Source: Octopus vulgaris
Lineage: Eukaryota
Assembly: GCA_951406725.2 (NCBI GenBank)
Contig: OX597816.1
Span: 171,058,001-171,122,000, forward strand
Direction: 5' to 3'
Length of the DNA stretch: 64,000 bases
Shown: positions 1 through 64,000 of the stretch, one piece after another
Numbering within the stretch: position 1 is the first letter of the stretch
How the letters are laid out: each line of letters opens with the position of its first letter
Translations under genes and position numbers: made by a program
The notes under the pieces: generated by a model
What the model saw: only the letters and a program-made list of their open reading frames with translations
Told to the model about the DNA's origin: nothing
The model's database searches: none

Positions 1-740
1 TTCAGGCTGCAGAGAGCATCTGATTCTTTCCGGCCCCTTTAGTCTCGTGTCTGGTCCCAGCACAGCATCAGAAGGCAAACAAAAATTGCTGTGTACCGTA
101 CATGTGTACAAACATCGCTCCTTTACTCATGCGAGACATGGATCCTTTACAAACATCACGTAAGGCTGCTTGAACGCTTTCATCAGAGGTGTCTGAGACT
201 CATTCTGAATGTTGGCTGAGCAAGGGCCGGGGCAAAGCTGATATCTTGAGTATTGAGGCGATGGTGTACAAGCACCGGTTACGTTGGACTGGATACCTTA
301 TTAGAATGAAGGACAGCAGGATCCCTAAACAGGTGCTATATGGGGTACTTGTTAGTGGAAAGGGACACAGGCAGAAATCAAGGTTGCGATTTAAGGATTG
401 TGTCAAGTCCTCATTAAAGGATTTTGATATGCAGGAGACTGACTTGGAGAGCAATGCCTGTCGTCGCCACAGATGGAGGAAGCAGGTTAAGGAGAGGATC
501 GACACTTTTGAGAGAGCACGTATTATGCATGAAGAATTTAAGCGTGTTGTTCGAAAGCACACTGCTGGTGTAGTAAATGGGGAAAGCTTGGTTTGCAATG
601 TTTGCAGTTGTGTATGCTTGTCAAAAGCAGGGATCATTAGCTACCAACGGAGCATCAAAAAAAAATATAAGTTAGTCCTAGAGCGCACAATGTTCCTAAA
701 GGTCAGTTATGGTCCTCTTCGGTCACGAGTGGACCGCCAT
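1..740 (+). mobile_element. RTE-clade LINE 3' fragment (post-RT C-terminal region), degenerate
   Basis: ORF 189..914 reads SIEAMVYKHRLRWTGYLIRMKDSRIPKQVLYG...RLRFKDCVKSSLK...WRKQV...CNVCSCVCLSKAGIISYQR, typical RTE C-terminal motifs; it then runs into a (TA)n/(TATG)n tract. Confidence 0.85.
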
Positions 741-780
<40 letters not shown>

Positions 781-849
781 TATGTATATATTTATGTATG
801 TATGTATGTATGTATGTATGTATGTATGTATGTATGTATATGTATATAC

Positions 850-971
850 ACGACTGGATTATTTCAATTTTCGTCTACCAAATCAACTCACAAAGTTCCA
901 CGCAGTGGAACTGAACCCGGAGCCATGTGATTGGGAAGCAAGCTTCTTATCACACAGTCATGACTGTGCCT
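850..971 (-). mobile_element. SINE family A head fragment
   Basis: Similar to 40750-40906 (CGTCTACCAAATC...ACTGAACCCGGAGCCATGTG). Confidence 0.7.
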
Positions 972-1250
972 ATTATTTTGAAAAATTTAGAATAAAAAAA
1001 AGTTAAAAGCATTTAAAGTTACGTACTTTTGCCCAATGGATTTTAAGGCACTGTCATCACAGCGGAAGTCGAAACTGTTTGTCGTTTTAGCGACTCCGCT
1101 TCATTGATTAATTCTGTTGGATTGGTGCGATTAGAAAACTTATTTACGGGAAGTTTCTGCAGACGATTTTCTTTTCGTCCTACCTTCTCGAGATCGTAAT
1201 GCATTCGAAGAATGCAATTGTCAATCAGTTCTGCTGAGAACAAACATTAC

Positions 1251-1421
<171 letters not shown>

Positions 1422-2550
1422 TCGTGTGTGTGTGTGCGCGTGTTACTATGGGTTACAGTTCCACGTAGATTATCAGTATCAAGTCAGCTTCCAGGATAGT
1501 GGTTGGTTAGTATACTATTGTACTTAGCAGTGTTACTGGTTATGATATACAGAGTGGAAAATTAAGATAAACATAAGTATATATTGTTAGTTCCTAGGTA
1601 CCATTCAGTATTGGATGTTCCAAGTGTATTTGGATGACTAACTGCAATGGATCATCAGAGAAGTAGTCCTTGCATTCTGTTAGAGATCTGATATGCTATA
1701 TACATATAGATAAATAGAGAGATAGATATCTATATCTATATCTATCTGTGTCTGTGTTTGTGTGGGGGGGGTGTACACAAGAGTTACGGAATGGAGTAGA
1801 TAAATTCCAGGCTATGTTTAATGGCAAGCGCAACCTCAGGAGTGGTAACTATGCAGGCGAGGTGTTTACCGCAGGCAACTCTTCGGGCCGAGGATATCTT
1901 GATCAAATGAACGTCTGTTGCCGCAAGGAGGTACACGTTAACGCATGGGAGATTCACTCAGAATGTATGCCACTTGTCTGTGGAGTGCTCAGCTACTTGC
2001 ACGTTAATTTCACGAGCAGGGTGTTCCATTGATGCCAATAACCGACAGATTGCCAGATACATATGTATATGTATATATATATCCGAGTGTGTATGCGCGT
2101 GTCAGTGTGTGTATGCATATTTATTTATTTTTATATACATACACATAAATATTAATTCATCGTTTTTCTTTCAATTAATTGCTTGGACACAACCTTGAAG
2201 GGATTTTTTCATCGAACAAATTGACCCTCAGGACTTCTTTTGTTGTTGTTTAAGCCTAGTACTTATTCTATCGGTCTCTTTCGTCACCAAGTTACGAGGA
2301 CGTAGATACAGCAACACCGGTTGCCAAGTGGGGGACAAACACAAAAACACACACAGATATATGTTTGTTTACTTTAATTAAATTCATCAAAAGAAAACCC
2401 TATTCCATTTTCACGGTTCCCTTGTCAATGTAACACACTGCATTTTCAATTATAGTCTATTTGTTGCCACGGCAACTATGACAGCAAACAGTTGGACACC
2501 GGACTCATTTCATTGGCTTATATATAATTTTAAATCTTGTTTATTATTAA

Positions 2551-3059
2551 CTAGCAGTATCGCCCGGCGTTGCTCGGGTTTGTAAGGGAAATAACTATAT
2601 AAGCATTTTTAGAGAGTTACTTCCCTTATAGATGCCAATTCGGGCTTTCTTAGCCATTTCTGTTTTGGTGTCTTCAAGCCATGAAGTCGTTGTTCTAAAA
2701 GAACGCTGGTCTCCTTGAAACGCATTACGACGTTGATTTCTTTACACTCCCTTCCCCACAGCTTCACGAGGGAGGGAAGGGGGAGAAGCAAACAGGTGCA
2801 GCTGTGAGCGTTGACGCCAACTCCGCCGCCATCGACACACGAAAAATTATGCATTAAAATGGAATAAAAAATGATGTTAAATTATTTTTAAAATCGTAGA
2901 CTCATCGATGACGCGCGCTAATAGCCAGGCGGGCTCGATATGAATCACGACTATAAGATACCCGAATTTGGTTAAACTGCACCGCAAAATGTGGGAGGAG
3001 TTAGGAATCTAAATCGAAGGGGACAGACACTCACACAACTAGAGTTTTATATATAGAGA
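2551..3059 (-). mobile_element. Non-autonomous Helitron (variant interior)
   Basis: Minus strand A|TCTCTATATATAAAA...CCCGAGCAACGCCGGG CGATACTGCTAG|T: 5' TC, subterminal hairpin, 3' CTAG, AT target, no TSD. Confidence 0.88.
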
Positions 3060-3511
3060 TTTTCCGAAAGGAAAGAAAATTGAACGCGATGTTCTTCATT
3101 AGCATGCAAGTCTACATGTGTTAAAAATTTACGAACAATCCTCGAGAATTGTAAAATCATCAAGTGATTGAAGGAAAACGGAAAAAATCCATTTTACCAC
3201 CTGTCAGTCAGTCATCTCCCTTTCTTCCCCGCTATATCCCCCCTCTGTAACTATCTATCAATCTCTATGCGCGCGTGTTTTTTTGTGATCAGCTAGTTTC
3301 GAAAATGTTACTATTTTCTATTCTAGCTACGTCAAACTATAATGTATTATGTAAATTCTATCCAACTTAATCGATCTTGAAATAGAAGCTGAATTGAAAT
3401 CCTACTAAAGCATTTCCGTATGACGAGTTGAAGTTTTTAGTCAATAGTGTACTCAACTGATAAATAATATGGTTGGTTGGGTGAATGAAGAGGGAATACT
3501 TTGAATACAAA

Positions 3512-3526
3512 GATAGACAGACAGAC

Positions 3527-3608
<82 letters not shown>
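3512..3608. repeat. (GACA)/(GATA)n microsatellite
   Basis: Direct inspection. Confidence 0.95.
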
Positions 3609-3609
<1 letters not shown>

Positions 3610-4351
3610 AGGAGATATATATGTATATATATACAGGCAGTAATTGAAGAAGTAAATCAAATAAGAAAAAATAGTTGCATTAATAAAATGTCATTAACAT
3701 TATAACTTAATAATGCCTAATTTAAATAATCCATAGAGACCAAAATCGATATGCCTACGATTGAATTGGGATTGATGTCTTAAAAATTATATTTTAGAAT
3801 AGTCAATAAACCCCTTATAGGTTCTGCCTACGGTTGACGCCACATTAACATACTTTTAGTAATACTTGCCTGATAATTAAGTTAATATTGACTTTCTATA
3901 AACAATTTTTCGTTTCATTGTAGAATCAGCTACACTTTTTTCATTGTATTTTATTATAATCACTAAATACACCTTAATTATTATATGAATTTTCACATCA
4001 AGTCATAAAACTTTGATTCAATAAGAAAAATTGTTCGACTTCAATCAAAAATTTAAAACATCCTGTTTCGCAATTGTGATTTGCTTTTATCCCTTTCTTT
4101 TCTGTTTTTCCATTTATTTTCGTAATTAATTGAGATCATTCATGAATGAAGTCGAACACCCGATATCAAAGTAGGTTTCAACACATACTTTTAAGGAATA
4201 GACACAGAGGTCTTAAATTAAATTAGTTTATTCAAATTTAATTTTTGTTTGAAATGAAGGTGGAGAAATATTGAATATGGAGCGAGGTATTATAGTGGAT
4301 ATTTCACATAAAGTATATTAGGTTTTTATCAATAGAAACTTCTGTAACTAT

Positions 4352-4352
4352 A

Positions 4353-4413
<61 letters not shown>
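4352..4413. repeat. (TAG)n microsatellite
   Basis: Direct inspection. Confidence 0.95.
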
Positions 4414-4414
<1 letters not shown>

Positions 4415-4574
4415 TAATTGATTTTAGGGTGGAAAACTTCGCAAGGGTAGTACAGCTGATTAAATTGTTCCTAGCAATTTACTTTTATCGCCCCTACAAT
4501 GAAGAGACTAGAAGTTGGCAATCGCGGAATTTGATCTCAGAACTTAAAAGGATAATGCTAAATAATCTTATGAA

Positions 4575-4577
4575 TAT

Positions 4578-4646
<69 letters not shown>

Positions 4647-4765
4647 CATACACACACACACATACATACATACACACATACATACACACACACACATACC
4701 CACACACATACATACATACATACATACATACATACATACATACATACATACATACACATATATAT
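4575..4765. repeat. Compound (CA)n/(TA)n/(TACA)n microsatellite
   Basis: Direct inspection. Confidence 0.95.
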
Positions 4766-5597
4766 TATCATTTCCTTTTGTCTGTTTCAGTTAACAGACT
4801 GCAGTCATACTGGAGCAGATACAACGGCCTTAGAACTTTTTTTCTTTAAACCGAGTATTTCTATCAGACACTATTGTGCAAATTCTTTTTACTAAATTAG
4901 AGGTGATATTTCTTTTGATGTGTTTCGGATGGCATGAACTAAGCAGAAGATATTGCTTCCAGTCCGTTTGCTTATGTTAAATGTCAGTTATAATTTGGTT
5001 ACTGACTTTTTTATCATAATATCCAAGAAAGGCGCTATTCTTTGCTATATTCCATTGTAACTTGAATGTTAGAGTTTATGCTATTTAGTATTGATTTAAA
5101 TTCCAAAAGTTAATCAATGACCTTCTTCCAAATGATAAAACAGTCATCCAGGTATCTTTTCCAATTTCCTCTTATATAGTGGTGAAACGGAAACCTATAC
5201 AGAACACGTCTAAATATGAATGCATATGCAACTTTGATCTTAGCATGTATTTTAATTCATGATCACATACCCATCATAGTACGTATTTAATCTCACTACT
5301 TTGGCTTTTGAGTTTTTGTGTATATATAATTATTTATCCCCTCTCTGAAAGATGAGCAATTACCTTCTCTGTCCCCAGTAATAACGATCACCAATTACCT
5401 CCCCTTAGATTTTTCTCCATATGGAATCATTCCTTCACAAACTTCTCCACACATAACATGGACTAAAATCTCCTCAAGAAAATACGTAATTACAATAATT
5501 TCAATGCCATTGTTGGCGAAAGCGAAACCGGTCGACAAACAATATAGACTATATTAAAAAGTATATTACAACTATGTAAAGTGTATGCATTTTCCTT

Positions 5598-5650
<53 letters not shown>

Positions 5651-5651
5651 A

Positions 5652-5725
<74 letters not shown>

Positions 5726-5728
5726 ATA

Positions 5729-6976
5729 CAGGGTGTGTAAGGTATTGGAGGACATACCTTTTGGGTCATTGCTGCATTTTTTGCTAACTCTGTATAATCT
5801 TTGTTTCAGAAAATAATAATGGCACATCCTCAGCTTACTCAAGAAATGAAGAAGCATGCTGTTATTGTGGTTTTAAAGGCTGAGCATACCGATTTAGAAG
5901 TATCTCGATTTTTAAAAGTCTTCAGACCTTTCGTCTACAAAGATTGTAAGAAACTAGATGGAAGGGTATCACCAGTAACAAAGCATACAAAAACATTATA
6001 AACGCTCTGAAATCATCAGAACACTTGAATTTATCCAGCAAGTTAAACAGACCATTGATCACAATTCCAGAAATTCCATGAGATCAATTACAAAAAATAT
6101 CTATATGTCAGAAGGAACAGTCAGACATGGTGTCAACGAAGACATCAGATATAAGTCTTATATGATGATGAGAAGTCAATTTGTCTGAAAAAGCAAAAGA
6201 AAATCACTACATCAAATCTGAAAGGCTCTTAAACACACTGAAAACTCCAGCAGAAGATTTGATTTGGTTTTTCTCAAACGAGAAAGACATCGACCAACAT
6301 CAAAATGTTAACAGAAGAAATGACAGATGGTTATGTGCAGACCCTTCTGAAGTTCAAAGTGTTATGCATAAAAAATTTTCTGCAACTATCACGGTTTTAG
6401 AGGGTGTCAGCAATGAAAGACATGTGATGCCTCCTTATTTCTTTTTACAAGGCCTTAGAGTTAACTCTGCCACCTACGTGGAGGTCCTGAAAATAATTGT
6501 TAAGCCCTGGATGGACAGTGTATGGAATGGAAGGCCATATGTGTTTTAGTAAGACTCTACTCTATCACACATTGCTCTACTAACAAAGGAATGGGTGGCT
6601 GAATATTTTCATGATCACAAAACTCCTAACATTTGGCCTCCTAATTTCCTACATCTCAATCTATTGGATTATTACATGTGGAGCGTTGTTGAGAGAGAGG
6701 TCAATGAACACGCCCATAACACCAAAGCACCAAAGATTCTTTGAAAGCTACCAGAGTAATGTCCAAAATGATCCAGGGCCACTTGATTCGAGCATGTAGA
6801 TAAGTTAGATCTTATATAGAAGCAGTTGTTGAAGCTGAAGGTGGCTTTATTGAATAACATTACAGAAAAGCGGGGTTTTTTGTCCTTATAGCATTTTTTG
6901 ATAAAGTTATGTTATTATATATCTGTATTTTCTTTTATAAGCATAAATCTGTCCTCAAATATCTTACGCACCATGT
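5729..6976 (+). mobile_element. maT (DD37D) Tc1/mariner-superfamily transposon, defective
   Basis: Imperfect TIRs CAGGGTGTGTAAGGTATTGGAGGACA / TGTCCTCAAATATCTTACGCACCATG flanked by TA. Transposase pieces: WFFSNEKD..Q.VNRRNDRW and VMPPYFFLQGLRVN. After two stops, D(6553) is followed by 37 residues and then D in NLLDY. Confidence 0.88.
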
Positions 6977-6981
6977 ATATA

Positions 6982-7186
6982 CAGGGTGCAGTGAATATAC
7001 TGTCGTCTAAATAGCCGAGAAATGAAAATAACACTGACATCTCATTTTAGAGACATATTTATCAAAATTGCATAAAAATATCTTGAAATGCTAAAGAGTA
7101 AATTTATTCCATAAAATCGCCATTGGTTTCAACCGCAGCCTCCAGACGACTTTAGAATCTTTTGCAACTCTTCTGGACGGTCTCCA
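6982..7186 (-). mobile_element. 3' terminal fragment of a second maT subfamily
   Basis: Reverse complement matches the end of the element at 60697-61870 (CAGGGTGC...AAATGAAAATAACACT.ACATCTCA). Confidence 0.75.
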
Positions 7187-9299
7187 GTCACCAATTTTTA
7201 TTCCCCGTTTTATTCTTATTTCCTCTTATTTGATTATTTCTTTACTTTATCGACTTCAGAGATATATGAAAGGTAAAGTCGACTTTGGCGTGATTTCAAT
7301 TCAGAATGTAAAGAGACGGAACAAATACTGCAAGATGCTCTAATGATTGTCAGTCTATCCCCACACCACTCTACTATAATAAAATCTAGGACTCTTAACA
7401 TTGTAGATGGCTATTCGACTGTTACTAATTATATCCTCTAATAAAGATTAAATACTACCGAATCAACTCGAGAAAAAAATTGCCGAAAAAGCCAAAGGAT
7501 AATTGTGTAATACAGTGAATTACTTTGAAATTTATTGATCGTAAACTCGAGTAATTAATATATTGCAAATGTTCGTACTGGTCGGCTTTTGAATACCACG
7601 TGTAAACAAACGAACGAAGCACAAACCGATTCATTCTATGTATAATCAAACTAATGATGCGAAGCAGGAGAAAATGATAGAAAAACTGGGGGATAAATTT
7701 TAAGTAATACACTAACTTACTTTAAAATTTATTGATCATTACCTCATATACTTAATGTATTGTTAGTGTTTGAAAATCATGACGATCTATACACAGGATT
7801 GGATGTTCTACAAATAAAACAGAAAAGGCATAAATAGGAACGAACCTATTCTATTCAGCGTAGGAATACACTACGGCAATAAACTCGTGAAAATTTGAAG
7901 ATAAAATAAACTTGATCTAAATGTAAAGTTGGATTTGAACAGGCTAGATAATTTACAATACATTCTCAAAGATAAAAAAAATATGTCAGAAATTGAAGTA
8001 GAACATCTAAATGAAAGAATACATAGTGAAAATACAAATTACGAACACAGACCAAACAACAAACATAAAAACATTGAGAACGTAAACCAAAAATGTAGAT
8101 TTTAGCACATACTCAACAAAGTAACTGACAAAACATAACAAAACCAAGCCGTAAAGGATTTATAGAATACCGACCGACATAGCTAAAACACAACGACAAA
8201 AAGAGAAAAAAATAAGTAAAAGGAGATATGATGAAGATGTAAGAGGCGGAAGTTATATAGATGGTTATGATAAATACAAAAGTGGAAATAATTATGTCTC
8301 TATGCACCATAGAATTGTTTACCAATCATATCACTAGGTTACATTCAACAGCCACTGTGTTTACGAAAGAAATTAGATCTCCTTCATGTAAAATATCGAT
8401 ACTTAAGCAAATTTAATTTGGAAAGTATTCATATCAAAAATAGTGAGCAAATGAGGAACATGATTTTCGACCTTTTAATAAAATCAGTAATGAACAGGAA
8501 AAGTTTTTTTTAAACTAATAATGAAATTTGAAGTAATATTACAGAAATATAACATAACAAAAAAGAGGAGTGCTCGAAATCAAAGAACATCTAAAACACA
8601 CACACCCCATCAAAAAAGAAAAGCTAAAATAATTCTGAGGGAAGGGGTGGTGGGTGAAGAAATTACAACAGACGAGAATGTTCAAAACATCGAATACAAC
8701 TTCCACAATCATGGGAGGACACATGGCAAGAAGTCGACCAGACGCTACAAAAAATAAACTGGAAAACTTTGAAACTACTTCAAAAAGCACATAAGGGGCT
8801 GGAATTTTTTTAAGAAACCAGGAAAAAGCATCTAACTGTATCACTGAGAAGAAAAACATCCCTAAAATTAAAGAAACGATAACCCAAGAAAGTTTTCTTA
8901 GACTTAAATCCTCAGCGTTGTGAGACATAAGGTAGCAATCATTCTTCAGTGTGGTTAATATACCTCTTCTTTGTGCTCATGCGCGACTCTTCCTTGTGCA
9001 TTTAAAGTCCTTGGGGAATGCCCAACGTCAGATGTTATTAGGTCTGGATTATTCAGTTTTCTTTCTTTCAGTGTCAATGTTATTGCAATTTTTGCATCAC
9101 TGGAATTTGCTTAGCAGAAAGATTTTCTTATTCATAATTCTCTCTCGTCAAGTTATTTTGAGAATCTTTTTAAGTATAGCTGTATTATGCATCTAATGAA
9201 GAATATTATAACTATAGCTTATCACTGGGATAACTAGAACATTAATTCGTTATAATTTTTACTCATTCTTGCAATGTAGCAAGCTTTTTGGCCGCATTG

Positions 9300-10830
9300 C
9301 AAAAAATAAAGAAACCTTTAGAAAACATAACTGAAAAAAAAGGCAGAAGGGATGCTCAAAGGTTTATAGGATTGTAAAGATAACGTTTTGATCAGTATGT
9401 CATTTAGGTCGTTCATTAGTTGTTCTTTTTCTATATGAAGGACTGAGAAAACCATTTTGGTGTTGTAGGGCAACTCTTGAACTTTTTGCTAGCATTCTCT
9501 TTCGGATGGTTTTTCTTCTACAGTGTGTTGGCTTCTCGTATTGTTGCTCCTTATCTATGCGACAATGCTGTTGAAGGAGATATAGAATGAAGAAGAGTCT
9601 AAGCATTGCATAGGTTGTCTACTAGAAAGCTTCTAATGATGTTCTCCAAAGTGAATTCACAAAATTTCAGCCATGAGTAACGTTGCATCAAAATAAGTAG
9701 CAACATTAAATATTTCTACCAAAAAAAATGAATTATAAAACTAACACCATATGTATTTGTAACTACCCTATATCTACACCTTTTTCTATCTGGCACAAAT
9801 ACTTTTATTCAACATGTTAAACCAGACTGGAATTGACTTCAGCTGCCATGGGAGAACAATCGACAAGCTTTTGTATGAGGAAATCATCAAGTTGTACGCT
9901 GCAGACATTAATCAACGAGAAACACGGCTACATATAGCATAGAGGTTTAACAGACAAAACGATATAAGATCTGGAGGGAATAAAATTAATTAAAATCAAT
10001 AATATCTTGTTCGATAGAGAGATGGAGAAAATAAAATTAAACACATACCTACAAAAACTTAATGAAGTAAAGAGAGTCTAACACACACATATAAATGAAA
10101 GAACAGTTTAAGAATGCATACTATACACACATTCATTTAATACGTAGAAGATATATTTAAAAGTAAAAATTATAACGAATTAATGTTCTAGTTAATCCTC
10201 AGTGATAAGCTTTAGTTATAACTAGCAGTATCGCCCGGCGTTGCTCGGGTTTGTAAGGGAAATAACTATATAAGCATTTTTAGAGATGTAAAGTATAATA
10301 GCCATCTCAATATGGCTAACCACGAAGGGGGGTGTTACTGTGGCTTTTTACGTTCTGAGATTTAATAATAAATTTTTAGAGAGTTACTTCCCTTATATAT
10401 ACCAAAATGCATTAAAAATGAGAAAAATTTGATGGTAATTTTTTTTTTAATCGTAGACTCATCGTAGACGTTCGCTAATACCCAGAAGAGCTCGATATGA
10501 ATCACGACTATAAGATACCCGGTTTTGGTTAAACTGCACCACAAAATGTGGGAGTAGTTAGGAATCTAAATCGTAGGAGACAGACAGCACACAACCTTAC
10601 TTTTATATATAAAGATATTCTTCACTGGATGCAGAATACATTTACAAGAGAAAGAAAAAAAGAAGAAAATGAACGCATTTAGAATAGAGAATCCAGAATC
10701 TGATGCAGATTATATTTATCACGAAAACAAGTAATTAGGGGCTCTATGCTGCTAGAAATTAATATAAAATTATTTGCTGAAAGACCAAAAATACCTAATA
10801 AAAATCAATGGTAATAACATTAATAAAAGT
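9300..10830 (+). pseudogene. Highly degenerate R4/Dong-like LINE RT region, interrupted by an inverted piece (9411-9577) and a Helitron
   Basis: Frameshifted motifs QKGCSKG..CKDNVLI (~9345), KKSLSIA*VVY*KASNDV (~9590, cf. NLSMAWIDYKKAFDSV), IDKLLYEEIIKLYA (~9860, cf. ISHLLYMDDIKLYA) and NPESDADYIY...G (~10690). Confidence 0.6.
10222..10615 (-). mobile_element. Non-autonomous Helitron
   Basis: Same termini as 2551-3059 (A|TCTTTATATATAAAAG...hairpin...CTAG|T); near copy of 37031-37432. Confidence 0.9.
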
Positions 10831-11067
10831 AACTTCAAAATACAGACGAAGTAAAATGATAGTTCTATTTCATTTTACCCAAGTAAGATATATCTTTCAC
10901 CCACAACAATCCGTAAGTAGGAAAAATTCCACATCTCGGCAGTTGTTGAAGTTCAGCATCTTAGAAATATGCATTATTCTTATGAGAAACCACACAAACA
11001 TGTTCCACTTCTCTTCGCGCGTCTACATATTATCTTTTCCAAATTGTTCTTGTATGTGATTTATTTC

Positions 11068-11640
11068 GTTCATTAGTTGTTCTTTTTCTATGTGAAGCAC
11101 TAACAAAACCATTTTGGTGTTGTAGGGCAACCTCTTGAACTTTTTGCTAGCCTTCTCTTTCGGATGGTTTTTCTTCTACAGAGTGTTGGCTTCTCGTATT
11201 GTTGCCCCTTGTCTATGCGACAATGCTGTTGAAGGAGAATTCTTTCTGAGAATTCTTTCTGAGACCAAGGTGAGGTGGATTTTTCGGACATTCTCGGAGC
11301 CGCAATCGATAGTGTAACTTGCTATACTACTGATTCAGCAACCTTTTATAACTGACCTATTGTTTTCCGATTCCTTCTTTTCTCCATCTTTTTTCATAAT
11401 GCTGCCAGACTACATACACGTTTGTGTGTTTAACCATATCTAGTTTGTTAAGGGTTTTTTTATCTTGTATTCTTCCAAAGACATCACAGTCACTTTCACA
11501 AATATTTCTGTTTACATTTTCGCCTGTTGTGGGTACAAAAGGCATTGTTGTTGTTACATTTATTAACACTGTTGGTGTGAGCATTTGATACTAACAATGC
11601 TCTTTTTTCTGATTGTAAAAAGGGTTCTGTTCACTTTTAG
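11068..11640 (-). pseudogene. Degenerate R4/Dong-like LINE N-terminal region
   Basis: Minus-strand SPWSQK..., RKRRLAKSSR...QHQNGF resemble the PPW / KQRLxAKxxR / QNxxF segment upstream of R4-clade RTs; 11068-11236 is duplicated at 9411-9577. Confidence 0.4.
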
Positions 11641-11689
11641 TGTTGGGACGTTCCCGTTTGTTGTTGGTTTATGCCATAACATCTACATG

Positions 11690-12700
11690 ACCTGGAACGA
11701 AAAATGCTTAGCCGACGGATCGTACGTGCTATGAAAAACCCCTATCTGAGAAGCGACTATTTACTTGACCACCGTCCAGTTGTTATGCATTGCAGTAATC
11801 AAGTCTGTGAACACGGACCCAAACTAGCTACTTTCAGCATAACCACCAAGTAACAATGTTCGACTTTATCGAGCATTTTCAGCTGTTATCAGTTGATCAG
11901 ATCCCCATCGCATGGAAGTGCGGTGTCGTGGATGGAGCTACATCGTGCTCGTTTGCGCTTCCCCGATCAAAATATCAACGAAAAGCGTCAACGTTGGCCA
12001 GAATCTTCCACTCTGCTTTCAGCAGAGTTGTGCACTGAAAGATGTCTACTTCGTCCTCTTTGTCTGCGTCCTTTATCAGTAGCGTTGCCAATTCCAGTTT
12101 CACTGCACTAGGAATTTTCCCATTCAGCTGCCAATTGCGATAGACGTCTTGGCATGAACTCGTAAAATATGTTTGGACAAATCATCCAAAGTAGAAAAGT
12201 TATCTTATGCAACCGCCCAGCTTTATCAGCTTTCTTATACTACTTTGCATCCTCTATGGCGAACCGTTTCAGGCAGTCAACACAGGCACGAAAGTTCTTC
12301 CAATCTCTGATTCGCTGCCAGTCTCCAATAGTCAAGCAAACTGCTGCTGGGAACCCGCTCACATTGCTCAACGGCTACATTGAAGCTGTGTTGCCACATT
12401 TCACTTCCGACACTAGGGCCTATCAAAGAACTTTAAATCCTTCGTGTTTTAGCGCACAGGCTCTTGCTCTAATAACGCAGCCTCCTTGTTTCGCACTGAA
12501 ATGAAATGATCGAGAGCCATTCTTACCAGTAGCTTCGGTCACGATGCCTTTGCTAATCGCTTCTTCTAGTTTGCTAGCTAGTTCTCCTTCCAATCTTGTT
12601 CTCTATTCACAGCACAGCCCACCACTCGTCCCTGTAGTCTTACCATGCCGGTAAGGACGCGTTTATTTAATCTTAAGTAATCGGGCCTCTGTCTGTGTGT
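11690..12700 (-). pseudogene. Degenerate L1/Tx1-like LINE RT fragment
   Basis: Minus strand gives WQLNGKIP..TLLIKDADKEDEVDIF..TTLLKAEWKILAN...ILIGEAQT...DKVEHCYL, collinear with ORF 28008..28445. Confidence 0.7.
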
Positions 12701-13331
12701 CTAAACTGGCCGTGTACATCACAAATTTGTGGTATGTGTAGCCATCAGTTTGCACTGGGAACTGCCTACGCTGTTTATATCTATCGGCCTTTAATATGCA
12801 ACAACTAGCATCAAGTTTAAGATTTCACTAGTGTTTATTTAAGATTATCTTCGTTAAATGTGTTTAAAAATTGTTATGTCAACATTATTTCTATTTGAAC
12901 GGTTGCAAGATTCATTGTCTGTTCCGTAAACATTTTGATTTTTCTGATTTTCTGTAGCATTTTATTAATTACATTATATTTTATCGAACAGTAAAAATCG
13001 GTTAGAAATTGACAACGGATGTAATTTATTTACGTTATGTATCGAGAATGTCACATGCTGAGAAGATACTTGGAAAAATAATTTTAGAAAATATAAAGAC
13101 ATATCGACCCAAAAACTGATATGAAAAACTAAAATATAGATAAAATATTTTAAATACGCAAAAGACTAACAACGACGAGGTTATCAATAGCAGCTATTTC
13201 TCATTCTTGTTGTATGTGTTCTAGTTTTTCTTTCTTGCTTACTTACTTTAGAGAAGGAGAAGAGTTTAACATATGCATGATATCGAACGAACACTATATT
13301 TAATTTATCTGGTGTTAATGTGTGTGTGTAA

Positions 13332-13363
<32 letters not shown>

Positions 13364-14314
13364 GTATGTGTGTGTGTGTGTATACATACATATTTATATT
13401 ATATATATGTATATATATATATATACATGCACACACACACACATACTTGATAACTTCAAAGAATTTTGCGGTTTCTACATGTTGGGAGAAATTAGTTTGC
13501 TTCTATGAAATTCAACAACAATCCTAAAGTAATAAATATTTTTTTTATCTAGAATTAACCAATATATATTATGCTATCATGCTACGCTGATCAGTAGAGT
13601 TGATTTTTCTTTCCAAGCCGCTAATCTGATCCAACATCTAATTCATAAAAACATGTATATTACAATTTCTCTCTCAAATTCTTGTTCACAAGTGTATAAA
13701 ACTTAATATGTGTATGGGATAGTATGTGAGTGTGGTGTTTCTACTTGTGCGCTTATCTGTGCGTTGTGTGTGTATGTGTCAGGTACAGTGGAGTAGTAAA
13801 ACTCGTCTTACTTACTAGGTTGTGATATTCACGTTTCTCTACCATTTTGGAGAGTAATTGAATATTCATCTACGAAACTGGATGCCAAATACGAACGTTA
13901 ATGTAATGTGATAAAGGTTAGTTGAATAAGAAATCGATGAAATTTTGAAAAGGACATATAAATGAGGATTACAGTTGGCTATAACCAAAGTAGCTGAATA
14001 AATAATGTTTTTGATATATAGTTCAAACCTTTTTTTAACCAAGAACAGACAAATTGATCATCTCAAAAATGTTTCGTTGGAAAATGCGAAATATGTGCAA
14101 GAGTTTGAAGACTTGAAAAGTCTTTATCAAGTCTTTAACAAAGATTAATACCACCACCAACATCGCCCAACACATACACACTTGTTCGAGACTTCCAACG
14201 ACACATACCATCAGGTAATGATTTAGTATTAAATGATTAATTATATTCATTATATAATTACTTTCCTCCTTACGTTTATCGACAGCATATAAATGAAAAA
14301 AAAATTACATCCAG

Positions 14315-14586
14315 AGGCCCACAGTTCTTCAATATCCTCCCGAAGGACCTGAGAGACCTGCATGGGGTGGATGCAGATGTCTTTAAAAAAAACTGGATCT
14401 CTTCCTGTCAGGTGTCCCAGATGAACCAACTTCACGGCAGGAGGTGCAGATGAGGGCAGCTGCATCGAACTCTTTCATGCACCAAATGGCAATTGCTAAA
14501 AAGCATTCGTGAAGTAAAATCATGTAGCAACACCAAATGGCGGTGTCCCAGCATGGCCACGGCTCGTGAGCTGAAACTAGATAAAA
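14315..14586 (+). mobile_element. CR1/L2-like LINE 3' end
   Basis: GPQFFNILPKDLRDLHGVDADVFKK(K)LDLFLSGVPDEP...RAAASNS, then a 3' tail similar to the SINE family A tail. Confidence 0.7.
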
Positions 14587-15635
14587 TTTTAAAAAATGAA
14601 AAATAAATCTTTTCCAGTTGCATGTATATTTTCCACTCCACTGCTTATTTCAATGAATTATCAGTTTTGCTGTTGCCATCAGTAATTTTACAAATACACG
14701 CGTAGACGTTACTCATTCCAAAGAAGAAAACCTCACACAATTAAACCAAAGTGAGAGCTTGTGGGGGTGTTCGCTCTACCTGTTAATAATTGCAAACAAA
14801 CTTCCCTTAAATAGGAATATATTTGATAATGTAGTCCTAGATACACTGCGCCTGAAAGAATGGTGAGATGATCAGGGCTGTTCCTTCGTGTTTACCTAGG
14901 GCTCGACAACAACAAAATTTCTACACACACGTTTTATAAATAATTTCACATTTACTAAGAATACTACTTTAATATAAATGGCTGAATCTAACGTATACCG
15001 TCTTCTAGACACATTGTGGCTCCGTTTAAATACACATACATACATTCCACAGTTTTAACTTAATTCTGTTAGTTAATCTGGCAATTATATATCTAGTTAA
15101 GGCGATGAGCTAGCAAAGTCGTCACAACACCGGGCAAAATGCTTAGCGACATTCGTCTATCTTTACCTTCTGTCTTTAAATCCCACGAAGGTCGACTTTG
15201 CCTTTCATTCTTCAGGGCAGTTGAACATTGAGATCAATTTAATCGACATATCCTCTCTCACGAAATAGCTGGCCTTTGTACCAGAATTTGAAATCAATTA
15301 ACATCAGGTCATCTTCTCTCATTAGCGATTTCAGTATTCATCTCATTATGCTACTACAAGACACGGTTTCTTTCTCTGTACATTACCTCTCTAAATGTCT
15401 CCATATGTACCACACAAAGCCTAAACGAAGTCATATAATCCAAATTCCTATACTATTATTACAATTCTTGCTATTCTTTCACCAAACATCGATGTTCTCT
15501 CCAAACATTGCCACCAATAATATGCTGAAAAAGACTTTCCTTATTGGGCACAAGATCGAAAAATCTCTGTTCTATATCAATCCAGACAGTATAAAAAACA
15601 CAAACACACGCGCGCACACACACATACACACACAC

Positions 15636-15727
<92 letters not shown>

Positions 15728-15780
15728 GAAAAAACAAGTCAAAAATAGAAAATGCTAAGATAATTTTATAGTGAATCTTT

Positions 15781-15818
15781 CAGTACCGGTTTCGGTCATT
15801 TTGAGACCTTTTCAACTG
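15781..15818 (-). ncRNA. Type I hammerhead ribozyme, U3:A8 variant (inverted arm copy)
   Basis: Exact reverse complement of 20182-20219. Confidence 0.72.
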
Positions 15819-16211
15819 TAACGATTAAATAATTAAATTTAGAAAAATTAGAAGAAAAGTTTTTTTAAAAGAATATTTCTATAGTAGTGTTCAGATATAA
15901 GTAGCATTCTGCCTTTCTCTGACTCCCTTGTTTGCACTTGTGTGTTCGAGGTCGTTTTGAGTTCTTGGTAGGGTAGGTGAAGAATAAGGAGGCTGATGTG
16001 GAGAGGGGGTGGGGAAATCTGGGAATGCCTTGATGGTCGTATTTTGAATGGTCAGTGGCTGACAGCAGTCGCAGTTCAATTCAGGAATTGTTTATGGAAT
16101 TTGCGTAGGCTTTATACTGAAAGACATTAGTGACAAGGTTAAGGGGTGGAAGGTGGATAAGTAGAAGAAGAAGAAGAAGATGACGATGTTGATGATGATG
16201 ATGATGAAGAA

Positions 16212-16246
<35 letters not shown>

Positions 16247-16495
16247 AGAAGAAGAAGAAGAAGAAGAAGAAGGAGAAGGAGAAGATGATGGTGATGATGG
16301 TGGTGATGATGATGACGACGATGATGATGATAATGATGATGATGAAGAAGAAGAGGAAGAAGAAGAAGAACAAACAGAGAAGGGAGAATATGAATGGGTG
16401 AAAGTATAGCTGTGATGGGGATGATTAGTAATGGATTCTATGGAGTGTAATATTTGTGTGTGTATATATTTCTTTTATTCTAAAGTTGAGGTATA

Positions 16496-16924
16496 TTAAT
16501 TGTTTGTCGTAGACCCGTTAAGAAGTGGCTTGTATTTTGTAATAAAGAGATTTTCTTTACTTATTCGTTGTCTCGAGGTTGTATCGTCCCTAAATTGGTA
16601 GAGGGGGAAAATCCTGAAGTTTGGTGTTTTTTTGTTGGCGCAAGTATCTATGTGTTGGCTAAAAGCTATTTTTCTGTTTTGGGGAATTTTTATCTGGGAT
16701 CTGTGCAGGGCCATTCGTTTACGCAAACCATTTTTTGTTTGGCCTATGTACTGCTCTTGACACCCGGAGCAGGTTAGTGAGTATATTAGGTTCTCTGAAG
16801 CACATGTGAAGTTGCTTTTCACTGTAAACCGTGGTCCCTGTTTGAAGGAGAACTCTGATCCCTCAATTAGATAGTCGCATATCCCGCAATTGGGTCTTCC
16901 ACATTTTTTTACTGTCGGCTTCTG
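16496..16924 (-). pseudogene. GIY-YIG endonuclease domain copy in the inverted arm
   Basis: ORF 16496..16945: CGRPNCGIC...NLIYSLTCSGCQEQYIGQT...LRKRMALHR. Confidence 0.85.
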
Positions 16925-17229
16925 AGTTACCAAAAGAGTTACCAACGAAATCTCCGCCCCATAAACCGGTTAAACAACCATGCACAACAAACCCACTCCA
17001 CTTACAATGATTACCAACGAAGGCCTCCTAGAACACCACACCCGAATATGGGATATCGGGATGCTCTCCTCAATACTGCTCCAAGAACACACACCATAAA
17101 TCACAACAGGAGACCCCACATCAACAAAGAACAACTATATAATAGCTACCGTCCCAACCACCGCATTCATTTTTTAGACCCAATACGCAAACACAGAGAC
17201 ACAAGATAGCACCAAACAAGCAGGAGGAA

Positions 17230-19529
17230 CCAAAAGTAATAAAAATTATCAATCTAACTCACAAGGAACTAACAGCAAACCAAATAAACATACTTTCCAA
17301 AGGACTCAAGTTTACACCCACCCCACAACACCCCAACTACAACGAAATGAAAGAAGACATCGCAGAATTCTGCAGAAAATTAAGACTTACTGAGGAGCTA
17401 TACGATAAATACAACGAGGACGAAGTAACTACACCCCCTCGAAAGGTAAGAACAAAACACTTGATGATTTCTGTGACCACATATCTAATTACCCATATCA
17501 ACATATGCACAAACAAAAACACAAACCAAACTTCAGCAAAAAAGAATGGGCTGAGTTGAACAAATTAAAACAAGATAAAACAATAACAATCAAAGAGGCC
17601 GATGAAGGGAGTGCTGTTGTCTTAATGGATACGACATTTTACATAACTTTGGTACTATTTATGCTGGAAGACACAACATACTATGAAAAGGCACAAAACT
17701 ACAGTCAACAAAAATAATGAGGGAACTAAAATCCATATTAAACCCATACAAAGCAGGGCTCACCGACAAAGAATATGATTATATGACCAATTTCACACGT
17801 AAAACTAGCCAATTCTACGGTATACCTAAGATCCACAAAAGTGAAAAAATAAGCAACGCATGCAAGATAGCTACAGACAAAATAATTAAAGTCCCTAATC
17901 CTAAAGACCTCAAATTGAGACCCATAATAGCAGGTCCCGCATGCGAAACCCACCGCCTCAGTAACTTTTTAGACACCCTGTTAAAACCACTCCTCAAACA
18001 TGTCAAAAGCTATATAAGGGACGACTTAGATATGCTCAATCACCTACCGAATACTATAAACAAAAACACCATACTGGTATCCTTCAATGTAGTCAACCTC
18101 TACTCCAATATCCCCCACAACCTAGGACTAGAGGCAATCCAATTCTGGCTAGAGAATCACGCCAACGAACTACCACACCGCATCAAAAAAGAATTTGTGA
18201 TAGAAGGGGTTAAATTCATCCTGGAAAATAACTTCTTCGCCTTCAATGACAACTTCTACCGACAAAAATCGGGGACTGCGATGGGTACACGAATGGCCCC
18301 CTCCTTTGCCAACCTAGTCATAGGATACCTAGAGATCAGTCTGTATCGTAAGGTTCTAGAAAGATATGGCAGCCCTTTCTCCATCTACATAGAAAACAAC
18401 TGGAAGAGATATCTAGATGACTGTTTCATCCTTTGGCATAAAAATATAGAAAAACTCATAGAATTCCAGGAAATTTTAAACGGACTGGACGTAAACATCC
18501 AATTCACGATGGAATATAGCCAGCAACAACTCCCCTTCCTCGATATCCTCATTAAGAAAGCTAATAATATAATAGAAACAGACATATACTATAAGCCTAC
18601 AGACTCTAAGCAATATCTTCCATTCAATTCATGCCACCCCAGACACACCAGGATGAATATCCCCTTCAATTTAGCAAAAAGGATATGCACTATAGTCTCT
18701 AACGCAAACACCAGAGACACACGACTACAAGAACTAAAAGATACCCTTATCACCAGGAACTATCCACCTTCACTTATTGACAAGTGCATTCAACGTGCCC
18801 TTCAACTTAACATCAAGGAACTGAGACATCCCAAATCAAAGAAAAACTTACAACCAAAAGCCTTACCATACATCTCCACACACAACCCTCTCAATAACGA
18901 AGCCTTCGGCACCATCCTCCACAACATACCCCTCCTAAAAAAAGACCACAGAATGAACACAATCCTCCAAACACACACGATCATAAAAAGCAAAAGACAG
19001 CCTAGATCCATGAAAAATCTCCTAACACAAGCCCGAATTCACTCTTCAACACAGAAGCCGACAGTAAAAAAATGTGGAAGCCCGAATTCACTCTTCAACA
19101 CAGAAGCCGACAGTAAAAAAATGTGGAAGACCCAATTGCGGGATATGCGAATATCTAATTAAGGGATCAGAGTTCTCCTTCAAACAGGGACAACGGTTTA
19201 CAGTGAAAAGCAACTTCACATGTGCTTCGGAGAACCTAATATACTCACTAACCTGCTCCGGGTGTCAAGAGCAGTACATAGGCCAAACAAAAAATGGTTT
19301 GCGTAAACGAATGGCCCTGCACAGATCCCAGATAAAAATTCCCCAAAACAGAAAAATAGCTTTTAGCCAACACATAGATACTTGCGCCAACAAAAAAACA
19401 CCAAACTTCAGGATTTTCCCCCTCTACCAATTTAGGGACGATACAACCTCAAGACAACGAATAAGTAAAGAAAATCTCTTTATTACAAAATACAAGCCAC
19501 TTCTTAATGGGTCTACGACAAACAATTAA
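17230..19529 (+). pseudogene. PLE polyprotein (RT + GIY-YIG), frameshifted
   Basis: N-terminal LSKGLKFTPTP and IKEADEGSAVVLMD. RT motifs FYGIPKIHK, LRPIIAG, SFNVVNLYSNIP (catalytic D appears as N), QKSGTAMG, RYLDDCF, LPFLD and YYKPTDSKQYL. GIY-YIG lies in ORF 19074..19529. Frameshifts near 17440 and 17715 and at the 49-bp duplication. Confidence 0.92.
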
Positions 19530-19653
19530 TATACCTCAACTTTAGAATAAAAGAAATATATACACACACAAATATTACACTCCATAGAATCCATTACTAA
19601 TCATCCCCATCACAGCTATACTTTCACCCATTCATATTCTCCCTTCTCTGTTT

Positions 19654-19838
19654 TTCTTCTTCTTCTTCTTCTTCTTCTTCATCATCATCATTATCATCAT
19701 CATCGTCGTCATCATCATCACCACCATCATCACCACCATCTTCTCCTTCTCCTTCTTCTTCTTCTTCTTCTTCTTCTTCTTCTTCTTCTTCTTCTTCTTC
19801 TTCATCATCATCATCAACATCGTCATCTTCTTCTTCTA
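19654..19838. repeat. (TCT)n/(TCA)n trinucleotide array inside the PLE 3' UTR (mirrored at 16163-16370)
   Basis: Direct inspection. Confidence 0.9.
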
Positions 19839-20181
19839 CTTCTCCACCTTCCACCCCTTAACCTTGTCACTAATGTCTTTCAGTATAACGCCTACGCAAA
19901 TTCCATAAACAATTCCTGAATTGAACTGCGACTGCTGTCAGCCACTGACCATTCAAAATACGACCATCAAGGCATTCCCAGATTTCCCCACCCCCTCTCC
20001 ACATCAGCCTCCTTATTCTTCACCTACCCTACCAAGAACTCAAAACGACCTCGAACACACAAGTGCAAACAAGGGAGTCAGAGAAAGGCAGAATGCTACT
20101 TATATCTGAACACTACTATAGAAATATTCTTTTAAAAAAACTTTTCTTCTAATTTTTCTAAATTTAATTATTTAATCGTTA

Positions 20182-20219
20182 CAGTTGAAAAGGTCTCAAA
20201 ATGACCGAAACCGGTACTG
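20182..20219 (+). ncRNA. Type I hammerhead ribozyme, U3:A8 variant, in the PLE 3' pLTR
   Basis: CAG-TTGAAAA-GGTC tcaaaat GACC-GAAA-CCGG-TA-CTG: stem I CAG/CTG, stem II GGTC/GACC, palindromic stem III ACCGGT, predicted GUA cleavage after 20216. Confidence 0.72.
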
Positions 20220-20306
20220 AAAGATTCACTATAAAATTATCTTAGCATTTTCTATTTTTGACTTGTTTTTTCATATATATCAACTCGTGTGTTCCTTTCC
20301 ACCCTT

Positions 20307-20402
<96 letters not shown>

Positions 20403-20436
20403 ATGTATATGTATATATATATATGTGTGTATGTAT

Positions 20437-20737
20437 GGAGGCGCGATGGCCCAGTAGTTAGGGCAGCGGACTCGCGGTCGTAGGATCGCGGTTTCGATTC
20501 CCAGACCGGGCATTGTGAGTGTTTATTGAGCGAAAACACCTAAAGCTCCACGAGGCTCCGGCAGGGGATGGTGGCGATCCCTGCTGTACTCTTTCACCAC
20601 TCTTTCTCTCACTCTTTTCTCTGTTGGCCTGCTCGCTTAGCCAGCGGAGTGGCGTCATTTGAAGGCTAAAACAATGCAAAGCGCATTGTGACCAGCGATG
20701 TGTAGCAACATCTGATAGTCTGGTCGGGCACGGTGCT
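20437..20737 (+). mobile_element. tRNA-derived SINE family B (tail type 1)
   Basis: Head GGAGGCGCGATGGCCCAGTAGTTAGG (A box) ... GGTTTCGATTCC (B box). Confidence 0.85.
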
Positions 20738-20835
20738 CAAGGGGATATATATATATATACATATCAACTAGGCATCACCTTTTCTTCCCTAGAAATCAAA
20801 TAGCATGTCCAATAATGGTTATTATCTGCTAATTT

Positions 20836-21030
20836 TGAGCTGCCAGAACTGTTAGCACACCGGCGAAGTGGTTAGTAGCATTTCGATTTCGTCCGTCTTT
20901 ACGTTCTAGTTTCAAATTCCGCCGAGGTCGACTTTGCTTTTCATCCTTTCGGGGTCATAAAATAAGTACCAGTTGAACATTCGACTTACCCCGCCCTTGA
21001 AATTGCTGGCCTTGTGCTAAAATTTGAAGT
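20836..21030 (+). mobile_element. SINE family C, degenerate
   Basis: TTCAAATTCCGCCGAGGTCGACTTTGC...TCATCCTTTCGGGGTC, shared with 47171-47392. Confidence 0.75.
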
Positions 21031-21344
21031 TAATATTTCGTACGACTTTGAGCTCTGAGTTCTCGTATTGTTCCTCCTTGGCTAACATTTCATTTTATTT
21101 GATATTGTTAATAAGCCTTAAAATATCCAAGATAAAATAAAAATCTCCCTTCAAGCCAATATCATGAATTTAACCAGTTTAAAGTAGTTCTTTTCTTGAG
21201 CACATGTACTAGATTGTGATTACAAAAAACCTGAAAGAAAATAATTTGGGATGAAACTCACTTTTCATTTCATCATGGAAACAATCAACATATTTTACTT
21301 AATGTCTCTTTTTCATTTAAACAACTCGCATTTTTCGTCGATAA

Positions 21345-21553
21345 CACTGGATAATAAAAAAAAGAATTTGTAATTTATTTTAGTTTTTTCAACTGGTTTA
21401 GAACAATTTTGCACCGCTAAATCCGAAAATGACATCCCTTTCTCACGATCAGGTCAGGTTTCTATACTAAGTTGATTTTTTAAAAAATCCGATCTTCTGA
21501 CTAAATTGATTACATTTTTCTGACATTATCGGTTGACTTTTGTTAATGTGCGC

Positions 21554-21593
<40 letters not shown>

Positions 21594-23758
21594 TGCTTTG
21601 GATATTATTCATTAGATTGATTACATTTTTCTGACATTATCGGTTAATTTTTGTTAATATTTCTCATTCGAAATAGGTTTTTAAGATAAAAAGTTGCTTT
21701 CTAACACAATTTATTAATTAAATGTTACAAACTTCGATTACTTTAAATTGAATAGTAGACACTGATAAAATTAAATACATGTAAATTAAATGTTATGTTA
21801 TCATTGTTCAAAATTCGGGGCTTGAACTTGCGTTTATTCGAACCTCTAGAAAGCTGAATGGCAGAAATGTCTCTCTTCAGAGTCCAACAGTAATCTACCA
21901 ACATGACTGCATTTCAGCGTCCCTGATACATGGTCTCCATTTCTTTCATGTCCTGATGGAATCTCTCTCCCTGCTCGTCTCTCGTTGATCCCAGGTTCTC
22001 AGGAAACCGATCCATATGTGAGAATAAGTAATGCATTTTAATGCTCATGTGGCATTCGAGATTTCTGAAAGCACAGTCAGAATATTGGTGACAAGTTCTG
22101 CGTAGTTCCTCACCTTGTTGTTGCCAAGAAAGTTCTTCACGATCAAAAAAAACTTCCACGATTCCAGTTCCACTTCGTTCATTGAGTTTTCAAACTCATG
22201 TTCTCTGATGAGCTGACGGATTTGAGGACCATCAAGATGCCAGTTTTCAATTTCTCAATAATCAATCCTGGAAAAGCCTGGCACAAGTAAGTGAAGTGGC
22301 CACCATCCTTGTCCAGAGCTTTGGTGAACGGCTTGATCATGCCGTGCTTGATGTGCTGTGGTGGAAAGAGTATTCTGTCTCTGTCCACCAAAAGGTTGTC
22401 TATGATGTTCTTAGCTTTACAAGGCACCAATTCCTCCCTCAAAAGACAGCCCTTCTTCTTGTAATACTGAGCAGTGTCCCTACTATCCGACATGCAAAGA
22501 AAGCATGGGTACTCGGTGAACCCAGACTGTTGTCCCAACAAAAATTCACCATCTTCAGGTCAACACAAATAAACCACTGATGCTGATCATAACCAATTTT
22601 CTCCAGCACATACTTCACCCCTTCATACTTCTCCTTCAGTGTAGTCGAGCGATCGAAGGGTAAAGAGGTAAACTGGTTGCCGTTGTGCAGCAGAACATAT
22701 TTCAGCGATCGCTTGCTGCTGTCAATGAATAGTCTCCAATCTTTGGGTTTGTACTGTGGCACTCCAAGCTTATGCAGAAGATGAGCAATACACCAAGTAC
22801 AGTACACCAAGTTCATCTCTTCAGAGAAAAAAACGGATGTATTCTTGATGCCTGTTGCAGTAGAAGCTGATGCGAGCATTGTCAGAGAGGAGGTGTTTTT
22901 TTCCTTCAATCTGGATGCCAACAGTTCGGCAGAGAACTTTGACAATCCGAGATCGAGAACTAGATCATTTAGCTCCTCTCTTGGAAAAAGGATGTGGAGC
23001 ATCATCGTCAAGAACTACTTCTTCTTCACCTTGAACACTGGAGGATTCTTCGTCACTAGTGTCAGGAAGTTCTCCGAAGACAAGTACTGGAATTTCATCC
23101 CAGTGAGCTACTGGACGACGTGTTAATTGAAGATCAGAATACTTGGGGCTGCTCCTGTTCCTTCTGTTGATCCCAGTCACATCAACAATGCAGAAATAGC
23201 AGTCAGTGCCATAGTTTGTCGGTTCCCTCCAAACCATCGGAATTCGAAACTTCAGACAACTCCTCTTTTCCTTGGTCCACTAACGCATATTCTCGGTGCA
23301 TACTTTGCATAACATAGGTGGCGCACAAGCTTCATCCTAGTCGCCAAGTTTAATACCAAAATAAGGATAGTAAGCACGTTTTATGAAACTGGATTCCTGT
23401 TAGGAACAATGGTGTATTCACCGGTGATGTAGCAGAATACGTTGGGCTTACATTTGCAAGATCTTCTGGTCCAAGCCATTTCATTCACCTGTAAAATAAA
23501 AATACTAATTAGTGATAGACAAGCGCATACAAACTCTTCTGAGTTCATTTATTTCGAGAAATAATAAAGAATTTTGCATCATATAAAGCAAAAATACCCG
23601 TACATGTAAACAAAAACGTAAAAAACAACATGTGGCCATAGTTCAAAATGTTGGCCTGATAGAGCAAAACTAATGTGATTTTTGGATTTAGCTCATTAGA
23701 ATTGACCTAAATCAGCTAAAAAAATTTAGACTATAATAAATTCCAAGATTGTCTGCTG
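21345..23758 (-). mobile_element. Chapaev3-like (CMC superfamily) DNA transposon, defective
   Basis: CAC terminus and subterminal inverted repeats (GCTAAATCC.AAAAT.ACAT...ATCAGG.CA). Frameshifted transposase ~21800-23480 with WREP...DCYFC, ELNDLVLDLGLSK..AELLASRL, WRLFIDSSKRSLKYVLLHNGN, DLKMV..LGQQSGFTEYPCFLC and KMHYLFSH...DEQGERFHQD. Superfamily name is from recall. Confidence 0.75.
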
Positions 23759-23984
23759 GTACTTTGCAAAAGATGGAATCAGGAAAATACTAACGAAATT
23801 ATAGAAGTACAATATAATCCGATATTCAACGTTTTATTACCAACCTAAATTTATATTATCTCTTACCCTTCTGAAGAAGTTAAATATAATGGAAATATCG
23901 TGTCCTCATTAATTGTATTCGTTGCAGATGAACGAGTGACTGAAAATGTAACAATCGACCAAACTACATTCTGTAATCTTTTCA

Positions 23985-24218
23985 TCTTTTACTTGTTTCA
24001 GTCATTGGACTTCGACCATGGTGAGGCACCGCTTTGACCCCAGCACTTATTTTTTAAAGCCTGATACTTATTGTAGCAGTCATTTTTGCCGAACTGATAA
24101 GTTAGTGCGGCGTAAACATCGGTTGTCAAGCGATGAAGGGACAGATACACACATACATATACACACACATATACACGCACGCGCACGCACGCACACACTC
24201 ACATATACACATATGCAT

Positions 24219-24264
<46 letters not shown>

Positions 24265-24428
24265 CATGGATGTATACACACATATAAGCGACGAGCTTCT
24301 TTCCGTCGACCAAATCTACTTACAAGACTTTGGTCAGCCCGGTATTATAGCAGAAGACACTTGCATAAAGAACCAAGCGGGGACACTGAACCCGATGCCA
24401 TGTGATTGGAAAGGGAACTTTTAGCCAT
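23985..24428 (-). mobile_element. SINE family A with expanded internal (CA)/(TA) tract
   Basis: Collinear with 40501-40906. Confidence 0.8.
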
Positions 24429-25560
24429 ACTATTTTCCCGATAAGACTCTTAGAATATCTAACACTATATAGCATATTTGACGAATAACTCATTGCCTAG
24501 CTGCAAAACCCTAGCAGTAATATGTTTAAAAACTTTAGAAGGATATTGTATCGGAAACTTAAGACAGAAACATTCAGTAAAAATTCATAATGGCAATTAA
24601 ATTTTTTTTTATTTAAGCGGGGTGTTCTTCACTCTCAATAATAAACACTTAAAAATGCACATTCTTGGTCACAAGAATTGATGGAGTTAAAGGTCAAGAT
24701 GATAAGGTAATCGATCTGCCAGAAGTAATTATTCTCAACTGCGTATTGAAAATAATTAATTCTTTGTAATATGTCCAATGTTTTGATAATTTTTGCAGAC
24801 GTCAATGACTTTGATCAAATTTCTAAACTAGCGGGACAGGCTGAAGGATTTGTTCTAATAACGTAACTTTTATAATGTTACTGATTCATGAATAATCTAC
24901 AAATTATTCAATTGAAAGATTGCCAATTCACCAAAATATCAGAGATTGTCGACACGATGCGAGATAGCAACTATTATAAAAATGTCTGTTGATACAAAAT
25001 CCGACAATAATTGTTTACACTCGCTTCAATGGACGCCAAAAATTATTGATGGAAGTTTTTTGGTTGGTTTGTTTGCTTTCTTCTTGTCTCGAGATGGAGA
25101 TGAAACTCAATACAGCTACAAGTATTAAGGAAGCAATTCAAAAATATCGAAAACGTTGGAAAGTATTGACACGATACATTCAAATACAAATAAAGAGAAA
25201 TAGATATTTACTTGGATATAGACTTTCTACCGGATATATATCTACTGGATATATTTATTTGGATATAGACTATCTACTGGATATTAAAACACAAAGGCTA
25301 TATAACAAGACAAAACTAATCAGATAAAAAGAAATCCCTTGACTTTATTGTTAGGTTAGTCCATGTTTGTTAATTACTGTAAATGATTTGTTGTTAAAAA
25401 CAAAGACAGTTAGAAGAAATATTTTTCAGAGATGACACAACAAATAGTTAACATATGTCTTTGGAAGATCTTGAAATTTACTTTCCCATGATTGAAACGT
25501 GCTGTTTTATCAATACAGTCGTAATCTAGTTGTATAATAATAATGATAATAATAATGATG

Positions 25561-25638
<78 letters not shown>

Positions 25639-25639
<1 letters not shown>

Positions 25640-26169
25640 GGCTCTCATGGCTTATGATCTTAACCGATTGGAAGTGTTATCATGTACGTTGTTTTGTCTT
25701 GGTATAAAAGATGGGCTACAGCAAATATTCTGCTCAATACCACAGATTTGCTTGTCAGTTGTTTGACCTTAACCAGTTGAGCATGTCCCTCAGTGGCTGA
25801 TGATATATGCATCTCTGATCACGAGCAGAAGTAGTGGGGGAGCATCATAGCCATGTGTTGAGAGGGATTCTTGGAGTTTGGGATAATTCACCTTTGGAAA
25901 CATGGGTGGTTCGTTCAACATCCTTAAACAACCCTTATTCAGGGACCTTTTGAGCGGGATGGGCTACTCGACCAGAAGCAAATTCTAACTGCGCCCCACC
26001 TGGAAGGTCATGCGCTGTTTATCTTGATATGAGATCTCAATGCCGCGCACATATGATTGTGATGAATGTGCCTGGTTTACCCTTATCACTGGTAGTCATG
26101 ATGGGTATGCTGGGCTTTGTATATTTTACCCCAGTGTCACTTTGATGGCATGCACTACTCTCTCACTCA
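25639..26169 (+). mobile_element. Interspersed repeat embedded in (TAA)n (probable non-LTR 3' end)
   Basis: Reverse complement of 56152-56630; (AAT)n on both sides. Confidence 0.75.
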
Positions 26170-26696
26170 TTAATAATAACAATAATGATAATAATAACAA
26201 CAACAACAACAATAATAATAGTTACTATTACTATCGTTATTATTGTTTTGTTATTGCTATTGTTGTTATTATTATTATTAATTATGATAATAAGAGTAGC
26301 AAGGATGCAAAGAAAACATGCGTTTATATATTTAATATATAAATTTAGCTGTTGTTAAATTTACAATGTGTCATCAATTTACATAAATAGATTGAGAATG
26401 AGGATTTCTAATCGATATTTATCGATTAAAACCTTCAGCATTTTTAGTTGTTGAAAGTTGTTTCAATTTAGAAAGGAATAATGTGGGAAGATAGGCAATG
26501 CAGACAACATTAGCCGGTATCCATGCCGTCTCTAGAGATCGGTTTTCAAAATGAAATATATACCAGTCTTCGCGTTAAATAACCTGCTATTTGCCCTGTT
26601 ACTAGAATGACCTGTGTGAAACAGCACATAACGCAAACTTGAACTTTGGTGCTCATTTCTCAAATAATTCAAACATGTCGTCATCTTCATGCTAGG

Positions 26697-27063
<367 letters not shown>

Positions 27064-27065
<2 letters not shown>

Positions 27066-28825
27066 CTTTCTTTATTGGCCACACAGGGCTGAACATAGAG
27101 GGTACAAATACAATGTAGAGGTTTTTTTTTATTTTCGAGGAGAAGGGCCAAAACAAGCAAAAATAAAAAATAAAAATAGGGACAACGACCAAAAGGGATC
27201 GAAATGGCTTGAGAAATACAAAAGTCGAAAAAAGTTCCCAAAAGTGGGGAGGTTTATCCGTGGAAAAAATCACCTACGAAAAAATCACGGTAACCTCGGG
27301 CAATAATATCACACAACATATTTACAAGTAGGTAACTCTCTTTTTTTTCATTTGTTTCTGGCTCATAGGATTACGCTCCATCATTCATACGTGCCTTCCT
27401 TGCTAGATTCACCCATCTTTTGTTGAATCATTCACTAGACAAGCTTCCCTTTCTTCTCTCGCCTTCCTTTTCAAGTGATACTTGAAGAAGTTGATGACAG
27501 ATTGACCAGATAGGAAAGTGTTTGTCTCTAGTTCTTTCAGACGCATCCACCAGACGCATTCTTTCGCCATAGCCACAAGCACGATGAAAATGGCTCTTCC
27601 TTCCCGTTTGAAGGAAGGAGGCGCGACAATATTAACAATAGACTCGGCTAATAAACCGACTTGTCCCACACGTGACAACAGTCGTTCGGCATAAGCCCAC
27701 AGGTCGGAAATGTTTGGACACTGCACGAGTGCATGCGGAACGGTTTCGTCGCTCTGACCGCATCTCGAGCAGGTCGGCCCGGTGTTTCTCGAGCCATGCC
27801 TGTAGAGCTTATCCCGAACGGGTAGCGCTTGTCGATAGCACTAACAGGCTAGGGATCTCTGGAGGTTATCCATAGGTCCAGGCACGAAAGTCGTCTTGAA
27901 CAGGCGGGTCAGGTATTCCTCGTCGACGCCCAGTTTCGCCCCGAAACCGTCGTCGTATCTGCCCTCAACTAATACCCTATAGAAAACTTTGGTTGTGATG
28001 CAATCGCTCAAGGTGGACCCGGGACGGCATAGTTGGCCAAAATTTTCAAATCTGCATTGAGCAGAGTGATGGGTTTAAAGTTATGTATTACATCCCCCTT
28101 GTTTGGATCTTTCTTTAGCAGCGTTACGGCTTCTCGGCTCACAAAACCGGGGATACTCCCGTTTTGCTGCCAGTTGCAGTACAATGTTGCCAAGACGTCT
28201 CCAAACAAGTCTGACATACAATTGTAAAGCTCGCAGGGCAAACCATCCAAACCCGGCGATTTGTTCCTCGTGCATTCCGCGATCGCGTCCCGCACGTCCG
28301 CCGCCGGGATGGCACCCTCGCAGCACTCTGCCTCTCTTTCCGAGAGTCGTGGCAGGCTGTGCAAGGCACTGAAGTCCACTCTGCGTTCTCCCTCGCCACT
28401 CGTCCCGAAAAGTCGGGCAAAATGCTGCTGAAACGCCTCATACATTTTGCAGGTCTCGAGTAATTCGCGCCCCTGTTCATCTACCAGAAACCGAATAGTG
28501 ACTTTGTTGCCCTGTTACGCCTCCGTCGCCCGGGTCTATCGTGCGGCTCCAACACCTTCGTTCCTTAGAGCACGCATCCTAGCCCTGACAGCACACCCTT
28601 CGTGTTTGGCGTTGAAGTGTCGAGGGCCAACCTCGCCGCCAAAACGTCGAAAGCGATGCCACTTCTAATCGCCTCTTCTAGCTTCTTAACTAGCTCACCC
28701 TCTACTTTGTTTCTATCTATCGCTAGTGCTTTGCTTTACCTAATCGTTTTTGCTTTTATTGCTCTCTTGAGGGCAAACCACCATTTTTGTTGATCATGGC
28801 TCCCGTCAAAGCTCTCTTTACGAGC
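27064..28825 (-). mobile_element. L1/Tx1-like LINE, 5'-truncated and internally deleted
   Basis: ORF 28008..28445 has KSPGLDGLPCELY...VTLLKKDPNK...NFKPITLLNADLKILA; C-terminal CSRCGQSDETVPHALVQC zinc knuckle; 3' AATAAA abutting (TATC)n. Confidence 0.85.
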
Positions 28826-28849
28826 GTGCTAATTTTGAATATATATATA

Positions 28850-28852
<3 letters not shown>

Positions 28853-28942
<90 letters not shown>
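28853..28942. repeat. (GT)n microsatellite
   Basis: Direct inspection. Confidence 0.97.
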
Positions 28943-28943
<1 letters not shown>

Positions 28944-28984
28944 ACAGCGTGTGCGTGCGTGTGTGTGTGTGTGTATGTATGTAT

Positions 28985-29178
28985 TTGTGTGTGTCTGTGT
29001 TTGTCCCCACCATCGCTTGACAACCGATGTTGGTGTGTTTATGTCCCCGTGAATTAGCGGTTCGGCAAAAGAGAACGATAGAATAAGTACTAAGCTTACA
29101 AAGAATAAGTCCTGGTGTCGATTTCTTCGACTAAAGGCGAGGCTTCAGCATGACCGAGTCAAATGACTGGAACAAGTA
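28985..29178 (+). mobile_element. SINE family A 3' half; tail resumes at 30468 after the mariner insertion
   Basis: ...AAATGACTGGAACAAGTA | mariner | TAAAAGAATAAAAGAAT. Confidence 0.8.
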
Positions 29179-30467
29179 CGAGGGGCGTTCAATAAGTAAT
29201 GCCCCTGACCCACTTCCCATAGCAGTAGAGCAACGAAACTTGGCACAGTTATTAGTCTTTTTCTACATAGGAACCACCCAGAGTTACGCATTTCTCCCAT
29301 CGTTTGATGCGGCTCTGGAGACCGTTTTTGTAGAAGAACCCAGCTTGGTCCTCCAACCACGAAGTGACTTCAGAAATCAAGGCTGCATCATCTGGGAAAC
29401 GCTTTCCTTTCATAAACAACTTCATGATTGGGAAGAGGTGAAAATCAGAGGGTGCAAGGTCAGGAAAGTAGGGGGATGGGGAGGAGTTCATAGCCATACG
29501 CCTGTGCTTCTGATCTGGCGACAAGCGAGTTGTGGACCGGAGCGTTGTCCTGCAGGAGGAGGATGCCTTTGCTGATCTTGCCCCGCCTCTTGATTTTGAT
29601 AACTTCTCTTAATTTCCTCAAAAGTGAAGCATAATAGGCTCCTGCAATTGTGGTACCCTTTGCCAGGAAATCTGTCATCACTACTCCGTCCTGGTCCCAG
29701 AAGGCTGTGAGCATGACCTTGCCAGCGGAGGGCTGCACCCTTGCCTTCTTTGGAAGGGTGAGTCACGGTGCTTCCACTGCATTGACTGGGCTTTGGTCTC
29801 TGGATCATCGTGATGGACCCAGGTTTCATCCTGTGTAATCAGTCTTTTGAAAAATTTTGACTCATCTTCTTGGCACATCTCCAAATTCACCCTCGAGCAC
29901 TCAACGCGTTCTTGCTTCTGGAAAGGTGTGAGCAACCTGGGAATCCATCTGGCAGACACCTTTTGCATATGCAAATGGTCATGAATGATAGTTTCCACAG
30001 ACCCGGTACTAATCTTGACTTCATGGGCTATTTGGCGAATAGTTATGCGTCGATCTTCCAAAATGGCAGCCTCAACTTGACGGACAGATGCCTCATCAAT
30101 GGCAGAAGGGGGCGACCAGATCTGGGAGCTGTTTCCACAGAGTTCCGACCATGTTTGAATTCACGATGCCAGCGCTTTACAAGGTCATATGATGAGGCAT
30201 CATCACCATAAGTTACTTTCATTTCATCAAAAGTCTCCCGTGGTGTGCGTCCTTTCAAATACAAAAACTGAATCACTGCTCGACACTCAACAGGCTCTAT
30301 TTCACACTTGACTCGGTTCAAACACCTGTAAATCAGAAACCACATTTAATTCAGAGCTGTAATTTGCCACTTACTCTATAGAGATATAAATAATTGCACA
30401 GACAAAATTTCAGCTAGATCAAACAACTGCAAGTGGGTCAGAGGCATTACTTATTGAACGTCCCTCG
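29179..30467 (-). mobile_element. Full-length mariner (DD34D, irritans-like) with frameshifted transposase
   Basis: 37-bp TIRs with 2 mismatches (CGAGGGGCGTTCAATAAGTAATGCCCCTGACCCACTT) and TA TSD; motifs WIPRLL, ITQDETW, LQDNAPVH and PYFPDLAPSDFHLF with D-34-D spacing. Confidence 0.95.
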
Positions 30468-30480
30468 TAAAAGAATAAAA

Positions 30481-30513
<33 letters not shown>

Positions 30514-30584
30514 GTGACCGCGTGTGTACCGTTAGCGATTTTTTCCCCTCCGTCTTCCCTTCTTTGGATCTTTCCTTTTCTTAT

Positions 30585-30619
30585 GTTTCTGACGAAGAGC
30601 TCCACTCGAAACGTTAAAC
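30585..30619 (+). ncRNA. Minimal type I hammerhead-like motif in a 210-bp (TA)n-flanked island (30511-30720)
   Basis: GTTT-CTGACGA-A-GAG ctcca CTC-GAAA-CGTT-AAAC; palindrome AACGTT at stem III. Confidence 0.62.
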
Positions 30620-30720
30620 CCTCCTTTTTCTCTTCTTTTCTGAGTGTCCAATAATACTATACTTCTTCCACGTCCTCGCGTTGTTGTGTTTTCTCTTTGT
30701 GTTTTCATGTTTGTATTAAC

Positions 30721-30815
<95 letters not shown>

Positions 30816-31208
30816 TTATATATACACGACGGCCTTTCAGTTTTCGCCTACCAAATCCACTCACAAGGTGTCATACGGTGGGACTGAACCCAGAACTATG
30901 TGCTTGGGAAGCAAAATTTTTAACACACAGCCACGCCTGCGCATTACGAAAGACTTTGCAGAGTAAGCACCCATCGTTGTTCACTGTAGAGAGGTGTAGC
31001 TCTGACATGATAATGCAAGACTATATATTGTCCAGCTCACTCAGGAAAAGATTATGGCACTAAATATAGAAGTCATGTCTCAACCTCCTTACACTCCTTA
31101 CCTTTTCAAATCACTGCATGCAGATTGGTCAAAACCCTATCCAAAAATTAAGCTTGTTGGAGCATTCTAAGAGGTACTAAAGTTGTCAAGAACTCAACTG
31201 TCAGTTAA

Positions 31209-31428
31209 CCCTTTCGTTACCAACCCAGCTGAAACTGGCTCTGGCTCTGAGTACAAATGTCTTGTTTTCATAAGTTTTGAATTAGAATCTCCCACCAAAC
31301 CTTAGTCACAATTTATGTTCCTAACACTAGCTTAATAATAACTAAGTTATTTTACTTAATTCTTTGTTACATTTAAAGTAATTGAAAGAAACACAGAACA
31401 TCTCAAAATAAATACAGTAACGAAAGGG
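31209..31428. mobile_element. piggyBac-type MITE
   Basis: TTAA|CCCTTTCGTTAC...GTAACGAAAGGG|TTAA. Confidence 0.88.
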
Positions 31429-32423
31429 TTAAAACATTTTAAAATCTGATGGTTACTACAAACATATGAAAGCTCTAATTGAATTTTATGAATATTACAA
31501 AATATTTTTTTTTAATGTTAAAATATCATAGTAAAAAAATGTGAAAACCAGATCAGAGGGAAAACTTATTTTGATCAATTTGCTTTATCTGGGCTGAACT
31601 GTTGCAGAGCAATAATGTAAACGGCAGGGAGTATGGAAGAGATGTAAAAATCAAACATGCCGAGAAATGAGTGGCGTATGATCTGTTATAGTATGATCTC
31701 AATTTGACATAAATTAAACAACAATCAGGTAAGCAAAGAACTAAGATCAGAATATTTGTATAATAATGATTTTCATATCAACTTACGGCCAAATATTGGT
31801 AAACAGGTTTATGGTCGATTGAACTGGATAATTAATGACAGACCATTCCAACACATACATAACACACAAGTGCAAACTGACGAACGGATAAATATATTAT
31901 CTTAAACAATATTTCTTTTCCTTTTTTTTTTCAGGGAGGAAGAGACAGTCGACTAAGTAGATATTTTGTCCCCGTTAAGATGAAAAACATGTCGATATTC
32001 ATTGGAACCGAACTAAAAGCATAAAAAGCCGTGAATAAAGACCAAAGTAATTTTGATCAACACATCATGATTTTGCCATTTACCAAGTGATAATTTTCTA
32101 TGTATCTCTCCCCCATTTTAGCATCACGTTTATTGAATAATCGTAGTTCCATTGGAAAATTTTTATTTTCGTTAAAATAGTAAAAAACAAAGCTGAAATG
32201 CCAAACTTAATTACAATCATTGAAGCCAATATAATATTCGTCTCTTGAGGAAATTAAATCTTCTCGAGTATATTTTCCAAATCGTACACTTTCCAGTTTG
32301 AAATATTATTTAATATTATTTTCTATTTAAGATTTTCTTTGAACCATTCTAATGACATTCTGAAAGTCTTAAGAACATTGCAACTTCCCATTTCTGTGGT
32401 TTCATTAAAATAAACTAATTAAT

Positions 32424-33228
32424 AGACGCAGGCGTAGCTGTGTGGTAAGAGACTTGCTTCCCAACCACATGGTTCCGGGTTCAGTTCCACTACATGACAT
32501 CCTGAGCAAGCGTCTTCTACTAAAGCCTCAGGTGTGTGTGTGTGTGTTTATCTGTATCTCTGTGTGTCTGTGTAAGTGTGTCTTTGTGTTTGTCCCCCAC
32601 CAACACTTGACAACCTGTGTTGGTGTGTTTACGTTCCCGTAAACTAGCGGTTCGGCTAAAGTGACCAAAAGATTGGGATCTTTTCGGTTTGAACGGCAGT
32701 TTTTAACATAATTTCTAGGTAACTAAAAAGTTTTAAACTTCGTATACTGGTAGAATGTGTTTATAGAACATCTTTTTCTCTTGGCTTTATTGAGAAAATT
32801 CTATAGTTTGTAAGATATTTGTTTTTTTTTTCTTCAATTTCTGCAATTTCAACTAATCAATTACGTCTATTGAGGTAGAAAAAAACATTCTGTGCCGTAT
32901 GAATATGTTCCTCGTTTAAGAAGCAGACTGGGTTTATTTACATTTGTGAAGAGAAAAAGATACCCTTCCCCCCACCCCTAACCCTAACCCTAACCCTAAC
33001 CCTAAAATAGATTGAAATGCAATAGATCGATACTAGGGTCATAATTATGAGTGACAATTTCATATGACACCGCTAGAAAAAAATTGCCGTTCAAACCGAA
33101 AAGATCCAAAGAATGAATACAAGGCTTTAAAAAAGTACTGGGGTCGATTAATTAGACGAAAAGTTCTTCAAGGTGGTGCCCCAGCATGGCCGCAGTCTAA
33201 TGGCTGAAGCAAGTAAAAGATAAAAGAT
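32424..33228 (+). mobile_element. SINE family A interrupted by a MITE
   Basis: Head at 32424-32667 and tail at 33116-33228. Confidence 0.75.
32676..33107 (+). mobile_element. Merlin-like MITE with internal (CCCTAA)5
   Basis: TIR GGATCTTTTCGGTTTGAACGGCA; 8-bp TSD AAAGATTG/AAAGAATG. Confidence 0.85.
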
Positions 33229-33699
33229 GATTTATTTATTCAGTTAGTCTGTAATGCACAATCGGAAGTACAGGACTTATATTTTATTCATTTCAGTGAG
33301 ACGAAAGTCATAATCGACTCCAGGACCGATTCTGCATACAAGCAATAGAGTGTAGTTGCCTAAGAGCATCTCCAAAGCCGAATAGTGGTGTTAAACGTGG
33401 AGAATTGGTATTTTGAATTTTTACAGAGCTAATCAATAGCTCTGTCATACGCCCCGAGTTATATTCATATATCAATCTATTTATTTATTTGGCTATCTGC
33501 ACACACACTCACACACAACACATACATAGTCATAGACATGTGTGCGTATGTGTGTGAATCTTATTGATACTTTGGGTTCTTATCGATTCTTAGGGTTCGT
33601 GCACCACGAAGTTTTGCCAGTGAACAGGTCGCGGTTTCAAAGCGACGAAAATATTTTGACACAAATTAAATTTAAATGTTGAAGTGAATCTAACGGTTT

Positions 33700-34142
33700 G
33701 AGCTGGCAGAAACGTTAGCACGCTGGGCGAAATGCTTAGCAGTATTTCGTCTGTCTTCATGTTCTGAGTTCAAATTCCGCCGAGGTCGACTTTGCCTTTT
33801 ATCCTTTCGGGGTCGATAAGTTAAGTACCAGTTACGCACAGGGTCGATGTAATTGACTTAATCCATTTGTCTGTCCTTGTTTGTCCCCTCCATGTTTAAC
33901 CCCCTTGTGGGCAATAAAGAAATAAGAAACGTTAGCACGCCGGGCGAAATGCTTAGCGTTATTTCGTCTGCCGTTACGTTCTGAGTTCAAATTCCGCCGA
34001 GGTCGACTTTGCCTTTCATCCTTTCAGGGTCGATTAAATAAGTACCAGTTACGTACTGGGGTCGATATAATCGACTTAATCCGTTTGTCTGTCCTTGTTT
34101 GTCCTCTCTGTGTTTAGCCCCTTGTGGGTAGCAAAGAAATAG
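33700..34142 (+). mobile_element. Tandem dimer of SINE family C
   Basis: Two successive GAAACGTTAGCACGC...CCCCTTGTGGG..AAAGAAATA units. Confidence 0.85.
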
Positions 34143-34397
34143 TTTTTTTGTGTAGTCTTAAATGGCTTATAAACATCTTCCACGCTGCAATTGTATATAT
34201 ATATATGAATATATATCTCACTATATATGTGCATACATTTATGTATTCATGGATAAGCAGATGCATGCAAATATGTGTGTATGTGTATACATAAATATAA
34301 GTATACGCAATCGGGCCGTTGATGGGTTGAGAAAAAATAAACGGCATAGAAAGTTAAAGGTATTGTCAATAGAGTCAAGGTATTCTGGGGAAAATAA

Positions 34398-34704
34398 GAG
34401 GCGCAATGGCCCAGTGGTTAGGGCAGCAGACTCGCGGTCGGAGGATCGCGGTTTCGATTCCAAGACTAGACGTTGTGTGTATTTATTGAGCGAAAACACC
34501 TAAAAGCTCCACGAGGCTCTGGCAGGAGGTGGTGGCGACCCTTGTTGTACTCTTTCGCCCCAACTTTCTCTCACACTCTCTTCCTGTTTCTTGAGTAACG
34601 CTGCGATGGACTGGCATCCCGTCCAGCCGGGGGGAACACGTACGCCACACAAACCTGGAAACCGGGCCCATGAACCTGGCTAGGCTTGAAAAGGGCGACG
34701 TTTA
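34398..34704 (+). mobile_element. SINE family B (tail type 2)
   Basis: Same tRNA head as 20437 but a different 3' half (CTGCGATGGACTGGCATCCCGTCCAG...). Confidence 0.82.
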
Positions 34705-34954
34705 TTGTTTTTTTATTCTGGTGAAAACCAGGCAGAACAATCATAAATGAACGATTCAGGCATGGCAACGGAAGCAAAGAGAGGCGAAACCGTACGGTGA
34801 GTGGAAGAGAGAGAGAGAAAGAGAAGAGGAAGAAAAGTGATGAGTTGGAAAAAAAGAACGAAAGGAAAGAGAAAGAAAGAAAAGGGGGAAAGTAAGAGAA
34901 AGAATAAAAGAGGGGAGACATGGGGTGGAAGAAATAAAGACAGGAAGAGATAAG

Positions 34955-35378
34955 GGATCTTTTCGGTTTGAACGGCAGTTTTTCTAGCGGTGTCATATGA
35001 AATTGTCACCCATAATTATGACCCTAGTATCGATCTATTGCATTTCAATCTATTTTAGGGTTAGGGTTAGGGTTAGGGGTGGGGGGAAGGGTATCTTTTT
35101 TTCTTCACAAATCTAAATAAACCCAATCTGTTTCTTAAACGAGGGACATATTCATACGGCACAGAATGTTTTTTTTACCTCAATAGACGTCAGTGATTGG
35201 TTGAAATTGCAGAAATTGAAGAAAAAAAACAACAAATATCTTACAAACTATAGAATTTTCTCAATAAAGCCAAGAGAAAAAGATGTTTTATAAACACATT
35301 CTACCAGTATACGAAGTTTTAAAGCGTTTAGTTACGTGGAAATTATTTTAAAAACTGCCGTTCAAATCGAAAAGATCC
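34955..35378 (-). mobile_element. Merlin-like MITE with internal (TTAGGG)4
   Basis: Same TIRs; perfect 8-bp TSD GAGATAAG. Confidence 0.9.
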
Positions 35379-35869
35379 GAGATAAGCGATAGTTAGAAAT
35401 CAAAGAGAGGACAGTAATAAAAAACACTAATGGCCTTGATGTGTGTGATTGATCGTCACACTCAAAAAACATTTGCATTGTCTTTAGATCAAACACTATC
35501 TAGAATCTAGAAAATGTATTTATATTTGATATAGGCTACTTACTCTCATGATCAGCTTAAATCTATGATCTTGGGTCATTACTACTATCTTACATTGGGA
35601 GTGAAGCGCCTTAGAAAAAATGGAGAGTAAAGGGAACGAAAAAAATCAGCAGTAATAATATTATGAAGAGACGGTGGAGAAAGTTGCAGCAGCAGTGGAA
35701 AGTAGAGAGAGTGAAAAAATATTAGGTTAAAAATATAAAATAAAATTTTTAAAAATCAAACAAAAAAGATAAATTACAAAATTTGCAATTATCCTTTAGG
35801 CATCATACTCATTTGACCATTGCCTCTCACTATAGAATTAAAGTTATTTAGGAAACCGGCTAAAGAATT

Positions 35870-36288
35870 GGATCTTTTCGGTTTGAACGGCAGTTTTTAA
35901 CATAATTTCTAGGTAACTAAAAAATGTCAAACTTCGTATACTGGTAGAATGTGTTTATAAAATATCTTTTTCTCTTGGCTTTATTGAGAAAATTCTATAG
36001 TTTGTAAGGTATTCGTTGTTTTTTTCTTCAATTTCTGCAATTTCAACCAATCAGTGACGTCTATTGAGGTAAAAAAAAAACATTCTGTGCCGTATGAATA
36101 TGTCCCTCGTTTAATAAACAGATTGGGTTTATTTACATTTGTGAAGAAAAAAAGATACCCTTCCCCCACCCCTAACCCTAACCCTAAAATAGATTGAAAT
36201 GCAATAGATCGATACTAGGGTCATAATTATGGATGACAATTTCATATGACACCGCTAGAAAAAACTGCCGTTCAAACCGAAAAGATCC
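35870..36288 (+). mobile_element. Merlin-like MITE with internal (CCCTAA)3
   Basis: Same TIRs; perfect 8-bp TSD AAAGAATT. Confidence 0.9.
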
Positions 36289-37030
36289 AAAGAATTTATT
36301 ATAGAAATGCTTACAGCGTATCGTTAATTCCTTTTATGTTAATTAGGTTACTCTGTGACGTAAGTATTTGGAGGGACTCCTCTAAGCAAAGTTCGCATTT
36401 TAGCGACCCCGAAACGATGAAAATCAAAGATGATTTCGGTGGGATTCGAAATCAGGACGCAGATTGGAAATATACACCGCAAGATTTTTGCCCCACGCCC
36501 TAATGACTCCACCACACGCACGTACACTCACACGAGAACAAACACACACACACACACATACACACACACACACACACCCATGCATATCTACATGCAGTGG
36601 CGGACTGAGTCTAAAAATATTGGTTGCCGGGAGACTAGGGGAGTTCACCCGCAACTACTATGATATCTTATTTTTATAACGAATAAATAAAATGTTCAAA
36701 AAATACATAAGTGGAAACAAAAAGGTGCAATTCAAATGTTTTGCAAAAAAAATGTATATTTTTAAATAATTACAATGCACGTGTACTGAATATATTACTG
36801 GTACTATACAGTAATACCAATTGTAAATTCAGAATGAATTTTTAAATAAATGTTTTGGTAAATATATATCAGGTCATTAAGAATGAAATGTTTGATTTTC
36901 TTATGCACCAAGTTCAACAGTCGTTAACCCTAATGTTTCATCTTGACAATTCTTTGATTTTGCAGCATTGAAGAATTACATCATCACTTTTCGAAATGTA
37001 ATTCACGGTGTCTGATTATAATGTAGGTTA

Positions 37031-37432
37031 TCTTTATATATAAAAGTGAGGTTGTGTGCTGTCTGTCTCCTACGATTTAGATTCCTAACTACTCCCACAC
37101 TTTGCGGTGCAGTGTAACCAAAACCGGGTATCTTATAGTCGTGATTCATATCGAGCCCTTCTAGGTATTAGCGCGCATCTACGATGAGTCTACGACTTGA
37201 AAAGAATTTTACCATCAATTTTTCCCATTTTTAATACATTTTTTTTGCTATTATATAAGGGAAGTAACTCTCTAAAAATTTATTATTAAATCTCAGAACG
37301 TAAAAAGCTACAGAAACCCCCCCTCCCTTTGTGGTTAGCCATATTGAGATGGCTATTATACTTTACATCTCTAAAAATGCTTATATAGTTATTTCCCTTA
37401 CAAACCCGAGCAACGCCGGGCGATACTGCTAG
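37031..37432 (+). mobile_element. Non-autonomous Helitron
   Basis: A|TCTTTATATATAAAAG...CCCGAGCAACGCCGGGCGATACTGCTAG|T. Confidence 0.9.
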
Positions 37433-38200
37433 TCTCTTATAAATCAATTTTTCTGAACCCATGGATAGATCAAAAATTCATGTTGTTTATGGATATGAGT
37501 TCCGTCGTGGAACCATTGAATCCCAGACAGCTCGAGGTGTTTGGTGAAGATGTGACGAATGAGCGAACTGTACATCGATGGTTTGAGAAGCTCCGGTCTG
37601 GTGAGTTTACTCTTGAAAATCAGACCCGTGGTAGACCTGAGACCAAGGTGGATAATGATGAACTGGAAACTGTAGTGAAATCGGATACATCTCAAACTAC
37701 GCGTGAGTTATCAGCAAGGTTTGATGTTTCAATTCCAACTGTATTGGACCATCTGAAACAAATCGGCGAGGTAAAGAAGCTGGATAAGTGGGTACCATAC
37801 GGACTGAACGAGCATCAAATGACACCTCGTCTTGGAACTTGCTGTTCTTTGCTGTCATAACATGAAAGCGATCCGTTTTTGCATCGTATTGTTACGTGTG
37901 CTGAAAAATGGATTCTTTTCAACGATAGCAAGCATTCTGCATAGTGGTTGGATAGAGACGAAGTGCCAAAACACAATCCAAAAAGAATATTCACAAAAAA
38001 AAGCTAACAGTGTCTGTTTGGTGTCATCCGCTACAGCTTCATGAGACCTAGTAAACCAATTACAGCGGATGTATACATCAACCAGTTGGATGAAATGATG
38101 AGTGAACTTGCAATTAAGCAACCGAGATTGGTCAATAGAGACAGGCCAATTCTCTTGTAAGACAATGCTCGCTCACACGTTGCATAAAGAACGCTACTCT

Positions 38201-38589
38201 GGATGGAAGCACTCCGTCGGTTACGACGACGAGGGTTCCGGATGATCCGAATCAACGGAACAGCCTGCTCGTGAAATTAACGTGTAAGTGGCTGAGCACT
38301 CCACAGACACGTGTACCCTTAACATAGTTCTCGGGGATATTCAGCGTGACACAGAAAGTGACAAGGCCGGTCCTTTGAAATACAGGTACAACAGAAACAC
38401 GAAGTAAGAATGAGAGAAAGTTGTGGTGAAAGAGTACAGCAGGGATCACCACCATCCCTGCCGGAGCCTCGTGGAGCTTTAGGTGTTTTCGCTCAATGAA
38501 CACTCACAACGCCCGGTCTGGGAATCGAAACCGCAATCCTACGACTGCGAGTCCGCTGGCCTAACCACTGGGCCATTGCGCCTCCACAG
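38201..38589 (-). mobile_element. SINE family B (tail type 3), full length
   Basis: 9-bp TSD CGCTACTCT (38192-38200 and 38590-38598); tRNA head on the minus strand. Confidence 0.9.
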
Positions 38590-40500
38590 CGCTACTCTAT
38601 TTACAGGAACAGAACTTGCACCAGACCTTGCACAACTATCACGTTTTCCAGCCATTAGACAACTTCCTGCAAGGAAAAATCTTCAAATCTGAAGAAGATG
38701 CAAAAACAGTCTTTCGTGATTTTATTACCTCTTGCTCTCCAGAATTCTTCGCTGCCGCCATAAATAAGCTACCAATAAAATGGCAAAATTATGTCGATAA
38801 TTTAGAGGCATACTTTGATTAACTGCATTACTTTTTGTTGAGCTAAAGTAAACTTTCAGTTCAAAATCGAACATTTCTTTCTTAATGACCTGATGGTACA
38901 CTGTCATTTTGGAAGTGTACTGTTATTTTGAAAATTTTCAACCAAATTGAAAATAAAGACCAATAAATCTATAAATCAATTTCATTATTTTTAATGAAGA
39001 CTTTCTATTGTCAAAGAGATAGCAATGTTTTCATTTGAAAATCACGCTTTTGAAGCCAATACCATGTCTTCATACATAAACATCATTTATTTGTTTGTTT
39101 GCTCTTTACGAAAGAGATTTTTTCAGGCAATTTGTTCATATATTGTTTTTAATTAAAAGTGTATAAGCCAAGAATTCTATCACCACCACTTCTATTGCTC
39201 CAGGAAGATTTCTTCTACTTTTAATATTTTACTTCCTTCTATTATTCTTTATTCGCTGCTCTTGCCATTATTTTATTCTATAAAACCCTTTTTAACATTT
39301 TCAAAATAGCGGTATATCATATATGTACCAATTTTATAAATTTTTTAAATAATTGGTGGATGTTTTTAAGCAGTTTACTTGTACTGTACACTATACACAT
39401 TAACAGACAGTTCAAATTATTTACATGCCATTTACTATATTAAGAGCAATCGTTTGAGTTTTTCGATAACTTTCTTCCCATAAGCACAATTTATGGAATG
39501 GTAATGATGAAGTAACAGCTGCGTGGTACATTGCTGGGATCTAAGCAACAAAAAAAATTTTGATTTAAATCCCCCACTCTCGACCAAGTGAGGCCGTGTG
39601 TGGTGTGTAAGAAAACACATAGTTACTGACAGAAATGTATGCTATAAAAACAAATTATCTTTTAGATATCTTTTTTAAATCACTGTAGATAAATTCCAGC
39701 GCTGATCTCAGGCTCTCCAATGTCTTATAATTGTAAATAGAAACAATGGGATATGAAAAAATCAGAGATTTTCATTTTTTTTTAATAGCATAAATGTGCT
39801 TATGGGAGGAAAATATTGAGAAACATCAATACATATGACAGTGACAAAGGTAGTCGTAAGATGTGCTAGAAAAAACAGCTAAATCTCCTTTAAATCACAC
39901 ACCTTCTCTTGTGAAAATATTAAATTTTTTTAGCGAAACGGCTTCTCCCATCGTTTTTAAGTACGTGCTACAAAAAAGAATTGGCCAAAATCGGTCTGGA
40001 TGGGCGTAATGATGGGAAGGGAGGGAGGGGAGAACAATTTAGGCTGTGATGAAAAACAAATTGGAAAAATCACCGTCAAAACGAAGAAAAAATCCAACAT
40101 GTGGGTGTTCTAATCCGAAACCCTGCCATTACTGAAATTAGTCATTACTCATTTTGCTCCAATTTAGACATCATTTTTTTGAGAATGGAAAATTATCAAA
40201 TTAGACATTAGTATGGCAAAAATTTTACATGTAATCCAACAGAGAAAAGAATTGTTAAACACCAAAAATTATCCAGGTATTTTATTAGCAACCTCAAAAT
40301 AACAAGAAATCAGAAATTACTTATTTTGACCTACCTCTATAGTAATTTAAATGTTTCACGAATTGGAATAGTACAAAATAACGAAAAATATAGACAAAAG
40401 AAAGAAATAAAAAGGTTCGATTTAATGAAAAACATTCGAAGATTTATGCAATAATAAGCCGAAAAAAATGTTTTTAGCTGTTGTAAGATGTAATTTTATA

Positions 40501-40906
40501 ACTCTTTACTCTTTTACTCTTTTACTTGTTTCAGTCATTTGACTGCGGCCATGCTGGAGCACCGCCTTTAGTGAGCAAATCGACCCCGGGATTTATTCTT
40601 TGTAAGCCCAGTATTTATTCTATCGGTCTCTTTTTGCCGAACCGCTAAGTGACGGGGACGTAAACACACCAGCATCGGTTGTCAAGCAATGCTAGGGGGA
40701 CAAACACAGACACACAAACATATACACACACACACATATATACGACAGGCTTCTTTCAGTTTCCGTCTACCAAATCCACTCACAAGGCATTGGTCGGCCC
40801 GGGGCTATAGTAGAAGACACATGCCCAAGATGCCACGCAGTGGGACTGAACCCGGAGCCATGTGGTTGGTTAGCAAGCTACTTACCACACAGCCACTCCT
40901 GCGCCT
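40501..40906 (-). mobile_element. SINE family A, full length
   Basis: Head AGGCGCAGGAGTGGCTGTGTGGTAAG...GGTTCAGTCCC and tail (AAAAGAGT)n; reverse complement of 42871-43279. Confidence 0.9.
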
Positions 40907-41310
40907 AACTAAAACTAAATTCAAAATTTACATTTTAGAACATTTCTTGCTCATTTCTTCGTTCGTAGAGTAAGACAAGTCTTCGATGCCTCACAGAAAT
41001 AAGGAAGTTTGCAAGTGCCAATATATGTATATCCGTGTGTATGTGTGTGTGTGTGTGTGTGTCTGTGTGCGTGCGTGTGCGTGCGTGTGCGTGCCAGTGT
41101 GCGTGCGCGCGCACACGCCTTTAATTCCAGAGTCATTGTTCAGTCATGTGTTGAAAAAACAAATTTGAACTTCTTTCTGTTAAGCTGTTTCATTTTCTAT
41201 ACATTCACACTTACACACAAGCACACACGCATACACACACACACACACACACACTCGAAACGTAAAAGACTGTCTCACTTTCCCGAGCGCCAAACTAATA
41301 CACCCGCTTG

Positions 41311-41365
<55 letters not shown>

Positions 41366-41404
41366 TAGCCTCAACCAATAGGATGTCTAGAGAACTCACA
41401 TGTA

Positions 41405-41495
41405 TTTTAGCTGATGAGTACAGGACACGTTTATATGCTGTAATTTTTGCAACTTTTAATAAAGCCTGTCCTTGTATGAAACGATTGTACTAAAA
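41405..41495 (+). ncRNA. Type I hammerhead ribozyme with long stem II in a 278-bp (TA)n-flanked island (41363-41640)
   Basis: TTTTAG-CTGATGA-GTACAGGACA...TGTCCTTGTAT-GAAA-CGATTG-TA-CTAAAA. Confidence 0.75.
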
Positions 41496-41637
41496 ACCTA
41501 TCCATTCTTGTTGCTTCTTTCTCGCTTATAATCACCCCACATTACTGTATTGTTAAAACAGTATAGTTTGTTTTGGTGCATCTAAGTTAGGTACCTTATT
41601 CAAGTAAATTCATTTAAATTAACTTGAATCTTTATTG

Positions 41638-41699
<62 letters not shown>

Positions 41700-42870
41700 A
41701 TTATTATTATTATTATTAAAAAAACAATAAAGTGACCAAGAAGCTTAATCAAAATAGGTAAAATATACATAAAAATTAGCTATGCTAGAAAAAAAAGAGT
41801 CAACTCTCCAAAGCCGCATATTTCACAATAAGTAAATACGCAAGGTGAATGTAGTGAATATGATAAAAGATAACCCTTTGCAAAACTACAAAGAAAAGTA
41901 CAGACATCTCAGCATTGATTGATTTTACCTGTTGTGTTAACCAGCACTTAGGATCATTAGCTGAGCTTACGGTATATAACTATTTTACAAAATATATTCA
42001 CTACACCTTGTGCGTTTGTTCACTTGAATACCCTTGCGACATTCAAAAACGAATGATATATATCCAGAATACTAACACATTTTTCGCGTGGCGAATAGCA
42101 TTTCGTCTTGACACCATCTGAGACTCGAAATCTTGGAATATCATCGTGAATTTCATTGTCTGTTAGACGATGATGATGACGGTGACAACGACGAAGGAGG
42201 CGACCAAAGCGAGGATATTGAAGATATCACGTTTACGAAGTCATCAAATAACCATCAGTATTTCAACGTATTTTCGAGAACCGAATTTAATCACGATTTA
42301 TATCATTATATACACAAAATATCACGTTTGAAAAAAATTTGAGGTGTCAAATTATAATATCAACAGTAAAGCAATGAATAAATATATGAATTTATATAGT
42401 TGTTTATACATTGTGTATAGCTAAAGCTTTTAGATCTCAACGAACCAGGCAATCTTTCTGTAAATAGTTACCACAGGGTAGACTATTTCACCGCCGCTTC
42501 TGTCGTTGTTTTTCTTATTTCTGTTGATTTTTTAATTCCCAGAATTAACCCTCCATGAGCAAGTTTTTTTTAAATGTAGTATCTATAAATACTAAAATAT
42601 GATATTAAAATAAGATTCTAAAATATGATGTAAGGAGATTTTGGTAATATTTCTTGCAAGCCGAGCGGTTCTACAGTTTTCATGTTTTGCAGTACAGTGT
42701 TCAAAGAAACCTTCCTGTAGACGCGACCAAAAGATGACATGTCAACACCAAGCTTCTATGCAGTCACTCTTTCTGCTAGAAACAGCAACCAGACCTCCCT
42801 CAAACCACATGATTTAAAAAGGGAGAGTCATATGAAACAATATTAGTAAAAATACACCATAAAATACACC

Positions 42871-43279
42871 AGGCGCAGGAGTGGCTGTCTGGTAAGTAGC
42901 TTGCTAACCAACCACATGGTTCTGGGTTCAGTCCCACTGCGTGACATCTTGCGCAAGTGTCTTCTGCTATAGCCCCGGGCCGACCAATGCCTTGTGAGTG
43001 GATTTGGAAACTGAAAGAAGCCTGTCGTATATATGTATATATATATGTATGTGTGTATATGTTTGTGTGTCTGTGTTTGTCCCCCTAGCATTGCTTGACA
43101 ACCGATGCTGGTGTGTTTACATCCCCGTCACTTAGCGGTTCGGCAAAAGAGACCGATAGAATAAGTACTGGGCTTACAAAGAATAAGTCCCGGGGTCGAG
43201 TTGCTCGACTAAAGGCGGTGCTCCAGCATGGCCGCAGTCAAATGACTGAAACAAGTAAAAGAGTAAAAGAGTAAAGAGT
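42871..43279 (+). mobile_element. SINE family A, full length
   Basis: As 40501-40906. Confidence 0.9.
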
Positions 43280-45444
43280 GTATTTATAAACCATGCGATG
43301 CTTATGATTTCTGAGTTAGGGGATGGTACACTTAATCTGTTGCCTAGTTTAACATTGACCACTTGGTCCTTCCATGAAATCAAGCCATATCTTCAATTTG
43401 AGAACGACTTCTTCTCTTCCACCAGTTTCGGAGCACCTGAGAAAAGAGAAAGAGCATGTGCTAAACGATAAAAAGATATAACAAAGTTCGTTTCGATCCA
43501 CTTAATCCCATGAAAGAAATCTGCATTTCGGGGCCGCATAGAAACCGATCTTGCCATTGCAAATCGCCAATCTCATTCATACACTTCTCGTCAATTCGAC
43601 ATTACATTAAACTTACCTTTATATGTCTCTGACTTTCCATATATGTGTGTGAGTATATGTGTATGTGCGAGTCCGTGTGTGCGTGTGCATGTGTCTGTGC
43701 ATGTGTATGCGAGTTCGAGCGCGTGTGAATGTGTGTTATCAGCTAACTGAAACGAAAGTTTCACTTCTTTTCTAAGGTGATTGTTAGCAGAATACAAACT
43801 TAGAAATTCTTCAGCCGGTAGGTCAACTATATATCGGCACAACCTTTGTAACTCTACATGTGATGAAATGAACATATTAATTTCTTCTTCATTTCATAAA
43901 TTAGGGCTAAATCTAACTTCTCTCTTGATAGGCGAAGATGTCACAAACTTAACCTAGAGTACAACACAACGCCAATGAAAACATCTTCCAACTAACCACT
44001 TCCTTTATCTATCACTTCTCATTTAGTCACGATCGTACTATAAATGTGGTCGCTGAAGTATTGCAAAGGTTACCGTTTATCTATTAATATATCCCTAAAT
44101 CGGCGGCATTATTTTTGATTCAATTTCTAACTTGGCTGCAATAATATTTCCTTATTTATTTAACATTAAGATCAAATAGAATATTTCATAGTCGGGATTA
44201 ATTACTTCGTAAACGGAGATTGCTTTTAACTATTGAAACTTTGGCAGCTCAAATCTGAAGTTATTAACAATCAAATATCAATATTTGAATGTAGTTTCTA
44301 AATCTAACACAAGTATTTATTTATATGTACATCTTCCAAACCTAGGTTTCTAGATTGCTATAAAATCCATTACATTGCATATTACATGTTCTCAATAGAA
44401 AATATTATGGCTATCCATATTCTTCTAGATTTGTGTCCGATAGATTGATCAGTTTTTATATTGAACAAACTCTTATGATAAGTTTATGATCAATAGAATT
44501 CATTGACTTTACCTTATCCAATAGGGCAAAGAAAGAAAAAAATTAATTATTAGTCTTTGAACTATCATTTTATTGCTTCCTAATAATTTCAGAGCAGCAC
44601 ACAGCCACAAATACCTATTGATGATGCAGAAACTGATACTTAGTGCCGTAAATTTACTATCAATATATTACTTTCAAAGTTTTTGATGGCTCCCATAAAT
44701 AGTAAGGCTTTCGACATGAAGTAGTGCTCATTATATCGAAACCTTCTTGTGAAGAAACATAGACGAATTGGTTTTAAATGGCTGCTTGATCTCCAAGATA
44801 AAATACTCTACATTGCAGTTCTTCCTATTTGCTATTCTAATATAACACTTGAAGTCTCTATAGTATAAAGATCGAAATGCGCTCTCTCGTGTATTTTCTA
44901 TTATTCGTACTTTTCATCAAAAACGATTTCTTGCCATTTTAAATATTATACTTTATGGATTATTGCAACAAACAACTAATAAAAACACTTTACCACTAGC
45001 TTAGACTAATATTTATTCTTTCCTTCTATTTGATTTTTTCTAATAGCTTTTCTTTCATTATGTGTATGAAATATTTTAAACATGAATAACCCTCGTGTGC
45101 ACGCTTGTAAAGTGCTTCAAATATAGGATGCATTCTACTTTCAATTTACGAACAAATGAATTAGAAATATGTGCATAACATTTTTTGAAGGCTTAAATAT
45201 GCGTGACCGAATACTTTTTGGAATGAAAGTGTACCACATAGTTGCTGACAAATAACACATTTTTTGCAGAAAAATTTCTAAAGATGAAAAATTGGGAAAT
45301 TTAAGATGAGGTAAACATTCTTTACATTTATGATGAATGCAGACCGCTTTGTGTGAGGTTGTCTCAAACTGAAGCTATGGCTTGATTTCATCGAAGGACC
45401 AAGTGGTCAGTGTTAAACTAGGCAACAGATTAAATTACTATCCC

Positions 45445-45887
45445 GAGAAGAGAGTAAGAGTAGAAAAGGCAGTAAAAGGGAAGGATGGCCGGATGCTAAC
45501 ATCAATTCTAGAACAAAAAATCGATGGAAGTAGCATTTTGAAGATTTGTTCAATAGACTACCTCCAGACACAATAGCCAACATTGTGCCAAGAAATTTGG
45601 ATCTTAACATCAGCCTTGACCCACCGCCCAAGTTTGAAATAAGAAAGGCTATACAATCCCTCAAGAATGGGAAAGCATGAGGTGTAGACAACATTCCAGC
45701 TGAAGAAATGAAATCAGCTATAGAAATAGCGGTAGAAATGTTTCATCCATTATTTTCTAAGATATGGCAGGAAGAAAATGTGTCTAATGATTGGAAAGAG
45801 GGACTCATTGTAAAATTGCCCAAAAAAGGTGATTTAAGCGATTGTGGAAATTATAGAGGGATTATGCTATTATCGACTCCCGGAAAA
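45445..45887 (+). pseudogene. RTE-clade LINE RT fragment
   Basis: EIRKAIQSLKNGKA*GVDNIPAE...IWQEENVSNDWKEGLIVKLPKKGDLSDCGNYRGIMLLSTPGK. Confidence 0.88.
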
Positions 45888-47119
45888 TCTGCCTTTTACA
45901 GAACAATAAGAATTTGGTCTTATATTATACTAGTAAACAGTAATTTTACTCATGAGCATAGAGCTAGGTCAAGCTGAAATTAAATGAAGTCACGTAAAAC
46001 AGCGTCGAATAAAATATATTAGCATGAAGTCATATTCAACATGTCGAGCAGACTCGGACATGTGAAGACCTGTCGCTGCAACACTACTTCGTGTGACTTT
46101 ATATATTAAATTCAAACTAGATCAAGCGTTATGCACATCAGCAAATGTATTATCTTCACTTTGAAAACATAAGGACACAGTGAAAGTGTCAAGTCCAACA
46201 GGAAACGGTGTTTCCTAGGGCTAAATAACAGTAGCATTCTTCCCTTTCATGGGACTGTCACGTTAAGTTGACAACATACTATCACTTTAGCAAACGTATT
46301 GTTTGTTATTCTAATATAACAACACATTGTTCTTTATCGGACAGTGAAAGGTAGATTTGTTGTTCGTAATTGACAACGTGAAAGAAAGAAGAAATGTATG
46401 CGTCTACATCCAATGACTTCACTTACAATCCAATGTGTTTTAACACATGTCGTTTGGGAGAAGAATTTCCTCTTGAAACTATTTCCGCAGCGAAAGGTTT
46501 TCACACGTCCACTGTATTCGAACGTGTTAAATATGCATGTATATGAATATACTATTAACTATTATGTTTCGACGGGTGTGCCTGTGTATTTGTGTGATTA
46601 CAAATGCGAATACAAGCTATCTTTTAACTAGAATTCATTAACTCGCTAATTGAGAGCTTCATACGTAATTGAGGTAACTGAGATACTAATTAAGAGTTAA
46701 CTTGATTGTTTTGATGTAGAGAATATTAATATCGCTACTTTATCTATGCATCCAAAGACAGATAAATCTAATTCTTGCAAAAACAAGCAGATGGTAAACT
46801 AAAAATATGTGCCCATACTTGCTACAATTTCCTTTTATTCGTTATTTTAGTCTTTATAAAAGCGTAAACCCACGCAACATACTTTTGCCCATTTTCGAAG
46901 AATATAGAACTTTTTTCTTACACCCGATCAAAAGTAATAATACGTTTAAATGGTAAAATGGAATAAACAGTAGGCGAGAGGGTGGAGCCTCTGCAAACTT
47001 TATGCTTAACAGTAGTTTACTTCGTTTATGTAACAATTCCATATCTAATTCAATTAGAGTCAATTTTATCGCTTCAGCTCTTTGCTGTCGTCCTTTACAC
47101 ATTTATAGGATTGCATTGT

Positions 47120-47740
47120 GGAGGCGCAATGGCCCAGTGGTTAGGGCAGCGGACTCGCGGTCGTAGGATCGGCGAGCTGGCAGAAACGTTAGCACGCCGG
47201 GCGAAATGCTTAGCGGTATTTCGTCTGCGTTACGTTGTGAGTTCAAATTCCGCCGAGGTCGACTTTCATCCTTTCGGGGGTCGATAAAATAAGTACCAGT
47301 TACGCACTGGGGTCGATATAATCGACTTAATACCTATGTCTGTCCTTGTTTGTCCCCTCTGTGTTTAGCCCCTTGTGGGTAATAAAGAAATAGGTCGTAG
47401 GATCGTGGTTTCGATTCCCAGACCGGGCGTTGTGAGTGTTTATTGAGCGAAAACACCTGAAGCTCCAGTAGGCTCCGGCAGGGGATGGTGGTGATCCCTG
47501 CTGAACTCTTTCACCACAACTTTCTCTCACTCTAACTTCCTGTTTCTGCTGTACCTGTATTTCAAAAGGCCGGCCTTGTGACTCTCTGTGTCACGCTGAA
47601 TATCCCCGAGAACTACGTTAAGGGTACACGTGTCTGTGGAGTGCTCAGCCACTTACACGTTAATTTCACGAGCAGGCTGTTCCGTTGATCGGATCAACCG
47701 GAACCCTCGTCGTCGTAACCGACGGGCTGCTTCCATCCCA
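47120..47740 (+). mobile_element. SINE family B (tail type 3) interrupted by a family C SINE
   Basis: Head at 47120-47170 resumes at 47393. Confidence 0.88.
47171..47392 (+). mobile_element. SINE family C nested insertion
   Basis: 12-bp TSD GGTCGTAGGATC (47159-47170 and 47393-47404). Confidence 0.9.
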
Positions 47741-48202
47741 TAGCATTGCATTATACAATAAGTAATTATAAAACAAATTCGAGCGAGCCTCGTGAAATAA
47801 GAAATAAACTTCTGATACGTTGCATTAGTAGCATGGTTTCAATTTCCTACTAAAACGATAACATTTACCTTATGCAGCAAATACAGTACGAATATCACAG
47901 TACTCCATCTCTTTTGTAGAGTAACCACGTTAACATAATAAAGGTAAGTAAACGAGGCCCAGTTATTTCGACTTTTCTTTCGTATTTTTAGCCCTGGTTC
48001 TGTTCGTTTTATCACAGGAATCCTTTTTCTTTTTTATGGCAGAATGAATCGAAGCCTTCTAGTTTCCATCAAAAGCCCGAAATATTGTCAAGTCAGGTAA
48101 TTCGATTTTTACGAATATCACATTTAAATCAAGAATACGTATTCCTGTGTGGGATTATGCATGATTGTGAATATACTTGTGTGTGTATATGTGTGTGCGC
48201 AC

Positions 48203-48233
<31 letters not shown>

Positions 48234-48262
48234 CGTACGTACGTACGTATGTATCCATGTTT

Positions 48263-48769
48263 CGAATTTTATCAAAAAGTATCGGGACCGTTACTATGGT
48301 AACGAGGTTAAAGTACGCAAAGTGAAGCCGCATGGCACAGATTGACCTTGAACTATGTCGTGTAAGCACACTAAATTATAACAGTTTCACTTCCGTTGTT
48401 TATATCAGTGTTTAGAAGTAAAGTGTGTAGAGTGTAGGTGATTCAAAAAGAAGATCGGGTTTCGATTCCACATGATCTCCTTGATTGTGTCATGGAAGAC
48501 GAAAACGTTTTGAAAACGGTCTTAAAAGGTGACAGGAATCCCACTTGAAAGGAAAGAGATTTCGGAGACGTCGAAAAAATCGAAGGGAATGCAACGAGGC
48601 AGCTAGTCGCTGTCCCCAAAACGGAGTTCAAGAAATGCTTCTATTTCGCTGGATAAAGTGTGTTAGCTTCAGAAGGAGACTACTTCGAAGGGGATTAAAT
48701 GCCGAATTGATATATGTTGTAGTTTTCTTTTTATAGCAACAGTCCCGATACCTTTTCATCAGACTTTCG
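48263..48769 (+). mobile_element. Internally deleted mariner
   Basis: Degenerate TIRs (AAAAGTATCGGGACCGTTACTAT / ATAGCAACAGTCCCGATACCTTTT); C-terminal remnants LKGKRF...RWIKCV...GDYFEGD. Confidence 0.72.
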
Positions 48770-49174
48770 TTTGTATGTATGTATGTATGTATGTATGTAT
48801 GTATGTATGTATGTATGTATGTATGTATGTATATATGTATGTATGTATGTCTTTTTTTTTTTACTTGTTTCAGTCATTTTGACTGCGGCCATGCTGGAGC
48901 ACCGCCTTTATGCATGTATGTATGTAAAATTTCCGAGACATATTTTCTTTCTATTGTTTTCTCAGAAGAAAAAATTATTCTACCGGATGGGAAAAAGAGG
49001 GAGAACGAAAATGATAGGGCGGGATTATGATACAAAAACACAAGAAACCCATTTTGTAATTCTTACCATTCTTAGGCCCATTCCTGGTGTCTTCTTCCTG
49101 TGCAGCTTTCTAAAAGTTTTAATAAAAGTTAATGAGTTACAGAAGTGAATTTTATGTTTCATGTGCATAGATTA

Positions 49175-49535
49175 CTAGCAGTATCGCCCGGCGTTGCTCG
49201 GGTCTGTTTCGACCCTTTAGAATTGGAATTTTTGAAAAGTAAAAATTGTGCATTATTATTATTTCTTTGTTATTCTCTTTAAGTGAACATTTTTCTGGTT
49301 GAAATACACCGAAAAATGGCGACACAGCAGTCAAAAAATCGAAAACAATAGGGATACTCATAGAAAAAAAGCACCTTTTTGATGTAAATAATTTTTGGTG
49401 TTAACATGGTCCTTTTTTAAGGAAGGAATAACAAGCGTTCTTCTATCATACCGCAGGGTCTCGGAGGAGACAGTGTTAGTTGAAGGCTACTAAACCTGCC
49501 ATACACAGACAACTTCAGCTTTATATAGAGAGAGA
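49175..49535 (-). mobile_element. Non-autonomous Helitron, divergent interior
   Basis: Same 3' 28 nt (hairpin + CTAG) as the other copies, TC 5' end, AT target. Confidence 0.8.
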
Positions 49536-50237
49536 TTCATTCTTTTCTATGGATTACGGTCGAAATCCTTAGTTTCATTTCAGATCTTAAATCATGATTA
49601 TTTCTGATCTTCCCAATAACGATCCCATTTTCACGGAGATATTGCTTATTTTGTCTTCAATGTGTGAGTGACACGCAGAATTCTGATAAATACTGTTTCA
49701 TTGAAATAAAGTTTATTTTACTTTTGTTTCTTTTCAAGAATTTTGAGTATCTTTTCGTATTTTACCTTACACCTTGTGATGTAATTGAAAACTCCGGTTC
49801 CACTGTGCAGGCTGTTGGCGTTTTATTTTAATTTTTGGTAAACTCCTTAGCATCTTACTATGAAGAAATATGGGGCAAGAATGACCTCGGTTTTATTTCA
49901 GATGATAGCGGTTGCAACTGTAAAGTTGTGCTTTCCAGCTGCTGTCAAATATGCTTTGTCTTGGGAATGTGGGGAAATTATTCTCAAAATACTATTGCAA
50001 ATTATTTTTAACTCTTTGGAAAGGGTTTTATATAGAGTTAAACGAGTGCTCACTTGAAGGGGTGGTGGCGTTGTGTTTTGTTGGGGGTTTTTTTGTCGTA
50101 AAATTCATGCCAACATATTCATGTGCAAGCTAACTGCACTCGATTAGAAAATGGTCAATATTTTCATCCTTTTTTTGCCACACACTTTACATTTTATTTT
50201 GACTTTTGTTACACGCCTTAATATCTTACCTATTTCT

Positions 50238-50420
50238 AAACACAGAGAGGACAAACAAGGACAGACACACGGATTAAGTCGATTATATCGATCCCAGTGC
50301 GTAACTGGTACTTATTTAATCGACCCCGAAAGGATGAAAGGCAAAGTCAACCTCGGCAGAATTTGAACTCATAACGTAACGGCTGACGAAATACGGCTAC
50401 GCATTTCGCCCGGCGTGCTA
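50238..50420 (-). mobile_element. SINE family C
   Basis: Reverse complement of the family C body. Confidence 0.8.
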
Positions 50421-51097
50421 ATTGCTGCTAGAACTGTAAAGGAAGAGCCATTGATGGTCTTTGGCATGTGAGTGTTTGTGCTTTCCAACTACCGTCAAAT
50501 ACGCTCTGTTTCGGAAAATTGGGAAAATTATTCTCAAAATTATTGCAATTTACTTTAAACTCTTTAGAAATGGTTTTATATAGCGTTAAACAAGTGTTGC
50601 CTGGAGGTAGAGGCGGTGTTTTGGTTGGTGGTAAAATTCGTGATAAGAGTTGTGAAACTGGTGATTTGCTTATCGCACGCTTCACAACGGTTTCAGCTGA
50701 ATTTTGATATCTTCTGAAAATTGACCGAAATACGTTTAATGCGACGACAAGTGCTTATTGTCAAAGTCGCTTATCTGTAAACTGATTAGCATTTGAAAGG
50801 ATTTCATTCCACTCAATCTTCATATAGTTTCTAAAACTATTTCACTGACTTTTCTGATAACGGAATAAACGTTGATTTAAATGTAAAGACCATGTGAAGT
50901 GAACAGAATACTTACATATTAACTCATCTATTTTTCACTACGATTAGGGTTAAAAGCGCTTTGTAATTTTGTTGGAGGCAATATTGGTCATTAAAGCGGA
51001 ATTCTATACAACGTAAAAAATTTAGGATGTAAAAGTCTATATGATGTATAAAAACGGTTATATGTTGTAAAGACCATATGATTTTAAAATATGTATA

Positions 51098-51494
51098 TCT
51101 TTATATATAAAAGTGAAGTTGTGTGTCTGTCTCCTACGATTTAGATTCCTAACTACTCCCACATTTTGCGGTGCAGTGTAACCAAAACCGGGTATCTTAT
51201 AGTCGTGATTCATATCGAGCCCTTCTGGGTATTAGCGCGTCTACGATGAGTCTACGATTTTTAAAAACTTTACCATCAGTTTTTTCCATTTTAATGCATT
51301 TTTTTCGCCATTATATAAGGGAAGTAACTCTCTAAAAATGTCTACGATGAGTCAACGATTTAAAAAAAAAATTTACCATCATTTGTTTTCCATTTTTAAT
51401 GCATTTTTTTGCTATTTCTTTGCTATAACCCTCTAAAAATGCTTATATAGTTATTTCCCTTACAAACCCGAGCAACGCCGGGCGATGCTGCTAG
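51098..51494 (+). mobile_element. Non-autonomous Helitron with an internal duplication
   Basis: A|TCTTTATATATAAAAG...GCTAG|T; the segment GTCTACGATGAGTC...TTTAATGCATTTTTT occurs twice. Confidence 0.9.
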
Positions 51495-51729
51495 TTCCAT
51501 ATAATTCTGTTTAAATAAGTGTGAATTGTCTATGGATGCCCGTTTTATATTCAGAAATTACAAATCGTACACCATCAATGTTATATTTATATCATTATTC
51601 GCAACCTCCCAGGGAAGATTATACAATTTATATAGAGAAAAAAAAACTTTTTTCTCAAACCACATACTACCTTCTGTCAAGAAAGAATACGTAGGAACAC
51701 AAATGTTAAGCAGAGTAATTTGCAATCAA

Positions 51730-52080
51730 TCTTTCTCTATCTCCTTCCGGTCGCTACATAGACAACTGTATAGGTGCAACCTCCCTCCCCCATGAACAAT
51801 TCTACCACTTCATATCTTTCCTCTCTAACTTCCACCCTTCTCCCCAATTCACTTCTACTATCTCTGACACCTCTGTTAACCTCCTCGACATCTCTCTTAC
51901 CATTGACCACCCCTTCCACCCTCTCACCACCTTCACCTTTCTTCAAACCCACAGATTCCCACCTCTACCTCAACTTCTCCTCCTCCCATCCCTTCCACAT
52001 TAAACGGGCCTTCCTCTACTCCCAGTTCCTCCGCCTTCGATGCTTGTACAGCCGTGACCAGGATTTTGAGACCCACAGTA
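51730..52080 (+). pseudogene. Second PLE family RT/thumb fragment
   Basis: FFKPTDSHLYLNFSSSHPFHIKRAFLYSQFLRLRCLYS in ORF 51774..52100. Confidence 0.8.
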
Positions 52081-52085
52081 TCGAA

Positions 52086-52523
52086 ACCCTTAGGGGTTAG
52101 CCACATTTAAGTGTCAAATATGCTTCACGATGTCGGGCAGCTATTGTTTATACCTTGCTCAGACATTTATTATTGCTTATTTACACTTTTTCGATATCAG
52201 TGACTTTTCGTCACTGGAAAAAAGATATATATTTGCAAAGGGAGGCCTACTTTTCATCGACAACCACTGATTGTCACACGCTGATGACGGGTCAATACCC
52301 AGAAACTCGAGTGCGTGTGTATCATAGGTTGCAGACGGGAAGGATGGCTTCCCTTTGCAAATACTGATAGGGAACAGAAAATGTCTCAATAGCCAGCAGG
52401 AGGAGGTGTCCTCCTGGGGCTACAAGCTACAGTAGCATCCACCCTTAAGGGTTAGCCACATTTAAGTGGCAAATGTACCTCACGATGTCGTGCAGCTACT
52501 GTTTATACCTCACTCAGAGATTT

Positions 52524-52528
<5 letters not shown>
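52086..52528 (+). mobile_element. Retrozyme/pLTR-like partial tandem (355-bp period) containing a hammerhead
   Basis: ~88-bp imperfect direct repeats at 52086-52173 and 52441-52528, ending in (TA)n. Confidence 0.65.
52275..52319 (+). ncRNA. Type I hammerhead ribozyme motif (atypical G at position 17)
   Basis: CACACG-CTGATGA-c GGGT caat ACCC a-GAAA-CTCGAG-TG-CGTGTG; 6-bp stem I and palindromic stem III ACTCGAGT. Confidence 0.75.
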
Positions 52529-52596
<68 letters not shown>

Positions 52597-52597
52597 C

Positions 52598-52917
52598 AAG
52601 ACCCCTTTCGGTCATGAATGTCCATGGGATTGCACCTACAAAGTTACCCTCCGAGCACAAGTCCGAGCAAGGTTGCTTATGGCAGACCAGCAGTCACACA
52701 TGCATAACAGCCTCCTCTCTCCACGCCACCGACGTTATCCAAAAGCCGATACAGCTTGGCACCTGTGACGTCGCAACTCATTTCTACAGCTGAGTGAACT
52801 GAAGCAACGTGAAATAAAGTGTCTTGCTCAAGAACACAACACGCAGCCCGGTCCAGAAATCGAACTCGCAACCTCACAATCGCAAGCTTGACGCTCTAAC
52901 TACCGAGCCATGCGCCT

Positions 52918-52919
<2 letters not shown>
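52598..52919 (-). mobile_element. tRNA-derived SINE family D
   Basis: Minus strand GGCGCATGGCTCGGTAGTTAGAGCG...GAGTTCGATTTC...TTGAGCAAGACACTT; flanked by (TA)n. Confidence 0.78.
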
Positions 52920-52968
<49 letters not shown>

Positions 52969-53189
52969 AATGTCTATATATATACATATAATTCTATGTG
53001 CACATACGTACAGATATGTGTGTGTAACTGAAGTAGTGTCAAGTTAGACCAGGCATCTATGTATCATACATAATGCACATACACTGTTGACAGGCAAGTC
53101 AGTGCGGTTTTTGACCACGATAAAAATCTCTTATGAACATGCTATGTTTAGAAACAACATACACACACACGCACACAGACACACACACA

Positions 53190-53256
<67 letters not shown>

Positions 53257-53638
53257 TTATCAGTGGAAGACGTAAAATTGTCTCGGCAATAGCTAGCGAG
53301 ACGTAATTAGGCCTTCTTGGGACTAGTCAATGCCGCGCACCCTCAACCCGGCCACACGTCTAAACAAGATCTGTCACCTCTGATACGAGAAACATGGACT
53401 AATACATTCACTGTTATTGCGAATAGCCTTCAGGCTGAATAAATAATCCGGTGTACATAATTCAAGCTGCGAGTACACCGAGATGCATTTGGTATTTTTA
53501 GCATGCAGTTGCCATGACAATTTATTGTCTCCCTCCGATGTATGTTGTGTGCTTTTAAACACACCATGTATCGAAAGATATTTTCTCTGACGAAAACTGC
53601 ACTAACTTGCCAGTCAAAGGTATCTAAACATGAAGTAT

Positions 53639-54135
53639 GATACATACATACATACATACATACATACATACGTACATACATTCATACGTACATACATACA
53701 TACATACATACATTCATACATACATACATACATACATACATACATACATACATACATTCATACGTACATACATACATACATACATACATTCATGCATACA
53801 TACATACATACATACATACATACATACATACATACATACATACATACGTGCAGACATACATACATACATGCATGCAAACATACATACATACATACATACA
53901 TACATACATGCAGACATACATACATACATACATACATACATACATACATACATACATACATACATACATACATACATACATACATACATACATACATGCA
54001 GACATACATACATACATACATACATACATACATACATGCAGACATACATACATACACATACATACATACATACGTGCAGACATACATACATTCATACATA
54101 CATACATACATACATACATACACGCATACATACAT
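53639..54135. repeat. (TACA)n microsatellite array
   Basis: Direct inspection. Confidence 0.97.
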
Positions 54136-54799
54136 GTTATGTAAGTGTTGTGTGAATAACATCAAATGCAGATATGATTCGATCAAAAGCAAATCATGTT
54201 TTATTAAAACAAGGGTATCTGTATAAGAAATCTCCAGGTTTAGCGTCGGAAATGGTATTTTCCTCGAAATATAAAGCATTAATTTTCGTATTAAATAACA
54301 ATAAAATGCATATTATTTAAGACAGTATGCGACAATTTCTGAATTAAAAGTTGATTATTTCTGCCTCAAGCAACATAAAGTTGGTAGTCTTTAACAAAAC
54401 AAAATATCAAAAATAGTTGTTATCGTAACTACACATTAAATTTAGCAACACGTTGCAATAATCACTGAAGTTGTTTAAAGGATGCGTTTTCTTAACACTC
54501 AAGAACACGACACCAAAAAAATATGTGGAAAGCTGACGCTAAGATTTCTAAAAGTTATTTATCCCCCCAAAAGTGTGCATTTTAAATGATGATTTTGGCA
54601 TACATCATGTTGTGGTTATTTCTGTATTACAATTAGATTTAACGGAGAATTTCCAATGTTTTAAGAATGGAACAAAAGAAGTATTTAAAATATGTCTGGA
54701 TTTTATTTCTATCAAGTGGGATATTTATTTATTGGGATATATTTATTTCTATCAGAAGGGATATTAAAATTAAAGGATATACAAAAGCTATTAAACACT

Positions 54800-55800
54800 G
54801 ATTTTCTTAGTAGAGATACTATTTAGAGGTTTGGCGACAACTTTTCTCCAATCTCATGTCTTAGGATTCTTACCGCATACGGGTTGGCAGATTTTGCAAG
54901 TTGAAAATATATGCCTCCGTTTCAGCATCCTTCACATCTTATGTAGCATTACACCAATTACCACAGAAACAATTGTTATATTTGACTTCTACATATTTCT
55001 CAATTTTCTCAATTTTCTCAATTTCTTTCATAGCTACCCTATAACCATAAACGGTTTCCTTCTTCCAATAGTATGGCTAGTCTTATGGAAATCAGATAAA
55101 ATTTTGTACTTATTATTCTCTGTCTCTGCCTCTGTTTCATGTTCACACCACTTCCACATCACCACTAACTTTGTTAGAATCCCATTGCACACTTTTATCT
55201 ATAGAAGATCTGAGCTTAAACTCTTTCTGTACTGGATTACTGCATTCGCTTAAGAGATGGTTGATATTCTCGTCTCCTTTTCCACAGATTCTAAGCTTGT
55301 TCTGTTAAATTCGTTCTAACAGCTTGTTCATGAGCAGCTATAATTAGCGGTTCGGTTTTTCCTTTCAGGTTTCCACGGTCAGTCACAACCAGAGTTCTTT
55401 ACTGCCAACATTTTCAGTTTGCAGCATGAATCGGCTCCTGTTTGAAGCATTTTGTTCGTTGGCTTTTTCCTATTGAACACTTTGGTTGTTATAGTGACTT
55501 TTTGGACATTTGTGGTTGCAGTTTTCTGGGGTTTTTTTCACTATGCACAATGCTGTACTGATGATGTCTTCTGTGTTTAACAAACTTCTGCCTCCTTCTT
55601 TTCCTGATCAGTATAGCATGTCGATATTACTTTTAAGATGATGCTTTTTATGCATTGTGAATATGTTCCTCGCTCATCTATTGAATTTATATAGCTCTGG
55701 CTTAGTCCACTTCAGAAAAAGAGCAGAATATCTCATCATTAGCAATGGCACACATTTTAATTGCCTTCATTATATTCCTTCTGTCTAGTTTTCTTTTGAA
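54800..55800 (-). pseudogene. Degenerate R4/Dong-like LINE C-terminal region
   Basis: Minus strand RKEGGRSLLNTEDII, GNLKGKTEPLIIAAHEQAVRTN and RICGKGDENINHLLSEC (CCHC knuckle). Confidence 0.7.
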
Positions 55801-56151
55801 GGCCTCCCCAATCCTTAACTTATACTCTTTGGAAACTTTCTCATTTCTCTTCCAACATTACTTCTATTATCATTACTACTACTTCTATTATCATTACTAC
55901 TACTACTACTACTACTACTAAAGCGGCGAGCTGGCAGAATCGTTACCGCACGGACGATATGCTTGGTAGTATTTCTTCCGGTTTTACACTCTGAGCTCAA
56001 ATGTCACTGCAGTCGATTTTTCTTTTCATCCTTTCGGGATCGAAATGACAAGTGCCAGCTGAGCAATGGGATCGATGTAATTGACTAAGCCTCTACCCAC
56101 AAATTTCAGGCTTTTGCTTATTATTATTTTTATTATTATTATTATTATTAT

Positions 56152-56630
56152 TGAGTGAGAGAGCAGTGCATGCCATCAAAGTGACACTGGGGTAAAATAT
56201 ACGAAACCCAGTATACCCATCATGACTACCCGTCTGATAAGGGTACACCAGGCACATGCATCACAACCATATGTGCGCGACATGGTGATCTCATATCAAG
56301 ATAAACAGCACATGACCTTCCAGGTGGGGCCCAGTTAGAATTTTCTTCAGGTTGAGTAGCCCATCCCGCTCAAACGGTCCCTGAATAAGGGTTGTTTAAG
56401 GATGTTGAAAGAACCACCCATGTTTCCAGAGGTGAATTATTCAAACCCCAAAGAATCCCTCTCAACACATGGCTATGATGCTCCCCCACTACTTCTGCTC
56501 GTGATCAGAGATGCACATATCGTCAGCCACTAAGGGACATGCTCAACTGGTTAAGGTCAAACAACTGACAAGCAAATCTGTGGTATTGAGCAGAATATTT
56601 GCTGTAGCCCATCTTTTATACCAAGACAAA
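56152..56630 (-). mobile_element. Second copy of the (TAA)n-embedded repeat
   Basis: Reverse complement of ~25690-26169; (ATT)n on both sides. Confidence 0.78.
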
Positions 56631-56645
56631 ACACAAAACAAAACA

Positions 56646-56704
<59 letters not shown>

Positions 56705-57229
56705 GGCGGTAAGCTGGAAGAATCGTTAGCATGCTGGACGAAAAACTTAGCAGTATTTCGCCCGTCGCTACGTTCTGAGTTCAAATTCGACCGATTTCGA
56801 CTTTGACTTTCATCCTTTCGAGATCGATAAAATAAGTACCAGTAAAACACTGGGGTTGATGTAATCGTCTAGTCCCGTCCCCCACAAATTTCATGCCTTG
56901 TATCTTTAGTAGAAAGGATTATTATCTTTATTATTATTAATGTTCTGAGGCAGTCGAATTCCCCATTTGACTCTCTCATACCGTAGATTGTTACCAGATT
57001 AAACGATGCTAAATAAAATTAAAGTATAATTTTTGATCAGAGAAATTAAGAATTTAGCTATTCACATTAAATCTACTCCATTTGCAGAAAAACTGTTTAT
57101 TAGGGAAGAAACCTCTTTTTCTCTACCATTCTATGAATAAACATTCAAAATCCCTACAGTGTTTAGATATGCTTCCACAAGATGTAGCAGCAACATCCGC
57201 AACAAAAAAAGGCAAAAACTTTTTGAGAT

Positions 57230-57910
57230 TATAACTCGAATATGTGCAGAAAGCTTTCGTGGTTATGCGCGCTTTCCGGGCAGGCCCTTCTGACGGTACT
57301 TCCTTGCTTGTGGTAGATTTAACTCAAACTGGTTGCGCACTTTGGTAGCACTACCAAGTCAGGGGGCTTCTTAAAATTATCCATAGCATATCCCGATCAA
57401 AATTTCCCCACACACAGGTACAAGCGCGCGCACTCGAACAGAGTAGCCAATTCGTTTCTTTCTTTCCTTTTTTTTTTTTTTTCTTGTCAAACTCTCCTCG
57501 AAAACGTTGTCACTTTTCTCCGCCATTAAATTGATAAAGTGGAACATCCACCGATCCCAACAGATGTAGGGCGGTAAGCAAGTGGCAACATTCTATATGC
57601 CAGGTACTCTGCCTCTGTCTTTTCTTCATCCAGAACCGTAGCTCCGTCAAGCAAATGAACTGCGGAAAGACGTGCCTCATGAAAGGTGCCGATGCAGGTG
57701 ACACAACCTCAGCGCTTGTCCGTGCATCAAGCCGCTGCGCAGAGGATGCTGCAACAAGGCAAAAACGCATTCCTTCGACAAGAAATTAAATAACTGACGC
57801 TCCAATTTTATTAGGCGGCAGCTGAGGTAATGCACAGCGGTCAGGCAGTGACAGCGGTCACCTCTACCCGATCTTTCAAGTACAGCCTTCTCTCGGGCCA
57901 TTTTTCTAAG
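57230..57910 (-). pseudogene. Degenerate L1/Tx1-like LINE fragment
   Basis: KWPERRLYLKDRVEV..., LERQLFNFL..., and MDNFKKPLTW*CYQSAQPV collinear with 27700-27880. Confidence 0.65.
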
Positions 57911-58689
57911 TTTCCATGTTTGTCACCTTGAGGTGGTGATGCTGTTGCTTTTGTTCAGGAATCTGTATCTGTGGCTGTTTCTATTCGAATTGTTTTCAGT
58001 TTGTGTTCCCCTACTCCATTTTGTTGTCATTCTCATAACATCATTATCAAATTCAGGTCCCGTGTCTGGAACGATGGTTGAATTTTCTTAGATAAAAATC
58101 TCTCATTTCTTCTACTATACTCTTTCTCACTCTCTCACTCTTAGTCTGTAGGTGTCGAACTTTATTATTTCATTGCTTGTTGCCGTCTTTGCCAGATAGT
58201 AAAAGCCAACGTTTTTCTCATTACTTCAGATTCACTGATCTGATATTTTTGACAGAATTATGTCAAATGACATAATTTTCATATTCACATTGGACTACAA
58301 ATGATTAATGAATGAATGTTAACTTCACTAACTCCAAGTCAAGTCTGCCAAGAATTTTTTTATCCCCAAATGGTTATAATACAATTCAAATCCTTTGCGA
58401 CATATGTATGTGTGTCTGTTTGTGTGAGTTTATTTAGTTTTTCATATATTTCTATATGTATGGATGCGTAAAAGTAAATTATGCGTATACGAACAAATAC
58501 ACATATAAATCTTTGTATATTCATACTCGTGTTCATAATCACATTAATATAGTTGCGATCTGGCATGTGTATGTATACTCACAAAATCAAAAACACACAT
58601 ATGTGTTCATATTTTCAATTATATACACACACCTGTACATGTGTATGTATAAATCTACGCAAATGAATATATATGCGTGTGTGTGTGTA

Positions 58690-59207
58690 TAATCAAGATA
58701 CTAAACAGTACACGGCATTACTAGAAATAGTAGTCAAACGGCTCAAGAACCACACTTATATACACACTGGTGAATTCGAGGAAAACGAGAATATAATACG
58801 CCATCTTACCAATAGCGAGTAAAATTCGCAAATGAGTTGCAGAAGTACTCATATCACGTGATTTCGAACCCTGTGATAAACACTTAGTCTTTGTCAGTGA
58901 GTATTCCTGCCGAGGGCTAAAATACTCGCGTCACCATGTATGTATTGACCATATAAACGCAGCGGCAATTTCAAAATGATCGAAATGAATAAAATTATAA
59001 AAATATATAAAGATATTATTAGTCAGAAATCACGTGATATGAGAACGTTTGCAACTCATCTGCGATTTTTACTCGCTATTGGTAACATGGTTTTTTATAT
59101 ACTCGTTTTCCTCAAATTCCCCAGTGTGTATATAAGTCATTTACTGTGGTTCTTGGGCCGTTTGACTCCAGTTTCTAGCAATGCTGTGTACTCTAGTACC
59201 TTGATTA
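58690..59207. mobile_element. Foldback MITE with ~178-bp imperfect TIRs
   Basis: TA|TAATCAAG...GTCAAACGGCTCAAGAACCAC...TCACGTGATTTC versus its reverse complement at 59025-59207 ...CTTGATTA|TA. Confidence 0.82.
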
Positions 59208-59504
59208 TAAATTAATAATTTTAACTTTTTGGTTATTTTATGCTTATATACACTCACACATATATATATATATATGGAGAGAGAGAGAGGGAGAGAGAGA
59301 GTATATATACATGTGTATGTATGTATAATCTATCTATATATGTGTGTGTGTATTTATGTGTATGTAATTGTTAAGTTTATTTCAAGAACAATGATGTATG
59401 TAGGTAGGTATGTATGTGTGTATATCTGCAGATTTGTATATGTTATGCTTTATCTATGTATTCTCATGCCTATAGTTGCATATATAGACATGCTCATATA
59501 TATT

Positions 59505-60075
59505 TAAATGATAAACTTCTGGAAAGTTTTACAGATTTTTACAGTTCCAGTGATGGATTGGAGCCGTAGTCTTCAAGTCAACTTTCTCCTTTCTGGTTTT
59601 GAGAAGCCTAATTTCTCAAGATTGGTATCTAGGCAGTGTGTTACATATCACGTGGCTCCAATAATTACAGGTATAAACCTGAACTTGTAATCTGGAAAGA
59701 GTAACTGTAGATTTCCCAAGGCATTCTCTTTTTCACTGATCTTCAGCTTCATGTTAACATCCACTGGCCAGCTAATTTACACAACTGTACACAGTTTCTC
59801 TTCTCTATCTCAAATCATTATATCAGGTCTGTTGTGCTTATATTTTATTGAGGTTTACACTAGGGCATTCCACCATTACACCATTTCATTATGAGTGACC
59901 ATGGATTCTACCATACTGTGGGTTCTTATTTCTTTGTCCTCAGGGTTATCCTTCCGACGAATTTCATTATAGAGTATCCTAGCTACAACATCATGTCTCA
60001 TCGGACAACTGCTTATGATGTGGGTGATATCTTCGCTGTTAACTCCACAAATTCTACATCGGTTGTCAAATTTTA
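59505..60075 (-). pseudogene. R4/Dong-like LINE restriction-like endonuclease domain
   Basis: CRICGVNSEDITHIISSC..RHDVVA...HNRPDIMI*DREEKLCTVV*IS.P...FIPVIIGA. Confidence 0.85.
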
Positions 60076-60350
60076 TTGCATCTCAATCCCTTGTATGTAT
60101 GTATGTATATTTGTATGTATGTATGTACTTGAGGTGCAAAAGAACATATAGATAGAAGGTACATACTATAAGTTCTCCGACAAAAACAAATGTTTCAATT
60201 TCAATGTCAAGTGCAGGGATGCGGGATCCGCAGAAACAAGAGTTGACTCAGTAATGTAGTATTCTAGCTGTTTTATAAATAGGCATAATGCACAGGCCTA
60301 CTTCTAATTTTCCCCTATCTCAGAAGCAGAAGTAAAGTACTAAATGAGGC

Positions 60351-60640
60351 TAGAAAATGCTAAAATAAATTTTAAAAACATTTCAAAGTCTAAATGACTG
60401 AAACCGGTACTCTTTTACTTGTTTCAGTCATTTGACTGCGGCCATGCTGGAGCACCGCCTTTTGATGAAAGGCAAAGTCGACCCCGGCAGAATTTGAACT
60501 CAGAACGTGAGGACAGACGAAATGCCGTTGAGCATTTCGCCCGGCGTGTTAACGTTTCTGCCAGTTCGCCGCCTCCGTACTGAAATATTTTTTATAAAAT
60601 TATTTTAGTATTTTCTATCTTGACTTTTTTCCATATCTAT
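60351..60640 (+). mobile_element. Miniature remnant of the Neptune PLE 3' end, split by a chimeric SINE (60412-60576)
   Basis: GTCTAAATGACTGAAACCGGTACT + GTACTGAAATATTTTTTATAAAATTATTTTAGTATTTTCTAT resembles 20193-20275. Confidence 0.65.
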
Positions 60641-60696
60641 ATCCATATATATATATATATATGCACAGACAGAGAGAGATAGAGAATAGAGAGAGA

Positions 60697-61870
60697 GGGG
60701 GTGCGATGTAAATTGTCGCCATTTTATTTTTTCACGCGTGCGCATTGGTTTTTCATTTTCTCGACTTCCAGAAATTTAGAAATGACATGCTGTACAGTTT
60801 GGCATTCGCGTTGGAAGCTCCAATACGAACATTTCAGAGTGTTTGGGTGTCAATCTAAGGACAGTGCAGAGAATTCGAAAGAGTTTGATAAGTCTAATGA
60901 TGATTACGAAGGTGCGGCAGCTCTGAAAACTCCCTCAGATCGTTCTGATAAGAAAAGAACTCCTGAATTTGTTGGTGAGATCCAGACCATGATTGACAAC
61001 GCTCCCTCCAAGTCACTTAAGTTCATCGCCAGGCACATTGGGGTGTCTGAGTTTCTTACCAGGCGGGAAGTGCATGAAGACATTCGGTATTCCTCATACA
61101 AGATGAGAAAGGATCAATTTTTATTCCAATCCATCAACGACAAGAGGAAAGACCGCTGCTACGAAGCTTTTGAACAAACTCAAGCTTCCCCTCCAACCAA
61201 ACATGCTTTGGTTTTTCTCAGACGAGAAAAATTTCTGCCAGGATCAGATGGGGAACACACAGAACAACCGTTGGCTACCCGTGTCCCCAAAACATGTACC
61301 GAGAATCTTAAAAATGAAACATCCAGTCAACATCATAATGTTTGGAGTGATCACTAATGATGGCGGCGTTATGCCTCCATTCGTCTTCCTACACGGCCTC
61401 ACACTCAACACGGAGGCCTACATCAAGTGCCTGGAGGAGGTAGTGCTGCCCTGGGTCAAGAGGGTAGCTGCTGGAAGACCCTATACCTAGCAACAGGGCT
61501 CTACACCATGCCAAACAAGCAGGAGAATCTAGTCATGGCTGTCAGACAATCTCTGTGACTACATCAAACCTTAACATCTGACCACCTAACTTTATGTGTG
61601 GGGCGCAGTTGAGCAAGAGACCAACAAAACTCCTTGTAACACTAGAAATGAACTGAAGGCAAGAATTATGGCAACATTCACCAACTTAAACAAGGAGATA
61701 ATTGTCTGGAGGCCGTAGTTGAAGTCAATGGAGATTTTATTGAATAAATTTACTCTTTAGTATTTCAGGATATTTTAATGTAATTTTGGTAAATATATCT
61801 GTTAAAGTGAGATGTGAGTGTTATTTTCATTTTTGTGTAATTTAGGCGACAATTTATTCCTCGCACCCTG
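60697..61870 (+). mobile_element. maT-type (DD37D family) transposon, defective
   Basis: TIRs GGGTGCGATGTAAATTGTCGCC / GGCGACAATTTATTCCTCGCACCCTG|TA; WFFSDEKNF..N.QNNRW and KHPVNIIMFGVITNDGGVMPPFVF; homologous to 5729-6976. Confidence 0.85.
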
Positions 61871-62687
61871 TATATATATATAGAGAGGGGGGAAGAGGGG
61901 AGGGAGAGAAAGGGTTAAATACATACATATATATATATATATATAAACATACATGCATACATACATAAATACATAATAAATACATATATACACAGGAACA
62001 CGCACGTCACACACACTTGTACATGCACAATCGCTTTGCTTCTTAAAATAATCCAATTGTTATTCCAAGAAAGTAAGAAGTGTAAAAAATGCAAAAGATG
62101 TTGTTGATACACGAAAAGTTCAGAAATGTTCAAAGGCAAGTCAAATTGAAGCAATTTTTCTCACAAATTAATGAAAGAAAATGACTCATCATTTCAGAAT
62201 ACTTTGATGTTGCAAAAGTCTTTCCTTCGTGACATATAAGCTGGCTTCTCTTCAAGCAAGTATTGATCAAGAAACACGAACACAGTGTTATAAATATTAT
62301 TCCTGTCATAAGATCAATAAAATACCATACATAACATTTATTTGTACTCTAAGGACAACGACAACTGGAAACAGCATTGAATTAATTTGCATTTTCTTTT
62401 TCTTACATTTCATGGCCTTCCATGCCATGATTCTCACCCGCATCGGATCAATGTTTACTTTCAGATATTACCCTTTCCGATGAAATGTGAGTCACAGCTG
62501 ACTTAATACCCGAGAAACTGGTCCGAAGTCTATCAATCAAAGACGTTGTACTGCATTGCATCAATAACAAGACAAAAAAGACACTTAGATTTCATTGGCT
62601 AGACATAGGTATGGCAGTAGAGTTGTTAAGAAGATCGAATCACATCATTTTTGAACTGGGCCCATGGTTGTAAGGGTTTAAAAGATA

Positions 62688-62915
62688 GCGAGCTGGCAGA
62701 GACGTAAGCGCGCCGGACGAAATGCTTTGTGGTATTTCGTCTGTCTTTACGTTCTGAGTTCAAATTCCGCCGAGGTCGACTTTGCCTTTCATCCTTTCGG
62801 GGTCGATTAAATAAGTACCAGTTACGCACTGGGGTCGATATAATCGACTTAATCCCTTTGTCTGTCCTTGTTTGTCCCTTCTTTGTTTAGCCCCTTGTGG
62901 GTAGTAAAGAAATAG
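62688..62915 (+). mobile_element. SINE family C
   Basis: GCGAGCTGGCAGA...CCCCTTGTGGGTAGTAAAGAAATAG. Confidence 0.88.
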
Positions 62916-63114
62916 AAATAAGTATTTCGTCTGTCGTAACAAATTCGAACTGATCGAATCTATACATAGGTATGGCAGTAGAGTTGTTAAGAAGATCGAA
63001 TCACATCATTTTGAACTGGGGGTTCTGCTAAAAATAGCTTTCGGTCAAGTAAGGGACGCCGTATGAGCAGAATTTACTGGACGAAACTGATTTTCTGCGA
63101 AATATCTGTAGCTC

Positions 63115-63319
<205 letters not shown>

Positions 63320-63339
63320 ATTCTCAAAAACTAATCAGA

Positions 63340-64000
63340 GCTCTACATAATTTATAGCCTTGCATACGGTTGATAAGACAGTATGTCAAACATATCGTCA
63401 GTCTTCTGGAAGATGATGCACTCTGGGATGCCACTATGACAGAGGCACAAATGTGCAAGTCTCCTATGCAGCTGAGAAACCTCTTCTCCATCATGCTGGT
63501 GAACTGCAGATTGTCAAATCCAAACCAACTTTGGTTCAAAACAAGGAGGGGTTTTCTGAAGACATCCTTCAAAAAATTCAATATCAGTGTAACATCTTCA
63601 ATGAGGCTTGAAAATTAACAGACGACAAAGTTCGATCACTCGGTGGAAACAAACTTGAAATCTGTGGTCTTCCAGCTCCTGTCAAAGATTTTCAACACAG
63701 ATTAGCACAAGAGATAATCAGGGAAACATCATACAAGGAAAGTTTGCAAGTAGTTGTCAATGAAAAGGAACCAATTCTGGTACAGGACCAAAAAGAGGTA
63801 TACTGGCAAATTCTTACTGGTGGGGGTCTTTGTCTTAGATGCTCCTGGAGTCACAGGAAAGACTCTATTGATCAGCCTGCTCCTTGCCAACGTGAGACAG
63901 AAGAAGAAGATTGCTCCGGCTGTTGCATCCTCTGGAATTGCAGCCACACACCTAACAGGTGGAAGAAGAGCCCATTCATTATTCAAGCTGCCTCTGAACT
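63340..64000 (+). pseudogene. Helitron RepHel PIF1-like helicase fragment, frameshifted, runs off the window
   Basis: LLEDDALWDATMTEA...SPMQLRNLFSIMLVNC..SNPNQLW, then VLDAPGVTGKT (Walker A) and AVASSGIAATHLTGGRRAHSLFKLPL. Confidence 0.9.

Follow-up and report, generated by a model that had tools for sequence, protein, structure and literature searches.

Between two (TA)n tracts of the window, by which we mean the whole 64,000-nucleotide stretch of Octopus vulgaris DNA analysed here, lies a 278-base island that carries a type-I hammerhead motif with a long domain II (Table 1). The motif lies on the same strand as the ORF of the parent element described below, and the hammerhead core (CUGANGA, GAAA and NUH in type-I order) is present, with columns that are invariant in an alignment of 17 rows. 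Sequence and coordinate check confirmed the stems, the core, the GUA triplet (41487-41489) and the flanking TA tracts given in a preliminary description of the locus, including a stem II with one bulge around 39 nt, for which we count 10 pairs. The absence of an ORF noted there also holds true, with stops breaking all six frames of the island (41363..41640). The core had been called canonical, which is correct for its bases, all of them intact, but not for the first stem II pair, which is G-U, nor for the 2-bp stem III of the monomer. The latter had been read as ACG-at-TGT, a pairing that would need a 2-nt loop, so that the monomer stem III should instead comprise 2 bp (AC/GU) and a 4-nt loop.

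Table 1. Features of the hammerhead-bearing island and its flanks (positions within the window)
Feature	Position	Strand	Basis or remark
Penelope-like element (PLE) 3'-terminal fragment, 5'-truncated (pLTR part and long tail)	41363..41640	+	278 bases
Type-I hammerhead motif	41405..41495	+	sequence; covarying stems in 17 sister-family sequences
Stem I, TTTTAG/CTAAAA	41405-41410 / 41490-41495	+	sequence and coordinate check
Core CTGATGA	41411-41417	+	sequence
60-nt domain II: basal stem, internal loops, distal hairpin (41439-41451)	41418..41477	+	folding
Basal stem II, 10 pairs and one bulge	41418-41427 / 41467-41477	+	encloses 39 nt (41428-41466)
GAA-A core segment	41478-41481	+	sequence
Stem III region ACGATTGT	41481-41488	+	sequence and coordinate check
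Stem III element ACGAUUGU, 8 nt, self-complementary, dimer type	41481..41488	+	self-duplex fold
GUA triplet, predicted cut 3' of 41489	41487..41489	+	hammerhead consensus
AATAAA hexamer within domain II	41458..41463	+	ends 26 nt before cut site
Family short 3' end position; window copy reads through	41526..41530	+	inverted arms stop here, then TA
Tail, ~110-115 nt, up to family long 3' end	41531..41640	+	family end comparison
(TA)n target tract, left	41315..41362	.	repeat array 41315-41367
(TA)n target tract, right	41641..41695	.	repeat array

A scan of both strands of the window for type-I hammerheads returned the island site and one weak other, and no further clear long-arm copy came up when the window was searched with a covariance model built on the long-arm motif. 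The island is present there as a single copy and is not tandem. Core-like matches with short spacers occur at 30589-30632 (+), 52281-52326 (+) and 48704-48762 (-), none of which passed the stem test. Rfam gave 0 matches in the window at the gathering threshold and 18 at E<=10, with no hammerhead family among them. On the left, positions 41255-41316 hold a 3' remnant of a different repeat, itself present in many copies (963 first-look candidates at 92-95% identity), and this remnant opens with an apparent GAAACGUA half of a minimal hammerhead; since it abuts the left TA tract, the island would have landed beside an older, probably PLE-derived end.

Parent element and genomic copies

The genome copy number of the hammerhead, one of the checks suggested in the preliminary description, was counted using an exact 26-letter pattern alongside a control, and this family core pattern has 936 copies against 0 for the control, so that the hammerhead pattern of the window cannot be due to chance. 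A search of the same genome with the island gave 1,671 first-look candidates, and all 40 that were scored match the full 278 bases at 99-100% identity. Across 29 other loci that were fetched, the best copy in each is 98.6-99.6% identical over all 278 bases, and every one of these loci extends 5' of island position 1 with common sequence. In contrast, the TA-to-island 5' junction occurs once in the genome, and family copies start at scattered 5' positions: 24 different ones for the 25 readable copies of the first locus set, and 22 for 23 in a position-ordered set of 30 loci. The island had been described as stand-alone, which is true at the window locus, but elsewhere the same sequence continues into an autonomous element.

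Longer stretches of other loci reveal a parent unit of ~4.6 kb that is arranged in partial tandems and inverted pairs. One natural copy (L104), 98.2% identical to the island, holds an intact ORF of 957 aa with RT and GIY-YIG parts whose ATG lies ~58 nt downstream of the island-equivalent 3' end, and read-through of the tail into the 5' region of the ORF was found at 15 places. The encoded protein has RWK at 37, DKT (in place of DKG) at 124, YRDD at 355, a CxCx5C linker (CKCRIKSKC) at 818, IYK/YIG at 838/852 and, towards its C-terminus, CxxC (CQLC) at 915 and CxH (CVH) at 945, and we saw by eye no CCHH motif in it. Two long Asn-rich low-complexity inserts lie between the RT and endonuclease parts of this ORF (L104:1877-4747) and make it ~250 aa longer than most homologues (~700-800 aa, in a search limited to 701-2000 aa). 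Open frames of 976-984 aa at six further places indicate that the parent family is young and probably recently active.

Among protein-database matches with a named source, the best include one to a hypothetical Argonauta hians protein (41%), pointing to a cephalopod host. Profile searches against Pfam and PDB identified nothing in the ORF or in four homologues. Contigs of three presumed-RNA runs and one run of unspecified kind (4 of the 23 listed) cover parts of the L104 element, from which strand, ends and level cannot be read; among the contig matches listed there is no spliced joint and, among the rows listed, no poly(A) loose end. The match of the ORF to the canonical-looking PLE RT of another locus (L036) is weak (20%, E 0.023). 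ORFs resembling canonical (non-Hydra) PLE RT or endonuclease adjoin family copies at this locus (L036:5847-7460) and at L033, so different PLE families may cluster at the same sites.

According to Craig et al. 2021, the hallmarks of the Hydra clade of PLEs are RWK, DKT, CxCx5C, CxxC plus CxH and (TA)n insertion (PMC8557442). The parent has a single ORF with an RT and, judged by motif, a C-terminal GIY-YIG-type endonuclease, inserts into (TA)n, carries a pLTR with hammerhead, forms tandem and inverted copies and has a tail on one end. Its unit of ~4.6 kb departs from the short Hydra length, a descriptive feature given as "generally <3 kb". By its motifs and by-eye likeness to supplement sequences, the parent is thus placed as a Hydra-type PLE. 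The island is very probably the 3'-terminal 278 bases of this young ~4.6-kb element with Hydra hallmarks, inserted into (TA)n and likely arising from target-primed reverse transcription (TPRT) that began at the long 3' end and stopped early. The earlier label of a solo pLTR fits insofar as the sequence is PLE-related pLTR sequence, but only loosely, for a truncated 3'-end insertion. As such, the window locus is an ordinary copy, one of hundreds of truncated ones, and the family is more interesting than the locus.

The long domain II and its hexamer

The 60-nt domain II of the window copy folds as one long hairpin, although its folding signal when taken alone is modest (z = -1.6). Sister families were picked by RT similarity (64-87%; 19 regions), and an ORF-strand hammerhead is found in 14 of these regions with a domain II of 51-59 nt in each. 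We aligned 17 sequences picked for alignability (the window, 10 from sister regions and 6 from a pattern search), an alignment that omits hexamer-less and more distant families and whose rows are related, which inflates covariation scores. Pairing holds in 85.5% of cells, compared to 73.8% in shuffled alignments (0/500) and 32-51% in slid controls, and changes on both sides are seen at 13 of 26 pairs spread over stem I (3/6 pairs), basal stem II (5/9 pairs for stem II), the distal hairpin and the stem III palindrome. When RNAalifold was run without constraints, it reproduced the distal hairpin along with stems I and III, but not basal stem II. On this covariation, the long domain II is a conserved fold, and the compensatory changes in sister families provide the covariation in the long stem II that the preliminary description had proposed to look for.

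Genome-wide, long-arm cores (40-66 nt spacer, same stem III pattern) number 13,714 against 40 for the control, and short-arm cores (10-39 nt spacer) with this stem III pattern number 5,420 against 46, so that the long-arm form is the commoner of the two. Many long-arm families have no obvious sequence likeness to the arm of the window copy, yet fold the long hairpin. On contig C1 of the genome G000, several unrelated long-arm families (L173-L192) have a domain II of 44-63 nt without AATAAA and often end in TA or CA tracts; some of them could be Naiads. Of twenty hexamer-less long-arm regions, one is preceded on its own strand by a distant Hydra-like RT (33%), another has a canonical-type PLE RT, and the other 18 have neither. 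At G000:C1:33099609-33105375, eleven hammerhead cores are repeated in direct tandem, mostly at 545-bp intervals. This array is a candidate for a non-LTR retrozyme, and its motif recurs near C1:14261823-14263214 and C1:29193157-29193747.

Tentatively, the domain II of the window's subclade may be long because it houses a poly(A) signal, in which case 3' processing and ribozyme folding would compete near one site. In 16 of the 17 aligned rows, compared to 0.5 expected by shuffling, AATAAA or ATTAAA is present in the 3' half of domain II, with 16-26 nt from its end to the cut site; this hexamer alternates between the two canonical forms, is unpaired in the L098 family and is accompanied by a U/GU-rich stretch downstream of the cut site. 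Several short-arm Hydra hammerheads, inspected by eye in File S2 of the clade description (PMC8557442), similarly carry a hexamer just 5' of stem I. Nevertheless, 21 of 22 motifs in the 20 regions chosen for absence of the hexamer lack it and most of these still fold the long arm, while the aligned rows share ancestry and the sequence is A/T-rich.

A published description of the long-arm variant was not found in the open-access literature searched, and the main text of a 2026 Octopus vulgaris repeat annotation does not contain "hammerhead", "ribozyme" or "Hydra" (PMC13282606); Repbase and Dfam may nevertheless include such variants. Given that the published Hydra rows are short but that spike-moss PLEs and Naiads provide precedents, the long arm is new for Hydra in the literature covered and precedented among PLEs.

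3' ends, inverted pairs and ribozyme activity

The preliminary description had also proposed to look for fixed ends, which are lacking on the 5' side and are found in duplicate on the 3' side. Family copies end, with TA following, at island position ~164-168 (short) or ~278-283 (long), two sites ~115 nt apart, and contigs of run X15, which may not be assembly-independent, likewise have TA loose ends at the short (19 contigs) and the long end (29). In sister families, most short ends are found 34-38 nt downstream of the cut, with longer ends ~105-157 nt from it. The predicted cut site is island position 127, with the family ends ~37 and ~150 nt downstream. Ends at the ribozyme cut site itself were considered and ruled out, given that neither family end maps there. 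A predicted hairpin at 41598-41630 lies immediately upstream of the long 3' end and TTGCTT is found upstream of both ends; these are possible RT recognition signals.

The two ends are strictly paired. On contig C1, 48 of 64 family hammerheads sit in 24 divergent pairs and 16 are unpaired, which suggests that pairs are the usual insertion product. Nineteen of the 24 pairs are long+short, none is long+long or short+short, and five have one arm that was not classified (a short one in three cases on inspection of the locus). If ends were independent and at even odds, 19 long+short pairs out of 19 would have a chance of ~2 in a million. Counted by ends, a short partner lies within 6.5 kb of 25 of the 37 long ends on C1, and a long partner accompanies 25 of the 67 short ends; in neither set does any end have a partner of its own kind. 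These pairing counts use distinct C1 sites only, whereas genome totals of the end pattern include overlapping matches. The window copy is a lone long-end product. A ~10-kb palindromic insertion at G000:C2:37617334-37627971 (L073, L074) has ORF sequence on both arms, and its outer ends are one short and one long. PLE tails have been described on one end only and at 30-40 bp (PMC8557442), and the tail of the anole PLE corresponds to two internal RT start sites (PMC11167929). No account of strict end pairing was found in the open-access literature searched.

We propose that a full copy in tandem would be transcribed through the pLTR into the start of the next ORF. By analogy with the anole PLE (PMC11167929), the RT/GIY-YIG protein would then nick TA repeats on both strands and cDNA would start at two internal sites of the uncleaved read-through RNA, one per strand. 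Such two-site priming would generate inverted insertions with the one short and one long end that are observed. Early RT stops would leave 5'-truncated arms and sometimes a single arm, as at the window locus, where only the product of the long site would remain. The hammerhead would be inherited as pLTR cargo without being needed to set the insertion ends, and may cleave mainly as a dimer in tandem transcripts or with the help of protein.

Alternatively, the island might be the remnant of an inverted or longer insertion from which the partner arm and the upstream sequence were later lost as TA tracts recombined or slipped against each other. Inverted repeats within microsatellites are prone to deletion, and the large share of family hammerheads on C1 that sit in divergent pairs (48 of 64) would fit such an origin. 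We nonetheless regard it as unlikely, because the 99.6% identity to the nearest relatives leaves little time for a deletion, solo copies with varied 5' starts are common (16 of 64 are unpaired) and the partner arm is absent anywhere in the window.

The hammerhead of the window copy has the appearance of the dimer type, given its 2-bp stem III within an 8-nt palindrome and a first stem II pair of G10.1-U11.1 instead of the consensus G10.1-C11.1, which is present in 5 of the 17 rows (U-U is tolerated at these positions; PMC3088659). The stem III element forms a self-duplex of 8 pairs at -7.8 kcal/mol. Its palindrome is kept in 98.5% of cells with both-side changes at two pairs, though the search pattern partly imposed it on 6 rows, and this retention across families points to selection for dimers. 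With 2 bp and a 4-nt loop, stem III of the monomer was found not to be stable, and in the nearest-neighbour model the active monomer fold would make up ~0.2% of the ensemble (-12.0 vs -14.8 free), being rare since a competing hairpin sequesters GAAA together with the cut site. A double hammerhead is predicted at -34.6 kcal/mol compared to -29.6 for two free monomers, although an inactive dimer is the most stable cofold (-36.7), 2.1 kcal/mol lower than the double hammerhead; these folding models leave out tertiary contacts and protein.

Short palindromic stems III mark hammerheads that are thought to act as dimers, and a single minimal metazoan PLE hammerhead did not cleave alone when tested, while dimers cleaved weakly (PMC4209133); the anole PLE hammerhead required its protein (PMC11167929). 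As the window offers no same-strand partner, the lone copy is, by these models, likely a poor cutter. The preliminary description had rated it the best candidate for activity in the window, which finds no support for a lone copy with a dimer-type stem III, a modelled active monomer of ~0.2% and a minimal metazoan PLE hammerhead that showed no cleavage alone when tested.

It seems improbable to us that the long domain II makes the monomer active by docking to stem I or by stabilising the junction, so that lone copies would cleave host transcripts. In its favour, no core base is altered, compensatory changes preserve the long arm with its distal hairpin, and loop-loop contacts accelerate natural hammerheads (PMC3088659). 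On the other hand, the retained 8-nt palindrome, the G-U at 10.1-11.1 and the rival hairpin that hides GAAA and the cut site all argue against an active monomer, and short-arm hammerheads with the same stem III pattern are abundant too (5,420).

Finally, the view of the island as an independent, small non-autonomous ribozyme element with fixed ends (SINE-like or a retrozyme monomer), put forward in the preliminary description, drew on TA on both sides, the missing ORF and a complete hammerhead, and could further cite other TA-flanked solo fragments (L141, L146, L149, L162) and the report of animal retrozymes as non-autonomous PLE derivatives (10.64898/2026.07.22.740005), but it is largely refuted and very improbable given a 5' junction that is unique in the genome, scattered 5' starts (other solos begin at -680, -439, -206 and +16), the continuation into an ORF-bearing element, the lack of an island tandem array and ends that, unlike those of a circular monomer, mismatch the cut site.

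Significance and comparison with known systems

In the field, the function of PLE hammerheads is an open question, as is the way in which tails and inverted pLTRs come about (PMC8557442, PMC11167929). A young family with intact ORFs and strict short+long pairing offers a genomic test of the two-site, two-strand priming model, and its intact 957-aa copies would make both questions directly testable; the window locus matters little by itself. Since neither Rfam nor the published descriptor, which allows a spacer of 7-17 nt, picks up the long arm, hammerheads may be undercounted in genomes of this sort. It is conceivable, though we would not yet expect it, that two things hold jointly: that the more than ten thousand Rfam-missed long-arm copies with their domain II of 50-63 nt represent a selected module (a poly(A)-signal switch in the window's subclade, or an arm for docking or RT binding), and that in one PLE integration both strands are primed, always each from a different one of two fixed RNA sites that lie ~115 nt from one another.

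The closest known relatives belong to the Hydra clade (PMC8557442), with which the window family shares RWK, DKT, the CxCx5C linker, the lack of CCHH and the CxxC and CxH motifs near the C-terminus, as well as (TA)n insertion, a sense-strand hammerhead near the 3' end, tandem and inverted arrangement and a tail on one end. It differs from "generally <3 kb" Hydra elements in its length of ~4.6 kb and its 957-aa protein with Asn-rich inserts, and domain II is ~26 nt or less in 26 of 26 rows of File S2 of that work, compared to 60 nt here. PLE tails of 30-40 bp in the same source likewise contrast with ~115 nt in the window family. Hydra-1_Obim of Octopus bimaculoides (PMC8557442) is a different family of 2,507 bp with a 22-nt domain II and a sequence that differs by eye.

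The long-arm hammerhead of the window family is a variant of the known PLE hammerhead kind. Metazoan PLE type-I hammerheads (PMC4209133, PMC6765202) share the CUGANGA/GAAA/UH core, the short palindromic stem III that is read as a dimer module and the many isolated copies from truncated PLEs, but their "large" helix is 6-8 bp compared to the far longer domain II here, where G-U moreover replaces G10.1-C11.1. Core halves 35-55 nt apart have been described for the spike-moss elements PLE-X1_sMoe and PLE-X1_sTam and for "HHR_half_core" Naiads, a list that includes Naiads of Octopus vulgaris and Euprymna and that places the core halves of some cephalopod Naiads 35-50 nt apart (PMC8557442). These examples come from PLE lineages other than Hydra and were either flagged as deviating or rejected as hammerheads, and the parts of that source covered here contain no covariation evidence for them.

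Animal non-LTR retrozymes (10.64898/2026.07.22.740005) resemble the island as short PLE-related sequences with a type-I hammerhead and without ORF. Unlike them, the island lacks a tandem monomer and a fixed unit, and its sequence recurs in an autonomous parent. As a candidate retrozyme or other non-autonomous element it was rejected for its lack of fixed unit ends and of tandem hammerhead monomers.

With Poseidon of Anolis carolinensis (Frangieh et al. 2024, PMC11167929), the window family has in common two internal RT start sites that set the tail, AT-rich targets and a hammerhead cut that is not at the insertion end. Poseidon belongs to another clade, its hammerhead overlaps the ORF start and its tail is short, whereas in the window family the ATG follows both ends, and inverted insertions combine the two.
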